A DNA stretch of 64,000 nt from Colwellia polaris (lineage in GTDB: Archaea; Nanohalarchaeota; Nanosalinia; Nanosalinales; Nanosalinaceae): assembly GCA_047617785.1 (NCBI GenBank), contig JBLGBK010000002.1, forward strand, positions 58,605 through 122,604, read 5' to 3'. A program made the translations under genes and the position numbers. This document shows positions 1-64,000 of this stretch, one piece after another (position 1 is the first letter of the stretch; every line of letters begins with the position of its first letter). A model generated the notes under the pieces. It saw only the letters and a program-made list of their open reading frames with translations. It did no database searches and was not told where the DNA came from.

Positions 1-911
1 ATACTATCGACTTCATCGGCCAGGCGCATTACCACAGTCTTGCAGGCCTTTTCCATGACAAGGAGGAGTTCAGAAATCAACTTCAGAAGCACAGAGAAAT
101 GATAAAAGACATCTTCGGCGTGGAAACCAAAGTAATGACCAATACCGAGCTTATTTACCATAACGAGATAGGAAAAGTTGCTTCGGAGGAAGGTTTTGAC
201 GGGATATTTACAGAAGGCGTTCCACGAGTCTTAGGATGGCGCTCACCGAACCATAATTATACACAGCCCGATTTCGTCACGGAAGAGGGTAACAGCATCA
301 TGCTACGTAACCGTAAGCTGACAGATGACGTAGGATACCGCTTCTCTGCAGAATGGTGGGATGAATACCCTCTTACAGCTGAAAAATACGCTATGTGGCT
401 TTCAGCCGAGGAAGGTGATGTAATAAATCTCTTCATGGACTATGAGACTTTCGGAGAGCATCACTGGGAAGGAACTGGCATCTTATGGTTCCTAGAGGAT
501 CTCCCGAAGAAAATACTTGAACATGACAACATGGAGTTCATGAAGGTGCGTGAAGCCGCTCAGAAAGAGCCGGTCGGAGATTTCGATGCTTTCGAATACA
601 ACACAGTTTCGTGGGCAGATGAGGAGATGGATGCCTCTGCCTGGCTCGGAAATCCTGTGCAGAAGAAAATGTTCCAGAAGCTCCAGGAGCTAGAGCCTAA
701 AGTGAAAGAGCTAGATGACGAAGAGGTACTGGAAGTATGGAGAAAATTCCTGACCTCCGACCATCTGCATCATATCGCGACAAAGACTATGGACGACGGC
801 TCTGTTCACAACTATTTCTCATACTTCGATCATCCGCATCAAGGTTTCGCAGTTATCATGGATCACCTTATGGACTTCCAGGTTCAGGTAGAAAAACGGT
901 TAAGAAGTTGA
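1..911 (+). CDS. GH57 family alpha-amylase/glycoside hydrolase, 5'-partial (frame open from window start)
   Basis: Frame open upstream of 99 (TIDFIGQAHYHSLA). GH57 motifs NTEL, LRNRKLTDDVGYRFS, FMDYETFGEHH, SWAD..AWLGN, TSDH. Confidence 0.9.
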   Translation, partial: TIDFIGQAHYHSLAGLFHDKEEFRNQLQKHREMIKDIFGVETKVMTNTELIYHNEIGKVASEEGFDGIFTEGVPRVLGWRSPNHNYTQPDFVTEEGNSIMLRNRKLTDDVGYRFSAEWWDEYPLTAEKYAMWLSAEEGDVINLFMDYETFGEHHWEGTGILWFLEDLPKKILEHDNMEFMKVREAAQKEPVGDFDAFEYNTVSWADEEMDASAWLGNPVQKKMFQKLQELEPKVKELDDEEVLEVWRKFLTSDHLHHIATKTMDDGSVHNYFSYFDHPHQGFAVIMDHLMDFQVQVEKRLRS

Positions 912-931
912 GCGAGTGTTGAATTTCTTGG

Positions 932-1876
932 ATGGAAACAGAGAAAGTTGAGAAATGGCTGAAAGATAATTCAGAAGCTACGGGTCTTAAAGAATTCCAT
1001 ATAGAGGATTTAAGGCAAGGAGAGTCCAACCACAACTTTATAATTAATTCAGAAGGGAAAAAGTATGTTTTCAGAATTTCTAGAGAGATATCTCGGCGCA
1101 ATAGGTTGAAAAACGAGTATAAATCTCTCAAGCTGCTGAAGAAAGCTGGCATGGAGAATGTGCCCGAGCAAATTTTCTTCAGTCCCGATACCCAATTTGG
1201 CGCGGTACTTATCGAAAGCTTTGTCGGCGACAGCGATCTAGATAGAGCTGGAGAGCTAGAAAGCTTACAGATCAAAAAACTATCACAGCTCATGTCAAAA
1301 GCACATAAGATAAAACCCGAAGATTACAACCAGGTTTTCTCAAAGTCCAAAAGTAGCGAAAGAAGTCTGAAAGAGATCTACAGAGATGAATTTGACACAT
1401 GGTCACGAAAACCGTACAAAGAATATCTGGATATAGCCGAAGACCCTATAGAAGAACTTGAACACTACTTCAATAAACAGAAGAAGCTAGTCAACAGTTT
1501 CGAAGATGAGAAAGTCGATCAAAGATTTATACACTCTGATCTCGGCTTTAACATTCGTGCCAGCGATGATGAAGTGTTTATAGTCGACTGGGAATACGGT
1601 ACTGTAGGTTACCCAGGCCATGATATTATGATACTGTTTGAGCACGGCAAGTTCACCGAAATTCAGAGAGAAGAATTCTTGGCCGAGTACCGAAAACACC
1701 GGGATCTAGGAGACAAGTTTGAGAAGGTTAGAAAACTGCATCCAGGCTTCCTGGCATTTCACGATGCGGTCTGGGCAGCAAAGAGAGTTGAGCGAGAGGT
1801 GGAAAGAGAAGATCGTAGAAAGATGCTGGAGCGAAAGATGGAGAAACTGGAAACATTCTATAAAAACAGGACGTGA
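932..1876 (+). CDS. APH/choline-kinase-like phosphotransferase
   Basis: GESNHNF, YVFR, HSDLGFN and VDWE motifs of the APH kinase fold. Confidence 0.8.
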   Translation: METEKVEKWLKDNSEATGLKEFHIEDLRQGESNHNFIINSEGKKYVFRISREISRRNRLKNEYKSLKLLKKAGMENVPEQIFFSPDTQFGAVLIESFVGDSDLDRAGELESLQIKKLSQLMSKAHKIKPEDYNQVFSKSKSSERSLKEIYRDEFDTWSRKPYKEYLDIAEDPIEELEHYFNKQKKLVNSFEDEKVDQRFIHSDLGFNIRASDDEVFIVDWEYGTVGYPGHDIMILFEHGKFTEIQREEFLAEYRKHRDLGDKFEKVRKLHPGFLAFHDAVWAAKRVEREVEREDRRKMLERKMEKLETFYKNRT

Positions 1877-1886
1877 ATAAGTACCC

Positions 1887-2591
1887 ATGGCAGAAAAATT
1901 TATCGAAGTTGAAGATGGAGAAAAAGTTTCTGTAGCACATCATAAAGCAGATTCTGAAGAATGGATATTTTTCTGCCACGGTTATGGAACAGATAAAGAA
2001 GGTAGCTACGAGAAAAGAGCTGAAAGAGCAGCAGAAGAAGGTTTTAATGCAGTAAGATTTACTTTCCGAGGAAACGGAGATTCTGACGGAGATTTCATTG
2101 ACCAAAACTTGAGCTCTAGACTCCGAGATCTAAAATCAGTAATAGACTACTACCAGCCAGAAAAAATTATCCTCTTCGGAATGAGCTTCGGCGGCAAAGT
2201 TGTATTGCATGCGTTAGAAGACTTAGAAGTTGAATCAGTTGTTTTCAAGTCCCCCGTACTCTATAATTCCGAGATGGACAAGTTCAAAGAAGTCGTTGAA
2301 GAAAAAGGAAAGTACACTCATTTTGACGACAAAACTATTGACAAAAGATTCTTTGAGGATTTCGATAACTATTCTTTTCAAGAAGCCATCGAATCGATAG
2401 ATATGCCTGTTGCCCTATTCCACGGAGGCGATGACTCCACAGTCAAGTTCAAGAACACAGCAGACGCTGTGAAACACATGGATGCCGAAATCATGTTGAG
2501 AAAGTTCAAAGGAGAAACTCATTTCATGACCGCAGAAGCGGAAGAAAAACTTCTTGACGAAATGATGACTTGGCTGAAAAACCAAAACTAA
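1887..2591 (+). CDS. alpha/beta-fold hydrolase (esterase/peptidase-like)
   Basis: CHGY, GMSFGG nucleophile elbow, HGGDDSTV, C-terminal His. Confidence 0.85.
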   Translation: MAEKFIEVEDGEKVSVAHHKADSEEWIFFCHGYGTDKEGSYEKRAERAAEEGFNAVRFTFRGNGDSDGDFIDQNLSSRLRDLKSVIDYYQPEKIILFGMSFGGKVVLHALEDLEVESVVFKSPVLYNSEMDKFKEVVEEKGKYTHFDDKTIDKRFFEDFDNYSFQEAIESIDMPVALFHGGDDSTVKFKNTADAVKHMDAEIMLRKFKGETHFMTAEAEEKLLDEMMTWLKNQN

Positions 2592-3740
2592 TTATTCTAT
2601 ACCTAGTGCTCGCTTGTAGATGCCTGTCGTCCATGCGGAGATCTGTTCCCATCGGAAGTTGTCCTCTACACGTTCACGAGCATTGTCTCCTAGCCATTCT
2701 GTCCATTCCGGATCGTTCAGGCTTCTGGAGACCTGATGTTCAATTGAGGTAGAGTCAGCAGGGTACGTATGTAGACCTGTGTATTCATGAACTATTGTAT
2801 CCTTCATACCTCCAACATAACTTCCTACCGTGGCGGTTTCGCATGCTGCGGCTTCAAGAGGTACAATTCCGAATGGCTCGTATACTGATGGCGCGACAGT
2901 CATCTTGGCATTCTTCATCAAACCTATTAGGTCTTCATCAGATACGTAACCAGGGAAGTGAACTTTGTCGCCGACCTTGTTCTTTGCTATTCCTTTATAG
3001 TGTTCCGTGGCCCCGCTCCCCACCATTACAAACTTGGCTTCCGGATTATTATCTAGTATCTGTGGCATTGCTTCAATTAAATGTCCCGGACCTTTCTGAG
3101 GATACATACGGCCTACAAAAAGCACAATATTTTCCCAGTCCAGGGCATAGTCCCCTCGGTTGAGGTTCGCACTATGATTGTCGAATTTCTCCAGATCTAC
3201 ACCGTTCGGTATATAGTTCAGCTTATCATCAGGCACTTCAAATGTATGTCTTACCTCTTCAGAAAAATCGCGTCCGACTGTTATTATCTGATCTGCCTGA
3301 TATGTACCATACCATTCCAGATTGTGGATAGTCGACTGGTACTCCGAGTCGATTCCATCTCGTCCTTTCTGAGTTGAGTGAACCGTGAAAACCATCGGAA
3401 GATCTAAAGTATTCTTTATTCCTACAGAAGCAGGTACTGTCATCCAGTCGTGCGCATGCACTAAATCGAAGTCTTGATTCTTGGAGATTTCTATCGCTTT
3501 CTTCTCCATTTCATGCCCAAGATGCATCGACCAAGAAATAGTGTTGTCTGCTCTATCAGTACCTGTCAAACGGTGTATTTCCACGCCATCACGATACTCT
3601 ACCCCATCTTCAGTTCCATAAGTGATAACTACAGGGTCATGCCCCTGACTGGCCATAGTCGTAGCTAGGTCTTCACAGTGTGCAGCTATTCCTCCAGCCT
3701 TGATCGGCGGGTATTCCCAAGTAATGAAAAGCGGACGCAT
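2592..3740 (-). CDS. GT4 glycosyltransferase (glycogen-cluster associated)
   Basis: TWEYPP..GG, HAHDW, TVHST, PNGVD, SVYEPFGIVPLEA. Confidence 0.9.
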   Translation of the reverse strand: MRPLFITWEYPPIKAGGIAAHCEDLATTMASQGHDPVVITYGTEDGVEYRDGVEIHRLTGTDRADNTISWSMHLGHEMEKKAIEISKNQDFDLVHAHDWMTVPASVGIKNTLDLPMVFTVHSTQKGRDGIDSEYQSTIHNLEWYGTYQADQIITVGRDFSEEVRHTFEVPDDKLNYIPNGVDLEKFDNHSANLNRGDYALDWENIVLFVGRMYPQKGPGHLIEAMPQILDNNPEAKFVMVGSGATEHYKGIAKNKVGDKVHFPGYVSDEDLIGLMKNAKMTVAPSVYEPFGIVPLEAAACETATVGSYVGGMKDTIVHEYTGLHTYPADSTSIEHQVSRSLNDPEWTEWLGDNARERVEDNFRWEQISAWTTGIYKRALGIE

Positions 3741-3752
3741 AGTATTAACCAG

Positions 3753-4355
3753 TCAATTCTCTAGTTTTTTCTCTTGTTTAACAAGTTTTTTGTACTGATT
3801 TAAAACGTTTTTCTGCCATTCATCGGCGTAAGGGTCTATAACCTCGACTTTTTCATCTGGAGCATCCAAGTCAAACAACACCGAGTTTTTAGCGTCCTCT
3901 CCAGTAGTAATGACTTTATCGGCTTCATAGGCGCCTTGCCACTCTAGCTCAGAGATCATTTCGGAGAAATCCTCATTGAACCCTCGCATATTTTCCGTTG
4001 AATGTATTGTCAGTACGAGAGGTTTCTCAAATCTTTTTGCAAGCGTTACTCCTCCACTAACGGTTGTCCAGTCATGAACGTGTATAAGATCAAATTCACT
4101 CTCTCCAAGTTCCGTTGCCGGTTTCTTTAACTCATTGTTAAGTATCATAGACCAATTATAGATGTTGTCCCCCTCAAAATGTACTGGCACTCGTATAACA
4201 TCTACATCATCGTGTATACTGTAGTATGATCCGTCTTCAAACGATATTATCGTAGCTTCATGACCTTTCTCTACTAAATATTCCGCAAGATGCTTGACGT
4301 GTTCCGATACATCTTCACCATCACGGAAATCTTTCGAGAGAAACAGTACTTTCAC
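3753..4355 (-). CDS. Stand-alone GT4 N-terminal-domain protein
   Basis: HVHDW, TIHSTE and LEWQGAYEAD match the neighbouring GT4; the C-terminal EPFG nucleotide-sugar domain is absent. Confidence 0.75.
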   Translation of the reverse strand: MKVLFLSKDFRDGEDVSEHVKHLAEYLVEKGHEATIISFEDGSYYSIHDDVDVIRVPVHFEGDNIYNWSMILNNELKKPATELGESEFDLIHVHDWTTVSGGVTLAKRFEKPLVLTIHSTENMRGFNEDFSEMISELEWQGAYEADKVITTGEDAKNSVLFDLDAPDEKVEVIDPYADEWQKNVLNQYKKLVKQEKKLEN

Positions 4356-5506
4356 TCTAAATCACCTTTTTCAAATCTGTTTTGTAGCCCAAGCTTCTTG
4401 CTTGTTTCGACATCAGGCTGATTGAAAGGATTTACCTCTCGCAGCTCAGCTGACCTAACTGCCATCAATTGCAGGAAGGCAGTTAACTGGCCTGCTTCTT
4501 CTAGGCCCAACGAATCTAGCTCTAGATTAATATACGGCATTTTATGCTCCTCCAAAGCCTGTCTAACACCCTCATATTCCGATTTCAGCGCAGATTCGTA
4601 ATCTCTGCCTTCCCCAAGTTCACCGAGCTTTCTATCCCGTATATCAACTTCTTTCAAATCTTCCGGCACCCTCATCTCAGCATGTTTGTGGCTTGAGAGG
4701 TTGACGAACAGAGGTATTACGTTCTTCTTACCCCCAAACAATCTCTGATTTGTGTGATGCTGATATTCTGGCGCTAGGTCTCCATAAACTGTCTGTCCCT
4801 GCTTATCCTTGCAGACTGTTTCATGCATTAGCTGTACTAGAAGCGGATAATATCCGAAAAGCCGGGTAGAGTAAAAAGGTGTCAGAATTTCATTATAGCC
4901 GTTGTTTTCAGCTCGGTAAAGTGTTTTTGCGGCTCGATAGGGTTTCTCCGGATCAGCATATACTTTTTCTGCGCCTTTTCTAATTGGCTCTATGTCGATC
5001 CCTGCGAAATATACTGGCGTAAGAGCTGTTTCTACAGCGCCGGTAAATCTTCCTCCTATATCTGGATGTTCAACGAACTCTTTATCTCGTTCTTCTGCTA
5101 TTTGGCGTAATGCGCCATCATTATCTGATGTAACAGGAAGGAAGTCGTAGTCTCTGTCAAGAAAGTATAGAAGAGATTCGATTACGCCAACAGTTTGACC
5201 AGATTTGCTTATCGGCATCACCAGCGTATCTTTCTTAGATGTTGCTTGATCTAGTCTTTCCAGATAGTCAGGATCCATCGTGGTTACTATATGCACGTTT
5301 ACATCAGTTTCATCGATGAATGCATAGTAGTAGGCTCGGAAAGACGTTATTGAGCCGCCGTTACCTATAACAACGAGATTATCAAACTCTCGACCTTCCT
5401 TAAGTTGCTTTATCTTCTCTATATCAGGTTTATAGCTGGTATAAGCAGGAACCTCTGTTTTTGTTTCTTTTTCTTCGTCTATATTCTCTGTATCAATCTT
5501 TATCAT
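4352..5506 (-). CDS. pgi: glucose-6-phosphate isomerase
   Basis: VIGNGGS, ISKSGQT, IGGRF, VNPFNQPDVETSK. Confidence 0.85.
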   Translation of the reverse strand: MIKIDTENIDEEKETKTEVPAYTSYKPDIEKIKQLKEGREFDNLVVIGNGGSITSFRAYYYAFIDETDVNVHIVTTMDPDYLERLDQATSKKDTLVMPISKSGQTVGVIESLLYFLDRDYDFLPVTSDNDGALRQIAEERDKEFVEHPDIGGRFTGAVETALTPVYFAGIDIEPIRKGAEKVYADPEKPYRAAKTLYRAENNGYNEILTPFYSTRLFGYYPLLVQLMHETVCKDKQGQTVYGDLAPEYQHHTNQRLFGGKKNVIPLFVNLSSHKHAEMRVPEDLKEVDIRDRKLGELGEGRDYESALKSEYEGVRQALEEHKMPYINLELDSLGLEEAGQLTAFLQLMAVRSAELREVNPFNQPDVETSKKLGLQNRFEKGDLE

Positions 5507-7253
5507 TTTTCATCGCCATTTGATGTGCTTCTTTGTAGTTTTTACCTAGTTTCTCCCATGAAGTCATCTGCGCCAGTTTTCTGGCATTGTGCTTCCGTTC
5601 TGTTATTTCTGTCTTAGAGAACTGTACTATCTCTCTTATGGTATCGGCAAGTTTTTCAGTTGCCTCTCGATCATTTTTTCCATCTCTTTCTATAACTCTT
5701 ATTCCTTTCCTTTCTTCAGAATCGGTTTTCTCCTTCAGGAACTTGCCAAATCCTGCTAGGTCAGTAGTAACAGATAAGGCTCCGTTTGCCGCAGTCTCTA
5801 CAGGTGTATATCCCCATGGCTCGTAGTAGCTAGGGAATATTCCTGCGCTGGATGCTACCATTGCATCATTGTAGCTCATGGAGAGTAGTTTATCACCTAC
5901 TGAAAGATAAGTTGGATAGAAAACTACTTTGACTCTGTCCGATTCCCTGTTGCGTAGTCCCTTCTCGTATAAGCGTTCAAGTATATCGTCGTTATCGTAG
6001 TTCAGGTCAAATGCAGACATAGGTGGTTTCTGGCCTTTTTTGGCTCGGAAATTTCTTTCCAGCGACTTAATTTGAGGTGAACGGCTATTAAAAACATCCT
6101 CCATGCTTTCTAGAGGATCTTCTCCAGAAGTAACCGAATCTAGGATGCTTGATTTTATTTCAGGTACTGCATCCTCTATATGATCCTCTAGTTCTTCATA
6201 AAGCGATACATTCTCCAAAACCTCTAGCTTCTCTCCCTTTACATCTGAAGGCACGAAGAAGAATACAAAGAAGTCCTCTCCTTCCTCCTCATTAAGGTCG
6301 GCTAAAGCATCAATGAAAGTATCTATTCCTTTATTGTGGAATTCATAACGACCTGAGATAAACAGAATCCGAGGATCGCTCTCTAGTTCTACATCATAGT
6401 AGGGTTTGAAGTATGCTCTCAGGAACTCTATAACTTCTTTTTTCTTCCTAGTATGTTGATATGACAACTCTTCGAGACTTGGGAACTCTTCGACGTTAAA
6501 ACCGTTTGGTAGTATCTTGTCAGGTTCTACCCGTAGTACTGCTGATGCTTCCCGCCCTGTAGTATTACTTACTGTTGTAAATACGTCTGCTTCTTCAGCC
6601 GCTGTTTTTTCCATCTGATGTTTAGTTTTTACGCCGAATTCTTCTGCTTTACTTTGGTCGACGCTACCTCTTTCAACCGCAGCTTTAAGATCGTAGTCCG
6701 AGTTTGATAGAGCTCTTCCAAGCACTGTTGCATGAGTTGTAAATACTGTAGGTACGTCTGTCTCAAACATTGCGGGCGCAGATAGCCATTCATGTAGCTG
6801 AGTTACTGTTTCGCCTTCAAGCTTGTGATCCAGTTTATCTATAAGTTTGCCTACGGCATAGCTCCATTTCAAAGGCTCATCAAAGTCGTTTCCTGCATTC
6901 ATCGAATCTATACCGTATTCTTCCCATAGCCGAGATTTTATTTCATTTACATCTATGTCAGAGTTTTCTACATCGATAAGTATTGTTCTGGGGCTGCCTT
7001 TGATATTCCAGACACCATAATGACATTCAATGCCTAGTTCTTCTTCGAGTTCTTCAAAAATATAGCTGTACGGGTTTTCTTCTCTAGGGGCAAAGTCGGA
7101 CATTGCGTTTTCTTCGTTGTAGAAGCCAACTGCTAGGTATCCTTCACCGTAGTAGTCCTTCATCTTTGTGGACTTCGATTTCAGCACCTGGTATATTCCA
7201 CCGACCTTGTTAGATACTTCGAAAGATACTTCGATGAAATTATCGGGTGCCAT
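5493..7253 (-). CDS. glycogen synthase, GT3 (eukaryote/Bacteroidetes-type)
   Basis: EVSFEVSNKVGGIY, HEWL, TTHATVLGR, SGRYEFHNKG, PSYYEPWGYTP. Probable start MAPDNF at 7253. Confidence 0.9.
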   Translation of the reverse strand: MAPDNFIEVSFEVSNKVGGIYQVLKSKSTKMKDYYGEGYLAVGFYNEENAMSDFAPREENPYSYIFEELEEELGIECHYGVWNIKGSPRTILIDVENSDIDVNEIKSRLWEEYGIDSMNAGNDFDEPLKWSYAVGKLIDKLDHKLEGETVTQLHEWLSAPAMFETDVPTVFTTHATVLGRALSNSDYDLKAAVERGSVDQSKAEEFGVKTKHQMEKTAAEEADVFTTVSNTTGREASAVLRVEPDKILPNGFNVEEFPSLEELSYQHTRKKKEVIEFLRAYFKPYYDVELESDPRILFISGRYEFHNKGIDTFIDALADLNEEEGEDFFVFFFVPSDVKGEKLEVLENVSLYEELEDHIEDAVPEIKSSILDSVTSGEDPLESMEDVFNSRSPQIKSLERNFRAKKGQKPPMSAFDLNYDNDDILERLYEKGLRNRESDRVKVVFYPTYLSVGDKLLSMSYNDAMVASSAGIFPSYYEPWGYTPVETAANGALSVTTDLAGFGKFLKEKTDSEERKGIRVIERDGKNDREATEKLADTIREIVQFSKTEITERKHNARKLAQMTSWEKLGKNYKEAHQMAMKNDKD

Positions 7254-7363
7254 GTAAATTTGATAGAAAGCTCTCTGTATAAAAGCCACCTAAAACAAGG
7301 AGTGTTTGCCACTGAAAAGTTAATATGCATGTTTTATACCCGAATAACCTTCTAAATTTAGAT

Positions 7364-9148
7364 ATGGCCTACCATTTAAGAGAAGGATTCTCGGGACGAA
7401 CAGGTACAATATCGAACCTGAATGGCTTTCTATATAGAGACCTGGATACCGGTTTCAGCACTAAATGGTCAGGCTACTGGAACCCTCCCTACAAATATCT
7501 GGATTATCTTGCTGTGAAGATCAATGGAGTATGGCTAAACAAGAACACACTTGAAGGAGTGGACTACAGTTCAGACAAGATAGTTTTCTACCATGAAACA
7601 GAGTCACTAGCTGTGAAAGAAGTAGTCCGGACTCCAAAAAGATTTCCTGGTTTCAAAGTCGATCTAGAAGTTGATAACAAAACTGAAGATAGCAAAGCGG
7701 TTCTTGCAAAAGCAGAACTAGGTATAGATATCAGAAAACGCAACCAAGATATAGGCAATCAAGATTACAGCATTGAGAAAAACAATAACCGGTTTATAGT
7801 ATCAAATAGCGCTTCAAAGGCTATAATTTCAAGCGAAGAAGACTTTGAGCTTAATGGAGATCAGTACTTGAAAGAACATTATCCTGGAGAAAAACAGAAA
7901 TGCTTTATACCCGGAAAAATAGTTTTCAAGGAAGAAATAGCAGGACAGGAATCAGAGACCTTTTCAATAGAGGTAAAAACAGGAGAGGCTAGTTTCAAGG
8001 AAATTGAAGATCCGCAGCCGAAAGTTGAAGATCATGATATTGCACGACTGTTTAATACCAGTGTTTCTAGCATGAGACGTCTCGTCTACGATGAGGACGG
8101 ACTTGGAATCATAGCCGGTCACCCCTGGTTCCAGAACTTCTGGGGTCGCGACATGTTCTGGACATTACTCGGCTATATCGACGCCGGATTCTACGAGAGC
8201 AGCCATGAAATGCTAGAAAACTACGCAAAACAGAAAGGTTTCCCTACAAGGATTAAAGAAGATGAAAATGCAGATAGACAGGGCGCTGATGAGGCAGCTC
8301 TCTTCGTTATAGCTGCAGATAAACTAAGAAGACACTGGAAAATAAGTGGAGATATAGAGGAAAAGATGGGTGAAGGGATCAAAACTATCGAAACCGACGA
8401 AAAAGGCGTCGTCAATCATCATAAAGACGGTACCTGGATGGATACCCTGGAAAGAGAACAAGCTGTCGAAATACAGTCATTAAACCTGAAAGCTGCATCT
8501 ATAACAGATTCAGACAAGGAACAAGATCTAGAAAAAGGTTTGACAGAGTTTATTAGCTCAGATTACATAAAAGATACTATAAAGGGTAAGGAAAGAACAA
8601 TAAATCCGGTAATACCCCTCATGTTTAATCAAATAAAAGGGAAAGAAGCTGAAAAGGCTCTGGAAGTTATTAATGCCGAATTTAGTTCTCTATACGGTGC
8701 GAGGACTCGTTCCATGAGCGACCCTGGTTACGACTCTTCCGGATATCATACCGGAAGTGTGTGGGGTTTAACCACCGGATGGGCTGCAGCCGCCGATCTA
8801 GCAAACGGAAAATCAGGTCAGGGAGTTAACTTTCTTGAAAAGCTGGCACAGTACCTTGACAGGAACCAGTTAGGCGGCCTGCCGGAAGTTGTCGATGCTG
8901 AAAGCGGCGAGTTACTTGGATGCGGGGAGCAGGCATGGAGCGCAGGATTAGTCGCTCATGTTATAGACAGTTACTTGCTCGGAATGAGGGCGGAGAACGG
9001 GAAACTGATTATTGATCCATCTGGCGAAGTTACATGTGTTAGAAGGAACAAACGAGTGGGAGATAGCACAGTAGATCTAAAGTTTAAAGACGGAGAAGTC
9101 CAAATCCTAGATAACAACGGGGTAGATGTAGAGGTAAAGAATCAATGA
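7364..9148 (+). CDS. amylo-alpha-1,6-glucosidase (glycogen debranching enzyme family)
   Basis: AGHPWFQNFWGRD, TWMDT, YHTGSVW, GLPEV, QAWS. Probable start 7364 (track gives 7325). Confidence 0.85.
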   Translation: MAYHLREGFSGRTGTISNLNGFLYRDLDTGFSTKWSGYWNPPYKYLDYLAVKINGVWLNKNTLEGVDYSSDKIVFYHETESLAVKEVVRTPKRFPGFKVDLEVDNKTEDSKAVLAKAELGIDIRKRNQDIGNQDYSIEKNNNRFIVSNSASKAIISSEEDFELNGDQYLKEHYPGEKQKCFIPGKIVFKEEIAGQESETFSIEVKTGEASFKEIEDPQPKVEDHDIARLFNTSVSSMRRLVYDEDGLGIIAGHPWFQNFWGRDMFWTLLGYIDAGFYESSHEMLENYAKQKGFPTRIKEDENADRQGADEAALFVIAADKLRRHWKISGDIEEKMGEGIKTIETDEKGVVNHHKDGTWMDTLEREQAVEIQSLNLKAASITDSDKEQDLEKGLTEFISSDYIKDTIKGKERTINPVIPLMFNQIKGKEAEKALEVINAEFSSLYGARTRSMSDPGYDSSGYHTGSVWGLTTGWAAAADLANGKSGQGVNFLEKLAQYLDRNQLGGLPEVVDAESGELLGCGEQAWSAGLVAHVIDSYLLGMRAENGKLIIDPSGEVTCVRRNKRVGDSTVDLKFKDGEVQILDNNGVDVEVKNQ

Positions 9149-9780
9149 TAATAATCAATTTCAAGACATATCACAAAGCGACAGGTAAAGCAGCTGAAGA
9201 ACTAAACCAGAAAATAGAGAACGCCAGAAAACGCACAGATAAAGAAATAATAGTCTCACCATCTGCACCCGATCTAACCCGTATAGAATCTGATAACCTA
9301 TTCGCACAGCATATCGATCCTGTAAATCCTGGAAGCCATACCGGTCACATAACCATAGAAGCAGCAAAGGAGGCAGGCGCCACGGGGACCTTGCTCAACC
9401 ACTCAGAAAAACGTTTAGATAACGAAAAATTGAAAGAATCAGTAGCTATGGCAAAAGAAAAAGGTTTAACCACCGTCGTATGCGCCCAGGACCCTGAAGA
9501 ATGTGGTGAATACGCAGAGCTTGAACCAGACTACATAGCCTATGAGCCTCCAGAGCTTATAGGAGGAAATATATCTGTTTCTAGCTCCAAACCAGAACTG
9601 ATAGAAGAAGCAGTAGAAAAATCCGGGGAAATACCCGTTCTTACTGGAGCCGGTATCAAAGATAGAGAAGACGTGAAAAAAAGTATAGAGCTCGGTTGCG
9701 AAGGAATATTGGTAGCTTCCGGAGTAATAAAATCAGAAGACTCTTATGAAGCAGTACTTGACTTGTGTGAAGGACTATGA
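9145..9780 (+). CDS. tpiA: triosephosphate isomerase (archaeal type)
   Basis: NFKTY, GSHTG, LNHSE, AYEPPELIG, LVASG. Confidence 0.95.
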   Translation: MIIINFKTYHKATGKAAEELNQKIENARKRTDKEIIVSPSAPDLTRIESDNLFAQHIDPVNPGSHTGHITIEAAKEAGATGTLLNHSEKRLDNEKLKESVAMAKEKGLTTVVCAQDPEECGEYAELEPDYIAYEPPELIGGNISVSSSKPELIEEAVEKSGEIPVLTGAGIKDREDVKKSIELGCEGILVASGVIKSEDSYEAVLDLCEGL

Positions 9781-11042
9781 AAGATATATGGACAGAAAGA
9801 TTCCTTAACTCACGGAAACTAGCAGAAAGCGATTATGTGGAAACTCTTACAGCATTCAATGCTAACATCGATATCAAGGTAGATTATAGCGACCTCGATA
9901 TTGACATGGAAGGGGTAGAACCCGAGAACATAGAGGAACCTGATAATCTTGGGGAATTCAAATCCCTTCTAAAGTACTGCACAGAGAATGGTGAAAACAG
10001 AGAGGTTCCGCGCAACGATATCAGATTGGAAGTTAGCAGCGGTAAAAGGTTGATAGGAGGTCAAGCCGGCATCTGGAGCAACTACTTATCGCAGACACAG
10101 AACTCGGTAACTTTCTACACGCCGTTCCTGTCAGATAAACTAGCTGAAAAGGTAAATGAAAGCGTCCTATATCCCGTCATGGAAGGCCAGTTCGTTCTGA
10201 AAAACGTCAGAGATTCTGCAAATACAGATCGAATGAAGGAAAACATAATCATAGAGTATGCAGAGGAGAAAACAGGTCGGCTGATACTTTCAGACAACCT
10301 CAAAGGTTTTGGACCATACTTTAGAGGCGGAGTTGCGGACAATCTAGGCAAAATTGATCAGAATCTTGACAGAGTATTCGTATCCGGTTTTCAGAATGCA
10401 TCCGGCAATATAGAGTCCAAAATGAAGAAGTCAGCTGAACAGCTATCGGTTCTGGAAACACCTATACACCTAGAGTATGTAGATATGAGCAGAGAAGAAT
10501 CAGAAATCATCAATCATCACATCATACCTCAAGTCGACAGCATCGGCATGGATGAGACAGAGGCTGCTAAAATTGCAGACATCAGAAACATAGAGATAGA
10601 TGAAGACGAATTAAGCCTTGGAAGTTCATTCAAAGTAGGAAAAGATCTTATCGAAAACGGCGGACTTGATAGAGTGCATATACACACTTACAAGTACCAC
10701 GTTATTATCGCAGATGAAGACTACCCTGTAGAAGAGGAAAAGATGCGAGAAAGCATGCTTTACGGGGAAGTTTCAGGCATTACGATGGCTGATACCGGCA
10801 ACCTACCTCGTTCAGATACCATCATGGATTTCAACATGGAAGATAAACACATTGAGAGGCTTGATGAGCTGGAGAACTTCCAGGATTTCTTTGATCTGGA
10901 GAACTTTGTTGAAACAGGAATAGCCTGCATAGATGAACTGAAGGTGGTCGCCATCCCTACCATAATCCACGAAGATCCAGACCGACTGGTAGGACTGGGC
11001 GATATAATCTCAGCAGGAGCTTTCGTAGGCGAGCTCAAATAG
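9777..11042 (+). CDS. ADP-dependent glucokinase/phosphofructokinase
   Basis: FNANID, GGQAG, IHLEY, SIGMDETE, VGLGDIISAG catalytic motif. Confidence 0.85.
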   Translation: MKDIWTERFLNSRKLAESDYVETLTAFNANIDIKVDYSDLDIDMEGVEPENIEEPDNLGEFKSLLKYCTENGENREVPRNDIRLEVSSGKRLIGGQAGIWSNYLSQTQNSVTFYTPFLSDKLAEKVNESVLYPVMEGQFVLKNVRDSANTDRMKENIIIEYAEEKTGRLILSDNLKGFGPYFRGGVADNLGKIDQNLDRVFVSGFQNASGNIESKMKKSAEQLSVLETPIHLEYVDMSREESEIINHHIIPQVDSIGMDETEAAKIADIRNIEIDEDELSLGSSFKVGKDLIENGGLDRVHIHTYKYHVIIADEDYPVEEEKMRESMLYGEVSGITMADTGNLPRSDTIMDFNMEDKHIERLDELENFQDFFDLENFVETGIACIDELKVVAIPTIIHEDPDRLVGLGDIISAGAFVGELK

Positions 11043-12372
11043 ACTGTTCAATAGCGTTTTCAACAGAGCTACGGACCTTCTCCAGAAGCCGATCAAGCTC
11101 CTCTTCAGTGTCTGCTTCAACTCTTACAGACATTTTCTCTTCCGTATTTGAAGGACGTACAAGAGCCCAACCTGCATCGAACTCTATCTTTAGTCCATCG
11201 ATACGCGAAATACTGTAGTTCGAAAACTCGTCCGCAACTTTCTTGATCACTGGTTGCTTAGCTTCATGCGGACAGTCAATTCTGAGTTCGGGCGAGACAG
11301 GATAGTCTGGATAACCTTTCAATGTACCATAGATATCTGTATCTGAGACTATTCTAGCCATCAGTGCTGCTGCATAAAGGCCGTCGTCCCATGGAAAGCC
11401 TTCAGAGGGGAAATAGTAGTGACCGGAAAGTTCTCCTGCGAAGACAATAGAGTCGTCGCTGTGTATCATCTCTGAGATGAATGTGTGGCCTACCCTAGAT
11501 TCTACAGGCTCTCCACCATTCTGTGATATAATTTCTTTCACCAGTTTGGAGGATCTTAAATCATGGACAACTTTTCCTTTATCCTTTTCAAGCAGGTACT
11601 CTGAGAAGAGAGCTAGAACTTCGTCCTCCGATATATAGCCCACTCCCGGCAGTATAAATCCTGCTCGGTCTCCATCTCCGTCGAATATTATTCCAAGATC
11701 ATCTTCTTCATCCATGAAGTTTTCTAACTGAATCTGTGCTTCCTCTTCGCCAGGTGCTGGAAGATGGTTAGGGAAATCTCCATCTACTTCACCATTTACT
11801 ATCCTTATAGAAGCATCAAGACGTTCAAATAGATCTCTTGCCATAACCCCAGTAACTCCATTACCGCAGTTTATAGCAATATTAAGATCTCTTAGGCTTC
11901 CTGTATTGATTGCTACATCTTCTATGTAATTTTCGATTACATCTATTTCTTCTCTAGATGCTTGTCCGGTTTCAAAGCTTTCTGCGTCATATATTTCTTC
12001 GATATCCCGCATGCCTCCTTCTCGAGACATTGAAAGAGCTCCTTCAAGACAGAACTTGAAACCTGTATATTCAGATGGATTATGTGAGGCAGTCACAACA
12101 GCTGCAGACTCAATATTTCCATCTACCTGTGCATGATAGGCTACAGGCGTTGGAATAATGCCTGCATATTTGACACCCGTACCTGTTGATAGAACTCCAG
12201 ATATGAAAGCTTCAGTTATTTCTTCACCATGCTTCCTACCGTCTCGCGCGACAAGCACTTCTTCAGCGTCTGTAAATGTTCCGTATGCTTTTCCTACTTT
12301 TTCTGCTTCGTCTTCACTGATTTCATCGGGGTAAGTTCCTCTGAGATCGTATGCATGGAAGAAAGATGTCAT
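11035..12372 (-). CDS. phosphoglucomutase/phosphomannomutase
   Basis: YDLRG, TASHNP, FDGDGDR, GELSGH, VRPSNTE. Confidence 0.95.
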   Translation of the reverse strand: MTSFFHAYDLRGTYPDEISEDEAEKVGKAYGTFTDAEEVLVARDGRKHGEEITEAFISGVLSTGTGVKYAGIIPTPVAYHAQVDGNIESAAVVTASHNPSEYTGFKFCLEGALSMSREGGMRDIEEIYDAESFETGQASREEIDVIENYIEDVAINTGSLRDLNIAINCGNGVTGVMARDLFERLDASIRIVNGEVDGDFPNHLPAPGEEEAQIQLENFMDEEDDLGIIFDGDGDRAGFILPGVGYISEDEVLALFSEYLLEKDKGKVVHDLRSSKLVKEIISQNGGEPVESRVGHTFISEMIHSDDSIVFAGELSGHYYFPSEGFPWDDGLYAAALMARIVSDTDIYGTLKGYPDYPVSPELRIDCPHEAKQPVIKKVADEFSNYSISRIDGLKIEFDAGWALVRPSNTEEKMSVRVEADTEEELDRLLEKVRSSVENAIEQSI

Positions 12373-12605
12373 AGTATTTGTTTCGGTACCGGTTCTATTA
12401 TTTCTTTTTCAAATCCATGAAAGTCATATTCAGCACCTTCTAAAACCGAGGTTATTACTTCAGAGCTCTTTTCAGCCTTATCCTCTAACAGTTCCATCGA
12501 TTCATATGATGCTGTAACAATATCGCTGCCTTCAGTCAAAACCTCTAAAATCTCTATGTCATCAGAGGTTTCTGTATTAACGGATCTACCTGTAAAATTA
12601 TTCAC
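12369..12605 (-). CDS. small acidic hypothetical protein
   Basis: 78 aa ORF overlapping the PGM start; GAGGAG upstream; acidic composition typical of the genome. Confidence 0.55.
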   Translation of the reverse strand: MNNFTGRSVNTETSDDIEILEVLTEGSDIVTASYESMELLEDKAEKSSEVITSVLEGAEYDFHGFEKEIIEPVPKQIL

Positions 12606-12622
12606 TCTAATCTCCTCTTTTA

Positions 12623-13144
12623 CTAATCCCAGTAATCCTCTAGAATATCTGTTCTTTCTTTGTAGCTTTCCTGCGTGTCAGGAAGTGATTCTTTCATGAC
12701 TTTAGTATTTAGGCTCGTCTCCATAAATCCTCGGTCTTTCTCGTATATCGGTACTAGCTGTACATGTAGATGTGGTATTGACTCTCCTGCAGCTTTTCCA
12801 ATATTGATTCCTACATCGATTCCAGCCGGTCCAACTACCTCTTCCTGAAGTTTTTGTACTCTTGAAACCATCTTGAACAGTCTGTTACGCTCTTCATCTT
12901 CCAGTGAAGTAAGGTCATTTACATGTCTCTTCGGTATAACCATTAGATGTCCGGTATTATAGGGGAATAGGTTTAGAACAACCATTAGAAAGTCGTCTTC
13001 GTAGACAGCTAATTTTGTAATTCTTTCATCTTCTTCTCTCATTGCGCAAAAGACGCAGTCGATGTCTTCTGGTATCTCGTTTGTCTCGTAGTCTTTTCGA
13101 TCAGGGCTCCAGAGATATTGTTCATAAGGCTTCAGATCTGTCAT
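12623..13144 (-). CDS. HIT family nucleotide hydrolase/transferase
   Basis: CVFC, NLFPYNTGHLMVIP, AGESIPHLHVQ (HxHxQ variant). Confidence 0.9.
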   Translation of the reverse strand: MTDLKPYEQYLWSPDRKDYETNEIPEDIDCVFCAMREEDERITKLAVYEDDFLMVVLNLFPYNTGHLMVIPKRHVNDLTSLEDEERNRLFKMVSRVQKLQEEVVGPAGIDVGINIGKAAGESIPHLHVQLVPIYEKDRGFMETSLNTKVMKESLPDTQESYKERTDILEDYWD

Positions 13145-13208
13145 ATAGTTAAATTTTGGATAACACAGGATTTAAAACTGAAATTTAGAGAAAGGTGGAA
13201 GTCTTATT

Positions 13209-13967
13209 TTATTGAACCATATCCTTCAGCTTCAATCGGACTTTCTCGCTCAGTCCTTTTTCTGGCGGTTCACGCCCCTGCATTCTGTGAGCAAGGTCTT
13301 CTATCTGACGTGAAACCTTTGCTTCAGGTCTTACTGAGGTAACTGGTTCTCTCAGGGCTATTGATTCTCTTACATGTTCGTGATCATCTATCTGTCCAAT
13401 TACAGGCACTTCAACTAGCTGTTCTGCTTCAGTGATCCCTACCTGTGATGGTTCTCCTCTTACACCATTTAGAACAAGTCCGAGAATTTCTCTGTCGAAT
13501 TGTTCCGCAAGTTTACGCGCTCCGATACAGTTAGTTAGTGAAGGTAGTTCCGGCTCAGAAACAAGTAGCACCTCATCTGAAGCTTCGATAGCAGATTCAA
13601 CTTCATCTCCTATGCCCGCTGCAGCGTCGATGAATACAAAGTCCTTGTCTCCTAGGAACTCAACCAGAGAATGTTTCAGGTTTTCTGCGCTTGCATCGAA
13701 TTCAAGTATTGATGCTGGTAGTACTGATACTCCGGCAGGGTGTTTGGCAACTGCCTGTGTAATGTATGCATCGCCGTCTAAAACCTGGTTAAGTGATACG
13801 TCCTGGAACCCTATTCCAAAATGCTGTGACACATTAGCTCCTGAGAAGTTTCCATCTATTATAAGGACTTCATGCCCCATCTGGGAAAGTTTTACGCCTA
13901 AATTGCATGTTACGGTGGTCTTTCCTACTCCTCCTTTCCCTGAGACTACGGATATAACCCTTGTCAT
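13209..13967 (-). CDS. minD: MinD/ParA family ATPase (paralogue 2)
   Basis: SGKGGVGKTT deviant Walker A, DAAAG. Confidence 0.85.
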   Translation of the reverse strand: MTRVISVVSGKGGVGKTTVTCNLGVKLSQMGHEVLIIDGNFSGANVSQHFGIGFQDVSLNQVLDGDAYITQAVAKHPAGVSVLPASILEFDASAENLKHSLVEFLGDKDFVFIDAAAGIGDEVESAIEASDEVLLVSEPELPSLTNCIGARKLAEQFDREILGLVLNGVRGEPSQVGITEAEQLVEVPVIGQIDDHEHVRESIALREPVTSVRPEAKVSRQIEDLAHRMQGREPPEKGLSEKVRLKLKDMVQ

Positions 13968-14038
13968 TATAATGAGTAATTTCGAATCGACTGATTAAAA
14001 ACCTGTCCCTACTATGCTTCTAGAAACGCGATAATTTT

Positions 14039-14806
14039 TTACCTGAAGACCTTCATCATCCTGTCAATAAAGCTTTCTTGCTGCAGATCCATCTCGTAAT
14101 CAAGGCCGGCCATTTCAGAAGCTACCCCTTTGAATCTTTCAGAGACGTGGTGGTCCGGGGCATGATGTACTACTGGTTTCTTGACTGCAAGAGCTTCCTC
14201 AACCTTTTCGTGGTGAGGCACCTCCATTAGTACTTCGTAACCAATCATTGATTCCACTTCTTCAGTGCTTAGCTCTGCATCGTGATCCTTAACCATGTTC
14301 AGAACCACTCCGTTTACTTCTGTTCCTGCTTCCTCCGCGACATTTACTGTTTTCAGCGCATCAGTTACTGCTGGAAGATTTGGATTGGTTACGATTAGCA
14401 CTTCGTCTGATGCTTCGATAGCATTTAGTGATTCGTTTCCTAGGCCTGCTGCAGAGTCGACAAGTACGAAATCTGGTTCTCCGATTGCGTCTAGAAGTAC
14501 GTCAGCCAGATTGTCCGGAGAGGTGTCTTTTAGGTCATCTACGGATAGTCCGGCAGGTACAACTCTTAGGCCAGAGTCATGGATGTACATTGCTTCGGTG
14601 ATATGCGCATCGCCTTTGAGAACGTCGTGTAGCGTCTTTGGGTATAGAGGTATTCCTATATGGAATCCTAGGTTTGGATTAGTAAGATTAGCGTCTAGTA
14701 CTACTGTGTCTGCGCCGAAGTTTGTTAGTGCGGCTCCTAGGTTTGCTGTTACGGTGGTCTTTCCTACTCCTCCTTTTCCACTGCTTACACATATCAACCG
14801 TGTCAT
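14039..14806 (-). CDS. minD: MinD/ParA family ATPase (paralogue 1)
   Basis: SGKGGVGKTT, DSAAG, amphipathic C-terminus FIDRMMKVFR. Confidence 0.9.
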   Translation of the reverse strand: MTRLICVSSGKGGVGKTTVTANLGAALTNFGADTVVLDANLTNPNLGFHIGIPLYPKTLHDVLKGDAHITEAMYIHDSGLRVVPAGLSVDDLKDTSPDNLADVLLDAIGEPDFVLVDSAAGLGNESLNAIEASDEVLIVTNPNLPAVTDALKTVNVAEEAGTEVNGVVLNMVKDHDAELSTEEVESMIGYEVLMEVPHHEKVEEALAVKKPVVHHAPDHHVSERFKGVASEMAGLDYEMDLQQESFIDRMMKVFR

Positions 14807-14934
14807 CGTATACAATCATTTGAAGTCCTTGATTTAAATTAACTGTCACCGAGGTCAAATTACTGACTGAAGTACAACATTGTCTGGATTTCGCGGCGCA
14901 GATTAAATAAGTTTAAACACATGTATTCTAGTTT

Positions 14935-17778
14935 ATGAGCGAGTTTGCATCCAAACTAAATGTTATACAGGATAAATGGCAGGAAAAATGGAATGAGGAA
15001 AGAATTTTCGAAGCCGACCCGAACAACGATGATAAGTTCTTTATCACGGTTGCTTACCCCTATCCAAGCGGCGGAATGCATATCGGCCACGTAAGAACAT
15101 TTACCCTGCCGGACGTTTTCGGACGTTTCAAACGGATGCAAGGATATAACGTTCTCTTCCCAATGGCCTGGCACGTTACAGGAACACCTATCATCGGGGC
15201 TCTTGACAGACTGAAAGAAGGTGAAGAAGAGCAATGGGAAGTGCTTACAGATACTTACAACGTTCCTGAAGACGTTCTTAATCAGATGGAGGAACCTATG
15301 GACTTTGCAGAGTACTTCATCGAGAACAGCTACAAGCCAAACATGAAGAAACTAGGTTTCGGCGTCGATTGGAGAAGAGAATTTACTACAAACGACGACC
15401 AGTACAGCCGGTTCATCGAGTGGCAGTACAAACGCCTTCACGACAAGAACCTAGTCGAAAAAGGAATGCATCCAACTAAATACTGTCTAAACGACGAAAA
15501 CCCTGTAACCACACACGACCTCTTGGAAGGAGAAACCGCAGAGAAACAGGACTACACACTCGTTAAGTTTGAAGGAGAAGACTTCAAGCTTCCAATGGCT
15601 ACACTAAGGCCAGAAACAGTTTACGGAGTAACGCATACACTTGTCAACCCAGAAGCAACATACAAGATCGTAAAAGTAGATGACAAGGAGAACTGGGTTC
15701 TCAGCCCCGAAGCAGTAGAAAAACTACGATTGCAAGATCGACAGCTAGTTGAAGTATCAGAGATCGAAGGAGAAGAACTTGTTGGAGAAAGAATTACTAA
15801 CCCTGTAACAGGTGATAAAGTACTGATTCTGCCTGCAAGCTTCGTTGATACAGACTCAGGTTCAGGATTAGTAATGTCCGTACCTGCACACGCACCATAC
15901 GACTACATATCGCTTGAAGATTTGAAAAACAGTCCAGATACACTAAAAGAATATGGACTAGATATAGAAGAAGTCAGAAATATTGAACCTGTGCAGATCA
16001 TCAACGTAGAAGGCTACGATGTTTATCCTGCTATTGAAGCATGTGAAAAATACGGCGTAGAGTCTCAGGATGATGAAGACGCTCTTGAGAAAGCCACAGA
16101 AGAAGTCTACGAGAAAGAGTTCCACAGCGGAGTACTTAACTCGGCATGCGGAGAATTCACAGGCAACAAAGTAAATGACGTAAAAGAAAAACTTAAACGC
16201 GAATTTGAAGACTCCGGCGAGTTCGACTCGATGTACGACTTCTCGGAAAAGGTCGTCTGCCGGTGTGGCGGAAAAGTAGTTGTTTCACTACAGGAATCTT
16301 GGTTCCTCAGCTATGGAGACAAAGGTTGGAAGGACAAAGTTCACAAGAACCTCGACCAAATGAACATAATTCCAGAGGAGCAGCGTCAGGACTATGAACA
16401 CACCATTGACTGGCTTGAAAGCTGGCCCGCGATCAGAAACTACGGTCTTGGAACCGAGCTACCCTTCGATGACGATTTCATTGTAGAGCCACTCAGCGAT
16501 TCAACCATCTATATGAGCTTCTACACAATCAGGAACATAATAGACGATGTAGATTCAGATAAGCTTGAACCAGAATTCTTTGATTATGTATACAACGGCA
16601 AAGGAGATCCAGAAGAACTTGCAGAAGTTCTTGATATCGATCTAGGAGTTATTGAAGATGCTCGTGAAAGCTTCGAGTACTGGTATCCTCTTGACTGGCG
16701 TACTTCAGGCCATGACCTGGTTCAGAACCATCTGACTTTTATGATGTTCCATCATACCGCCTTGTTCGATGAGGAGAACTGGCCGCAGGGAATCGCAACC
16801 TGGGGAATGGGAACACTTGAAGGTGAGAAAATGAGCAGCAGCAAAGGCCACGTAGTTCTTCCTGATGAAGCAATTCAGGAGTACGGTGCAGATACAGTCC
16901 GATTCTTCCTCTTTGCTTCAGCAGAGCCATGGCAGGACTTTGACTGGCGGGCTGACGAAGTCGAGAAATACCAGAACAAGCTTCGAAGCTTCTACAACAG
17001 AACAGTTGAAATGAACGAGGAAAGTGAGGAACGAGAGAAGACAACACTTGACCGATACGCTCTCTCACGACTCCAGCACATTATAGAGAACACTACCGAA
17101 GGTCTTGAAGACTTCCAGACACGGAAGGCTGGCCTCAATGCATTCTTTGAACTGAACAGCTTAATCAACAGGTACCGGAAGAGATCAGAAATACTGAACG
17201 AAGACGTTGTAAATCATTTGACCTCTACACAGGTCCGACTAATGGCGCCTTTCACACCACACATCTGCGAAGAGCTTTGGAGCAAGCTTGGAAACGACAG
17301 ATTTGTATCCCAAGCGGAATGGCCAGAAGCTAACGAAACTCTAATCGATGAAGAAGTCGAGAATCGGCAGGAGTTCGTAGATTCAACAGTTAAGGACATC
17401 CGCGAGCTTGAAAAGATTGTTGACGACTTTAATACTGTTAAGATTGTGCTTGCAGATGATTGGAAGCGCGAGGTATTTGATGAGCTTCACGACATTGTAG
17501 AGGAAAGACCTGAGTTCGGTGAAGCGATGGGAAGAATGGTTGAAGACCGGAAGCAGAAATCTGATCAGATCAAGTCCTTCCTACAAGACTACCTGAATAA
17601 TCCTGGCGATCTTCCTCAGATCTTTGATGAGAAAACTGAAAAGCAAATAATACAGGAGAACAAAGATTACCTGGAAAACGAGTTTGATACAACAGTAGAA
17701 ATTGTCAGAGAATCTGATTCGGATAGCGATAAGGCAGATCGTGCCGAGCCTGGTAAACCAGCAATCATCCTGGAGTAA
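14935..17778 (+). CDS. leuS: leucyl-tRNA synthetase (archaeal)
   Basis: YPYPSGGMHIGH, ATLRPET editing domain, KMSSSKG. Confidence 0.95.
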   Translation: MSEFASKLNVIQDKWQEKWNEERIFEADPNNDDKFFITVAYPYPSGGMHIGHVRTFTLPDVFGRFKRMQGYNVLFPMAWHVTGTPIIGALDRLKEGEEEQWEVLTDTYNVPEDVLNQMEEPMDFAEYFIENSYKPNMKKLGFGVDWRREFTTNDDQYSRFIEWQYKRLHDKNLVEKGMHPTKYCLNDENPVTTHDLLEGETAEKQDYTLVKFEGEDFKLPMATLRPETVYGVTHTLVNPEATYKIVKVDDKENWVLSPEAVEKLRLQDRQLVEVSEIEGEELVGERITNPVTGDKVLILPASFVDTDSGSGLVMSVPAHAPYDYISLEDLKNSPDTLKEYGLDIEEVRNIEPVQIINVEGYDVYPAIEACEKYGVESQDDEDALEKATEEVYEKEFHSGVLNSACGEFTGNKVNDVKEKLKREFEDSGEFDSMYDFSEKVVCRCGGKVVVSLQESWFLSYGDKGWKDKVHKNLDQMNIIPEEQRQDYEHTIDWLESWPAIRNYGLGTELPFDDDFIVEPLSDSTIYMSFYTIRNIIDDVDSDKLEPEFFDYVYNGKGDPEELAEVLDIDLGVIEDARESFEYWYPLDWRTSGHDLVQNHLTFMMFHHTALFDEENWPQGIATWGMGTLEGEKMSSSKGHVVLPDEAIQEYGADTVRFFLFASAEPWQDFDWRADEVEKYQNKLRSFYNRTVEMNEESEEREKTTLDRYALSRLQHIIENTTEGLEDFQTRKAGLNAFFELNSLINRYRKRSEILNEDVVNHLTSTQVRLMAPFTPHICEELWSKLGNDRFVSQAEWPEANETLIDEEVENRQEFVDSTVKDIRELEKIVDDFNTVKIVLADDWKREVFDELHDIVEERPEFGEAMGRMVEDRKQKSDQIKSFLQDYLNNPGDLPQIFDEKTEKQIIQENKDYLENEFDTTVEIVRESDSDSDKADRAEPGKPAIILE

Positions 17779-17782
17779 ATCT

Positions 17783-18115
17783 ATGGTTGACAAGGCTAAG
17801 GCTGCTGGCACTCTTTACATGTGGACCTACCAGATCGAGCAGTCGGACAACATCCTTGAAAACCCTCATTATTCTTTAGAGAGCGCTGAAATATTCATAG
17901 ATCGCTATCTAAGACCTGATGAAGAACAGTACCTGAAAGAACACTACCTCCAAGAGATAGAAGATGAAACTGATACCTCACAGTTCAAGTTAACTGAGAA
18001 GGGGAAAGTGGCTTCAGGTAACGTATACGACCATGTACAAGAAGAGAACAACGGAAACATACAGCAGTTTATTGACTGGGCAGATGAAGAAACAGTTGAA
18101 AGCCTGCTGACCTAG
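17783..18115 (+). CDS. hypothetical protein (possible winged-helix, ..FKLTEKG..)
   Basis: ATG 4 nt after the leuS stop; acidic 110 aa. Confidence 0.55.
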   Translation: MVDKAKAAGTLYMWTYQIEQSDNILENPHYSLESAEIFIDRYLRPDEEQYLKEHYLQEIEDETDTSQFKLTEKGKVASGNVYDHVQEENNGNIQQFIDWADEETVESLLT

Positions 18116-18381
18116 TAGTTTTTCAGGCTTTCTTCCAGCGACTTGTCCAAATGCTTATCTACGTCAACATGCTGATCTAGTTCGTTCAAGGCTTTTCTCT
18201 GAGCTCTAACCAGCTCCTCTGTTTTTTCTAGTCGCTGATTCATTAATGCCATTGCTACCCATATCTGGCCGATTGAGGCGTTTTCTGCCTCCATGTATTC
18301 TGTTTCGTGTTCCTGTACTGAGTCAAGTAGAGAGTTTACTGATGCTTCAAGTCGGTCCGGCAGATTTTCTATCCATCCCAT
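18112..18381 (-). CDS. small coiled-coil hypothetical protein
   Basis: 89 aa ORF with typical composition. Confidence 0.6.
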   Translation of the reverse strand: MGWIENLPDRLEASVNSLLDSVQEHETEYMEAENASIGQIWVAMALMNQRLEKTEELVRAQRKALNELDQHVDVDKHLDKSLEESLKNY

Positions 18382-18443
18382 AATTTTACAGTTATATTAT
18401 AGCCGTAGAACTCTTTTTAACATTCCTGTAGCAAAAGACGGTT

Positions 18444-19091
18444 ATGAACAAAGGCGACCTTGTACTTGTAAACTATATTGGAAAAAACAGCGATGGCGAA
18501 ATCTTTGACCTTACAGTAGAGGAAAGAGCTAAGGAAGAAGGCATCCACAGAGAAGACGTCAACTATCAGCCAATCCCTGTACTGGTTGGAGAAAACTATG
18601 TAATTGAAGGACTGGACGAAGCACTCCAAGATATGGAAGTAGGTGAAGAAAAAGAAGTTGAAATACCTAAAGAAAAAGCATATGGAGATCGTGACAGCGA
18701 CCAGATTGAAACTTACCCAGAAAAAGAGTTCCAGCGCCAGGACATAAACCCGCGGCCAGGAGAAGAGCTAATGATCGGCAACCGCAGAGGTAAAGTACTG
18801 ACAAACAACTCGGGAAGAGTAAGAATTGACTTTAACCACCCTCTTTCAGGACAGGATCTTGAATACGAAGTGGAGATAGTTGAAAAGATTGAAGATGACG
18901 AAGATAAAGTCAGTAAGATCTTCCAGCACGTTGTAGGACATGGCGACTACGAGATTGAAGACGATGTAGTAAAGGTTGAGAAAGTTCACAGCCACGAAGG
19001 CCACAGCCACGAGATTCCTGACGAAATGAAGGAGCGATTTGAAGAGCAGGTTGAAGAGCATACAGAGTTAGAAGTTCAGTTCGTCGAGTAA
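18444..19091 (+). CDS. slyD: FKBP-type peptidyl-prolyl isomerase (SlyD-like)
   Basis: GEIFDLT, KAYG, IDFNHPLSG; His-rich HSHEGHSH. Confidence 0.9.
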   Translation: MNKGDLVLVNYIGKNSDGEIFDLTVEERAKEEGIHREDVNYQPIPVLVGENYVIEGLDEALQDMEVGEEKEVEIPKEKAYGDRDSDQIETYPEKEFQRQDINPRPGEELMIGNRRGKVLTNNSGRVRIDFNHPLSGQDLEYEVEIVEKIEDDEDKVSKIFQHVVGHGDYEIEDDVVKVEKVHSHEGHSHEIPDEMKERFEEQVEEHTELEVQFVE

Positions 19092-19221
19092 TTTCTTTTT
19101 CTCTTTAACCGGGTTAAACCGGTTTTCTTAACTTGATTCCACGGTTTCAGCCATTTTTATATACGTTGGTGGTAACACATTATACAAAAAGAAGCCTCAC
19201 CCAAAGGAGTGTTCTGCAACA

Positions 19222-20331
19222 ATGGAAGATCAAATAAGAGAAGCTAAAGAGCAAGGTTCAAGCGGCGTACCACAGAAAAGCAAAAACCACGATATAGACG
19301 AAGAGCTAGAAGACTTAATAGAACAGAGAAAGGCAGAAATCAAAGTCATCGGTTCAGGAGGAGCCGGAAACAATACTATTTCTAGACTAGTAGATGTCGG
19401 AATTGAAGGATGCGAAACTATCGCAATGAACACCGACGCACAGGACCTTCTATACGCAAATGCTGATCAAAAAGTATTGATCGGCAAAGAACTCACAGGA
19501 GGACTTGGAGCTGGAGCCGACCCTAAAGTTGGAGAAGAATCCGCCAAGGAAAGCCAGCAAAAGATCAAACAATCAGTCGATGGAGCAGACATGGTCTTTA
19601 TTACCTGTGGACTCGGAGGAGGAACCGGAACAGGTTCAGCCCCCGTCATCGCAGAACAAGCCAAGAAACAGGGAGCACTAACCGTCGGAATCGTCACACT
19701 TCCATTCGAAATGGAAGGTCAGGCACGACAGGAAAACGCAGAATATGGGCTTGAACGACTAGAAGATGTAGTCGACACACTGATCGTAATACCAAACGAC
19801 AAGCTTCTTGAGATCGTACCAGACGTATCGCTCAACACAGCCTTCAAGATCGCAGACGAAATCCTTGTAAACGCAGTGAAAGGAGTGACAGAACTAGTTA
19901 CAAAACCTGGACTGGTCAACCTAGACTTCGCAGACATACGAGCAGTCATGGGAGAAGGAGGAATCGCAATGATCGGAATGGGACAGTCCGACACAGACAG
20001 CCGAGCAACAGAAGCAGTCCAGAAAGCCCTCTCTAACCCGTTACTCGATGTAGAAATCGAAGGCGGTAAAGGCGCACTTGTCAACGTAACCGGAGGAACA
20101 GGACTCAGCTTGAAAGAGGCACAGGAAGTTGTCAACACTGTTTCCGGAAAACTAAGCGGTTCAGCCAAGATCATCTGGGGAGCACAGGTCAGAGAAGACA
20201 TGCAGAGCAGCCTACAGGCAATGATCATTGTTACAGGAGTTGACAGCCCTCAGATCTACGGACCTGAAAAGACTCACCAAGATGAGTACGAGGACGAAAT
20301 TGAAGAAGAACTCGGCGTAGAGTTCATATAG
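19222..20331 (+). CDS. ftsZ: cell division protein FtsZ
   Basis: GGAGNN, NTDAQ, GGGTGTG tubulin signature, NLDFAD. Confidence 0.97.
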
Positions 20332-20444
20332 CCCCAAGCTCCTTCTCGTCCAACCTATATTTCTTATCTTAATTTCTCCCTTTTCTAATCTACTGAAGTA
20401 AGTCAAAAGTATTTCAAAGACAGTCACCTAAAAGTTATTCATAG

Positions 20445-20831
20445 ATGCTAAAGGAAATTGCAGCAGTAATCCTGGTAATTGGAGCTGCTACCGCAGGAAC
20501 TCTTGGAAACTATGCAGATCGCGTAGGTCTCTCCGATGAAGGAGAGAAAAAAGCTAACTTCCTTGTAAAGCAGTATGAATGCACACAGCAAGAGTTCCAG
20601 ATTGTAAACGCAGATTCAGATTCTATATCAATTGAAAACACAGGAGAAAAGGACATATCAGAGATAGAGCTGACCTGGGAATACCAGTCCGAAAACAACA
20701 CAAAGAACACACTTCAGAACCTACAGTCCGGAGAGACGAAAACAAGAAGTACTTTAGGCACAGGAGATCTACAGGCCGCATACGCCGAAATCCCTGGCTG
20801 CATTCTCAAAACCGAGACTTACCGCCCATAA
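20445..20831 (+). CDS. secreted/membrane pilin-like protein
   Basis: N-terminal hydrophobic helix, Cys pair, ISIENTGE beta-rich domain. Confidence 0.5.
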   Translation: MLKEIAAVILVIGAATAGTLGNYADRVGLSDEGEKKANFLVKQYECTQQEFQIVNADSDSISIENTGEKDISEIELTWEYQSENNTKNTLQNLQSGETKTRSTLGTGDLQAAYAEIPGCILKTETYRP

Positions 20832-20893
20832 AGGAATCGGGCTTATAAGATTTATCTTCTAAAAACTCTACTACTTGAACAGTAAAATCACCC

Positions 20894-21019
20894 GTCTGCA
20901 CCACCATCTAGGTGGGAGGGAGAGAAAACGCAGTTCAACACCGAAAGCCTTGACCAATGTTTGAAGAGGCTGCTGCGACAAGAATTTCTCTCTTTCTCAC
21001 AAAACTAATGGGGGCGGAC
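20894..21019 (+). ncRNA. putative structured RNA (long hairpin with apical pseudoknot) in the secE 5' region
   Basis: GTCTGC/GCGGAC; 16-bp GTGGGAGGGAGAGAAA/TTTCTCTCTTTCTCAC (G-U pairs favour + strand); CGCAG/CTGCG. Confidence 0.6.
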
Positions 21020-21051
21020 ACTAAAAGGCGAACAAAGGTAAAACAAACGCA

Positions 21052-21273
21052 ATGGAACTCAACAAGGAGAACCTTGAGAAAAAGGTTTCAAAGGCACGAA
21101 ACGCTGTAAAATCCAGGATACGAGAATATCAGCGAGTGCTTAAAATATCAGAAAAACCCGATCGAGAAGAATTCGAAACCAGCGCAAAGATCACAGGTCT
21201 CGGAATTCTATTAATCGGGGTAATAGGCTTCCTGTTTTACCTGGCCGCAAACCTGATCCCTAACTACATTTAA
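21052..21273 (+). CDS. secE: protein translocase subunit SecE/Sec61gamma
   Basis: EYQRVLKISEKPDREEF..KITGLGILLIGVIGF. Confidence 0.92.
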   Translation: MELNKENLEKKVSKARNAVKSRIREYQRVLKISEKPDREEFETSAKITGLGILLIGVIGFLFYLAANLIPNYI

Positions 21274-21294
21274 GAAGAGGTTTAAACCAGAAAA

Positions 21295-21729
21295 ATGATT
21301 TTAACAGCAAGAACAACACGTGGAAGAGAGAAAAACGCTATCGAGCAGATGCGTAGCAAAATGAAGACAAGAGACTACGATATCAAAGCACTCTTCCACC
21401 CTGACGATATCGAAGGATATGTCTTCATCGAAGGAAATGAAGGCGACATCAAAGATCTAGCAGACGAGATAAGAAACGTCCGAGGAGTACTCGACAAAGA
21501 AGTAGAGATCACACAGATCGAAAAGTACCTAGATGAAGAGCAGGAAGACATCAAACTGGAGGAAGGTGACACTGTCGATGTAATCGGCGGGCCTTTCGAA
21601 GGAGAAGAAGCTAAAATCAAGAGAGTCGATGAAAACAACCGGGAAGTTACAATCGAACTGCTCGAAGCAGCAGTACCTATCCCGACAACAGTTGACGTCG
21701 ACACAGTACGTAAGAAGGCAAGCAATTAG
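21295..21729 (+). CDS. spt5: transcription elongation factor Spt5/NusG
   Basis: GYVFIE, KOW motif GGPFEGE; synteny. Confidence 0.93.
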   Translation: MILTARTTRGREKNAIEQMRSKMKTRDYDIKALFHPDDIEGYVFIEGNEGDIKDLADEIRNVRGVLDKEVEITQIEKYLDEEQEDIKLEEGDTVDVIGGPFEGEEAKIKRVDENNREVTIELLEAAVPIPTTVDVDTVRKKASN

Positions 21730-21744
21730 AGGTAACACAATACT

Positions 21745-22245
21745 ATGGGAGACAAGACCACAATTAACACACTCGTGGAAGGAGGGTCAGCATCCGCTGG
21801 ACCTCCGCTAGGACCAGAACTAGGACCGCTACCCGTCGACGTAGGCGCGGTAGTAGGTAAAATCAACGAAAAAACCAAGGACTTCGAAGGCATGGAAGTA
21901 CCAGTCGACGTCATAGTCGACGAGGAAACTGGAGACTTCGAGATCGAGGTCGGAAAGCCACCAGCAGCCCAGCTAATCATCGATGAACTGGGAATCGAAA
22001 AAGGCTCAGGTGAACCTAACAAGAACAAAGTAGCTGACATGAGCTTTGAACAGGCGTGCAAAGTCGCACGTATGAAGGACACCGACCTACTCGGAATGGA
22101 TCTTCGGGGAGCTGTCAAAGAGATCATCGGAACAGCTCAGTCAATGGGAATCACCATCGACGGAGAAGACGCATACGAAGTCCAGCAGAAAATCAAAAAC
22201 GGCGAATACGACGATCAGCTTGAAGCCGAAGAAGGTATCGAATAG
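21745..22245 (+). CDS. rpl11: 50S ribosomal protein L11
   Basis: GGSASAGPPLGPELGP; GAGGT SD upstream. Confidence 0.96.
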   Translation: MGDKTTINTLVEGGSASAGPPLGPELGPLPVDVGAVVGKINEKTKDFEGMEVPVDVIVDEETGDFEIEVGKPPAAQLIIDELGIEKGSGEPNKNKVADMSFEQACKVARMKDTDLLGMDLRGAVKEIIGTAQSMGITIDGEDAYEVQQKIKNGEYDDQLEAEEGIE

Positions 22246-22256
22246 GTGAATAAAAA

Positions 22257-22883
22257 GTGAATTTCGAAGAAGCAGTACAGAAAGCACTGGAAGAAAGAGA
22301 AGAAAGAAACTTCAGCGAAAGCATCGATCTGATATTCAACTTCAAGGATATCGATCTAAGCGACCCTGACAACAGATTCAATGAAGACTTCAAACTTCCT
22401 TTCCAGGCAGACGACGAAGTTAAAATCGCAGTAATAGGAGACACACTCGTCAACAACGCAGAAAACGCAGACGGCGAGATTACAGAAGACGAACTGGAAG
22501 AGTACTTCGACAACCCAAGCGATGCAAAGGAACTGGCAGACGAATACAGTTTCCTGATAGCAGAAGCACCTCTGATGCCTAAGATTGGAGGACAGTTAGG
22601 ACAGGTACTCGGACCGCGCAACATGATGCCAGATCCAATGCCACCAGGAAGCGATCCAACAGAAGAAATCGAACAGCTAAGAAATACAGTCACACTAAGA
22701 CTTCGTGAAGACCCACTAATGCAGATCAAGGTCGGAACCGAAGACAAAGACGCAGAAGACGTTGCAAGAAACGCTTCCTCAGTCTACGATTTCGTAAGAG
22801 GTCACCTGGAGAAGGGAGACAACCAGATCAAGTCAATCCTGGTCAAAACCACCATGGGTAGCCCAGTAGAGGTGGAGAACTAA
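22257..22883 (+). CDS. rpl1: 50S ribosomal protein L1
   Basis: RNFSESIDL, LGPRNMMP, KTTMG; GTG start. Confidence 0.96.
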   Translation: MNFEEAVQKALEEREERNFSESIDLIFNFKDIDLSDPDNRFNEDFKLPFQADDEVKIAVIGDTLVNNAENADGEITEDELEEYFDNPSDAKELADEYSFLIAEAPLMPKIGGQLGQVLGPRNMMPDPMPPGSDPTEEIEQLRNTVTLRLREDPLMQIKVGTEDKDAEDVARNASSVYDFVRGHLEKGDNQIKSILVKTTMGSPVEVEN

Positions 22884-23815
22884 TGGTACAACCAACCCCA
22901 AAGAACATGACCCGTGAAGAAAAAGAGGAGAAGGTAGAGTTCTTCAAACAGAGAATTGAAGACAACCCAGTAATAGGAATCCTCGACATGAACAACCTTC
23001 CTTCACGACAGCTACAACAGATCAAGAAGGACATGAAGGACTTCTCCGACATCAAGATGAGTCGAAAGACCTTGATCAACATCGCAATAGAGAAGTCAGA
23101 TAAAGAGGGCATCGAACAGCTTGAAGAAGAAAACGAAGCTGTACAGCCAGCATTCATCTTCTCCGAGAAAGATCCTTTCCAGCTATACCAATTGATCAAA
23201 GAGAACAAGACTTCTGCAGCAGCAGACGGAGGAGAAGTCGCACCTAACGACATCGAAATCCCTGAAGGAGACACAGGAATCGGTCCAGGGCCTATGCTTG
23301 GAAAACTGCAGAGCGCAGGAGCGCAGGTACAGGTAGACGACGGATCAATCCACGTGCAGAAGCCAGCAGTACTAGTCGAAAAAGGAGAAGTAATAACAGA
23401 AGACGACGCAGAAATCCTGAACCAAATGGGAATCGAGCCACTCGAAATTGGGCTCGACCTAGACATCGCATACAACGACGGAGAAATCTTTGCAGCAGAA
23501 GCACTTGATATCGACACCGATCAGTACAGAGCAGATGTCGAAGCAGCAGCAAGCAGAGCATTCAACCTTGCAGTCAACGCAGGACTTGTCAACGAAACAA
23601 CAGCACCAACACTTCTCAAAGAAGCAGTCAGGAAAGCGAAGAACCTCGCAATTAGCGAAGGACTTCCAGAAGAAGAGACAATCGAAGAAGCAATTAGCTA
23701 CGCTGCATCTGGAGCAGAAGCAGTCGATTCAGAAGTCGACCTCGAATCAGTTGACCTTGAAGACGAAGAAACTGAAGACAAGGACACAGAAGAATCAGAG
23801 GAAGAAGAGGAATAA
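22883..23815 (+). CDS. rpl10: 50S ribosomal protein L10 (P0)
   Basis: QLQQI, SRKTLI, GDTGIGPGP, acidic tail. Confidence 0.95.
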   Translation: MVQPTPKNMTREEKEEKVEFFKQRIEDNPVIGILDMNNLPSRQLQQIKKDMKDFSDIKMSRKTLINIAIEKSDKEGIEQLEEENEAVQPAFIFSEKDPFQLYQLIKENKTSAAADGGEVAPNDIEIPEGDTGIGPGPMLGKLQSAGAQVQVDDGSIHVQKPAVLVEKGEVITEDDAEILNQMGIEPLEIGLDLDIAYNDGEIFAAEALDIDTDQYRADVEAAASRAFNLAVNAGLVNETTAPTLLKEAVRKAKNLAISEGLPEEETIEEAISYAASGAEAVDSEVDLESVDLEDEETEDKDTEESEEEEE

Positions 23816-23845
23816 CCACCCTCTCTCCTTCTTTTTCTACATTAT
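23816..23845 (+). terminator. pyrimidine-rich (C/U-tract) terminator after rpl10
   Basis: CCACCCTCTCTCCTTCTTTTTCTAC directly after the stop codon. Confidence 0.5.
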
Positions 23846-23846
23846 T

Positions 23847-24551
23847 CTAATTTCTAATCATATTTCTGACCTTTGAAGACTCTTCAGATATCAACTGCTG
23901 AATCATATCCGCATCATTTCGGGCAATCGCCAACTCCAATTTCTTATCACGAGAATAAAGTTCGCCATCAAATCCGGACGCAGAGATCCTTTTATCACGG
24001 GCTCTCACACAGTCATCTTCTATACTGCCGATTTCATCTACTAAAGCAGCCAGATCCTCTTGATAATTCATTTTCCGAAATACTCTGTGAACGTACTTGG
24101 GATATCTTACTTCGTATCGGTCTCGAGAATAAGACTTGTAAGGAACATTAAGATCATCTAATAGTTGCTGGAAACGAGAGTAAAGACCAGAATCCCCGGT
24201 TATGTAGAACGGCACCTGTTTTTCGTTGACCTTAACAGATTCTTGAACCCTTGTTAGAAGTTCAGCGTTTTCAGGAATAGGAAATCTAGCTTCCCATTCT
24301 TTACCACGCCCTTTTCCTTTAACAGACTTTATCTTAGATGGATTCTCTCCCATTAAACGCTTCACGAACTTTATCGGGAGAAAACCGCCTTTATTCTTCC
24401 AATTATACATTTTGGATGCGGAGAAATCAAAGGCCTCACTTAACTGTTTAACTCCGCCGAACTCATTGACCCTATGCCAGAGTTCATCAGTACCTTCTTC
24501 TGTGAGTTTGACACGAGTTTCTTCTGGCAAATCGGAAAAATCAATACTCAT
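23847..24551 (-). CDS. hypothetical protein with N-terminal HTH-like segment
   Basis: GVKQLSEAFDFSASKMYNWKN helix-turn-helix pattern; lies between rpl10 and rpl12. Confidence 0.65.
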   Translation of the reverse strand: MSIDFSDLPEETRVKLTEEGTDELWHRVNEFGGVKQLSEAFDFSASKMYNWKNKGGFLPIKFVKRLMGENPSKIKSVKGKGRGKEWEARFPIPENAELLTRVQESVKVNEKQVPFYITGDSGLYSRFQQLLDDLNVPYKSYSRDRYEVRYPKYVHRVFRKMNYQEDLAALVDEIGSIEDDCVRARDKRISASGFDGELYSRDKKLELAIARNDADMIQQLISEESSKVRNMIRN

Positions 24552-24621
24552 TTGTATTCAATTATGCAGAGGAGTTATTTAAGGGTTAGTAAAGGACTAC
24601 TGGAGTATTGGTGAAACAATA

Positions 24622-24927
24622 ATGGAACTAATCTACGCAGCACTAACACTTTCCGAAGCAGACAAAGAAATCAACGAAGACAACCTACAAGACATCGTAG
24701 ACGCAGCAGGTCTAGATGTTGAAGATTCAGAAATCGCAGCACTAGTAGCAGCACTAGAAGACGTTGATATCGAAGAAGCAATGGAAACAGCAGTCGCTGG
24801 CGGCGCAGCACCAGCACCATCCGGAGATTCCGGAGCAGAAGAAGCTGACGAAGAAGAAGAGGAAGAAGAGGAAGAAGACGAAGCTGACGAAGAAGAAGCA
24901 GCTGAAGGACTAGGAAACATGTTCTAA
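24622..24927 (+). CDS. rpl12: 50S ribosomal protein L12 (P1)
   Basis: MELIYAAL.., Ala/Glu hinge, AAEGLGNMF C-terminus. Confidence 0.95.
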   Translation: MELIYAALTLSEADKEINEDNLQDIVDAAGLDVEDSEIAALVAALEDVDIEEAMETAVAGGAAPAPSGDSGAEEADEEEEEEEEEDEADEEEAAEGLGNMF

Positions 24928-24931
24928 AGTA

Positions 24932-24990
24932 GAGAGCAACCTGCTCTCGAAACCTTTTCTTCATCTATCCCTCTTTTCTCTAATTTTTTC
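24932..24990 (+). terminator. hairpin plus pyrimidine tract after rpl12
   Basis: GAGAGCA-ACC-TGCTCTC followed by T/C-rich runs. Confidence 0.5.
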
Positions 24991-25042
24991 TTGTACACCT
25001 AACTCACAGCAGATAAAAAAATAGGTCCGCAAACTCTGACCT

Positions 25043-27835
25043 ATGAAAGGCCTCGACCAACTCAAAGACGAAATACAGGAAGAAGCAAGCGACAACCCTG
25101 AGAAATTCTTCGCAACAGACGTACTCAAAGAAAAAGGATTCCATCGAGGTCGGTGCAGCAACTGCGGACTATACTTCTGGAGCAACAATCCCGATAGAGA
25201 AATCTGCGGCGAACCAGAATGCGGTGACGGATACACATTCATCAACGATTCTCCGACAGACGTAGAACTGACACATACTGAAAGCTGGGAAATATTCCAG
25301 GACTTCATGCAGAAACGCGGATACACTTCAATCGACCGTTACCCTGTAGTCGCACGCTGGAGAGATGACGTCGAGTTCACAGAGGCAAGCATCTACTGCT
25401 TCCAGCCATACGTAGTCAACGGAGAAGCAGAACCTCCAGCAGACGAACTAATCATACCACAGCCTTCTCTACGGTTCAACGACGTTGACAATGTAGGAAT
25501 AACCGGCCGACACTACACCAACTTCACCATGATAGGTCAGGTATGCTTCCAGCCACCAGAAAAATACGATCAAGACAGGTACTTCCGAGACATGTTCGAA
25601 TTTGCAGTTGAAGAGTTAGGAATTCCTGAAGAAAAACTTATACTGCACGAAGACAGCTGGGGCGGGGGAGGAAACCTCGGAGCATGCATGGAGTTCTTCG
25701 TCGATGGGCTCGAACTCTGGAACCAGGTCTACATGTTCTACAAACAGACTCCAAACGGCTACGAGGACCTCGACCTCAAAGTACTAGACATGGGAATGGG
25801 ACACGAAAGAATCACCTGGATCTCCCGAGGAACAGAAACTTCCTACGAATCAGTCATGCCGGAAACGCTGGAAAAAATGAAGAAGCAGACCGGACTCGAA
25901 ATAGATCAAGAAGTCTGGGAGAAGTTCCTTCCCCACAGCAGCGAACTAAACATCGACGAAGTAGAAGATATCGACGAGAAATGGAAGGAAGTTGCTGAGA
26001 AAATCGATAAAGACGTGGACGATTTAAAAGATGCTATCAAGCCGGCAGCAGCACTATACAGCATTGCAGAACACAGTCGCGCACTTATATTCGCATTAGC
26101 TGATGGAAAAATACCAAGCAACACCGGAGGCGGCTACAACCTCCGAATGATCTACCGGAGAGCCAAAGATTTCATCCAGAAATACGACTGGGATCTAGAC
26201 ATGAAAAAAGTCGCTAGATGGAACGCTGAAGAACTGGAACCGATGTTCCCAGAGCTTCTAGCATCTATGGATGAAATTGAGGAGGTATTGGAAGTTGAAG
26301 CGGAGAAATACGAGAAAGCACGTGAAAAGGCACGTGAAAAACTGGAAGAGTTCGACGAGCAACCGTCAATGGAAAAACTGACGGAACTTTACGAAAGTCA
26401 CGGCGTTTCTCCAGAGATGATGGAAGAGCACGGCTTTGAAGTACCTGAAGATTTCTACACCCGGCTCGGACAGGAGGAAGAAACAGTTAAAGCTGCAGAG
26501 GAAGGCTTTGGCATTGGAGATATTCCGGATACAGAGAAACTTTACTACGACGAACGTGAGCCATACCGCCAGGAAGATGGATCTACCGATCACTTCAACT
26601 TCAAGGCCAAGATACTGAAGATAATAGACGAGGAATGGATTGTTCTTGACAAGACGATGTTCTACCCACAAGGAGGAGGACAGCGGTACGATATCGGAAA
26701 ACTGAACGGCTGCCAAGTTGAAGAAGTGCAAAAACAGGGAAACGTTGTACTCCACAGACTACCAGAACATGTTCTTGAAGAAGGGCAGCGCATAAAGGGA
26801 GTCGTCAACGGCAAGAAGAGAAAACAGTTAACCCAGCACCACTCGACGACCCACATGGTGAACGCTGCAGCCCGCGAAGAACTCGGCGAACATATCTATC
26901 AGGCCGGAGCAAACAAGACACTCGAAAAAGCCCGGCTTGACATCACTCACTACGAGAAACCAGATAGAGAGACACTTGACGAGATCGAGGCACGAGTAAA
27001 GAAAATGATAGAAGAAGATCACACTATTGAAGTCCTAGAGATGCCGAAATCCAAGGCAGAACAGGAGTACGGCTTCAGGATCTACCAGGGCGGCGCACCA
27101 CCAGGCAACACAATAAGACTGATCGATATTGAAGATATAGATATCGAAGCATGCGGCGGAACACACCTGACACAAACCTCACACGCAGAAGAGTTCTACA
27201 TTACAGGTTGTAAAAGAATTCAGGACGGCGTTGCCCGACTTGAATACAAAGCAGGAGAAGCAGCTGAAAAACACATAAAAGAAATCAACAAGAGAATGGA
27301 AGAGTCTGCAGAAATACTAAAAACTTCTCTGAAGACAGATCCTCGACTAGCTCAGAGGGAACTATGCAAAGAGTTCTCAGTAGAACCTGAACAGCTACTC
27401 GATACACTAAAGAGATTCCAAGATGAACTAGACGAATTCAGAGACAAGATTCAGAAACTATCCGACTTCCTAGATAAGAAAAGCACGCTGGAAGAGATAG
27501 AAGGTGATAAAGTAGTTGACAAGGCTCGGAAAGTCTTCCAGAATAGAAAAGAAAGAGAAAAAACTGTGGAAAATCTAGAATCAGAGATAGAAGGGTTTGT
27601 GGAGAAAGAGTTAGAAGATAAAAACGATCTGAAGCTAGAAATCCCTACAGAAAACATTGGACTGTTAATCCAAGTTGTTCAGAAGCTTTCATCAAAGCAC
27701 TCAGCCAGAATAACTTTGATAGGCGATAAAGGCGGCGTCAGTGCTTCAGGCAATAATCTTGACGCTCGAGAACCTCTTGAAGAACACTTTGAGAACGCGC
27801 AGGGAGACGAAGGGTTTGCAAAGGCATTTAACTGA
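25043..27835 (+). CDS. alaS: alanyl-tRNA synthetase (archaeal)
   Basis: YPVVARWRDD, ASIYCFQP, DMGMGHER, HHSTTH and EACGGTH editing motifs. Confidence 0.96.
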   Translation: MKGLDQLKDEIQEEASDNPEKFFATDVLKEKGFHRGRCSNCGLYFWSNNPDREICGEPECGDGYTFINDSPTDVELTHTESWEIFQDFMQKRGYTSIDRYPVVARWRDDVEFTEASIYCFQPYVVNGEAEPPADELIIPQPSLRFNDVDNVGITGRHYTNFTMIGQVCFQPPEKYDQDRYFRDMFEFAVEELGIPEEKLILHEDSWGGGGNLGACMEFFVDGLELWNQVYMFYKQTPNGYEDLDLKVLDMGMGHERITWISRGTETSYESVMPETLEKMKKQTGLEIDQEVWEKFLPHSSELNIDEVEDIDEKWKEVAEKIDKDVDDLKDAIKPAAALYSIAEHSRALIFALADGKIPSNTGGGYNLRMIYRRAKDFIQKYDWDLDMKKVARWNAEELEPMFPELLASMDEIEEVLEVEAEKYEKAREKAREKLEEFDEQPSMEKLTELYESHGVSPEMMEEHGFEVPEDFYTRLGQEEETVKAAEEGFGIGDIPDTEKLYYDEREPYRQEDGSTDHFNFKAKILKIIDEEWIVLDKTMFYPQGGGQRYDIGKLNGCQVEEVQKQGNVVLHRLPEHVLEEGQRIKGVVNGKKRKQLTQHHSTTHMVNAAAREELGEHIYQAGANKTLEKARLDITHYEKPDRETLDEIEARVKKMIEEDHTIEVLEMPKSKAEQEYGFRIYQGGAPPGNTIRLIDIEDIDIEACGGTHLTQTSHAEEFYITGCKRIQDGVARLEYKAGEAAEKHIKEINKRMEESAEILKTSLKTDPRLAQRELCKEFSVEPEQLLDTLKRFQDELDEFRDKIQKLSDFLDKKSTLEEIEGDKVVDKARKVFQNRKEREKTVENLESEIEGFVEKELEDKNDLKLEIPTENIGLLIQVVQKLSSKHSARITLIGDKGGVSASGNNLDAREPLEEHFENAQGDEGFAKAFN

Positions 27836-27882
27836 TTATAGGCTCCTAGAACAATATGTGGAAGTAAGAAGTGTCCCTAGAT

Positions 27883-28440
27883 TTAAACACAGGTGTTCAA
27901 TGTAGCATCGTTTGGATACTCTATAATTACCTGACAGATTGACTCTGTTAACTGATTTGTATCAATAGATGTTACATTCTCAAATGTCTGTATACGCGGG
28001 CTTCCCTGCCGAGTTACTCCTCCATTAACTATTATTGCAGGATAATCAGAGATACCTGCTGAGTTAAGCAGCCGGCCTGAGTCGCTGTCAGTAAGTTCTA
28101 CATAGGTTACATTTCCGAATATCTCATTTAGCTGTTTGAGACCTGTCAGAAGTTGCTTCTGACTTTCATTACCCGAGTCATAGTAGCCAGTAATGAATAC
28201 CTTTGATTCCGTAACTGCCAAATACATTTTCTCGTTATCCGAGAGGTTGTAGCCTGTTGAAGAGTAATGACTGTCAGGAAGTTCTGCATCCATTTCGTCA
28301 CCGTTATCCGGAGAGGTCGGCGTCTGTATCAGACTAGACATTGAGGCCATACCTCCGAATGTAAATCCTGCAGCCATAATAAGTCCGAAGAAAACCACTC
28401 CGTAACGTTTCAGATCAGATTTTGATACGTCCATACACAA
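27883..28440 (-). CDS. membrane-anchored thioredoxin-like-fold hypothetical protein
   Basis: N-terminal TM helix, GISDYPAIIV cis-Pro-like motif, C-terminal Cys pair. Confidence 0.55.
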   Translation of the reverse strand: MCMDVSKSDLKRYGVVFFGLIMAAGFTFGGMASMSSLIQTPTSPDNGDEMDAELPDSHYSSTGYNLSDNEKMYLAVTESKVFITGYYDSGNESQKQLLTGLKQLNEIFGNVTYVELTDSDSGRLLNSAGISDYPAIIVNGGVTRQGSPRIQTFENVTSIDTNQLTESICQVIIEYPNDATLNTCV

Positions 28441-28522
28441 ACATTATGGATGGTGAAATATTAAAGAAGTACCTATAAACACAGGGATATTTCTAAAAGA
28501 GTGTAGAAGATTATTGACTCAT

Positions 28523-28924
28523 ATGATAATAGGCGTCAACATAGATTCTATCGATGCAAACAAAAAAGCGGCAACACAGGGAAACGTACAGGTAAACTAC
28601 CAGCCTGAAATCAAGAATGTTGAAGAAGCAACAGTCAACGCATTCGACGAAAAAGTCGCAAGAATAGAATTCGAGTTCGGAGTAGTTTACAACTCTAACA
28701 ACCAAGAAGCAGCTCGAATCGACATGGGAGGAAACGTCATCTGGAAAGGAGGACTTGAAGAAATACTAGAACAGTGGGAAGAAGACGAGTCACTACCAGA
28801 AGAAATGGAAGTACAGCTGATGAACGAACTTTACAGAAAACTTCTCTCAGAGGCTGTAGGCGTAGCAAACACGCTCAATCTTCTGCCGCCAATTCCAACG
28901 CCAAAAGTCGAGAAACCGCAATAA
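28523..28924 (+). CDS. conserved archaeal protein, SecB-like fold predicted
   Basis: beta-rich IEFEFGVVY..IDMGGNV then helix and LPPIPTP tail. Confidence 0.55.
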   Translation: MIIGVNIDSIDANKKAATQGNVQVNYQPEIKNVEEATVNAFDEKVARIEFEFGVVYNSNNQEAARIDMGGNVIWKGGLEEILEQWEEDESLPEEMEVQLMNELYRKLLSEAVGVANTLNLLPPIPTPKVEKPQ

Positions 28925-28946
28925 AAAAGCGGCGCTCTCTTTTCCT

Positions 28947-29159
28947 CTATTCTCTTTTAACGCCTGCTAGACGCATCTGAGTTCCTAAAGCCTCTTTAGT
29001 ATAAGTAAAAACTTTTCCATCTCGTTCAAGTATGTTGAGACAGCGATGCACATCATTTTGTGGCCATCCGAGCTCCCTGGATAGATGTGCAGCCGAAGGT
29101 TTGTTTCCCTCATCAACTACTTCCCGTATCTTTTCATGTAGTTCTTCCTGCCGGCTCAT
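28947..29159 (-). CDS. small winged-HTH protein
   Basis: SAAHLSRELGWPQNDVHRCLNILERDGKV. Probable start MSRQ at 29159. Confidence 0.7.
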   Translation of the reverse strand: MSRQEELHEKIREVVDEGNKPSAAHLSRELGWPQNDVHRCLNILERDGKVFTYTKEALGTQMRLAGVKRE

Positions 29160-29201
29160 AACATAGGTTTTATGTCGCACCGACAAAAAGACTTCTGTTA
29201 T

Positions 29202-29414
29202 ATGAAAAGTGAGGAAACAGAGGAAGCTGAAGAGATAATCAACCAGCTCGAACATGATATCAAAGAGGTAGAGAACGAGTTTGATGAGGCCAAGAAAGAG
29301 GACGCCGATCCTGAAACATTAGAGAAACAGGAGAAAGCGGAGAAGCTTATACAGCAGATTGAAGGCCAGTTAGACTATCTCAAGCAACACATGAATGATG
29401 AGGAAAAGGAATAA
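29202..29414 (+). CDS. small acidic coiled-coil protein
   Basis: ORF from MKSEE; heptad pattern. Confidence 0.6.
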   Translation: MKSEETEEAEEIINQLEHDIKEVENEFDEAKKEDADPETLEKQEKAEKLIQQIEGQLDYLKQHMNDEEKE

Positions 29415-29452
29415 AAGATTTTATAGACATAAACAAAACAGGTGTATCAACC

Positions 29453-29869
29453 ATGAGAAGACTAAACCGACGCGACGGCCTGGACGACATATTTGAACAA
29501 ATGCAAAGATTTGCTGAAGGCGTTCAGGAAAAAGGCATGAGCCTGGCAGAAAGTGGAATCCCTGTAGATATACAGGAGGACGATGAAGAAATAAAGATCA
29601 CAGCAGACCTTCCCGGAGTACAGAAAGAAGACATCAATCTGAAAGCTGACGAAGATGGAATAAGCATCACAGCCGAACACGAAGCAGAGATTGAGGAAGA
29701 GAACGAGAAATACGTACGACGTGAAAGAAGCAGAAAGACGTATCAGAGAACTGTTCGATGGCCTGCAGAAGTAAATCCAGAATCAATCACCGCAAACTAC
29801 GAAAACGGCGTACTGAAGATCACAGCTGAAAAAGTAGAATCAGAAGGCCACAACATCGATATAGAATAA
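29453..29869 (+). CDS. hsp20: small heat shock protein Hsp20
   Basis: ADLPGVQKEDI, ANYENGVLKI, IDIE C-terminal IxI motif. Confidence 0.93.
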   Translation: MRRLNRRDGLDDIFEQMQRFAEGVQEKGMSLAESGIPVDIQEDDEEIKITADLPGVQKEDINLKADEDGISITAEHEAEIEEENEKYVRRERSRKTYQRTVRWPAEVNPESITANYENGVLKITAEKVESEGHNIDIE

Positions 29870-29935
29870 TTTCTTGCACCACCCCTCTTTCCTTTCTACA
29901 TTTTATTTTAAACTGTCTTCCCTAATCTACCACAT

Positions 29936-30448
29936 ATGAAAGCGTTCAAACAGACACGAGCAGAAATGTCAGAGTTCGCAGACTTCATAGAATCAGATAT
30001 AGAAAACGTCCAGCGCGTTCTTGAAGCAGTTGAAGAAGCAGACATCGAAGTCGAATTCATGGTTCATGCCAAATCAGAGACTGTGAAAGAATCAGCCGAG
30101 AACACAGACGTTAACGAAGCAGAAATAGTGAAAACACTGATCTTCATAGCAGATAAACCTGTCGCAGTTCTCTGTTCCGGCGACAAAAGAGTATCAGAAG
30201 ACAAACTAGAGAAGATTACCGATTCAGAAGTACGGATGGCAAAACCAGACGAAGTGAAGGATAAGACAGGATACATAATTGGCGGAGTATCACCTTTCGA
30301 CCTCGACATCAAGACCTTCATAGAAGAAGATCTTATGGATAGAGAAGAGGTAAAACCTGCTGCAGGATCACGCGTAGTCGGCGTCACACTTGACCCGGAA
30401 GATCTGAAAGAGGTTGCGGGTGCAGAAACTGCAGATGTGGCGGAATAG
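29936..30448 (+). CDS. YbaK/EbsC aminoacyl-tRNA deacylase
   Basis: IVKTLIF, TGYIIGGVSPF, AAGS. Confidence 0.88.
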   Translation: MKAFKQTRAEMSEFADFIESDIENVQRVLEAVEEADIEVEFMVHAKSETVKESAENTDVNEAEIVKTLIFIADKPVAVLCSGDKRVSEDKLEKITDSEVRMAKPDEVKDKTGYIIGGVSPFDLDIKTFIEEDLMDREEVKPAAGSRVVGVTLDPEDLKEVAGAETADVAE

Positions 30449-30508
30449 ATAAACCTCAGCGGCGATTTTTCACAACAATTTTAACACTTCAGACCGGTAT
30501 TCTAAGAC

Positions 30509-31534
30509 ATGGACATCGAAGAACGCAAGCAGCTTGTTCTACGTAATACAGAGGAAATTATACAGGAAGAAGAACTGGAAGACATACTTGAAGAAAAAGA
30601 CGAGCCACGAACTTACGTCGGCTATGAAACATCTGGTCCAGCACATCTAGGGCACTGGATATCATTCCGAAAACTTATGGACGCACAGAAAGCCGGCTTC
30701 CAGCCAGTAGTACTCTGGGCAGACCTTCACACCTTCCTAAACAAGAAAGGAGAAGAGAGCTGGATCCAGGACATGACAGATTACTGGCAGGCAACATTCG
30801 AAGCACTAGGTCTAGACGCGGAATACGTACATGGCCGAGACTTCCAGGAGAAAACAGAATACTTCCACGACGTTCTCCAGATGTCCTCAGAAACAACAAT
30901 TCCGCGTGGAGAAAGATCAATGGGAGAAGTAGCATCTGATCAGGAAAGCCCATACATCTCACAGGTCGTATACCCACTAATGCAAGCGCTTGATATCGTA
31001 TACCTTGATCTGGACATGGCTATCGGAGGAATCGACCAAAGAAAAATCCACATGCTTGCACGAGAACAACTACCTAAGCTAGGGTATGAGAAGCCAACAT
31101 GCTTACATTACCCAATGCTTCCCTCCCTAAGTGGTAGCGGCGACAAGATGAGTTCCAGCAAGAAGAACACAATGTTCCCTCTGCACGCCGACCCAAGCAG
31201 AATTAGAGAAACAGTTAAAGACGCATACTGTCCACAGGGCGAGACAGAGGACAACCCTGTGACAGAGATCGCACGATTCTTCATCTTTGGAGCAGACCGA
31301 AAACTGGAGATCGAACGACCTGAGAAGTACGGAGGCGATGTAAGCTACGAAACAATCGAAGAACTCGAAGAAGACTTCAAATCCGAAGAACTACATCCGC
31401 AAGACCTGAAGAACGCAGTAGCAGAAGAACTGGTGGAAAGACTTGAACCAGTAAGAGAGAAGTTCAATGAAGAACCAGAACTACTGGAACCACTGCGAGA
31501 AATCGGACACGAAGATCCAGACTACCTGCAGTAA
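30509..31534 (+). CDS. tyrS: tyrosyl-tRNA synthetase (archaeal)
   Basis: YVGYETSGPAHLGH, YPLMQALD, GGIDQRKIH, KMSSS. Confidence 0.96.
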   Translation: MDIEERKQLVLRNTEEIIQEEELEDILEEKDEPRTYVGYETSGPAHLGHWISFRKLMDAQKAGFQPVVLWADLHTFLNKKGEESWIQDMTDYWQATFEALGLDAEYVHGRDFQEKTEYFHDVLQMSSETTIPRGERSMGEVASDQESPYISQVVYPLMQALDIVYLDLDMAIGGIDQRKIHMLAREQLPKLGYEKPTCLHYPMLPSLSGSGDKMSSSKKNTMFPLHADPSRIRETVKDAYCPQGETEDNPVTEIARFFIFGADRKLEIERPEKYGGDVSYETIEELEEDFKSEELHPQDLKNAVAEELVERLEPVREKFNEEPELLEPLREIGHEDPDYLQ

Positions 31535-31569
31535 CAGATTTACCTAACATCCCTCTCTTCTTTTTCCAT

Positions 31570-31953
31570 ATGAAGTTTGAAATTTACGATACATAAATAG
31601 GCTTAGACGACTTTTTGATACTAGAGAGAGCCGATGATATCCAAATACAGCTTGAAGAATAATTTTTCAGGAGAGCGAAAACAATTCAACCGTGATATAG
31701 GTTTTTCAGACGGATTCCGCGACGAAGTTATCAGGAGATAGCTCAGATACCATGCGACAAGACCAAGACTTACGGAGAACTCGCAGAAAAACTAGATTCT
31801 GCATCGGTTGCTGTTGGACAGCCCTGCGGCCAGAATCCGCTACCTGTTATTGTCCCTTGTCATCGTATTGTTGGAAAAGATTCTATAGGCGGTTACATCT
31901 ATGGCGAAAACATGAAGAGAAAGCTGCTAGAGTTGGAGTCGGCAGATTTTTAA
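31570..31953 (+). pseudogene. ogt: O6-methylguanine-DNA methyltransferase pseudogene
   Basis: 3' frame reads TYGELAE..SVAVGQPCGQNPLPVIVPCHRIV (PCHR at 31855-31866). The 5' part has in-frame TAA stops and two apparent frameshifts. Confidence 0.85.
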
Positions 31954-32094
31954 AAATCTCTGTGTTAAACTTTGTCACCAATGAAAGGTGGACGTTTTTC
32001 TCACCGACCCCGTTTTGCAACTTACCAGGCTTGATGAGAGCCTTTTCTATCCAAAACCTGTTCTAAATAAACGTTTCTTCCACAGTGATGTCTT

Positions 32095-33363
32095 ATGCTA
32101 GATATAGAGCTATTCCGAGAGAATCCTGAAAAGATCAAGAAGAGTGAAGAACGCCGTGAAAAAGATTCTGAGAAAGTAGACAAAGTAGTTGAACTCGACA
32201 GAGAGTGGCGCGAAAGGCTTCAGAAACTGGAAGATTTAAGGGCTAAAAGTAACCGCGTAGGCGATGAAATCGCTGAAGCCAAGCAGAATGGTGAAGACGC
32301 AGAAGAAAAGATTCAAGAGATGCAGAAAGTCAAGGAAAAGATCTCAGAACTGGAAGACAAAGTCGAAGACCTAAAAGAGGGAAGAGATGACCTCAGGTTC
32401 GAGATCGGCAACATTCTACATGAAAGCGTTCCTCAAGGAGAAGATGAGGAAGACAACAAGGAGATCAAGACCTGGGAACCCGAAGACGGCAAAGCAGACG
32501 ATAATCGTCTTGCAGCAGACATAATTCAAGAAAACAATCTGATTCACAGCGAGAAAGCAGCTGAAATCTCAGGAGAACGCGCATACTATCTGAAAGGAGA
32601 TCTCTTCAGACTGAACCAAGCACTAATCCAGTTCTCGATGGATATTCTAGAAGATAAAGGATTTACGCCTATGCAGACCCCTTACATGTTGAATCATGAA
32701 GCTATGAGTTCAGCAGCAGAGCTTGAGGACTTTGAGGAGCAACTTTACAAGATTGAAGATGAAGACAAGTATCTGATCGCTACCTCTGAACAGACACTGG
32801 CTACTCTGCATAAAGACGATATAATGCTTCCGGAAGAGTTCCCTAAGAAGTACGCAGGATTTTCAACCAACTTCAGACAGGAAGCAGGCAAGCACGGTCA
32901 GCAGACAAGAGGTATCTGGAGAGTGCACCAGTTCGAGAAGGTAGAGCAGTATATCTTCGCGAAGCCAGAGAACAGCTGGTCTTATCATGAAGAATTGCTT
33001 GAAAACTCAGAAGAAGTAATGCAGAAACTGAATCTCCCTTACCGCGTAGTTAACGTGTGTACCGGCGATATGAACGACAACGCAGCCAAAAAGTACGATG
33101 TTGAAGTATGGAGACCTCCACTAGGAGAGTACGGTGAAGTTGTCTCATGTAGTAACTGCACAGATTTCCAGGCACGGAAAGTGAATGTCAGAATCAGAAA
33201 TGGGGACGGTAACCAGATAGCACACACATTAAACGCTACTGCATGCGCAACTTCACGAATCATGACTGCGATTATCGAGAACAATCAGACTGAAAACGGG
33301 GTCAAAGTTCCTGAAGAACTCCAAAACTACATGGGCGGGAAGAAATACCTAGACCTTACTTAG
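32095..33363 (+). CDS. serS: seryl-tRNA synthetase
   Basis: MLDIELFRENP, LIATSEQ, FRQEAG, RVHQFEKVE, SCSNCTDFQAR. Confidence 0.96.
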   Translation: MLDIELFRENPEKIKKSEERREKDSEKVDKVVELDREWRERLQKLEDLRAKSNRVGDEIAEAKQNGEDAEEKIQEMQKVKEKISELEDKVEDLKEGRDDLRFEIGNILHESVPQGEDEEDNKEIKTWEPEDGKADDNRLAADIIQENNLIHSEKAAEISGERAYYLKGDLFRLNQALIQFSMDILEDKGFTPMQTPYMLNHEAMSSAAELEDFEEQLYKIEDEDKYLIATSEQTLATLHKDDIMLPEEFPKKYAGFSTNFRQEAGKHGQQTRGIWRVHQFEKVEQYIFAKPENSWSYHEELLENSEEVMQKLNLPYRVVNVCTGDMNDNAAKKYDVEVWRPPLGEYGEVVSCSNCTDFQARKVNVRIRNGDGNQIAHTLNATACATSRIMTAIIENNQTENGVKVPEELQNYMGGKKYLDLT

Positions 33364-33410
33364 TTGTCACTAGGCAGTAACTATTTATCTTTTATTCTTT
33401 CAACAGATTA

Positions 33411-34187
33411 ATGATGGCTTTCGATTTAGATGGCAACAGCGAAGAAGTAGCCGAGACAAGAGAACTTTTTGCAGGTAGGACTCCAGAATATACAGAGCTT
33501 TTAGGAGCAGCTGAATACATACAGGAAGAATACTTTGATAATGAAAACGTAGCTAGTATAGGCAATATTACTCTCTATCCGGGGGGTCACAGTACAGAAG
33601 CACGACGACCTCTTTCGGCATCAGTCGATCTCGTATTCCGAGGAGATCCCCCTGAAGACCTCGGCGAAGAATATCCTTCCTGGTCTTTTGCAGAAAGTTA
33701 TTTTGTCGACTATACTCATGTCGGAAGCCGCACCTCAAAAGAAGACCAACATATCGAGGTAGCGATGGTAGATATTGATAACTTTCCTCTATTTGACTTC
33801 GATTCCGAAGCTCTAGAAGAAGCCGAAACTCACCACTTAACCTATCTAGACAGCGAAACCGGACATACATTCGATTACGACATAATTATGGCCAAACCTG
33901 AGCAGAGCGTAGCATCCAAGTTTAACCGATTGAATACCGTAGCAAATAACGGAGAAGGAATTGTCAAAGGCAGCGATAGCATAGATATGGCCAGTCATCT
34001 TCACTGGGGTCATACAACCAACGAAATGAGCTTAGAAAGACTCGCACAGGTTATCGAACAGAAAGTAGAGCCTCCTTACAAACCAGGCTTGGAATCAACA
34101 CGAGAAGCCAAATCAAACTTTGCGGAAAGTGAACGCAAAGATTTGGAAAAAGCTATAAGTTCATTAGAAGACAATTTAGAGGTCTAA
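33411..34187 (+). CDS. putative AbiEii/MenT-like nucleotidyltransferase-fold protein (degenerate)
   Basis: IGN..RRPLSASVDLVF and PEQSVASKFNR..KGSDSIDMA motifs. Confidence 0.55.
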   Translation: MMAFDLDGNSEEVAETRELFAGRTPEYTELLGAAEYIQEEYFDNENVASIGNITLYPGGHSTEARRPLSASVDLVFRGDPPEDLGEEYPSWSFAESYFVDYTHVGSRTSKEDQHIEVAMVDIDNFPLFDFDSEALEEAETHHLTYLDSETGHTFDYDIIMAKPEQSVASKFNRLNTVANNGEGIVKGSDSIDMASHLHWGHTTNEMSLERLAQVIEQKVEPPYKPGLESTREAKSNFAESERKDLEKAISSLEDNLEV

Positions 34188-34190
34188 ACA

Positions 34191-34943
34191 ATGGCATCAA
34201 TACCCACTATCGAACCCATGGACTATGAAGAATTCAGATCTCTCTACGAAGAAGATCAACGAATACCTATGAGCAGCGCTCTAGATAAAACCGCGAAGAT
34301 AGCAGAAGAACTTCCCCAGAGCGCTGTTTTCGGCAGTCTAACCTCTCACCCAGATATTTATGGAGTTAACAAGCTTCAGAGACCTACGGATCGTACAGTA
34401 GACTTAGTAACAACAGAAGAAGAAATAGCCGAAATTGCGGAAGAACACGATGTATGGACTCCTCAAGACAACTGTTACTTTTTTGATCACAACGGCTGGG
34501 CAGTAGGTTTAATGGCAGTAGAACAAGATGTTTTTGAATCCAATACCTATGATGAACCCGTAAGGATATCAAAGGGAGATCTTGAAAGCGCAAAAGATAT
34601 TGAAACAGAGGCTGGCACACTCTCAGTCTTGGAACCAAAGATTAACTACGGAATGAAAGCGCGCAGATATACTGAAAGCGTTTTAGAGAAAGATTATGTG
34701 AAGACTAACGACCTAGCCGATATGGCCAGCATGTCAATGAAACAAGCTCGAAAAGGAGATAACTATAACAGCTCCGAGCTAGCAGAAGCGTTAAATAAAT
34801 ACACAGAAGGTCGTATGCCTCTAGAAAAGTGGATTGAAGACACACAAATTAGAACGGATGCTCACCTGAATACTGACGAATGGGAATGTCTTGAAGAAGA
34901 GCTAAACGAGATCAAAGAGCAGTATAAGGCTATAGGAAATTAG
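34191..34943 (+). CDS. putative AbiEii/MenT-like nucleotidyltransferase-fold protein
   Basis: VFGS..QRPTDRTVDLV and PKINYGMKARR..KTNDLADMA motifs. Confidence 0.6.
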   Translation: MASIPTIEPMDYEEFRSLYEEDQRIPMSSALDKTAKIAEELPQSAVFGSLTSHPDIYGVNKLQRPTDRTVDLVTTEEEIAEIAEEHDVWTPQDNCYFFDHNGWAVGLMAVEQDVFESNTYDEPVRISKGDLESAKDIETEAGTLSVLEPKINYGMKARRYTESVLEKDYVKTNDLADMASMSMKQARKGDNYNSSELAEALNKYTEGRMPLEKWIEDTQIRTDAHLNTDEWECLEEELNEIKEQYKAIGN

Positions 34944-35207
34944 CTAAGAGATATAATCAAACACAGTTTTTGCATTGCCAGAGAGTTCGAACTCGTGAGC
35001 ATATTCATTGTCCTCATGCGACCAATCGGACCTCGCTTCATTTATCAGATCATCTACATCCTTCACCCTGTCGGGATTACGGCAACTGACCACTCTTGTG
35101 GTAGTCAACGATTCATAGATCTCTAAATCCCTATCTTCAACACCATCCCAGTAATCAAAGAAATTATCAACACTATCAGGGATAGAGTACAACTCTTCAG
35201 AGCTCAT
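34944..35207 (-). CDS. small acidic hypothetical protein
   Basis: 87 aa ORF abutting the NTase gene convergently. Confidence 0.55.
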   Translation of the reverse strand: MSSEELYSIPDSVDNFFDYWDGVEDRDLEIYESLTTTRVVSCRNPDRVKDVDDLINEARSDWSHEDNEYAHEFELSGNAKTVFDYIS

Positions 35208-35305
35208 AGACTCTTATTTCAGCAAAAATATTATATATTGTAATGAACGACAACATTCCCTACCGCTACTCACATTTTAAAGTTTACAGAAACTGAATAG
35301 AGACA

Positions 35306-37354
35306 ATGACTACCACAGTGATGATTGGCGAGAAACCTAATGTTGCCAGTAAGCTCGCCCAGGCGCTCGGAGATTACAGCATTAAAGAGAACCGAGGCGT
35401 CAAGAACTACATTGTTAATACAGATGACGGTAAAATAATCATAGCTCCAGCGGTAGGCCATATATTCAACCTTGAACAGACAGAAGAAGGATGGGACTAC
35501 CCCGTATTCGATGTAGAATGGCTTCCAATATTCGAAACAAGCGATGACGCAGATTACGTAAAGAAGTACTACAACAACCTCAAAGATCAGGTGGAGAAGG
35601 CAGATGAATATATCAACGCATGCGACTATGACCTTGAAGGATCAGTAATCGGAGCTAACGTCATCAAACAGATCGCTGACCCGGAAGAAGATCGCATCAA
35701 AAGGATGAAGTTCTCAACACTAACATCTGACGACCTAAGAGAAGCTTTCGACAATCTTGAAAGATTCGACAGCGGAATGACCTCGGCCGGGATCACACGC
35801 CATATACTAGACTTCTACTATGGTGTAAACGTTTCAAGAGCGCTGATGCAAGCAGTAAAAGCAAACGACCGATACAAGACTCTTTCAACAGGACGCGTAC
35901 AGGGACCTGCACTGAAGATACTGGCAGAAAAGGAGCGTAAGATACAGGCCTTCGAGCCGGATCCGTACTGGGAGATCTACCTCAACCATTCCGAGTTCCA
36001 GGCACAGTGGGAAGATGATGAGGACCGTATCTGGGAGGAAGAAAAGGCAGACGAAGTTTTCTATACAGTTAAGGGCGAAGACGAAGCTACCGTAACAAAC
36101 GTCAAAGAGAATAATTACAAGCACAATCCGCCGACACCTTTCAACCTGACAGGCTTACAGAAAGAGGCGTCAAGCCAGTTCAACATCAATCCAAAGAAAA
36201 CTCAGCAACTGGCGCAGAACCTGTACGAGAACTCTCTGATTTCTTACCCTCGTACAGAGTCTCAGAAACTGCCGAAAAAGCTTGGATACAAGAATATACT
36301 GAATCAGCTGAAGAAGAACGATAATTTCGACGATCAAGTAAAGAAAGTGCTAAAAAAGAATGATTTGACCGCAAGACAAGGTAAAAAGGAAGATGACGCC
36401 CACCCTGCAATCTATCCGACAGGAAAACATCCTTCAGGGCTTTCAAAGCAAGAAGGACAGATATACGACCTAATCGTAAAGCGTTTCCTCGCAGTATTTG
36501 GAGATGCAGCTCAGAGACAGACAGTCACATTCACACTAGATGTCCTAGGACATGAGTTCAAGGCGAAGTCGAAAATGACCCTGGAGCGCAACTGGTTTGA
36601 TCTCTACGATCCCTACGTACGTGTAAGCGAAGCAGAACTTCCAGAAATGCATGAAGGTCAAACTCTGAAAGTTGAAGAGTTTACTCAAGAAGAGAAAGAA
36701 ACCCGGCCGCCAAACCGTTACAAGCAATCGAGTATCGTTTCAGAGCTTGAGAAGCAGAATCTTGGTACGAAAGCAACTCGCGCACAGGTAGTTGACAGCC
36801 TATACAATAGAAAATACATCGACGGCGACTCCATAGAAGTCACCGACCTAGGAATGGCTGTAGTCGAAGCACTAGAAGACTCATGTCCAGATGTCCTCTC
36901 AGAAGAACTCACACGCAAGTTCGAGGAAAAGATGCAGGCAATCCGTAACGGCGACGAAACAAGTGATGAAGTAGTTGAAGAAGCACGCGAAGAACTTACT
37001 GAGATCTTGAATAATTTCAGAGAACGAGAAAAAGAGATTGGAGCCGAGCTGATCGAATCAATCGATGAGACGCGGAAGAAACAGCGTATGCTTGGACCTT
37101 GCCAAGTATGTGAGGAAGAAGGTCGTGAAGAAGGTATGCTGCGTATGATCAAGTCGAATGGAAGTCGTTTCGTCGGATGTACAAACTACCCGGACTGTGA
37201 GAACACTTTCCCACTTCCAAACAACGGAAAGATTGAATCATTGGATGAGACCTGCGATACCTGTGGTACTCCCCGTATCAAGGTTATCAGGAAGAATAAG
37301 AACCCTTACCAAATGTGTATCAATCCAGATTGTGCGACAAAAGACGACTGGTAA
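35306..37354 (+). CDS. topA: DNA topoisomerase IA
   Basis: IGEKP, ACDYDLEG, STGRVQ, SYPRTES catalytic Tyr, C-terminal Zn ribbons. Confidence 0.96.
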   Translation: MTTTVMIGEKPNVASKLAQALGDYSIKENRGVKNYIVNTDDGKIIIAPAVGHIFNLEQTEEGWDYPVFDVEWLPIFETSDDADYVKKYYNNLKDQVEKADEYINACDYDLEGSVIGANVIKQIADPEEDRIKRMKFSTLTSDDLREAFDNLERFDSGMTSAGITRHILDFYYGVNVSRALMQAVKANDRYKTLSTGRVQGPALKILAEKERKIQAFEPDPYWEIYLNHSEFQAQWEDDEDRIWEEEKADEVFYTVKGEDEATVTNVKENNYKHNPPTPFNLTGLQKEASSQFNINPKKTQQLAQNLYENSLISYPRTESQKLPKKLGYKNILNQLKKNDNFDDQVKKVLKKNDLTARQGKKEDDAHPAIYPTGKHPSGLSKQEGQIYDLIVKRFLAVFGDAAQRQTVTFTLDVLGHEFKAKSKMTLERNWFDLYDPYVRVSEAELPEMHEGQTLKVEEFTQEEKETRPPNRYKQSSIVSELEKQNLGTKATRAQVVDSLYNRKYIDGDSIEVTDLGMAVVEALEDSCPDVLSEELTRKFEEKMQAIRNGDETSDEVVEEAREELTEILNNFREREKEIGAELIESIDETRKKQRMLGPCQVCEEEGREEGMLRMIKSNGSRFVGCTNYPDCENTFPLPNNGKIESLDETCDTCGTPRIKVIRKNKNPYQMCINPDCATKDDW

Positions 37355-37356
37355 AT

Positions 37357-37653
37357 TTACTCTCTCCTCTCTATTTCTCTATCTAGTTTTTCAGCTTCTA
37401 GATCGATAGCTGTTGCTATGAGAACGTCTGCGAACTCTTTTCCTCTTTCAGGAGGCATGCCCTTTTCCTCAAACTGATCCGCGAAGTCCTGCCTAACTTC
37501 TTCCTCTCTTTCCTCATCTACTATCTGCATATCGTTTTCATGTTTGTGTTCCGCGACTTCTAGGACATAATCCATGCGTTCGTCGATTAATTCGATTATT
37601 TCCTTGTTACAGTTATCGATACCGTTTCTGATGCGTTCAAGGTCAAGAGACAT
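37357..37653 (-). CDS. chorismate mutase (AroQ type)
   Basis: LERIRNGIDNCNKEIIELIDERM..VAEHK..DEERE. Confidence 0.85.
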   Translation of the reverse strand: MSLDLERIRNGIDNCNKEIIELIDERMDYVLEVAEHKHENDMQIVDEEREEEVRQDFADQFEEKGMPPERGKEFADVLIATAIDLEAEKLDREIERRE

Positions 37654-37698
37654 GAAGAAAAATAATAGAAGTAAACGAGTTTAAAACCTGCCGGAAAG

Positions 37699-38553
37699 TT
37701 AACGGACTTCATTTGAGAGAAACTCTATAACTAGATCAGTTCTCTTCTGTGCACCTTCAAGATCAAACTCCTCACCTAGCTCATCGAACTTTTCAGCGAA
37801 CGCTTCCTCATCGCCGACGACCTCTCTAATATCCTCTGCCGATTCGATAAAATTCTCACGTACGACATCATTCTCCGGATTCTTAGCCTGTATGCTACCA
37901 TATAAACCTGGTTTCTGGTTCAATGTACGTGCGGTTAGATCTGTTATCAACTGGTACACCGGACTAGAGAACTCTTCCATATCATCGCCTGAAAGCTCCG
38001 ATTTCCTTATAACATCGGCAACTACCAGCTCCGAGAAATGCATTAATCCCTGCACCAAGCTCATCGCTTTGTCATGAGTTTGCGGTTCTGTAAAGTGAAG
38101 ATCAGCACCGTGCTGCTCCCAGAACTCCTCCATTACAGTCCATCTCTTGCCCTCTTCAGGACACATAACAACTTTCTGGCCTTTGATAGAATTGCTCGGC
38201 GCGTACATCGGATGCATTCCAAGCACCTCGTCCGAATACTGTTTCATTGCCTCCACAGGCATCTGCTTCACACTTGTAATATCTGCGAAAAGCGCGTCTT
38301 CAGATACGTGGGGGCCTACTTCATGTATAACATCTTCAGTAACAGCAATAGGGACTGCAACTATAACGACATCAGCACCTTCTACAATCTCTACACTTTC
38401 TCCATGGCTCCAGCCGCGTTCTTCGGCTACTTCTTTAGCTTGAGAACGGTTTTTGCCAGATATAAAGAGTTTATTGTCATCTTCCATTCGTTCACCGAGA
38501 TGCTGGCCGAACTGACCTGTTCCTCCAACAATGGCTATTTTCTGATCAATCAT
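37699..38553 (-). CDS. tyrA: prephenate dehydrogenase
   Basis: IVGGTGQFG, DITSVK, HPMYAP, HDKAMSLVQGLMH. Confidence 0.9.
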   Translation of the reverse strand: MIDQKIAIVGGTGQFGQHLGERMEDDNKLFISGKNRSQAKEVAEERGWSHGESVEIVEGADVVIVAVPIAVTEDVIHEVGPHVSEDALFADITSVKQMPVEAMKQYSDEVLGMHPMYAPSNSIKGQKVVMCPEEGKRWTVMEEFWEQHGADLHFTEPQTHDKAMSLVQGLMHFSELVVADVIRKSELSGDDMEEFSSPVYQLITDLTARTLNQKPGLYGSIQAKNPENDVVRENFIESAEDIREVVGDEEAFAEKFDELGEEFDLEGAQKRTDLVIEFLSNEVR

Positions 38554-39653
38554 CAGTTGAACTCTTCCTCCAGAATATCAAACGCTTTATCTATCTCTTC
38601 TTTTGTTGTTGAACCAAAGCAGACACGGACGTTCTTGTCGCTCTCTGGCCCCATTGGTTCACCAGGAACCATTGCGACCCCTTCATCTATCATTCGCATG
38701 CAGAAGTCCCAAGAGTCTTCTCCTACTTCAGGAAATGCATAGATAGCGCCTTCAGGTGCTACAAATTCCCAGCCAAGCTGCTCCATTCTTTCGACAAGAA
38801 GATCTCTTCGTTCCTCATAACTTTCTCTCATTTTTTCTACGTGTGCGTCGTTTTCGATAGCTGCGATTGCTGCATACTGCGAGATACGTGGCGGACAGGC
38901 TGTAGACGCTCTTGATACTTTTGCATACTGTTCTATATTTTCAGGATCGTCGACAACCCATCCTACCCTCCAGCCAGTCATTGCATGATTTTTGGAGGCT
39001 GAACCGATAATCGCACTATTATCGTTGTATATGGCTGGCGAATAGTGTTCTTTTCCGTAAATCAGTCTATGATATACCTCATCTGAGACAAGGAATGTAT
39101 CGTGTTCTTCCGCTACTTCTGCAATCTCTTTGGCCTGTTCCTCAGTAAGAACATATCCTGTCGGGTTTCCTGGAGTGTTAACTACTACAAGATCTGCTTT
39201 TGCAATTTCTTCCCTTGCCTTATCTCTGAGCTCTCTTTCTTCATCCCAGTACTGTACTTGAGTCCACTGGTTGTCGTTCACTTCGCTTATCATTTTGTAA
39301 GGTCCCCAGCAGGGATCGTTGAATACTGCTTTATCCTCTGAACCTAGTTGTGCTGAAAAGACTGCAAATAGGGCGCCCATCCCTCCGGTTGTAACCATGA
39401 TTTCGTCTTTTTCAATTTCAACTCCTTTTTTGATATTCTCTTCGCTCGCTATATTTTCTCTGAGCTCCTCCAGACCGAGCATTGGGCTGTAACCTTGTTT
39501 CTCTTTCATCCGGTCTTTAGTTGCCTGTTTGATATGCTGCGGTGTGTCAAAGCTTGGCTGGCCGATGTCGAATCGGACTATTTCCTCTTGCTTTGCGGCT
39601 TTTTCTGAAATTTTGCGTATGGATAGATTGATGTTTTCTATTTGTTCTCTCAC
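38553..39653 (-). CDS. class I PLP aminotransferase (aspartate/aromatic)
   Basis: IGQPSF, NTPGNPTG, SDEVY, SASKNHAMTGWRVG. Confidence 0.92.
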   Translation of the reverse strand: MREQIENINLSIRKISEKAAKQEEIVRFDIGQPSFDTPQHIKQATKDRMKEKQGYSPMLGLEELRENIASEENIKKGVEIEKDEIMVTTGGMGALFAVFSAQLGSEDKAVFNDPCWGPYKMISEVNDNQWTQVQYWDEERELRDKAREEIAKADLVVVNTPGNPTGYVLTEEQAKEIAEVAEEHDTFLVSDEVYHRLIYGKEHYSPAIYNDNSAIIGSASKNHAMTGWRVGWVVDDPENIEQYAKVSRASTACPPRISQYAAIAAIENDAHVEKMRESYEERRDLLVERMEQLGWEFVAPEGAIYAFPEVGEDSWDFCMRMIDEGVAMVPGEPMGPESDKNVRVCFGSTTKEEIDKAFDILEEEFN

Positions 39654-39715
39654 AGTTGGAGGACCTCTTCTACGTTTAAGGTTTTGTTAGTATGAGAAAT
39701 AAGGACTTTTCCCCT

Positions 39716-40480
39716 TTATTCCTGTACAGAGTAGCTTCCAAGAACCTGAACTTCTCCATAAGTTTCAAGACACTTAACTGCCTTTTCAAGCCGTCCGTTG
39801 ACTGCTTCAGCCTCGACATAGAAGTAGTACTCACCGAGCTTTTCCTTCGTTGGCCTCGACTGGATGTGGCTCAAGTTAATCTCATGCCCGGCAAAACATG
39901 AGAGCATTGCATGAAGCAACCCCGGTCTATCCTCTCCCGGTTCCAGCACAATCGAACTCTTATTTTCAGCCTCCACTTCTCCGTTAAGCACGAAGAAACG
40001 TGTGACATTTGAGTCGGTGTCCTGTACTGAAGTCTTCAGAACATTCTGGTCGTTGATCTCTGCAGCGATTTCAGATGCAAGTGCTGCTTCACCTGCAGAC
40101 AAGTCTTCTACTGCTTTCGCAGTCGAGGAAGTTTCCTCTGTATGCCAACCATGTTCTTCAATTATGTCTTTTGCCTGTGATAGCGCCTGAGGATGCGAAA
40201 CTACTTTTTCAATTTCCTCAAACCGGGAACTCGAGATCAGTGCATGTTCTATTGGCAGCCGAATTTCTCCCGTTATTTCTACATCTTTTTCTTTCAGAAG
40301 GTCTACTGTGTCGGATACTCCTCCTCCAAGCGAGTTTTCCACAGGTACGAATTTGAGTTCAGTTTCTGATTCGAATACTTCTCTGATTGTTGAGCAGAAT
40401 ACTGGCTCCAAGTTTTCGAAGTATCTATCTGCTGCTTGATGTGTGTATGTTCCTTCTGGTCCGAGTAGTGCTACTTTCAT
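39716..40480 (-). CDS. pheA: prephenate dehydratase with ACT domain
   Basis: LGPEGTY, PVENS, SHPQA, NVTRF, INLSHIQSRP. Confidence 0.93.
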   Translation of the reverse strand: MKVALLGPEGTYTHQAADRYFENLEPVFCSTIREVFESETELKFVPVENSLGGGVSDTVDLLKEKDVEITGEIRLPIEHALISSSRFEEIEKVVSHPQALSQAKDIIEEHGWHTEETSSTAKAVEDLSAGEAALASEIAAEINDQNVLKTSVQDTDSNVTRFFVLNGEVEAENKSSIVLEPGEDRPGLLHAMLSCFAGHEINLSHIQSRPTKEKLGEYYFYVEAEAVNGRLEKAVKCLETYGEVQVLGSYSVQE

Positions 40481-40527
40481 GGTTTGATCTCTATAAGGTG
40501 TATTTAGTGTTTTTAGGTTAAAAACTG

Positions 40528-41223
40528 TTAGAACAGACCTTGTTTGTCAGTCGCCACAAGCCCCTCATCGGTTATCTTGAACTGAGCGGAGATTCCTTCT
40601 GGCAGCGAGCGATGCTTGCCGATTTCAAGTACTCTTGAGCCATCATTTTTCTCCGAAAGCTTGAGAAGTGATTTAGACCAGTAACGCGGCACATCTCGTC
40701 CTACTAGCTCCATATTTTCTTCATCAAAGCTGGTATAGACCTGGTTAGTTATAACAACAGGTATATTGTGCTCTCTTGCTAGTTTAGATAGTGTTGATAG
40801 TTGTTGGGAGAGCTTCTGGTTTACTTCTGACGCATTCTCTCCATTCACATTTAGTCTGTAAAGCGATACTGCTGAGTCGACCACTATAAGGCCAAGATTT
40901 TTGATATTCAAATCTTCAAGTTCCTTGATTACTTCTATTTGTTCTTCAAAACTGGTTGCTTCTCTGTACAGAAGCCTGTCAAGAGCCTCTTCTGTTGACA
41001 TCTGCAGGAAGCGTTCTGGTGAGAAACCTCCTTCTGTATCGATATATACAGGTGTTTTCCCGTTTTCTGCTACTTGCTTTGCTACCTGTATGCAGAAGTT
41101 AGTTTTACCCGTGCCTGATTCTCCGTATACATTGGTGATTATACCTTTTTCTATACCTCCGTTGAGAAGGTCGTCGATCGGCTCACAGCCGGTTTTTAGG
41201 CGTTCTACGGTTTTGTTTTCCAC
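40528..41223 (-). CDS. radB: DNA repair and recombination protein RadB
   Basis: GESGTGKT, YIDTEGGFSPERF, ITNQVY, KHRS basic patch. Probable GTG start ~41223. Confidence 0.9.
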   Translation of the reverse strand: MENKTVERLKTGCEPIDDLLNGGIEKGIITNVYGESGTGKTNFCIQVAKQVAENGKTPVYIDTEGGFSPERFLQMSTEEALDRLLYREATSFEEQIEVIKELEDLNIKNLGLIVVDSAVSLYRLNVNGENASEVNQKLSQQLSTLSKLAREHNIPVVITNQVYTSFDEENMELVGRDVPRYWSKSLLKLSEKNDGSRVLEIGKHRSLPEGISAQFKITDEGLVATDKQGLF

Positions 41224-41338
41224 ATTTAGAAAAGTCGTTACAACTCTTTTATCACTATTCAACAAGTACGAACTCAGAAGTTTTTATTCACAACCATAAA
41301 AATTGTTTTAAACATTCCTGCCCAATTACTGTATACGT

Positions 41339-41689
41339 ATGTCCGAAGAAAAAGCATCAATTGTAACCTATAACACAAAGCGGGAGAAGTTCGAGTCAAT
41401 GTACGAACGGAATCAATTCTACCGCGGCCTGTTTGGTTACAAACAAACCGTTAAACGGAACGGGAAAGAGTACAAGTACGAGAAGGAAGGTTTGATGGAC
41501 AAGATCCCTAACATGAGAATAGACGACTCTGTATTCATCATTGCACAAGATAATACTGAACGGATCAAAGAATACTTCCACGAATGGGACAACAAGATTT
41601 CACATCACATATTCACGGTACTTATCAGCGAAGAACAGATACTCAACAAAATAAGAGGCGACAAGAACGATGACAGACGACAAAGTTAA
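41339..41689 (+). CDS. hypothetical protein, Cas2/VapD-like ferredoxin fold suspected
   Basis: [27 protein letters not shown]; overlaps the cdc48 start. Confidence 0.55.
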
Positions 41690-43949
41690 ACTCCGGGTAG
41701 GCGAAGTACCTCCAAACGCACAGCAAGACGTAGGAAAAGGAATAGTGCGTATAGACAGCAAAATCATGCAAAAACTCGATGTACGAGAAGGCGAAACAGT
41801 CGAAATGGAAGGAGACCGAAAAACAGTTGGCACGGTAGCAAGAAGCTACCCTGCCGACAAAGGACTCGGTATCATACGCATGGACGGCTATATGCGGAAG
41901 AACGCAGGTACAAGCCTGGGGGAGAACGTAGAAGTAGAGAAAATAGAAGCTAAAGAAGCAGAAAAAGTAACACTTGCGCCTGCAGAAGAAGGAGTAATGA
42001 TGCAAGTCTCTAACCCCAACATCTTCAAGAAAGGATTAATGAACCGACCCGTAACCGAAGGAGACATCGTGGTACCTGGAAGAGGACGAGACAAGGGAGG
42101 TCCTAACCTGTTCGACGACATGTTCGACATGGGAGGCGACCAATTCAGATTCAGTCTAGGCGAGACAAAGCTTTCAGTCGTCAAAACAAAGCCAAACGGG
42201 CCAGTCAAGATAACACAGAAGACCGAGATCGAAATGAAACAACAAGCAGTAGAACAGCCAGAAGAACAAAAGGTCAAAGTACCGGACGTCACATACGAAG
42301 ACATCGGAGGACTGGACGAAGAGGTCCAACAAGTCCGTGAAATGATCGAATTACCACTAAAACACCCAGAAGTATTCCAACAACTAGGAATCGACGCACC
42401 TTCAGGCGTCCTACTACAGGGACCTCCAGGAACAGGAAAAACACTACTAGCCAAAGCAGTAGCAAACGAAGCAGATGCAACATTCCTCAGCATCGACGGA
42501 CCAGAAATCATGTCCAAATACTACGGAGAAAGCGAGAAACAGCTCCGAGAAAAATTTGAGGAAGCACAGGAAAACAGTCCTGCAATCATTTTCATCGATG
42601 AAATTGACGCCATCGCACCAAAAAGAGACGATACCGGCGGCGAAGTAGAAAGAAGAGTAGTAGCACAGCTACTATCAGAAATGGATGGTCTTGAAGAACG
42701 TGAAAATGTTATCGTCATTGCAGCAACCAACCGTGTAGATGCAGTAGACGAAGCACTACGAAGAGGAGGAAGATTCGACAGAGAAATCGAGATCGGAGTT
42801 CCAAACAGAAAAGGAAGAAAGGAAATACTACAAATCCACACACGGAATATGCCTCTCAGCGACGATGTAGACCTAGAAGAAATCGCAGAAAGCACACACG
42901 GATACGTAGGGGCGGACCTGGAGGCGTTATGTAAAGAGGCCGCGATGTCCGTGCTTAGAGAAGTAATTCCTAAGATCGATATGGATGAAGAGATACCAAG
43001 CGACGTGCTTGAAGAACTGATAGTCGACAGAGACGCCATGATCGACGGAATGCGAATGGTGGAACCAAGCCAGATGAGAGAAGTAATGGTCGAAGTACCA
43101 GACACCTCATGGGAAGACATTGGGGGACTGGAAGACACCAAAGAAAAGTTACGCGAGATGGTCGAATGGCCACAGAAGTACCCGGAAAGATTCGAACGCA
43201 TGGGCATAACCGTTCCAAAAGGAATCCTCATGTATGGTCTTCCAGGAACAGGAAAAACACTACTAGCCAAAGCAGTAGCCAGCGAATCCAACTCCAACTT
43301 CATCTCAATCAAAGGCCCAGAAGTATTCTCCAAGTACGTCGGAGAATCAGAGGAAGCAGTCCGGGAAATCTTCAAGAAAGCCAGACAGGTTGCACCATGC
43401 ATCCTGTTCATCGATGAAATCGACTCAATCGCACCTCGCAGAGGAAGCAGAGGCTCAGACTCAGGAGTAGGCGACAGAGTAGTCAACCAACTCCTAACCG
43501 AACTTGACGGGATCGAAAGCCTAGAAGGCGTAACAGTGATCGCAGCGACAAACCGACCAGACATGATCGATCCTGCAATCATGAGACCGGGTAGAATCGA
43601 CAGAACCATGGAAGTAGAGATCCCTGACTTCGAGGCACGGAAGAAGATATTCGAGGTTCACACAGAAGACATGCCTCTAGCTGATGACGTAGATCTTGAG
43701 GAACTGGCAGAAAAAGCCAAAAATTACGTTGGAAGCGACATAGAATCGATCTGCAGAGAAGCAGGAATGATAGCGCTTCGTAGGAATCCAGATACCGAGG
43801 AAGTGACCATGGAAGACTTCGAAGAATCAATCAAAGGAGTCAAGCCAACTGCAACAGAAGATAACCGTGAGCAGTACGATCAAATGATGCAGAGAATGGA
43901 GAACTTAGAAGAAGAGAAGGATAGCAATACTCCAGACTATTATGCCTAA
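41670..43949 (+). CDS. cdc48: Cdc48/VAT AAA+ ATPase
   Basis: Two AAA modules ([16 protein letters not shown]; FIDEID), N-domain, HbYX-like tail DYYA. Confidence 0.96.
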
Positions 43950-44061
43950 AAAATAATGGCATAACCACTCTTTTCCACATCTTTACTCTTTTTTCTTGTC
44001 TTATTAACAGTCGTGAACCATCCTACAGTTTAAATACTCTGGGATATCACATACCTATATA

Positions 44062-44439
44062 ATGCCAGAAGAAGGCGAAAACTTCACATGCACGTACTGC
44101 GAGAAGGAGTTCGACTCCAAGAGAGGGCTACATATCCACCAAAGCCAGGTACATCCTGAAGAGGATAAGCAAAAAATAGATGCAAAGAAAGATACTGAAG
44201 AAAGCAATAACAGTCAAGAGAAAGATTCTTCACAGAGTTCAGACAATGAGGACTCTAATATTTTCTCAGATGACACAGATATAGACGTTAAAGAGACTGA
44301 AGAAGAATTCTCAGTTGATATAGGTAATGATCAAGATTCAACATTCCAAATGTCGCTTACAACTCGTCAGGTCGCTGCAGCCTCCCTTGTTGTAGGTCTA
44401 ATAACGGGAGGCTTAGGAGCCGCCGCATATCTATTATAA
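44062..44439 (+). CDS. C2H2 zinc finger + acidic linker + C-terminal TM helix protein
   Basis: CTYCEKEFDSKRGLHIHQSQVH; hydrophobic C-terminus. Confidence 0.75.
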   Translation: MPEEGENFTCTYCEKEFDSKRGLHIHQSQVHPEEDKQKIDAKKDTEESNNSQEKDSSQSSDNEDSNIFSDDTDIDVKETEEEFSVDIGNDQDSTFQMSLTTRQVAAASLVVGLITGGLGAAAYLL

Positions 44440-44451
44440 TCTCTTCAATTA

Positions 44452-44955
44452 ATGAAACTAAAAACTGCAGAAACAAGACTTAGCCAAGGTTTAGAGTACG
44501 CTTTTGGGCAGGAAAACTTAATTAAGACGTTTTCGTTCGCAATTTTAGCGTATTTAATCATTGTAAGCATATCTGCACCCACATACATAACTCAAATATT
44601 TAGCCAAGATATACAGAACGGTCTAGCAATATTTAAGACAGTTTTATCTGTCCACATTGAGACCTCAGGCATAGTATTTCCAGCATTACTTTCTCTTCTA
44701 TTTGGTATAAACCTTACAAATTTACTAACAAGCGCAAAATCTAACAAGGATACTAAAGGCAGTTTAACTGCAATTATACCTAGTTTAATAGCTGCAGGAT
44801 GCGGAAGTTGTGGAATAGGCATACTGGCAATAGTTGGTCTGGCAGGCGCAGTATCCATATTGCCTTTTGGAGGCTCTGAGCTATATATTTTAGGCTCTCT
44901 TCTCCTAGTTTATTCAATAATAGACATTGGAAACCCTAAGACGTGCGACGTGTAG
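44452..44955 (+). CDS. multi-pass membrane protein with intramembrane CxxC (AAGCGSCG)
   Basis: About four hydrophobic segments, GCGSC motif, C-terminal Cys. Confidence 0.7.
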   Translation: MKLKTAETRLSQGLEYAFGQENLIKTFSFAILAYLIIVSISAPTYITQIFSQDIQNGLAIFKTVLSVHIETSGIVFPALLSLLFGINLTNLLTSAKSNKDTKGSLTAIIPSLIAAGCGSCGIGILAIVGLAGAVSILPFGGSELYILGSLLLVYSIIDIGNPKTCDV

Positions 44956-45823
44956 TGACAATATTCTGGCCATCAGCACCCTCCCCTATTAGAACAGTGT
45001 GTTCCGCCTGGAATACCTTGTCCGTATCCTTCAAAACAGGATAAGAATGTATCTGGCCGGATTTAACAAGTCTTTTGAAAGCAAACTTTTCCTTGCCTTC
45101 TAAGTCCATCCACCGATCTGTAAAAGGAAGATCGTTGAATTTCTTAGCCTTCTTGATAACCTTTCTAGGAGTTCTACCTCGTGCTTTATCAGATTCAAGC
45201 TTGTATATATTTCCCTCCTTACCATTAGCTACTTTTCCACTACCTAAGGAAATAAAGGGCTCAATAGCGACAGCATCGCCTTTTTCAAAAGTATAGTTGT
45301 TGGTATTAGACACATTAGGTATAGATAACCCTGCATGCTGTGTATAGCGACCTAAGGAATGACCGGTGAGATTCACAACCGGTGTTAAACCATCAGGAAC
45401 TTGATTTTCAACATAGCTACCAAACTCTCCTACCGTTTTACCAGGTTCTATAAACTCCAAGGCATTCTTAAGGACTTTTTCCACCGTCTCTATTTGCTCC
45501 TTATATTTACCAGAAGGATTAACAGTTAATGCAGTATCAGCTATATATCCATTTGAGTGAGCTCCTATATCTATTTTCAATACATCATCCTTAGAAAGAA
45601 CTCTCTCCTCTTCTTTAGAAGGCGTGTAATGAGCTGCTTCGTCGTTCAAAGACATGTTTACCGGGAATGCTGGTTTTAAACCTTCATTTCTTATCAGATT
45701 CTCTATGGCTTCTGCAATGTCTTTAAGATTTCTTCCGTCCTCAGCTTCATCTCTTGCCTTATCACGAGCTTTCTGTACAATTTCTCCTGCCTCCAAATAG
45801 TTCTGCTTTACTTCCTCTTCCAT
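44936..45823 (-). CDS. map: methionine aminopeptidase type II
   Basis: AFPVN..AAHYTP, KIDIG..DTA, LTGH, AIEPF, QAEHT. Confidence 0.95.
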   Translation of the reverse strand: MEEEVKQNYLEAGEIVQKARDKARDEAEDGRNLKDIAEAIENLIRNEGLKPAFPVNMSLNDEAAHYTPSKEEERVLSKDDVLKIDIGAHSNGYIADTALTVNPSGKYKEQIETVEKVLKNALEFIEPGKTVGEFGSYVENQVPDGLTPVVNLTGHSLGRYTQHAGLSIPNVSNTNNYTFEKGDAVAIEPFISLGSGKVANGKEGNIYKLESDKARGRTPRKVIKKAKKFNDLPFTDRWMDLEGKEKFAFKRLVKSGQIHSYPVLKDTDKVFQAEHTVLIGEGADGQNIVTTRRTS

Positions 45824-45910
45824 GCATAAATCAAGTTGTTTGAAATGTTAAAACAGCTTTGAAGATTAGCCACAATTAAAAAACAGAGAAGATAAAATAG
45901 GATTTAAGGA

Positions 45911-46816
45911 ATGGCAAGTTCAGAAAACAAATGCGAGAAGTGCGGCCAAGAATTCGATTCAAAAAGAGGATTACATATTCATCAAAGCCAAGTACACGAT
46001 AATAGTGATATCGAGGAAGAGAGCTCCGAGAGATTAATTGAAACCGGAGACGGCCTATTTTTACCAACAAAACAGTTCGGAGGACTTACCTTCGCACTAG
46101 GACTTCTACTTGGTTTTATACTAGGCGGCGTATTCTTAAGCGGAGGATTAAGTTTCCAAAGCGGAGAAGACATTGTATCTCTAGAGTCAGGAGAGTATCC
46201 CTACGGCGAACTTGAAGCCGGCATAGGAAGCGGCGAGAAGCAGGCAGATAACGTAACATTTAAACTGGAAGGAGAACCTTACATTGGTTCACCAGAGGCA
46301 AGCATAACTGCAGTATCCTACGAAGATTTCCAGTGTCCATTCTGTAAAGAATACAACCAGAACGCGTACCTAGACATTGTTGAAAATCATGTACGTAGTG
46401 GGGAAGTCCAGTATTTCTACAAGAATTTCCCGATACCTGCAATAGGCCATAACTGGGCAGAACCTTCAGCACTAGCATCGGAATGTGCATTAAATCAAGA
46501 CCCCGAGGCATTCTGGACCTTTAAGAAAGGATTCTTTGACAACCAAGAGCGACTAACAGAAGTACATGAAAGCGACCCAGAAAAGTTCGATGAGAGCATG
46601 TACAAGTGGGCCAGACAAACCGGACTTGATGTAGGCAAATTCAAACAGTGTTACGATAACGAAGAAGAAATGGACGAAGTAGATCAAGATAAAGCAGAAG
46701 CTGCAGACGTAAATGCAAGCGCAACACCTACTATATTCATAGGAAGTCACAAGATAGCTGGAGCTTATCCTTATTCCAACTTTAAAGAAGCCATCAATCA
46801 ACAGCTAGATAAGTAA
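45911..46816 (+). CDS. C2H2 zinc finger-TM-DsbA/thioredoxin-fold oxidoreductase
   Basis: CEKC..HIHQSQVH, TM helix, YEDFQCPFC, ATPTIF. Confidence 0.88.
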   Translation: MASSENKCEKCGQEFDSKRGLHIHQSQVHDNSDIEEESSERLIETGDGLFLPTKQFGGLTFALGLLLGFILGGVFLSGGLSFQSGEDIVSLESGEYPYGELEAGIGSGEKQADNVTFKLEGEPYIGSPEASITAVSYEDFQCPFCKEYNQNAYLDIVENHVRSGEVQYFYKNFPIPAIGHNWAEPSALASECALNQDPEAFWTFKKGFFDNQERLTEVHESDPEKFDESMYKWARQTGLDVGKFKQCYDNEEEMDEVDQDKAEAADVNASATPTIFIGSHKIAGAYPYSNFKEAINQQLDK

Positions 46817-46854
46817 GTTGTACAAAACAGATAGAAGAAAGAGAGAAAGATAGG

Positions 46855-48018
46855 TTAGCGCCTATCTACATTGCTCTCGCGAGCAGCCTTCTTAACTTTC
46901 TCAGCTATCTTCATGGCTAGTTCCTTGTCAAGAGTTTCAGGCACAATTTTCTCCTTTTCAGGTTCAATAAATTCTCTGATAGCCTCCGAAGCCGCAATCT
47001 TCATTTCTTCGTTAATAGCTGAGGCACGTACATCTAGCGCCCCTCTGAAAACACCTGGAAATGCTAGTGAGTTGTTAACCTGGTTTTTGAAGTCACTTCT
47101 GCCTGTTGCTGTGATGAATGCTCCTGCTTCACGTGCATCAGCAGGCATTATTTCCGGTTCAGGATTTGCAAGAGCAAAAACTATAGGATCTTTAGCCATG
47201 CTCTCAACCATCTCTTTTGAAACAATACCCGGAGCTGAAAGCCCTATGAATACATCTGCATCAGTCATTGCGTCTTCAAGATCGCCCTGTTCTTCTGAAG
47301 CGAGTGTTCTCTTGGCAAGATCTGCCTTATATTCATTGTCATCGTCTGTTCTCAGAATTCCTGATGAGTCGACAGGTACGATATTTTCAGCTCCGGCATC
47401 AAGAAGGAAGTTAGCTACTGCTATACCCGAAGCTCCCGCTCCTGAGATCGCTATGCGGGCATTTTCAAGATCTTTATCAGCTATTTCAAGCGCGTTCTGT
47501 ACCGCAGCTCCTACAACAATTGCTGTTCCATGCTGATCATCGTGGAAAACCGGTATATCGAGTTTCTCCTTGAGTTGTTCTTCGGCTTTGAAGCAACGCG
47601 GCGCCTTGATATCTTCTAGATTGATTGCTCCGTAGGTTGGTGCTTCACGTTCGACGTGTTCAACTATTTCCTCTGCTGAATCAGCATTTATGCATACCGG
47701 GAAACCGTCTACATCACCGAAATTTTTCATCAGATTAGCTTTTCCCTCCATCACCGGCATGGAGGCTTCTGCTCCGATATCCCCTAGCCCAAGAACTGCT
47801 GAGCCGTCAGAAACTACTGCTACAAGATTTCCTTTAGATGTATATTCGTATGCGTTTTCCTTATCTTCATCGATTTTTTTGCAGGGTTCTGCCACTCCTG
47901 GTGTGTATACCAGATTGAGATCATCTTTAGTATTGATTTCTACTGAAGGTTCTACCGAGATTTTCCCAGGGTTTTTGCTATGCAGGTCTAGTGCTTCCTG
48001 TTTGTCTACCATAGGCAT
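46855..48018 (-). CDS. NAD(P)-dependent malic enzyme
   Basis: YTPGVA, DGSAVLGLG, INLEDI, FHDDQHGT, GAGASG, ALANPEPEI. Confidence 0.95.
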   Translation of the reverse strand: MPMVDKQEALDLHSKNPGKISVEPSVEINTKDDLNLVYTPGVAEPCKKIDEDKENAYEYTSKGNLVAVVSDGSAVLGLGDIGAEASMPVMEGKANLMKNFGDVDGFPVCINADSAEEIVEHVEREAPTYGAINLEDIKAPRCFKAEEQLKEKLDIPVFHDDQHGTAIVVGAAVQNALEIADKDLENARIAISGAGASGIAVANFLLDAGAENIVPVDSSGILRTDDDNEYKADLAKRTLASEEQGDLEDAMTDADVFIGLSAPGIVSKEMVESMAKDPIVFALANPEPEIMPADAREAGAFITATGRSDFKNQVNNSLAFPGVFRGALDVRASAINEEMKIAASEAIREFIEPEKEKIVPETLDKELAMKIAEKVKKAARESNVDRR

Positions 48019-48126
48019 TATTTTAAGGTGAAGTAATGTAAATATCCTTACAGATTTTTTCGTGAAAAACTCGCAGATAGGTTAGAGGTAAAAGTTTGGA
48101 AACACAAACTATAGACTGAAAAACCT

Positions 48127-48882
48127 ATGTCAGAGGACAAGGATAGCCGCGAGTACTTCCGTGAAGGAAAAGAAGAGATCGAGAAAGGTACTCAGAAAGT
48201 AATAGAGGAAGGGATTGAGAAAGGGCGCGAACAGCGTAAGAGACTCGATTACTACAGCAACAATCGTAAAGAACTTATACAGAATTTTTCGCAGCGATTA
48301 GGCGATTCAAAAGAGCCTGCAGCCTCTGGACTTGTAATTGTAGTTCCTATACTTGTAACTCTGATATTTGTCAACTGGATGTTCCAGAAAATAACTCAAA
48401 TACCAGGAAATCAGTACTTCAACATAACAGACCTCTATGTCATTAATCAGACTCTCAAGCTAAGTATACTGCTTGGTTTAGCAGCAATAATTGTCACAGG
48501 CATAGGACGATTTGGAAACACAAGTCACGGATTCAAATTAGAAAAGCTTGTAGACGAAATATTTGGAAAAATACCGTTCATCAGCAGTATCTACAACATG
48601 TCAAAAATTACAACTGAGACAGTACTTGGAGGCGCGGAAGATCTTTCAAAACCGGTAAAAGTAGAGTACAACGGAGTACGTCTAACTGCATTCAAAACCG
48701 GGAATCAGACCAAGGACGGCAGACACATAGTGTTCCTTCCGACCGCGCCAAACATAACGTCCGGACTAGTACTTGAAATGGAAGAAGACCAGATACAGGA
48801 AACAGATGAAACTGCAGAACACGCATTAACCAAAATACTATCTGCAGGATTCGGAAAAGACCATAGTGGAGACGAGGAATAA
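48127..48882 (+). CDS. DUF502-family membrane protein
   Basis: GLVIVVPILVT, KIPFISSIY, VFLPTAPNITSG. Confidence 0.85.
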   Translation: MSEDKDSREYFREGKEEIEKGTQKVIEEGIEKGREQRKRLDYYSNNRKELIQNFSQRLGDSKEPAASGLVIVVPILVTLIFVNWMFQKITQIPGNQYFNITDLYVINQTLKLSILLGLAAIIVTGIGRFGNTSHGFKLEKLVDEIFGKIPFISSIYNMSKITTETVLGGAEDLSKPVKVEYNGVRLTAFKTGNQTKDGRHIVFLPTAPNITSGLVLEMEEDQIQETDETAEHALTKILSAGFGKDHSGDEE

Positions 48883-48885
48883 AAA

Positions 48886-49221
48886 CTACATTTGATCTCT
48901 TCTTTCTCTCAACGCTTCAGCAATATCACCGCCGTTTACACGCCCATAACAGTCTTTTTCAGCATTTTCAATAACATCTTCATATACTTCATCCTTCCAT
49001 TCTTCAGGATCGGCACCGAGGTCATAGATAGCTCTACGGACATCTGCTTTCAGTTCTTCTTCATCGTGAACCTTGCAGTTATCTGAGCGGTAGTCCTGAA
49101 TCGAGTAAAGCTTCTCACGGATCTCTGGCCGAACAACACCAGAGTTATCATTTTGTGGTGTTAGAAGAGTTTCCAATTGACTTAGATCATCGTCGCGATT
49201 ATTGCTAAGACCGTCAAGCAT
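48886..49221 (-). CDS. hypothetical acidic protein
   Basis: 111 aa ORF between the DUF502 gene and acd. Confidence 0.55.
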   Translation of the reverse strand: MLDGLSNNRDDDLSQLETLLTPQNDNSGVVRPEIREKLYSIQDYRSDNCKVHDEEELKADVRRAIYDLGADPEEWKDEVYEDVIENAEKDCYGRVNGGDIAEALRERRDQM

Positions 49222-49259
49222 TCTACCGAAAGTTGAGAAATAGGAATGATAAATATTTT

Positions 49260-51296
49260 TCAGTTCTGGAAGCCAATCTCGATATCAGCTACGTATGCAT
49301 CCTCTTCCTGTAGAATCAATGGATTGATATCGATTTCCTGTATGTCATCATGGTTCAGTGCTAGCTGACCTAGCTTGATAATTGCATCTTTAACTGGTTC
49401 AAGCGAGTGATCTTCTCCTCTAACACCATGGAAGAGTTCGCTACTGCGGAGTTCTTCTATCATTTGCTCCGCTTCTTGCTCACTGATAGGTGCGATACCG
49501 AAGCTAATATCGTGTAATGCTTCAATATAGATACCTCCAAGACCGACAAGAATCATCGGGCCAAACTGCGGGTCGCGCTTCATACCTAATGCTACTTCTA
49601 AACCATCAAGCTGCTCCTGTACAACCACCCCATTAATCTCTGAACCAGGCTTATTGTGATATACAGACTCTATTATTTGGTTGAATTCCTTTCTGGCTTC
49701 TTCGCGCGTTACAATCCCTGTAGCTACTCCTTCAACATCGGTTTTATGTGAGATGTCCGGAGAGTCAATCTTCATAACCGCTGGAAAACCTACTTTAGAA
49801 ACCTTTTCTTGTGCGGGATTAGGCGCCTCCGCCAGTTCAGTCAGCGGAAGGTCGAAACCGTATGCCTCCAGAAGCCTGTGACCGTCCATGTAACCGCCGT
49901 ATCGTTCAATCGCGTCTTCCGCTTTTGGCTTGTCGTAAGTTACGTCTCTATAGTTTTTATCTGTCTGAAGGAAGTTGTGATAATCACACATCACTTTCAG
50001 TGTCTTCACTGCGTCTACCGGATCCTGGAAGTCGGGTATATGTTTGTCTTCCAGAACGTCAATACCTTTCTGGACGTCCTGCTCCCCCATGAATGAAGCG
50101 AAAACCGGTTTATCCGTATTTTTCTCTGCTCTAGCGATAGTTTCTGCAGTCTTTACTATTTCAGTATTTGCCTGAGGAGTAAGAATTACTATTGCTGCGT
50201 CAACGTTTTCGTCACCAAGTATTATCTCAAGCGCCTTCTCGTATCTTTCATGTCCCGCGTCCCCTATAACATCCAACGGGTTATGAGGAGTTGATTCATC
50301 CGGCAGATCCTCTCTTAGTTGCTTCTTAGTATCATTTTTAAACTCTGCAAGATCCATATCGTGCTGCGCAATCTCATCTGTAGTTATGACTCCCGGACCT
50401 CCTGCATTAGTTATAATAGCGACTTTCTTGCCTTCAGGCACCGGTTGATATGCGAATGCTCTTCCGAAATCAAGTAGCTCACGGTTTGACTCTGCTTCAA
50501 TTATACCTGATTTTCTGAAGGCTGCTTGGTATGCTTCGTAGCTCCCAGCTATTGACCCTGTATGGCTAGAGGCTGCTTCTCCTCCTTTGTCTGTTCTACC
50601 AGACTTAACCATTATTATAGGCTTTTTCTTCGAGGTTTTTTCTGCTTGGCGTATGAACTCGCGCCCTTTCTCAATTCCTTCCGTGTATGATATAATTGAT
50701 TCCGTATCATCTTTGCGCCATTTTTTCAGCAGGTCTACTTCGTTCAGCTGCGCCTTGTTGCCTAGCGAGACAAAGTGGCGGAAACCAATATGCTCTGCTT
50801 TGGCGTAGTCGAGTATAGCTGTACAGAATGCTCCGCTCTGACTCATAAATGAGATATTGCCTTCTTCTGGAGTCTTTGAAGCGAAAGAAGCATTCATGCT
50901 GTTTTCTGTATTGATAAGGCCGAGCACGTTCGGCCCAAGAAGCGAAATATTATTTTTATCAGCTATTTCAAGCACTTCTTCTTCCAAGTCTTCATTTCCT
51001 GTCTCCGAGAACCCTGCAGAGATGACTATGGCCGCGCTTACATTTTTCTCAGCTGCACCCGTCATAACCTGCGGCACTATCTTTGAAGGTACTACAATTA
51101 CTGCTAGATCTGTTCCATCTGGAATCTCGTCTTCTGCAGTTATACCTTCTACTTCATCAGCATTCGGGTTTACCGGAGTTACTTCGCCTTCGAAATGTCG
51201 AAGATTGTCGAATACTTCGTGCCCTGTTTTTCCCTTATGGCGCGATGCGCCCACCACAGCGATCTTTTCCGGTTTGAATAGTTTTTCTAGAGACAT
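49260..51296 (-). CDS. acd: ADP-forming acetyl-CoA synthetase (fused alpha/beta)
   Basis: VGASR, ISAGFSE, SQSGA, SHTGS, NAGG, SHKTD, DINP. Confidence 0.93.
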   Translation of the reverse strand: MSLEKLFKPEKIAVVGASRHKGKTGHEVFDNLRHFEGEVTPVNPNADEVEGITAEDEIPDGTDLAVIVVPSKIVPQVMTGAAEKNVSAAIVISAGFSETGNEDLEEEVLEIADKNNISLLGPNVLGLINTENSMNASFASKTPEEGNISFMSQSGAFCTAILDYAKAEHIGFRHFVSLGNKAQLNEVDLLKKWRKDDTESIISYTEGIEKGREFIRQAEKTSKKKPIIMVKSGRTDKGGEAASSHTGSIAGSYEAYQAAFRKSGIIEAESNRELLDFGRAFAYQPVPEGKKVAIITNAGGPGVITTDEIAQHDMDLAEFKNDTKKQLREDLPDESTPHNPLDVIGDAGHERYEKALEIILGDENVDAAIVILTPQANTEIVKTAETIARAEKNTDKPVFASFMGEQDVQKGIDVLEDKHIPDFQDPVDAVKTLKVMCDYHNFLQTDKNYRDVTYDKPKAEDAIERYGGYMDGHRLLEAYGFDLPLTELAEAPNPAQEKVSKVGFPAVMKIDSPDISHKTDVEGVATGIVTREEARKEFNQIIESVYHNKPGSEINGVVVQEQLDGLEVALGMKRDPQFGPMILVGLGGIYIEALHDISFGIAPISEQEAEQMIEELRSSELFHGVRGEDHSLEPVKDAIIKLGQLALNHDDIQEIDINPLILQEEDAYVADIEIGFQN

Positions 51297-51396
51297 TATA
51301 CCAATTTATTGTTGATGCCGGTTTATTTATGGCAGTGAGTTCACTCTCTGGTCGCAAACGTTTTTTTATATACAATCGGCAAGGATTGATTGTTAC

Positions 51397-52440
51397 ATGG
51401 CTAGAGAGACTGTATACGAAGGTTCTATCGAACGGATCGAAGTGATGGACGCAGACGAAGAAATAGATATCAACGATGAAGAAGTAGTTGAGCTGTACAA
51501 GCAGATGGTTACAGCTCGAAAGTTCGACGAGAAAGCCTTCTCACTTCAGAGAAGAGGAGAAATCTCAACTTATGCTCCGCACAAAGGCCAGGAAGCAGCA
51601 CAGATCGGAGCAATGCACGTACTTGAAGATAAAGACTGGATGGTTCCAAGCTTCAGAGAAACAGCAGCCTTTATTGCACGAGAAGCACCACTAGACAAAC
51701 TATTCCGGAGATGGATGGGAGATGCAAACGGTCAGACAGAGCTCGGAAACAATCTGCCGGTAGCCATCCCTGTAGGAACTCAGAACCTTCACACAGCCGG
51801 AATCGGAATGGCTATGGAGAAAAAAGACGAAGATAATATCGTACTAGGATTTACCGGAGATGGAAGCACCAGCGAAGGAGACTTCCACGAAGCACTCAAC
51901 TTCTCAGGAGTATTCAGTGCTCACAGTATTTTCTTTGTTCAGAACAACCAGTTCGCAATCAGTATGCCCCGTGAAAAACAGACCAAGTCAGAAACAATTG
52001 CACAGAAAGCTATTGGATATGGAATCGATGGCATACAGGTCGATGGAAACGATATTTTCGCAGTGATCAAAGCAGTTAGAGAAGCAGCTGAGAAAGCGCG
52101 TAACGGAGAACCTGTGCTTATCGAAGCTGTTACTTACCGACTTGAAGATCATACTACTTCAGACGACTCAACACGTTATAGAGATGAAGAAGAAGTCGAG
52201 GAATGGAAGAAGAAAGATCCTTTGAAGCGTTTGAAGGATTATATGAAACAAAACGATATTTGGAAAGACGAACTAGACGACTTTGAAGACGAAGCCAAGG
52301 AGAATATCGATGAGGCAGCGGACGATGCGATAGATATGGACGATCCCGGATTCGATGAAATGTTTGATTATGTGTACGGCGAAATGCCGGAAATACTTGA
52401 AAAAGAGAAAAAGCAACTAAGAGAGGAGCTAGGTGAATAA
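51397..52440 (+). CDS. pdhA: pyruvate dehydrogenase E1 alpha
   Basis: GQEAAQ, GDGSTSEGDFHE..NN TPP motif, HTTSDD. Confidence 0.92.
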   Translation: MARETVYEGSIERIEVMDADEEIDINDEEVVELYKQMVTARKFDEKAFSLQRRGEISTYAPHKGQEAAQIGAMHVLEDKDWMVPSFRETAAFIAREAPLDKLFRRWMGDANGQTELGNNLPVAIPVGTQNLHTAGIGMAMEKKDEDNIVLGFTGDGSTSEGDFHEALNFSGVFSAHSIFFVQNNQFAISMPREKQTKSETIAQKAIGYGIDGIQVDGNDIFAVIKAVREAAEKARNGEPVLIEAVTYRLEDHTTSDDSTRYRDEEEVEEWKKKDPLKRLKDYMKQNDIWKDELDDFEDEAKENIDEAADDAIDMDDPGFDEMFDYVYGEMPEILEKEKKQLREELGE

Positions 52441-53410
52441 AATGGGAGAAAAAATGAATATTGTAGAGGCCGTACGGGCAGCAATCCACGATGAGATGGA
52501 AAGTGATGAGGACGTAATAGCATACGGAGAAGATGTTGGAGAAGACGGAGGGGTATTCCGGGCCACAGAAGGACTACAGGAAGAGTTCGGAGAAGACAGA
52601 ATTTTCTCCAGCCCTCTTGCAGAATCAGGTATCGCCGGAACAGCAATAGGAATGAGCCTATACGGCTTCAAACCTGTTGTAGAGATGCAATTCTCAGGCT
52701 TCTCCTACCTGGCATTCTACCAGATTAAAGAGCACGCAGCTCGTTTCAGAATGAGAAGTCGGGGAGAAAAGACAGTTCCCCTAACGGTCAGGGCTCCTTA
52801 CGGCGGAGGAATTTCCGCACTGGAACACCACCAGGAAAGCCCCGAAAGTTACTTTGCACACGCACAGGGACTGCACGTTGTAATGCCTGGCACACCTCAG
52901 GATACGTACAGCCTTCTCAGAAAATCTATACAGATGGACGATCCTGTAGTATTCTTGGAACCTAAGAAGACATACAGAGCGTTCAAGGAAGAAGTTGATC
53001 GCGATAAAGAAGTTGAAATTGAGAAAGCAGAAGTTGTACAGGAGGGAACAGACGCGACACTTGTAGCCTGGGGTGCAATGCGTCCAGAAGCAGTGAAAGC
53101 GGCAGAAGAGGTTGACGGCGACATCGAAGTAGTTGATCTGAAAACCATCTATCCTACAGACTTTGAAACAGTAATTGAGTCAGTGAAGAAAACCGGAAGA
53201 TGCGTAGTCCTGCATGAAGCACCGAAGACAGGAGGATTCGGATCGGAAATCGCTACAAGGATAAACGAAGAAGCATTACTGCATCTTGAAGCGCCTGTAG
53301 AAAGAGTTACAGGACCCGACATCCCTTACCCACTTTACACGCTTGAAGACTATTACATGCCGGACAAGAACCGGACAGCTGCAAAGCTGGAAGAAGTACT
53401 TGAATTCTAG
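52433..53410 (+). CDS. pdhB: pyruvate dehydrogenase E1 beta
   Basis: GEDVG..GGVFRAT, PLAESGI, EMQF. Confidence 0.92.
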   Translation: MNKMGEKMNIVEAVRAAIHDEMESDEDVIAYGEDVGEDGGVFRATEGLQEEFGEDRIFSSPLAESGIAGTAIGMSLYGFKPVVEMQFSGFSYLAFYQIKEHAARFRMRSRGEKTVPLTVRAPYGGGISALEHHQESPESYFAHAQGLHVVMPGTPQDTYSLLRKSIQMDDPVVFLEPKKTYRAFKEEVDRDKEVEIEKAEVVQEGTDATLVAWGAMRPEAVKAAEEVDGDIEVVDLKTIYPTDFETVIESVKKTGRCVVLHEAPKTGGFGSEIATRINEEALLHLEAPVERVTGPDIPYPLYTLEDYYMPDKNRTAAKLEEVLEF

Positions 53411-53423
53411 GTGACCAAATAAA

Positions 53424-54818
53424 GTGAAGTTTGAATTCCCTGACACCGGAGAAGGAGTAACAGAAGGACAATTCTTGGACTGGAAAGTAGAAGAAGGAGA
53501 TGAAGTAGAAGAGGACCAGGTAGTCGGGGAAGCAGAAACCGACAAAGCAGTAGTAGAGATACCTGCGCCAACAGACGGCACAGTCAAAGAAATTAAAGCC
53601 AAACCAGGCGACACAGTAGCCGTCGGCGATGTAATAATGATATTTGACACAGGAAAGGAAAAAGAAACTAGCGAAACAAAAACAGAAGAGAGCAGAGACG
53701 TAAAGAATAACGAAAAAGAAATGGAAGAAGAGCAGAAAATCTCTAACCCTACTGCAAATTCTTCAAAAAGAAAAGAAGTTCTCACACTCCCAAAAGTCCG
53801 TAAGTTAGCAGAAGAGCACGGAATTGATCTCGCTTCAATCAAAACCGGCGAACGCATAACAGAGGAAGAAGTTAGAGAACAAATTGAATCTGATAAACCT
53901 TCAGAAGAATCAGACGAGGGTTCAAACGCAGATAAATCAAGCAACATAGGAGCTAAAGCGCGCCCATCAGTTCGGAAACTAGCACGTGAGAAAGAAGTTG
54001 ATATATCACAGATCGAAGGCAATGGACGCGATGGTGAAGTAACACGCGAAGATGTATTACAGGCTGCTGAAGGAGAAAGCACATCAGAAACAAGCAAAAA
54101 TTCTTCAACCGAATCTACAGAGGAAGGGGAAGTTGAAAGAGTTAAAATGAATAATATTCAGAGAACCAGCGCAAAGAAGATGGCGGAATCGCGTTTTTCA
54201 GCTCCACACGTAACACATGTCGAGAAAGCAGATCTTACAGAGCTGGCTGAACTCCGTAACAAGGAGAAAGATGATATAGAAGTTCATCTGACCTATATGC
54301 CTTTTATCATGAAAGCCGCTCTCAACGCCCTGCAAGAATACCCTGAACTCAACGCAGAGTACGATAAAGAGAATCAAGAGATTGTGGAGAAGCAGTACTA
54401 TAACTTCAACATCGCCGTAGATACAGAAAGAGGATTGATGGTTCCTGTAGTGGACGATGTAGAAGATAAAAGCATAATTGAACTGGCAGAATCAGTTGTT
54501 AATAAAGCGGAAAGAGCTCAGAACGGAGATATAACTATGAGTGAGATGCAGGGCGGTACTTTCTCGATCACAAACGTAGGTGTAATCGGCGGGGAAGAGT
54601 TTACACCTATAATTAATCCTCCTCAGACAGCAATTCTCGGCCTTGGACGTATCCAGGAAACAGCTGAGGTTGTAGATGAAGAAGTAGTGCCAAGGACAAC
54701 TGTCAAGCTTTCACTCAGCTATGATCACCGCGTAATAGATGGTGCAACGGCTGCTCGTTTCATGAACGTGATTAAGAAAAATCTTGAGAACCCAGAAAAG
54801 ATGCTTATGGAGATGTAA
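53424..54818 (+). CDS. pdhC: dihydrolipoamide acetyltransferase E2 (one lipoyl, two E3-binding domains)
   Basis: ETDKA lipoyl Lys, two PxVRKLA repeats, DHRVIDG. Confidence 0.93.
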   Translation: MKFEFPDTGEGVTEGQFLDWKVEEGDEVEEDQVVGEAETDKAVVEIPAPTDGTVKEIKAKPGDTVAVGDVIMIFDTGKEKETSETKTEESRDVKNNEKEMEEEQKISNPTANSSKRKEVLTLPKVRKLAEEHGIDLASIKTGERITEEEVREQIESDKPSEESDEGSNADKSSNIGAKARPSVRKLAREKEVDISQIEGNGRDGEVTREDVLQAAEGESTSETSKNSSTESTEEGEVERVKMNNIQRTSAKKMAESRFSAPHVTHVEKADLTELAELRNKEKDDIEVHLTYMPFIMKAALNALQEYPELNAEYDKENQEIVEKQYYNFNIAVDTERGLMVPVVDDVEDKSIIELAESVVNKAERAQNGDITMSEMQGGTFSITNVGVIGGEEFTPIINPPQTAILGLGRIQETAEVVDEEVVPRTTVKLSLSYDHRVIDGATAARFMNVIKKNLENPEKMLMEM

Positions 54819-54821
54819 AAA

Positions 54822-56243
54822 ATGGTTGTAGGAGATATCGAAAAAGGAACAGACGTACTTGTAATTGGAGCTGGACCAGGAGGCTACCATGCCGCGATCC
54901 GTGCTGCACAGAGAGGAAAAGACGTAACAATAGTAGAAAAAGAAAAAGTAGGAGGAACCTGTCTGAACCATGGGTGTATACCGGCAAAAGCTATTATTCA
55001 TGCATCTAAGTTCCACGACGATATCCAGCACTGGAACGAAATTGGAATCGAAGCCGAATGCGAGCATGTAGACTTTGAGAAAGTACAGGAATGGAAGGAC
55101 GAAACAGTTGAGAAGCTGGACCAAGGAATTCTACAGATATTTGACGATCTTGGAATCGAACTGATGAAAGGAACAGCCTACTTCGAGGACTCCAACACGG
55201 TACGAGTGGAAGAAGAGCATAATGCAGAGACAGTTAAGTTCGATAAAGCAGTTGTAGCCGCAGGAACAAAACCTATCGAAATTCCAAGTATGAGCTTCGA
55301 TATGGATCGCGTGATTTCCTCAAGAGAGGTTCTTGAACTAGAAGAGGTTCCTGATGAGATCGTGGTTATCGGCGGCGGATACATTGGAATGGAAGCAGTC
55401 ACCAAGTACTGCAAGTTCGGAGCCACAGTAAAAGTACTGGAAGCAGAAGACCGCGTTCTGAACAATTTTGAGGAAGATATCGTACGCCACCTAGAAGAAG
55501 TCAGTCCAGATTATGGCGATGAAATTTATACTAACGTGCATGCGAAAGAAGTCGTCTACAACGATAATAACAAGCCTGTTGTAATTGCAGAGCAGGAAGA
55601 TGGCAGCGAAGTCGAAATCAAAGGCGACTACGTTCTAGTTGCAGTAGGACGCACCCCTGGACCTGTAGTAGATGGTTTAGATATTGAGAATACCGATGTT
55701 ACAACCGGAGAACACGGATTCATTGAAACTGATGAACAGATGCGGACAGAAGACGATAACATTTTCGCGATCGGCGATATTGTCGGAAACCCTCTCCTAG
55801 CTCATAAAGCCTTTAGAGAAGGCAAAGTTGCAGCAGAAGTAATATCAGGAAAAAACGCTGCGTTCGACAACCAATATATTCCAAAGGCTATGTACACTGA
55901 TCCTGAAGTAGCTGTCGTAGGAGACTCATTAGAAGAAGCTGAAGACAAGTACGATGACGTTATGATCGGACGATTCCCTTTCAAGGCTTCAGGACGAGCA
56001 TTGTCTACAAACAAGACCGACGGTTTTGTACGTGTAATAGCTGATGGAAACGAGAAGCTAGTCGGTGTTCAGATCGTTGGCTCCCGTGCCTCTGACATGA
56101 TTGCCGAGGCAACTCTGGCCTTAGAGATGCAGGCACATCTAGACGACCTGGCCAACACAATTCATGCACATCCTACATTCCCTGAGGCTCTTTCGGAGGC
56201 TGCGGAGGCGGCGAAGGATGAAGCAATTCACTTCCAGGGCTGA
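54822..56243 (+). CDS. lpdA: dihydrolipoamide dehydrogenase
   Basis: GAGPGG, GGTCLNHGCIP, HAHPTFPE. Confidence 0.95.
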   Translation: MVVGDIEKGTDVLVIGAGPGGYHAAIRAAQRGKDVTIVEKEKVGGTCLNHGCIPAKAIIHASKFHDDIQHWNEIGIEAECEHVDFEKVQEWKDETVEKLDQGILQIFDDLGIELMKGTAYFEDSNTVRVEEEHNAETVKFDKAVVAAGTKPIEIPSMSFDMDRVISSREVLELEEVPDEIVVIGGGYIGMEAVTKYCKFGATVKVLEAEDRVLNNFEEDIVRHLEEVSPDYGDEIYTNVHAKEVVYNDNNKPVVIAEQEDGSEVEIKGDYVLVAVGRTPGPVVDGLDIENTDVTTGEHGFIETDEQMRTEDDNIFAIGDIVGNPLLAHKAFREGKVAAEVISGKNAAFDNQYIPKAMYTDPEVAVVGDSLEEAEDKYDDVMIGRFPFKASGRALSTNKTDGFVRVIADGNEKLVGVQIVGSRASDMIAEATLALEMQAHLDDLANTIHAHPTFPEALSEAAEAAKDEAIHFQG

Positions 56244-56290
56244 AGTTTGGTAGCCGTACCACAACCATATTAAGCATCGTCAGCGGTTTT

Positions 56291-57124
56291 GTGGTTACAA
56301 TGGTTGAATGCGACTTCTGTGGAGAAAAATTTGATAACAAGGCACGTATGCACGTGCACTGGGGAGAAAAGCATGAAGACGAGCTTAACTCTCACCAGAA
56401 AGAAAAAGTAAAGAAAGCCGAAAGAATCAAGGAGGAAGAAAAATCCGAAGTAATGGCTCGCAGGAAACGTCTGGCCGGTTATGGTTTAGGCGGCACCCTT
56501 ACAGTACTTCTACTCGGATTTCTACTCCTACAGGTAATGCAGAATACAGGTGGCGGCCTGCCGCAGCAAGAATCCTTCGAACTTCAGAGCCAGCCGGTTC
56601 TAGGTGCTTCTGAGAACACTTCTAATGATACTATACAGATCGTTGAGTTTGGAGACTATCGTTGCCATCATTGTCAGAGCTTTGACATGGAGCATAAGCC
56701 CCAGCTAGTAGAAGATTATATAGAGAATGAAGAGGTAGATGTAGAGTTTTACTGGATCAATACTCCTATACTTGGCCCTCAGTCGGAAACAGCAGCTATA
56801 GCCTCTGAGTGCGTAGTAGATGAAGCCGGCAGAAATAGCCAAGAGTTCTGGAATTTCCATTCTGCAATGTTTGAGAATCCAAATATCAACTACAATGCTG
56901 ATGCTTTGACACAGGTAGCAAGAGATTCAACATCCGGTCTTGACTACGATTCAATTAACTCCTGTATATCAAATAGAGAGAGCCAGGATGCAGTTGAGAA
57001 GGATATGAGCATAGCGCAGGGTAACAACGTCACGTCAACCCCTACAATCTTCGTGAACGATGAGCGTATGTCCGGATACGATGCGAGCACAATCAGCTCA
57101 TCTATAGAAAGAAAACTTAACTAA
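56291..57124 (+). CDS. C2H2 zinc finger-TM-DsbA family protein
   Basis: CDFC..HVHWGEKH, basic stretch then TM, FGDYRCHHC, STPTIF. Confidence 0.85.
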   Translation: MVTMVECDFCGEKFDNKARMHVHWGEKHEDELNSHQKEKVKKAERIKEEEKSEVMARRKRLAGYGLGGTLTVLLLGFLLLQVMQNTGGGLPQQESFELQSQPVLGASENTSNDTIQIVEFGDYRCHHCQSFDMEHKPQLVEDYIENEEVDVEFYWINTPILGPQSETAAIASECVVDEAGRNSQEFWNFHSAMFENPNINYNADALTQVARDSTSGLDYDSINSCISNRESQDAVEKDMSIAQGNNVTSTPTIFVNDERMSGYDASTISSSIERKLN

Positions 57125-59513
57125 ATCTTCCGAGGCCGCTCTGAGTGGCCTCACCCTTTAATCTATTCTTTGAATAACCGAACTCCTTCAATACACGATA
57201 TGCTACAGGGATGATCTGGTTGTCAACGTAGTACTCCGGATCATAGTTCTCAGCGTATTTCAGAAGCTCTGCACGACTTGAAATATTTCCTGAACCGCGT
57301 GTTACGACGTATGCGATCGTTGTTTCCGGTTCGATTTCATCACCTCTTTCCTCTGCTTTCTTCACTGCTTCAACATGAGGAGCTGTTGAACCGTATTCTT
57401 CCGGAGGTTTAGTGAGTGTGGTGTATATTCGAAGCTCGTCTGTATCAACCTCTCCCTCTCTAAGCCTTTCCACAGTATCTATAACTGTCTGAAGAGCTTC
57501 CTCAACTTTGTCCTCAAGGACCTTCCGTAATACCTCCTTCTGTGTCTGCTTTGCCAAGGGACACCAGTCTCTCCTGACCTGTTCGAAACCTGTTATCTTC
57601 AATCCTCCATCTTCATCCATCAAGGCGTACTTCTTCTTAGCACCTTCACCAGACTCTGTCGAAGTGAAGAACCCACGTTTGAAGAATCCTTCGAACTCCA
57701 GTTCCATGAACTCAGGCAGATTATCATTCACCCGATCCAGGAAGCCGTCAATATCCCTCATTATATTATCTTTCTGGAGGAAGACTGAGTCAGTATCGCC
57801 GTATACAACCTCAAAGCCTTCTTGTTCTGCATCTTCAATAGTATCTTCAATATATTTCCGACCCAGGTATGTTGTAGCCTCCGCCGATTCTCTCGAGTAC
57901 CAGCGAGCGCCATTGTAACCCAAGTACCCATAGAACGAGTTGGCGAGTATCTTCTTCGCCTGCTGCTCGCTGTAAAGAGCCTGGTGTTCAGCAGTTCCTT
58001 CCTCCTTCTCTTTCATTTCGCTCTTGATCTCATAGCGGTCTTCAACCAGGTTTCTAACCAGTTCTGGGAAGAATCCTTCCTCATCTTGACAGAAGGTATA
58101 GTCGAACTCATCCATCTCGAAGCTGTCACTGCATTCCTCTACGTTCAATGTGTCTGGAGAGATATTGTGCGCCACAATAACTGTAGGATACAGCGATCGG
58201 AAATCCAGAGTTACAAGATCTTCATACAGACCTGCATCCGGAGTGTAGACGAATCCTCCGCTGTAAGCTCCCTGTCGCTGTCTTTTTCTTCTTTTATCTT
58301 GGCTTGGCCGGTTCTCTACAAGTATATCGCGCCGGTATGCTTCTCTTATTAGGTAGTTTTCAGTTAACTGGCCGTATGTCAGTCGGCAGGCATCGAAAGG
58401 CGTTAGACCGGTTATTCGGGCTAACTCTAGTATCTGCGGCACAATCTGTTCTCCGAGCTGGTATGCTATCTCTGAATCCTTGAGCGCGTATTCAGCAAAC
58501 TCCTCTAGATTCTCTTTCTGCTCCCAGTTCTGCTTCATTTCCTCCCAACTCATATCGTCTTTGTTCATGTCAAGCAGTTCTTCTGCAACAGAGTCAAGAT
58601 CCAGCGTTTCAGAATCCATTCCCTGCCCGAGGACATGTGATACAAAGGCGTAGAGGTCAAGATGAGGTCTTCCTTTCAGCCGGGCGCCGGAGAAGCGTCC
58701 TCTTCTGTTGAACTTCATTCGTTCGCCGTTTCTGCTGAGAGAGAGCGTCAAATTAAGATCTTCTGCTCTTTCACGTAGAACCTGGAAGTCATACTCATCG
58801 GTATTGTATCCCAGAACTAGATCAAAGTCTTCTTCGTTTACGTAGTCTATGAATGCTTGAATCATCTGTTGTTCAGATTCAAAGCTTGTTACAAATTCTC
58901 TATCGATATCTTCTGTGCTGTAAACGTTCTGGCCGTTCTCCGACCACGTTGAGATCATTATTACTTCGTCTTCGTACACTTCCAGATCAAAGGCCATCGA
59001 ATTAAGACTCAGTATCTCTTTTCCTCCTTCAGACCAAGATTCTAGTTGGTAAGCGTCCTGGAAGTCGCCTCCAACTTCTTCTGCTTCTATTTTGTACCAT
59101 TCTCCTGTTCTCAAGTTTTTGTCTATCATGTAGCGTCGATAGAACGGTATGTCGAACTCTCTGCATTCTCTGACTGCTTCCATATCCCAAAGCTTGTTTT
59201 TCAGTTTCGGTACGTTTGGGGGAATTGTTGTCTGGATTCTGAGGACGCTGCGTTCTTCCTTAGTAATCTTCTTTTCAACAACTTCTACTTCAGTTACTTC
59301 AAGTTGTTCGCTGTCTTCTTGGAAGTCACGATCTTCTACGTTTTCTTTGAGTTCTCCTATATCAGCATCTTCCTGCGGGACTGCGTAGAAGTAAGGTTTG
59401 AAGTCCCTATCGATTATCTTTACAGCTTCGTCTGCGTCGTTCTTACCGTATACTCGGACTGTTACATCCTCGTCTTCTACGGTGTAGTCGATATCTAGAA
59501 GCTGTACCTTCAC
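57117..59513 (-). CDS. polB: family B DNA polymerase (no intein seen)
   Basis: FDLE, GYN, YALKD exonuclease motifs; DFRSLYPT, KILANSFYGY, YGDTDS. Confidence 0.96.
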   Translation of the reverse strand: MKVQLLDIDYTVEDEDVTVRVYGKNDADEAVKIIDRDFKPYFYAVPQEDADIGELKENVEDRDFQEDSEQLEVTEVEVVEKKITKEERSVLRIQTTIPPNVPKLKNKLWDMEAVRECREFDIPFYRRYMIDKNLRTGEWYKIEAEEVGGDFQDAYQLESWSEGGKEILSLNSMAFDLEVYEDEVIMISTWSENGQNVYSTEDIDREFVTSFESEQQMIQAFIDYVNEEDFDLVLGYNTDEYDFQVLRERAEDLNLTLSLSRNGERMKFNRRGRFSGARLKGRPHLDLYAFVSHVLGQGMDSETLDLDSVAEELLDMNKDDMSWEEMKQNWEQKENLEEFAEYALKDSEIAYQLGEQIVPQILELARITGLTPFDACRLTYGQLTENYLIREAYRRDILVENRPSQDKRRKRQRQGAYSGGFVYTPDAGLYEDLVTLDFRSLYPTVIVAHNISPDTLNVEECSDSFEMDEFDYTFCQDEEGFFPELVRNLVEDRYEIKSEMKEKEEGTAEHQALYSEQQAKKILANSFYGYLGYNGARWYSRESAEATTYLGRKYIEDTIEDAEQEGFEVVYGDTDSVFLQKDNIMRDIDGFLDRVNDNLPEFMELEFEGFFKRGFFTSTESGEGAKKKYALMDEDGGLKITGFEQVRRDWCPLAKQTQKEVLRKVLEDKVEEALQTVIDTVERLREGEVDTDELRIYTTLTKPPEEYGSTAPHVEAVKKAEERGDEIEPETTIAYVVTRGSGNISSRAELLKYAENYDPEYYVDNQIIPVAYRVLKEFGYSKNRLKGEATQSGLGRFS

Positions 59514-59837
59514 GTCTATGGTTTTGATGTGGAATGTTAAGAAACCATTTTCTAGAGCTGGTTTAGAGAGGCTTCATATTAGAGGAGTACAATGGTTTTT
59601 ATACAATTTGAAAGGTGAGCTTAACCATATTTGGTAGTTTCCCTGTTCAGCAGATTTACTTTTCTGTTGATTAGATGTGGAGCCGGTTTTATTATCTAAT
59701 CTATGTTACCTTGGTTGAGTATATCTTTCTATAGAGTTTTTTGATGGATTATACAGTGAAAGACGGGTGGAAAGTACCAAATGTTTTTATAGGAGGTCTA
59801 TGTATTACTAATTATCATAACGAATCTGTTCGTTAAA

Positions 59838-59845
59838 GGAGGTGA
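59838..59845 (+). promoter_or_regulatory. Shine-Dalgarno of the histone gene
   Basis: GGAGGTGA 9 nt upstream of the ATG. Confidence 0.7.
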
Positions 59846-59854
59846 CAATTAACA

Positions 59855-60052
59855 ATGGCAGAACTACCACTAGCACCAGTCAAGCGTATCATCAAATCTG
59901 CAGGCGCATCACGAGTTTCAGAAGATGCAGTAGAAGAACTAAGAGATGAACTAGAAGAACACGCAAAGGATCGAGCAAGAGAAGCAAAGGAATTCGCAGA
60001 GCACGCAGGACGCAAGACTGTTCAGGACGACGACGTAAAAGCATCCAGATAA
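59855..60052 (+). CDS. archaeal histone (HMf-like, single fold)
   Basis: [30 protein letters not shown]. Confidence 0.96.
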
Positions 60053-60146
60053 ATTTGGATGTTCCCTTACCTAAGAGCGCCTAACTGAAAGGCGTTCCAC
60101 ACTTTCCCTTTTCCTTTTATTTCTACACATCAACTAGTTTGGATAC

Positions 60147-60908
60147 ATGCGTCTAGAAAACAGTTTCATAATCGCGCCCGGTATAGGAGAGAAGACAGAA
60201 ACCAAACTCTGGAAGAACAACATCACTCATTGGGACGAAGTAGAGGATACCGGAAGACTAACCGCAAACAAGAAAGACAAGATAACCAGCTTCCTAGGCA
60301 AAGCACGAAAAAACCTTGAAGTCGAAAACACTGCATTCTTCAAGCAGAAACTGCCTCAGAACAGCTACTGGCGCATGTACGAAAATTTCAAAGAAAGCGT
60401 GTGTTTCTTCGATATCGAAACTACAGGCTTAGATAAGAAAAGGAACAGCGTAACCACCGTCAGCATCTACCGGAACGGAGAATCTAAGACACTGATTAAA
60501 GGCCAGGATTTGACACGCGAACGACTGGAAGAGGAGTTCTTTGACTCAAGCATTATCGTTTCCTTCAATGGGAAGAGCTTCGATCAACCCTTCCTAGAGC
60601 ATAACTACAACTTGAACATCGATAATCCGCACATCGACCTGATGTATCCGGCGCGGAAACTAGGTTACACCGGAGGACTGAAAAACATTGAGAAGGAGCT
60701 CGGAATAGCCAGAGATCTTGAGGAAGATATGGACGGCAAAGATGCTATCCGGCTGTGGAAGAAGTACAAGAAGAACAATGATGAAGAAGCACTGAATAAA
60801 CTGGTTGAATACAATCAATACGATACGGAGAACCTTCAGCGTTTGCTAGATATCGTCCATAAGAAACTAGATCGCCGTCATTTCAAGAAACACATCCCCG
60901 ATGAATGA
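60147..60908 (+). CDS. RNase H-like 3'-5' exonuclease (YprB-like) with N-terminal HhH
   Basis: PGIGEKT HhH; FFDIETTG, FNGKSFDQP, HIDL, YNQYD. Confidence 0.88.
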   Translation: MRLENSFIIAPGIGEKTETKLWKNNITHWDEVEDTGRLTANKKDKITSFLGKARKNLEVENTAFFKQKLPQNSYWRMYENFKESVCFFDIETTGLDKKRNSVTTVSIYRNGESKTLIKGQDLTRERLEEEFFDSSIIVSFNGKSFDQPFLEHNYNLNIDNPHIDLMYPARKLGYTGGLKNIEKELGIARDLEEDMDGKDAIRLWKKYKKNNDEEALNKLVEYNQYDTENLQRLLDIVHKKLDRRHFKKHIPDE

Positions 60909-60911
60909 CTA

Positions 60912-60922
60912 AATATTTAAAG
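60912..60922 (+). promoter_or_regulatory. candidate TATA box for the 60.95-61.55 kb transcript
   Basis: AATATTTAAAG about 25-30 nt before the structured region. Confidence 0.45.
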
Positions 60923-60954
60923 GGGCAACGCCAATAGTTCGATAGACAAAACAC

Positions 60955-61080
60955 ATGGCCTTGGTTAACAATACTAACTGGTTCACTGGAAACATGTCCA
61001 TGTTTATGGATTCAGTGAGACCCACCTTTAACCTGCACAAGGCCAAGGCTAATTCTATTATCTATCTGCTGGCAGCTTAA
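60955..61080 (+). CDS. 41-aa ORF ending in ssrA-tag-like ANSIIYLLAA (translation uncertain)
   Basis: MALVNNTNWFTGNMSMFMDSVRPTFNLHKAKANSIIYLLAA*; non-acidic; overlaps RNA hairpin 1. Confidence 0.3.
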   Translation: MALVNNTNWFTGNMSMFMDSVRPTFNLHKAKANSIIYLLAA

Positions 61081-61340
61081 AGCGGGATGACGCCTTGGCT
61101 TGATTTACAAGCCAGGTATCACGGCCGACCGCGAATAACTAAAAATTCTAGGAAAGGAGTGAAAAACGACCTCTAAAGGGTTGCATTCTCCTCTGAATGG
61201 TTTTTGACCTCTCTGTGGAACAATGAGGGAAAAAGACCAAGGAGAAACGAACTCTTCAACGTCTTTTTCTCTCCAGGCGCACCCTGCTTCAAGTGGCAGA
61301 GGTAGGGTGCAGCCGTCGGAAAAATCTCTTCACGACACAC
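60957..61340 (+). ncRNA. putative large multi-hairpin RNA (family unknown)
   Basis: At least six consecutive hairpins with G-U pairs favouring the + strand; long-range pairing to 61509-61543. Confidence 0.6.
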
Positions 61341-61402
61341 CACTACCAAGATAAAACACAGGATCAAACCACGAACGCGAAACCAGAGGTGAACAACACA
61401 CA

Positions 61403-61519
61403 ATGGACGCAAACACACGCCACTTTGAAACAGAGCTTGCAGCTCAGGAAGTTGAGGAACATCGAGAAGAGACACAAGTACATCCTGAAGCTGAAGTAAT
61501 GACGGCAACCGCTCTTTAG
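61403..61519 (+). CDS. 38-aa acidic small protein (below track cut-off)
   Basis: MDANTRHFETELAAQEVEEHREETQVHPEAEVMTATAL*; GAGGTGA SD at 61386-61392; genome-like acidic composition. Confidence 0.6.
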   Translation: MDANTRHFETELAAQEVEEHREETQVHPEAEVMTATAL

Positions 61520-61575
61520 AATAAAGAAAGAAGGTAGCTGCCAAATAATCGAATGCTCTCCGGAGAGCTAGCTAT

Positions 61576-62049
61576 TCAGTTTTCATAGGCAGCTGACTCG
61601 AACGCAGCCCAACCGTTAGCCATAGAGTCAAGTATTGAGGTAAAAGTACGCGCCGGCTTTATGACCTTGCGACGACCTTGAGACCCTTCTTTTGAATCAC
61701 GATACTCCAGATACTCATATTTGATAACACCAAGTCTTCTCAATTTAGGCAGTATATTGTTCTTCAGATTTGACTTACCTTTCTCATGACCCCATTCATC
61801 GAACGCATTCAATTTCTCAGAATCAATCTCGCCGTCAGACTTTAACTCGCGTAAGAATATTTTAGCATACTTGTTCCGTTTCGGCGACTGCTCGTGAGGG
61901 AAGAAAAGATCTACAAGTTTTTCCCAGTTCCAGGCACGTTCAGAACGCTTGAACTTCTGCTTATCTTCAGGTATGGCTATTGAATGCTTTGTCACAATCG
62001 TTGAGGTTTTCCGTGCTTCTTCATCTACAAACGGATGGTCGTCTGCCAT
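61576..62049 (-). CDS. K/R-rich winged-helix nucleic-acid-binding protein
   Basis: KSNLKNNILPKLRRLGVIKY..GRRKVIKP wing; unusually K/R-rich for this proteome. Confidence 0.7.
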   Translation of the reverse strand: MADDHPFVDEEARKTSTIVTKHSIAIPEDKQKFKRSERAWNWEKLVDLFFPHEQSPKRNKYAKIFLRELKSDGEIDSEKLNAFDEWGHEKGKSNLKNNILPKLRRLGVIKYEYLEYRDSKEGSQGRRKVIKPARTFTSILDSMANGWAAFESAAYEN

Positions 62050-62088
62050 AAATTATTATACAAAGAAGGTATACAAAAAGATTTGTAA

Positions 62089-62106
62089 ATTCGACAAAAG
62101 TCGAAT
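62089..62106. promoter_or_regulatory. perfect inverted repeat (candidate operator) in divergent promoter region
   Basis: ATTCGAC-AAAA-GTCGAAT. Confidence 0.45.
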
Positions 62107-62196
62107 AAACTAGTTATAGTAGCTGCTAACCAAAAAATAATAACTATGGCTTTCTAAAGCCTAACGTTTAAACATATAGCCGCCTTAAATCATATT

Positions 62197-63273
62197 ATGA
62201 AAACAAACATGCAATATATAGCAGTTATCATGTCGGCATTTCTAATGCTGACAGGTACTGCACTGGCGCAGAACACCACCAATTCCACAAATAGCAATTT
62301 ACCAAGTAACAACACCAGCGAAAACTCTTCTCAGCTGGGCGACGGAGTAATATCATACAATTTCAATATCCAAGGACTTCCTGCAGAAGCCTCTAACAGC
62401 GATGATCAAGAAGTAGATGCAGAAAGAGAGTTTGAAGCAGATCCTGATGAAAACGAAAACTTCACCATCAGCGAAGATGAAGCAGAAAGATCTGCATTAG
62501 AAGCTCTAGGAAGCGAAGAATGGAATTTAGACTCTAGCGAAAAATCAGATGGCTTATACGTTTTCGAGTACCAAAGAGGAGAAAGCGAAGCTGAAGTAGA
62601 AATAGACGGATCCACAGGAGAAGTAACTAGTCTAGAAGGAGAAGTAGAATATGAACCCGAAGAATCACGTGATGACCCAGTTATCCGGCTTTCAGGTTTC
62701 ATTGAATTCAATACCGGCGGATATGAAGTCGATATTGAAAGCGAAGAAGAAAACAGCAACGCAGACTTCACAGTAAGAATTGAAGAACCCGAAGAATCTG
62801 CAACCCAAGCAGTCACACGAACCTCCGTAGAAGAGGACTTAGAAGCGGAATCAGGACGGCACACCGTCAATCTTGAAGTAGTTAGAGACGGAGAAACAGT
62901 TCTCCAGAGAACGAAAGAAGTAACAGTCCCAGAAAGCCAGGAGGATTCAGAAAGTAGTGAAGAAGATAATCAGAGATTCGAACAAGATCCAGAGAACATG
63001 ACAAGAGAAGAACTAATCGAAGAGGTCAAAGATCTCAGAGAACAGGTTCTAGATCTTTCAGAAAGTATGAACAGACCGGATGAGGATAGTAATCAAAGAC
63101 AAGGTCCTCCTGAAGACGTACCGGCACAGCCAGGAGAAGATGAAGAAGAGAATGAGTCAGAAAGTAACGAAAGCGAAGAAAGGAGTCAGGGACCGCCTAC
63201 AGACACACCAGGCCAAGGAAGCGATAATCGACCAGGATTCGTTAACAATCTTCTCAACGGCATCTTCGGATAA
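62197..63273 (+). CDS. secreted protein with PepSY-like and PrcB-C-like domains
   Basis: Signal peptide (..TALA|Q); ISEDEAERSALE..EVEIDGSTGEV; NTGGYEV..ATQAVT; NxS/T sequons. Confidence 0.65.
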   Translation: MKTNMQYIAVIMSAFLMLTGTALAQNTTNSTNSNLPSNNTSENSSQLGDGVISYNFNIQGLPAEASNSDDQEVDAEREFEADPDENENFTISEDEAERSALEALGSEEWNLDSSEKSDGLYVFEYQRGESEAEVEIDGSTGEVTSLEGEVEYEPEESRDDPVIRLSGFIEFNTGGYEVDIESEEENSNADFTVRIEEPEESATQAVTRTSVEEDLEAESGRHTVNLEVVRDGETVLQRTKEVTVPESQEDSESSEEDNQRFEQDPENMTREELIEEVKDLREQVLDLSESMNRPDEDSNQRQGPPEDVPAQPGEDEEENESESNESEERSQGPPTDTPGQGSDNRPGFVNNLLNGIFG

Positions 63274-63347
63274 GAACAACCACCTCATTTATTTTTCTTC
63301 TTTTTTTACCTCATCGTATTTCAATCTTGAACATACCATTCTGATAC

Positions 63348-63851
63348 ATGAATTACAAGGACCTTTCACGGGAAGAACTTGTTGAAGCACTCCGGAAAAT
63401 GGAAGAAGAAGTCGAAAAGAATGAGAAAAATGCCGTGGAATGGGAGAAAAAAGCAAAGAAGATCAAAGCAGACTTCGAGAACTACAAGAAAGACGAAGAT
63501 GAGAGAAAAAAAGAATGGAAGAGAGACGCGCAAAAACAGTTGGCTGAAGAACTGATCGAAGTCATGGACAACATGGAACGCGCGCTTCTAACCGCGGATG
63601 AGGAATCTTCAGTTTACCAAGGTGTAAAGATGGTGGCCGATCAGTTATACGAAAAACTGGAGTCAAAAGGGCTTCAGAGAATTGACGCTGAAGGAGAAGA
63701 GTTCGATCCAAAGATGCACAAAGCTGTTGATACAGAAACGCACGACGAACACAACAGAATTATTGAACAGCGAAGGAAGGGCTACATGTACGATGACGAA
63801 GTTCTGCGGGAAGCGGAAGTAGTAGTCGGAAAATCTGATAATAATCAGTAA
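63348..63851 (+). CDS. grpE: nucleotide exchange factor GrpE
   Basis: ADFENYKK, DNMERAL, FDPKMHKAV, KGY..VLREAEVVV. Confidence 0.93.
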   Translation: MNYKDLSREELVEALRKMEEEVEKNEKNAVEWEKKAKKIKADFENYKKDEDERKKEWKRDAQKQLAEELIEVMDNMERALLTADEESSVYQGVKMVADQLYEKLESKGLQRIDAEGEEFDPKMHKAVDTETHDEHNRIIEQRRKGYMYDDEVLREAEVVVGKSDNNQ

Positions 63852-64000
63852 CAATAAGGGAAAAACCATGGCCTACAATGTAAACGAAAGAATTTCCGAG
63901 ATAAACGGGAAGTCTTACTAAACTCATATGAAATCTCGATAGAGACAGCGAAGAAACCTATTATACAGGTTCATTGATAGAAGTACATTTCTACGACCCT

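What the first reader, a model, noticed from the sequence alone, without database searches (positions are those of the whole stretch)
60945..61545. Unannotated ~600-nt highly structured RNA locus enclosing small ORFs
Seen: this is the largest gap without a credible long gene in a very compact genome, preceded by a TATA-like box and tiled by hairpins. H1: GGCCTTG(60957)/CAAGGCC(61038) with nested GTTAA/TTAAC and TCACTGGA/TTCAGTGA. H2: GCGG/CCGC with TGGCTTG-ATTTA-CAAGCCA (61082-61132). H3: AGGAG..CGACC/GGTTG..CTCCT (61155-61192). H4: TGGTTTTT..CCTC/GAGG..AAAGACCA (61198-61239). H5: GGAGA/TCTCC. H6: GGC-GCACCCTGCTTC/GAGGTAGGGTGC-A-GCC (61276-61314). An unstructured A/C-rich stretch and an SD-led ORF follow. 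Long-range pairs TGGCAGCT(61070)/AGCTGCCA(61536) and AGCGG/CCGCT(61509) could close the domain around that ORF, and AGCGG has two alternative partners (possible switch). I find no RNase P, SRP or rRNA signature. Inference: a new large ncRNA or regulated leader in a reduced DPANN genome.
Basis: partly seen in the sequence, partly recalled or inferred. Interest (0 to 1): 0.85.

Follow-up and report, generated by a model that had tools for sequence, protein, structure and literature searches.

The report
Conserved K-turn RNA with small ORFs
This gap in a tiny archaeal genome holds a previously undescribed, family-wide conserved folded RNA that carries a protein-binding kink-turn, seems able to flip between two shapes, is itself read by ribosomes at its start, and is followed by a second conserved mini-gene.

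Summary
The locus is real and not ordinary. Window 60909-61575 matches no Rfam family. The genome's RNase P and SRP RNAs lie elsewhere. The stretch is single-copy and matched in 45 of 50 genomes of the family, including 23 of 23 good-quality ones. Outside the family, ORF2 and the kink-turn hairpin were found in only 1 of 20 genomes of the phylum.

Five helices are supported by covariation: P1, P2, a kink-turn hairpin, P4 and P5.

Two small ORFs are genuine:
- ORF1 (60955-61080, about 40 codons, probably leaderless) keeps its frame through at least 10 length changes, all multiples of 3. It shows no codon periodicity.
- ORF2 (61403-61519, 38 aa) evolves like a protein.

A 10-13 bp alternative helix between the 3' strand of P1 and the 5' strand of the kink-turn hairpin is conserved and close in energy to the main fold. 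This suggests a two-state switch that links kink-turn (L7Ae) binding to exposure of ORF1's start codon.

Function, transcript ends and L7Ae binding are inferred; no RNA data were available.

The parts
60916..60921 (+). TATA-like box (TTTAAA), 39 nt before the ORF1 ATG. It implies a transcript start a few nt upstream of the AUG, so a leaderless or very short leader.
   Evidence: A TTWWAW box was found upstream of ORF1 in 33 of 35 relatives. In 30 of 35 it starts 31-40 nt before the first in-frame ATG. The transcription start is inferred from the usual archaeal TATA-to-start spacing (general knowledge); it was not measured.
60955..61080 (+). ORF1: 41 codons, no Shine-Dalgarno sequence, overlapping P1, P2 and the switch strand. 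Its stop (TAA 61078-61080) lies 1 nt before the kink-turn stem.
   Evidence: The frame is open in 27 of 27 relatives; the other two frames carry stops in 26 and 27 of 27. All four inter-anchor segments vary in length (3-4 lengths each) and are always congruent mod 3, in 24 of 24 sequences (3 of 27 were dropped for lack of anchors). There is no codon periodicity (0.26/0.34/0.33). No family match and no entry in the protein collection.
60957..61044 (+). 5' domain. P1 (GGCCUUG 60957-60963 with CAAGGCC 61038-61044) includes the G of the start codon and encloses P2.
   Evidence: P1 in this register: 97.4% of cells paired, 3 of 8 pairs with double changes. The register RNAalifold chose: 94.5% paired, 0 double changes.
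60984..61017 (+). P2 hairpin (CACUGGA..CAU / AUG..UUCAGUG) inside ORF1.
   Evidence: 10 pairs, 92.7% paired, 4 with double changes.
61040..61050 (+). Switch strand 'a2' (AGGCCAAGGCU). It overlaps the 3' strand of P1 and is also complementary to 61092-61101 in the kink-turn hairpin.
   Evidence: 10-13 bp duplex, -16.8 to -22.9 kcal/mol, in 32 of 33 relatives; L029 has one mismatch (-13.5). Own-genome pairs beat pairs from other genomes, p 0.0005, the best of 55 segment pairs.
61082..61132 (+). Kink-turn hairpin (P3). C stem GCGG 61082-85 / CCGC 61129-32; bulge GAU 61086-88; tandem G.A pairs G61089 A61090 with G61127 A61128; then the NC stem and the helix UUGGCUUG/CAAGCCAG.
   Evidence: The GA/GA nucleotides, the two inner G-C pairs of the C stem and bulge positions 2-3 (AU) are invariant in 26 of 26; the first bulge base is at least 90% G. 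Model R1 finds exactly one hit per genome in 45 of 49 family genomes.
61155..61192 (+).
   Evidence: It lies in an alignment insertion absent from the other 25 sequences of A1. It is present in the same-genus loci L004/L005.
61198..61239 (+). P4 hairpin with the conserved loop motif CUCUGUGGAAC (61211-61221).
   Evidence: The two halves around the motif pair better within a genome than across genomes: -14.46 against -10.56 kcal/mol, 0 of 5000 permutations as good, n=29 of 37. Lineage-specific stems are visible.
61241..61274 (+).
   Evidence: It lies in an alignment insertion; conservation outside the genus was not seen.
61275..61314 (+). P5 hairpin with a conserved apical part (consensus UGCUUGCAAGGUG; this genus has a longer loop).
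   Evidence: 96.4% paired, 10 of 15 pairs with double changes, up to 6 pair types per position. Model R2 gives 1 hit in each of 37 unique loci and in 40 of 49 family genomes.
61315..61385 (+). CGGAA(C) motif followed by a short A/T-rich box, then an A/C-rich spacer poor in G.
   Evidence: The spacer is 50-93 nt in 37 loci and begins CCGGAAC + TTTT/TATA-like in most. Whether this is a weak internal promoter, a terminator or neither is open.
61386..61391 (+). Shine-Dalgarno-like GAGGUG, 11 nt before ORF2.
   Evidence: GGUG is conserved before ORF2 in the 37 loci listed.
61403..61519 (+). ORF2: 38-aa acidic protein with a conserved N-terminal motif and a conserved short hydrophobic C-terminal end (alignment A2).
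   Evidence: Open in 29 of 29 relatives, 37-39 aa, with coding periodicity 0.36/0.22/0.58. There are 8 invariant columns. A search of 1.84 billion representatives gave 39 relatives, all the same small family.
61555..61568 (.). Palindromic hairpin GCUCUCCGGAGAGC between the convergent ends of ORF2 and the 157-aa gene.
   Evidence: Read. Conservation was not tested.

Best explanation
The locus encodes a lineage-specific RNA that both codes and folds. Transcription starts a few nt before the ORF1 AUG, from a conserved TATA-like box.

The first ~180 nt form a two-state switch.
- State 1: the 5' end, including the G of the start codon, pairs with CCAAGGCC (P1). A box-C/D-like kink-turn hairpin forms 1 nt after the ORF1 stop.
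- State 2: the same GGCCAAGGC strand pairs instead with the 5' strand of the kink-turn hairpin. This destroys the kink-turn and frees the 5'-terminal AUG.

Binding of the kink-turn protein L7Ae (one L7Ae-family gene is present in this genome) would lock state 1 and shut off translation of the leaderless ORF1. Ribosomes reading ORF1 melt P1 and, at the stop codon, the kink-turn stem.

Two further conserved hairpins follow: P4, with an invariant-like loop, and P5. They are probably binding sites for a protein or another RNA. Next comes a separate, SD-led gene for a 38-aa acidic protein. It is either co-transcribed by read-through or has its own weak promoter.

Shown: conservation, helices, kink-turn consensus, frame conservation, alternative helix.
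Inferred: transcript ends, L7Ae binding, the direction of the switch, and any role of the peptides.
For: Distribution and synteny:
- Single copy, matched in 45 of 50 family genomes including 23 of 23 good-quality ones.
- The kink-turn model gives 1 hit per genome.
- The exonuclease gene lies upstream in 34 of 37 loci; the convergent 157-aa gene lies downstream in 37 of 37.

Structure:
- Covariation supports P1/P2, the kink-turn hairpin, P4 and P5.
- z -4.9 here; -4.12, -2.40 and -3.28 in three relatives.

Kink-turn:
- C stem, 3-nt bulge and tandem GA/GA are as the kink-turn consensus requires; the GA/GA and the two inner C-stem pairs are invariant in 26 of 26.
- -1b:-1n is G:C. According to passages of PMC6298567 this prevents ion-induced folding, as in box C/D kink-turns, so folding would depend on protein.
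- An L7Ae-family gene is present.

ORF1:
- Frame kept through at least 10 length changes, all multiples of 3.
- TATA-like box at a fixed distance.

Alternative helix:
- 10-13 bp in 32 of 33.
- Compensatory changes in L009, L031/L059, L032 and L065.
- Own-genome advantage p 0.0005, the best of 55 tests.
- In the proximal stem only the 3' strand varies, while the distal pairs change on both sides.
- The two states differ by a mean of 2.5 kcal/mol. The alternative state is lower in 9 of 33. The MFE contains it in 13 of 33 and contains P1 plus the kink-turn hairpin in 20 of 33.
Against: - No transcript, 5'/3' end, ribosome or peptide data could be obtained.
- ORF1 shows no codon periodicity, so its peptide may not matter.
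- The switch segments are almost invariant, so covariation for the alternative helix rests on about four lineages. One sequence (L029) breaks it.
- The permutation p ignores relatedness, and after correction for 55 tests it is about 0.03.
- Cross-complementarity follows partly from P1 and the kink-turn stem sharing one 8-mer.
- Energies were computed for 37 C and standard salt, not for a salt-in halophile.
- L7Ae binding is untested.
- No pairing between any upstream element and the ORF2 ribosome-binding site was supported (mid against SD p 0.86, P5 against SD 0.81). A link between the RNA and ORF2 is therefore only positional.
Confidence: 0.45

Rival explanations
1. Leader with an upstream ORF. 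ORF1 plus the structured RNA is the 5' leader of one bicistronic mRNA, and its job is to control ORF2 by attenuation-like or reinitiation-like coupling.
For: - The order is TATA box, short translated ORF, mutually exclusive helices, then an SD-led ORF2, in every locus.
- There is no strong promoter box before ORF2; only a weak A/T-rich box follows P5.
- ORF2 and the RNA co-occur: the genomes with and without each match almost entirely.
Against: - No own-genome pairing was found between any upstream segment and the ORF2 SD region.
- The switch lies 270-320 nt upstream of ORF2 in the window.
- P5 is followed by a run of four or more T in only about 10 of 37 loci (by inspection).
- Hairpin-dependent termination is not established in archaea (general knowledge).
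Confidence: 0.2
2. A stable non-coding RNP RNA of about 250-360 nt that acts in trans, for example as a scaffold for L7Ae and other proteins. Ribosome passage over ORF1 would be incidental, and ORF2 an unrelated neighbour.
For: - The structured part ends at P5 (median 266 nt).
- The P4 loop and the P5 apex are conserved in sequence, as binding sites are.
- A kink-turn is typical of RNPs.
- ORF1 lacks codon periodicity.
[quoted passage not shown] Its sequence is only in supplements that I could not see, so identity with this RNA is unverified.
Against: At least 10 frame-preserving length changes in ORF1, with stops in the other frames in 26-27 of 27, are hard to explain without translation.
Confidence: 0.2
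3. Two ordinary small-protein genes. The hairpins would be only mRNA-stability or termination elements with no regulatory meaning.
For: - Both ORFs are conserved.
- Small proteins are commonly missed by annotation (ORF1 absent from the protein collection).
Against: - Nucleotide conservation of 68-79% across genera is centred on the RNA helices.
- A consensus kink-turn, conserved loops and a conserved alternative helix go well beyond stability hairpins.
- ORF1's substitution pattern is not protein-like.
Confidence: 0.1
4. A divergent member of a known RNA family (RNase P, SRP, box C/D or H/ACA guide RNA), or a protein gene on the opposite strand (123-aa ORF, 61173-61544).
For: - The kink-turn resembles box C/D (GGGAUGA ... 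CCGA).
- The antisense frame is open over 123 codons in the window.
Against: - Rfam gave 0 hits at gathering score and only 2 chance-level hits at E up to 10. Nothing was found at the locus in 5 relatives.
- RNase P and SRP RNAs are found elsewhere in the genome.
- There are no C'/D' boxes, and the would-be guide region is a covarying hairpin.
- The antisense frame is open for 100 codons or more in only 7 of 37 relatives.
Confidence: 0.03

Closest known systems
L7Ae / kink-turn translational control of archaeal l7ae mRNA leaders (Daume et al. 2017, PMC5539422: search listing and start of abstract only; Huang, Ashraf and Lilley 2019, PMC6298567: abstract and passages)
   Same: - A kink-turn stem-loop in an mRNA.
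- By the published sequence rules (-1b:-1n not C:G) it should fold only when L7Ae binds.
- Its folding decides access to a start site.
   Different: - Here the kink-turn is not at the ribosome-binding site. It lies 1 nt after the stop of a leaderless small ORF.
- It would act at a distance, by releasing a competitor strand that then sequesters the 5'-terminal AUG.
- The gene is not l7ae.
- Binding is untested.
Bacterial leader-peptide attenuators (trp/his type, recalled) and leaderless short-ORF attenuators of mycobacteria (bioRxiv 10.1101/834739: search listing and start of abstract only)
   Same: - A short translated ORF at the very 5' end.
- Four segments that can pair 1:2 + 3:4 or 2:3.
- Segment 2 lies inside the ORF, and segment 3 lies just after its stop.
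   Different: - Helix 3:4 is a kink-turn hairpin, not a terminator with a U tract.
- No run of regulatory codons was identified.
- The host is an archaeon.
- The downstream gene is far from the switch, and no coupling to it was detected.
Box C/D sRNA kink-turn
   Same: The terminal stem, the GAUGA and the GA of the C- and D-like boxes, and -1b:-1n = G:C.
   Different: - The D-like box is CCGA in most sequences.
- There are no C'/D' boxes.
- The internal sequence is a covarying hairpin, not a guide.
- No Rfam C/D model matches.
Dual-function (coding) small RNAs such as SgrS/SgrT or RNAIII/hld (recalled)
   Same: One transcript that carries both a conserved structure and a small translated ORF.
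   Different: - Those are bacterial, act by base-pairing with Hfq-type help, and have no kink-turn.
- Here the ORF overlaps the structured core itself.
OLE RNA, a large structured RNA of extremophiles with a functional kink-turn bound by OapC (PMC9723947: search listing and start of abstract only)
   Same: A lineage-restricted, highly structured RNA of unknown biochemical function in extremophiles, with a protein-recognised kink-turn.
   Different: - OLE is bacterial, about 600 nt and non-coding.
- No sequence or structure match (Rfam search negative).

Membership tests
Kink-turn (k-turn) RNA motif | Watson-Crick C helix directly 5' of a 3-nt bulge | tested here: met
   GCGG/CCGC: 4 pairs, 100% paired, 2 of them with compensatory changes (GU, AU/UA variants). 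The bulge is GAU, or AAU in one sequence, in 26 of 26.
Kink-turn (k-turn) RNA motif | Tandem G.A / A.G pairs opening the NC helix (GA after the bulge; GA before the C-helix strand) | tested here: met
   G22 A23 and G60 A61 (numbering of the first sequence) are invariant in 26 of 26. The NC helix continues with G-C and a covarying C-G/U-A pair (18 and 8 sequences).
Kink-turn (k-turn) RNA motif | Kinked three-dimensional fold and binding by an L7Ae-family protein | not testable with these tools
   Only the presence of one L7Ae-family gene in the genome was shown (92.1 bits).
Box C/D guide sRNA | C box RUGAUGA and D box CUGA at the termini | tested here: inconclusive
   The C-like box is GGGAUGA (6 of 7). 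The D-like box is CCGA in most sequences and CUGA in a few (L012, L016, L029).
Box C/D guide sRNA | Internal C'/D' boxes and single-stranded guide sequences | tested here: not met
   The interior is an 8-pair hairpin, 90.4% paired, with 5 of 8 pairs changed on both sides. No Rfam C/D family reaches E 10 here.
RNase P RNA / SRP RNA | Match to the Rfam covariance model | tested here: not met
   No match in the window. The genome's RNase P-like RNA is at G000:C2:8965-9353 (63.5 bits) and its SRP RNA at C5:33053-33325 (132.7 bits).
Leader-peptide attenuator | Short translated ORF at the 5' end of the transcript | tested here: met
   Frame conservation is shown, and promoter spacing. This is computational evidence only.
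Leader-peptide attenuator | Mutually exclusive helices 1:2 + 3:4 against 2:3 | tested here: met
   P1 plus the kink-turn hairpin against a2:kink-turn 5' strand.
Leader-peptide attenuator | Helix 3:4 is an intrinsic terminator, or sequesters the downstream ribosome-binding site | tested here: not met
   The kink-turn hairpin is followed by an A-rich linker, not a U tract. No supported pairing with the ORF2 SD.
Riboswitch | Known ligand-binding aptamer | tested here: not met
   No Rfam match. An unknown aptamer in P4/P5 cannot be excluded.

The most novel reading that the evidence does not exclude
This is the first attenuator-like device described in Archaea. It is a leaderless, translated RNA switch in which ribosome traffic over a ~40-codon ORF and binding of L7Ae to a kink-turn compete for one shared strand. 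It would report the cell's free L7Ae or ribosome-assembly state and set the level of two lineage-specific mini-proteins that are core genes of a family of ultra-small symbiotic archaea.
Probability: 0.25. Interest if true: 0.85.

Novelty: new variant of a known kind. Interest (0 to 1): 0.7.

Why it matters
- Structured RNAs of ultra-small archaea are almost unexplored. I found no paper describing this one. The one possible sighting is an uncharacterised 266-nt transcript in PMC7002113.
- The locus is present in every good-quality genome of the family, in a genome that has shed most non-essential DNA. It therefore probably does something important.
- It offers a compact natural test case for three open questions:
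  - whether archaea use leader-peptide or ribosome-sensing RNA switches;
  - how L7Ae/kink-turn control works outside the l7ae gene itself;
  - how coding and structural constraints coexist in one sequence (ORF1 keeps its frame but evolves like an RNA).
- It also adds two unannotated or mis-annotated mini-proteins. Gene callers over-extend ORF2 through the RNA.

Tried and rejected
Ideas tested and rejected:
1. The P4 loop (CCUGCC...) as a competitor of the P5 3' strand for the P5 5' strand. Own-genome and other-genome duplex energies were equal (-8.81 against -8.81, p 0.49, 37 loci). Rejected.
2. Sequestration of the ORF2 SD by P4, P5 or the spacer. No own-genome advantage (p 0.86, 0.81, 0.53). 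The linker against SD gave p 0.0135, which does not survive correction for 55 tests.
3. Not supported.
4. The P1 register chosen by RNAalifold (second AAGGC repeat) is worse than the first register.
5. The antisense 123-aa ORF is open for 100 codons or more in only 7 of 37 relatives.

Searches that gave nothing usable:
6. Function of ORF1, ORF2 and the 157-aa neighbour.
   - Pfam and NCBIfam gave no match.
   - The PDB sequence search gave only chance-level hits (E 0.37 or higher).
   - The AF2 model of ORF1 is an uninformative low-confidence helix (pLDDT 56.6).
   - The 157-aa model (pLDDT 62.1) gave only weak Foldseek hits (E 0.01 or higher) to winged-helix regulators. 'wHTH' is therefore plausible but not shown.
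   - The ESM Atlas lists archaeal hypothetical-protein clusters and, at 0.91, the AF_0843 family.
7. Complex prediction of the 157-aa protein with ORF2 gave no answer (score 0.00). This is no evidence either way.
8. The look-up of sequencing runs listed no RNA holder, only DNA metagenome runs. Read laying was therefore not used. Nothing about expression or habitat is concluded from it.
I replaced it with the strand folding on 3 relatives.
10. Supplements of PMC7002113 (Fig. S6A, Data Set S1), which hold the sequence of STRG.4577.1, are closed. Its identity with this RNA could not be checked.
Full report
WHAT IS THERE

The stretch 60909-61575 lies between an RNase_H_2/exonuclease gene (60147-60908, +; PF13482, E 2.9e-41) and a convergent 157-aa gene (61576-62049, -). 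The 601-nt region folds much better than dinucleotide shuffles on the + strand (z -4.90, 0 of 20 shuffles as good). It is somewhat less extreme on the - strand (z -3.89). With ORFs of 150 aa or more as the yardstick, it is the third-largest ORF-free gap of the window (667 nt).

NOT A KNOWN RNA

Rfam 15 gives no match at gathering score anywhere in the 64-kb window. At E up to 10 it gives only two chance-level hits in the gap. Nothing appears at the homologous place in five relatives. The genome's RNase P-like RNA (G000:C2:8965-9353, 63.5 bits, below the cut-off of 84) and its SRP RNA (C5:33053-33325, 132.7 bits) are elsewhere.

CONSERVATION

- A DNA search found the gap in 45 of 50 genomes of the family (G000 included), and in 23 of 23 that are at least 90% complete.
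- It is single-copy in its own genome.
- Two blocks are conserved at 68-79% identity between genera, and up to 84-92% over short stretches of block 2:
  - window 60955 to about 61148;
  - window 61384 to about 61523.
- The phylum holds 70 genomes in one order. Outside the family, ORF2 and the kink-turn hairpin model are found in 1 of 20 genomes only. That case is a 2.2-kb contig of G056 and may be a binning error.
- The four family genomes that lack everything are 72-85% complete.
- Synteny is fixed. The exonuclease gene lies upstream on the same strand in 34 of 37 unique loci; two of the three misses (L004, L005) are loci cut at a contig end. The 157-aa gene lies convergent downstream in 37 of 37, at 80-100% amino-acid identity.

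TWO SMALL ORFS

ORF2 (61403-61519, 38 aa):
- It is open in 29 of 29 relatives at 37-39 aa.
- It has 8 invariant columns.
- Its substitution pattern is that of a protein (pairwise differences by codon position 0.36/0.22/0.58).
- A profile search of 1.84 billion representatives returns 39 proteins at E up to 0.001, all the same small family. The longer ones are gene calls over-extended through the RNA; their N-terminal parts are not conserved.
- In 13 of 37 loci the ATG is replaced by ATC, ATA or ATT. In 12 of these 13, an in-frame GTG lies 9 nt upstream (by inspection).

ORF1 (60955-61080, 41 codons, no SD):
- It is open in 27 of 27 relatives, while the other two frames carry stops in 26 and 27 of 27.
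- Between four sequence anchors, each segment takes 3-4 different lengths, always congruent mod 3, in 24 of 24 sequences. Three of 27 were dropped because an anchor pattern failed. That is at least 10 frame-preserving length changes.
- Yet the three codon positions vary alike (0.26/0.34/0.33, and by region).
- So the frame is selected, but the sequence evolves like an RNA.
- ORF1 is in no family library and not in the protein collection.

STRUCTURE

On MAFFT alignments that were not fitted to any structure:

| Helix | Cells paired | Pairs changed on both sides | Control |
|---|---|---|---|
| P5 | 96.4% | 10 of 15 | slid controls 44-51% |
| Kink-turn hairpin | 94.5% | 8 of 14 | - |
| P1 (GGCCUUGG/CCAAGGCC) | 97.4% | 3 of 8 | alternative register: 94.5%, 0 double changes |
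| P2 | 92.7% | 4 of 10 | - |

- P4 has lineage-specific stems around a conserved loop. Its two halves pair better within a genome than across genomes (-14.46 against -10.56 kcal/mol, 0 of 5000 permutations as good, 29 of 37 loci).
- Three relatives also fold better than shuffles (z -4.12, -2.40, -3.28).
- From the ORF1 AUG to the end of P5, the RNA is 360 nt here and 248-299 nt in 30 relatives (median over all 31: 266 nt).

KINK-TURN

The hairpin that starts 1 nt after the ORF1 stop reads as follows:
- C stem GCGG/CCGC;
- 3-nt bulge GAU;
- GA opposite GA;
- then an NC stem.

The GA/GA dinucleotides, the two inner pairs of the C stem and bulge positions 2-3 are invariant in 26 of 26. This is the kink-turn consensus as I recall it from the literature; the nomenclature is confirmed by passages of PMC6298567. 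It resembles a box C/D kink-turn (GGGAUGA ... CCGA). The pair next to the bulge is G:C. According to that paper this prevents folding in metal ions alone, as in box C/D RNAs, so folding would need L7Ae. One L7Ae-family gene is present in the genome. It is not a guide RNA: there are no C'/D' boxes, and the interior is a covarying hairpin.

A CONSERVED ALTERNATIVE HELIX

I compared duplex energies of every pair of 11 segments within a genome against across genomes (33 loci, 55 tests). The best signal is between the strand AGGCCAAGGCU(UUC), which overlaps the 3' strand of P1, and the kink-turn hairpin (-19.6 against -18.7 kcal/mol, p 0.0005).

- The duplex is 10-13 bp and uses the kink-turn's own GA and NC-stem nucleotides. 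It therefore excludes both P1 and the kink-turn.
- It is present in 32 of 33 loci; L029 has one mismatch.
- It shows compensatory changes in L009, L031/L059, L032 and L065.
- In the proximal part of the kink-turn stem only the 3' strand varies, giving G.U pairs, whereas distal pairs change on both sides. This is expected if the 5' strand has a second partner.
- Predicted energies of the two states are close: mean difference 2.5 kcal/mol, with the alternative state lower in 9 of 33. The MFE contains the alternative in 13 of 33 and contains P1 plus the kink-turn in 20 of 33.

Caveats:
- The segments are nearly invariant.
- The permutation test ignores relatedness.
- Part of the cross-complementarity follows from one 8-mer being used in both helices.

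TRANSCRIPT

- A TTWWAW box is present upstream of ORF1 in 33 of 35 loci. In 30 of 35 it starts 31-40 nt before the first in-frame ATG (39 nt here). With the usual archaeal spacing this places the start a few nt before the AUG, so ORF1 would be leaderless. The G of its AUG is the first base of P1.
- After P5 comes CCGGAAC plus a short A/T-rich box, then a 50-93-nt A/C-rich spacer.
- Whether that box is a weak promoter for ORF2, a termination signal or neither cannot be decided.
- No RNA run holding the sequence was offered.
- A halite metatranscriptome paper mentions an expressed, conserved 266-nt intergenic RNA from 'a member of the Nanohaloarchaea' (PMC7002113, passages). The length equals the median AUG-to-P5 length, but the sequence is in closed supplements. 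This is a lead, not evidence.

MECHANISM PROPOSED

- State 1 is P1 plus the kink-turn. State 2 is the alternative helix, with a free 5' AUG.
- L7Ae binding would stabilise state 1 and silence ORF1.
- Ribosomes on ORF1 open P1 and, at the stop codon, the C stem of the kink-turn.
- P4 and P5 look like binding sites.
- Shown: the helices, the motif, the frame selection, and the alternative complementarity with its near-equal energy.
- Inferred: binding, direction of control, and the output.
- No link from the RNA to ORF2's ribosome-binding site was found. I therefore rank 'dual-function RNA with a self-contained switch' above 'leader that controls ORF2'.

COMPARISON AND NOVELTY

- The device works like the L7Ae/kink-turn leaders of l7ae genes and like four-segment leader-peptide attenuators. 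It fails a defining feature of each:
  - the kink-turn is not at the ribosome-binding site;
  - the 3:4 helix is not a terminator.
- It also fails the tests for box C/D RNAs.
- Literature searches found no description of it.
- I file it as a new variant of a known kind: a protein-dependent RNA switch combined with a translated leader ORF. It is a new RNA family restricted to one family of small-genome archaea.

LIMITS

- Everything rests on sequence comparison of 26-37 related loci.
- Relatedness inflates the shuffle-based numbers.
- The energy model does not fit a hypersaline cytoplasm.

Noticed in passing
G000:C2:8965-9353 (locus L001), outside the window: The genome's only RNase P RNA candidate scores 63.5 bits against RF00373, below the gathering score of 84 (E 7.7e-18). 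This is a divergent RNase P RNA that standard annotation would miss.
   Followed up: no
window 61403-61405 and the homologous sites in L010, L011, L018, L020, L022, L024, L025, L027, L045, L054, L056, L065, L066: The ORF2 start codon is ATG in 24 of 37 loci and ATC, ATA or ATT in 13. In 12 of those 13 an in-frame GTG, the last bases of the GGTG 'SD', lies exactly 9 nt upstream. That clade may therefore start at GUG without an SD, or at a near-cognate AUH codon.
   Followed up: partly
window 61576-62049 (-): This 157-aa protein has no Pfam, NCBIfam or PDB sequence match, yet shows 80-97% identity across the family's genera (the neighbouring exonuclease shows 57-67%) and is always convergent to ORF2. 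The AF2 model (pLDDT 62) has a winged-helix-like topology, with weak Foldseek hits to PadR/MarR/TFE. The ESM Atlas points to widespread archaeal hypothetical clusters and the AF_0843 family.
   Followed up: partly
proteins P0002, P0005-P0008, P0015-P0017 etc.: Public gene calls for ORF2 are often extended 25-70 codons upstream through the structured RNA. The conserved P5 loop is then read as the residues 'LLARW'. These N-terminal extensions are not conserved and are probably annotation artefacts.
   Followed up: partly
G056:C114 (locus L054, 2.2-kb contig): The only genome outside the family with the locus carries exonuclease, RNA, ORF2 and the 157-aa gene on a 2.2-kb contig. This looks like a mis-binned contig rather than a true occurrence in that family.
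   Followed up: no
window 1-64000: There is no tRNA gene (ARAGORN) and no Rfam family at gathering score in 64 kb of a 787-kb genome.
   Followed up: no
window 57117-59513 (-) and 59855-60052 (+): A 798-aa ORF carries a YGDTDS motif, which suggests a family B DNA polymerase (recalled motif). A 65-aa ORF looks like an archaeal histone by eye. Neither was tested against a library. The locus sits among information-processing genes.
   Followed up: no
window 62197-63273 (+): A 358-aa extremely acidic, Asn/Ser/Glu/Asp-rich ORF has a hydrophobic N-terminal segment. It is possibly a secreted or surface protein.
   Followed up: no
window 60988-60993, 61217-61221, 61317-61321 and homologous sites: A GGAA(A)C-like motif recurs at three conserved places: in P2, in the P4 loop or 3' strand, and directly after P5. 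The post-P5 copy reads CGGAAAAA in the window and CCGGAAC in most relatives. It could be a repeated protein-binding site. It was not tested.
   Followed up: no
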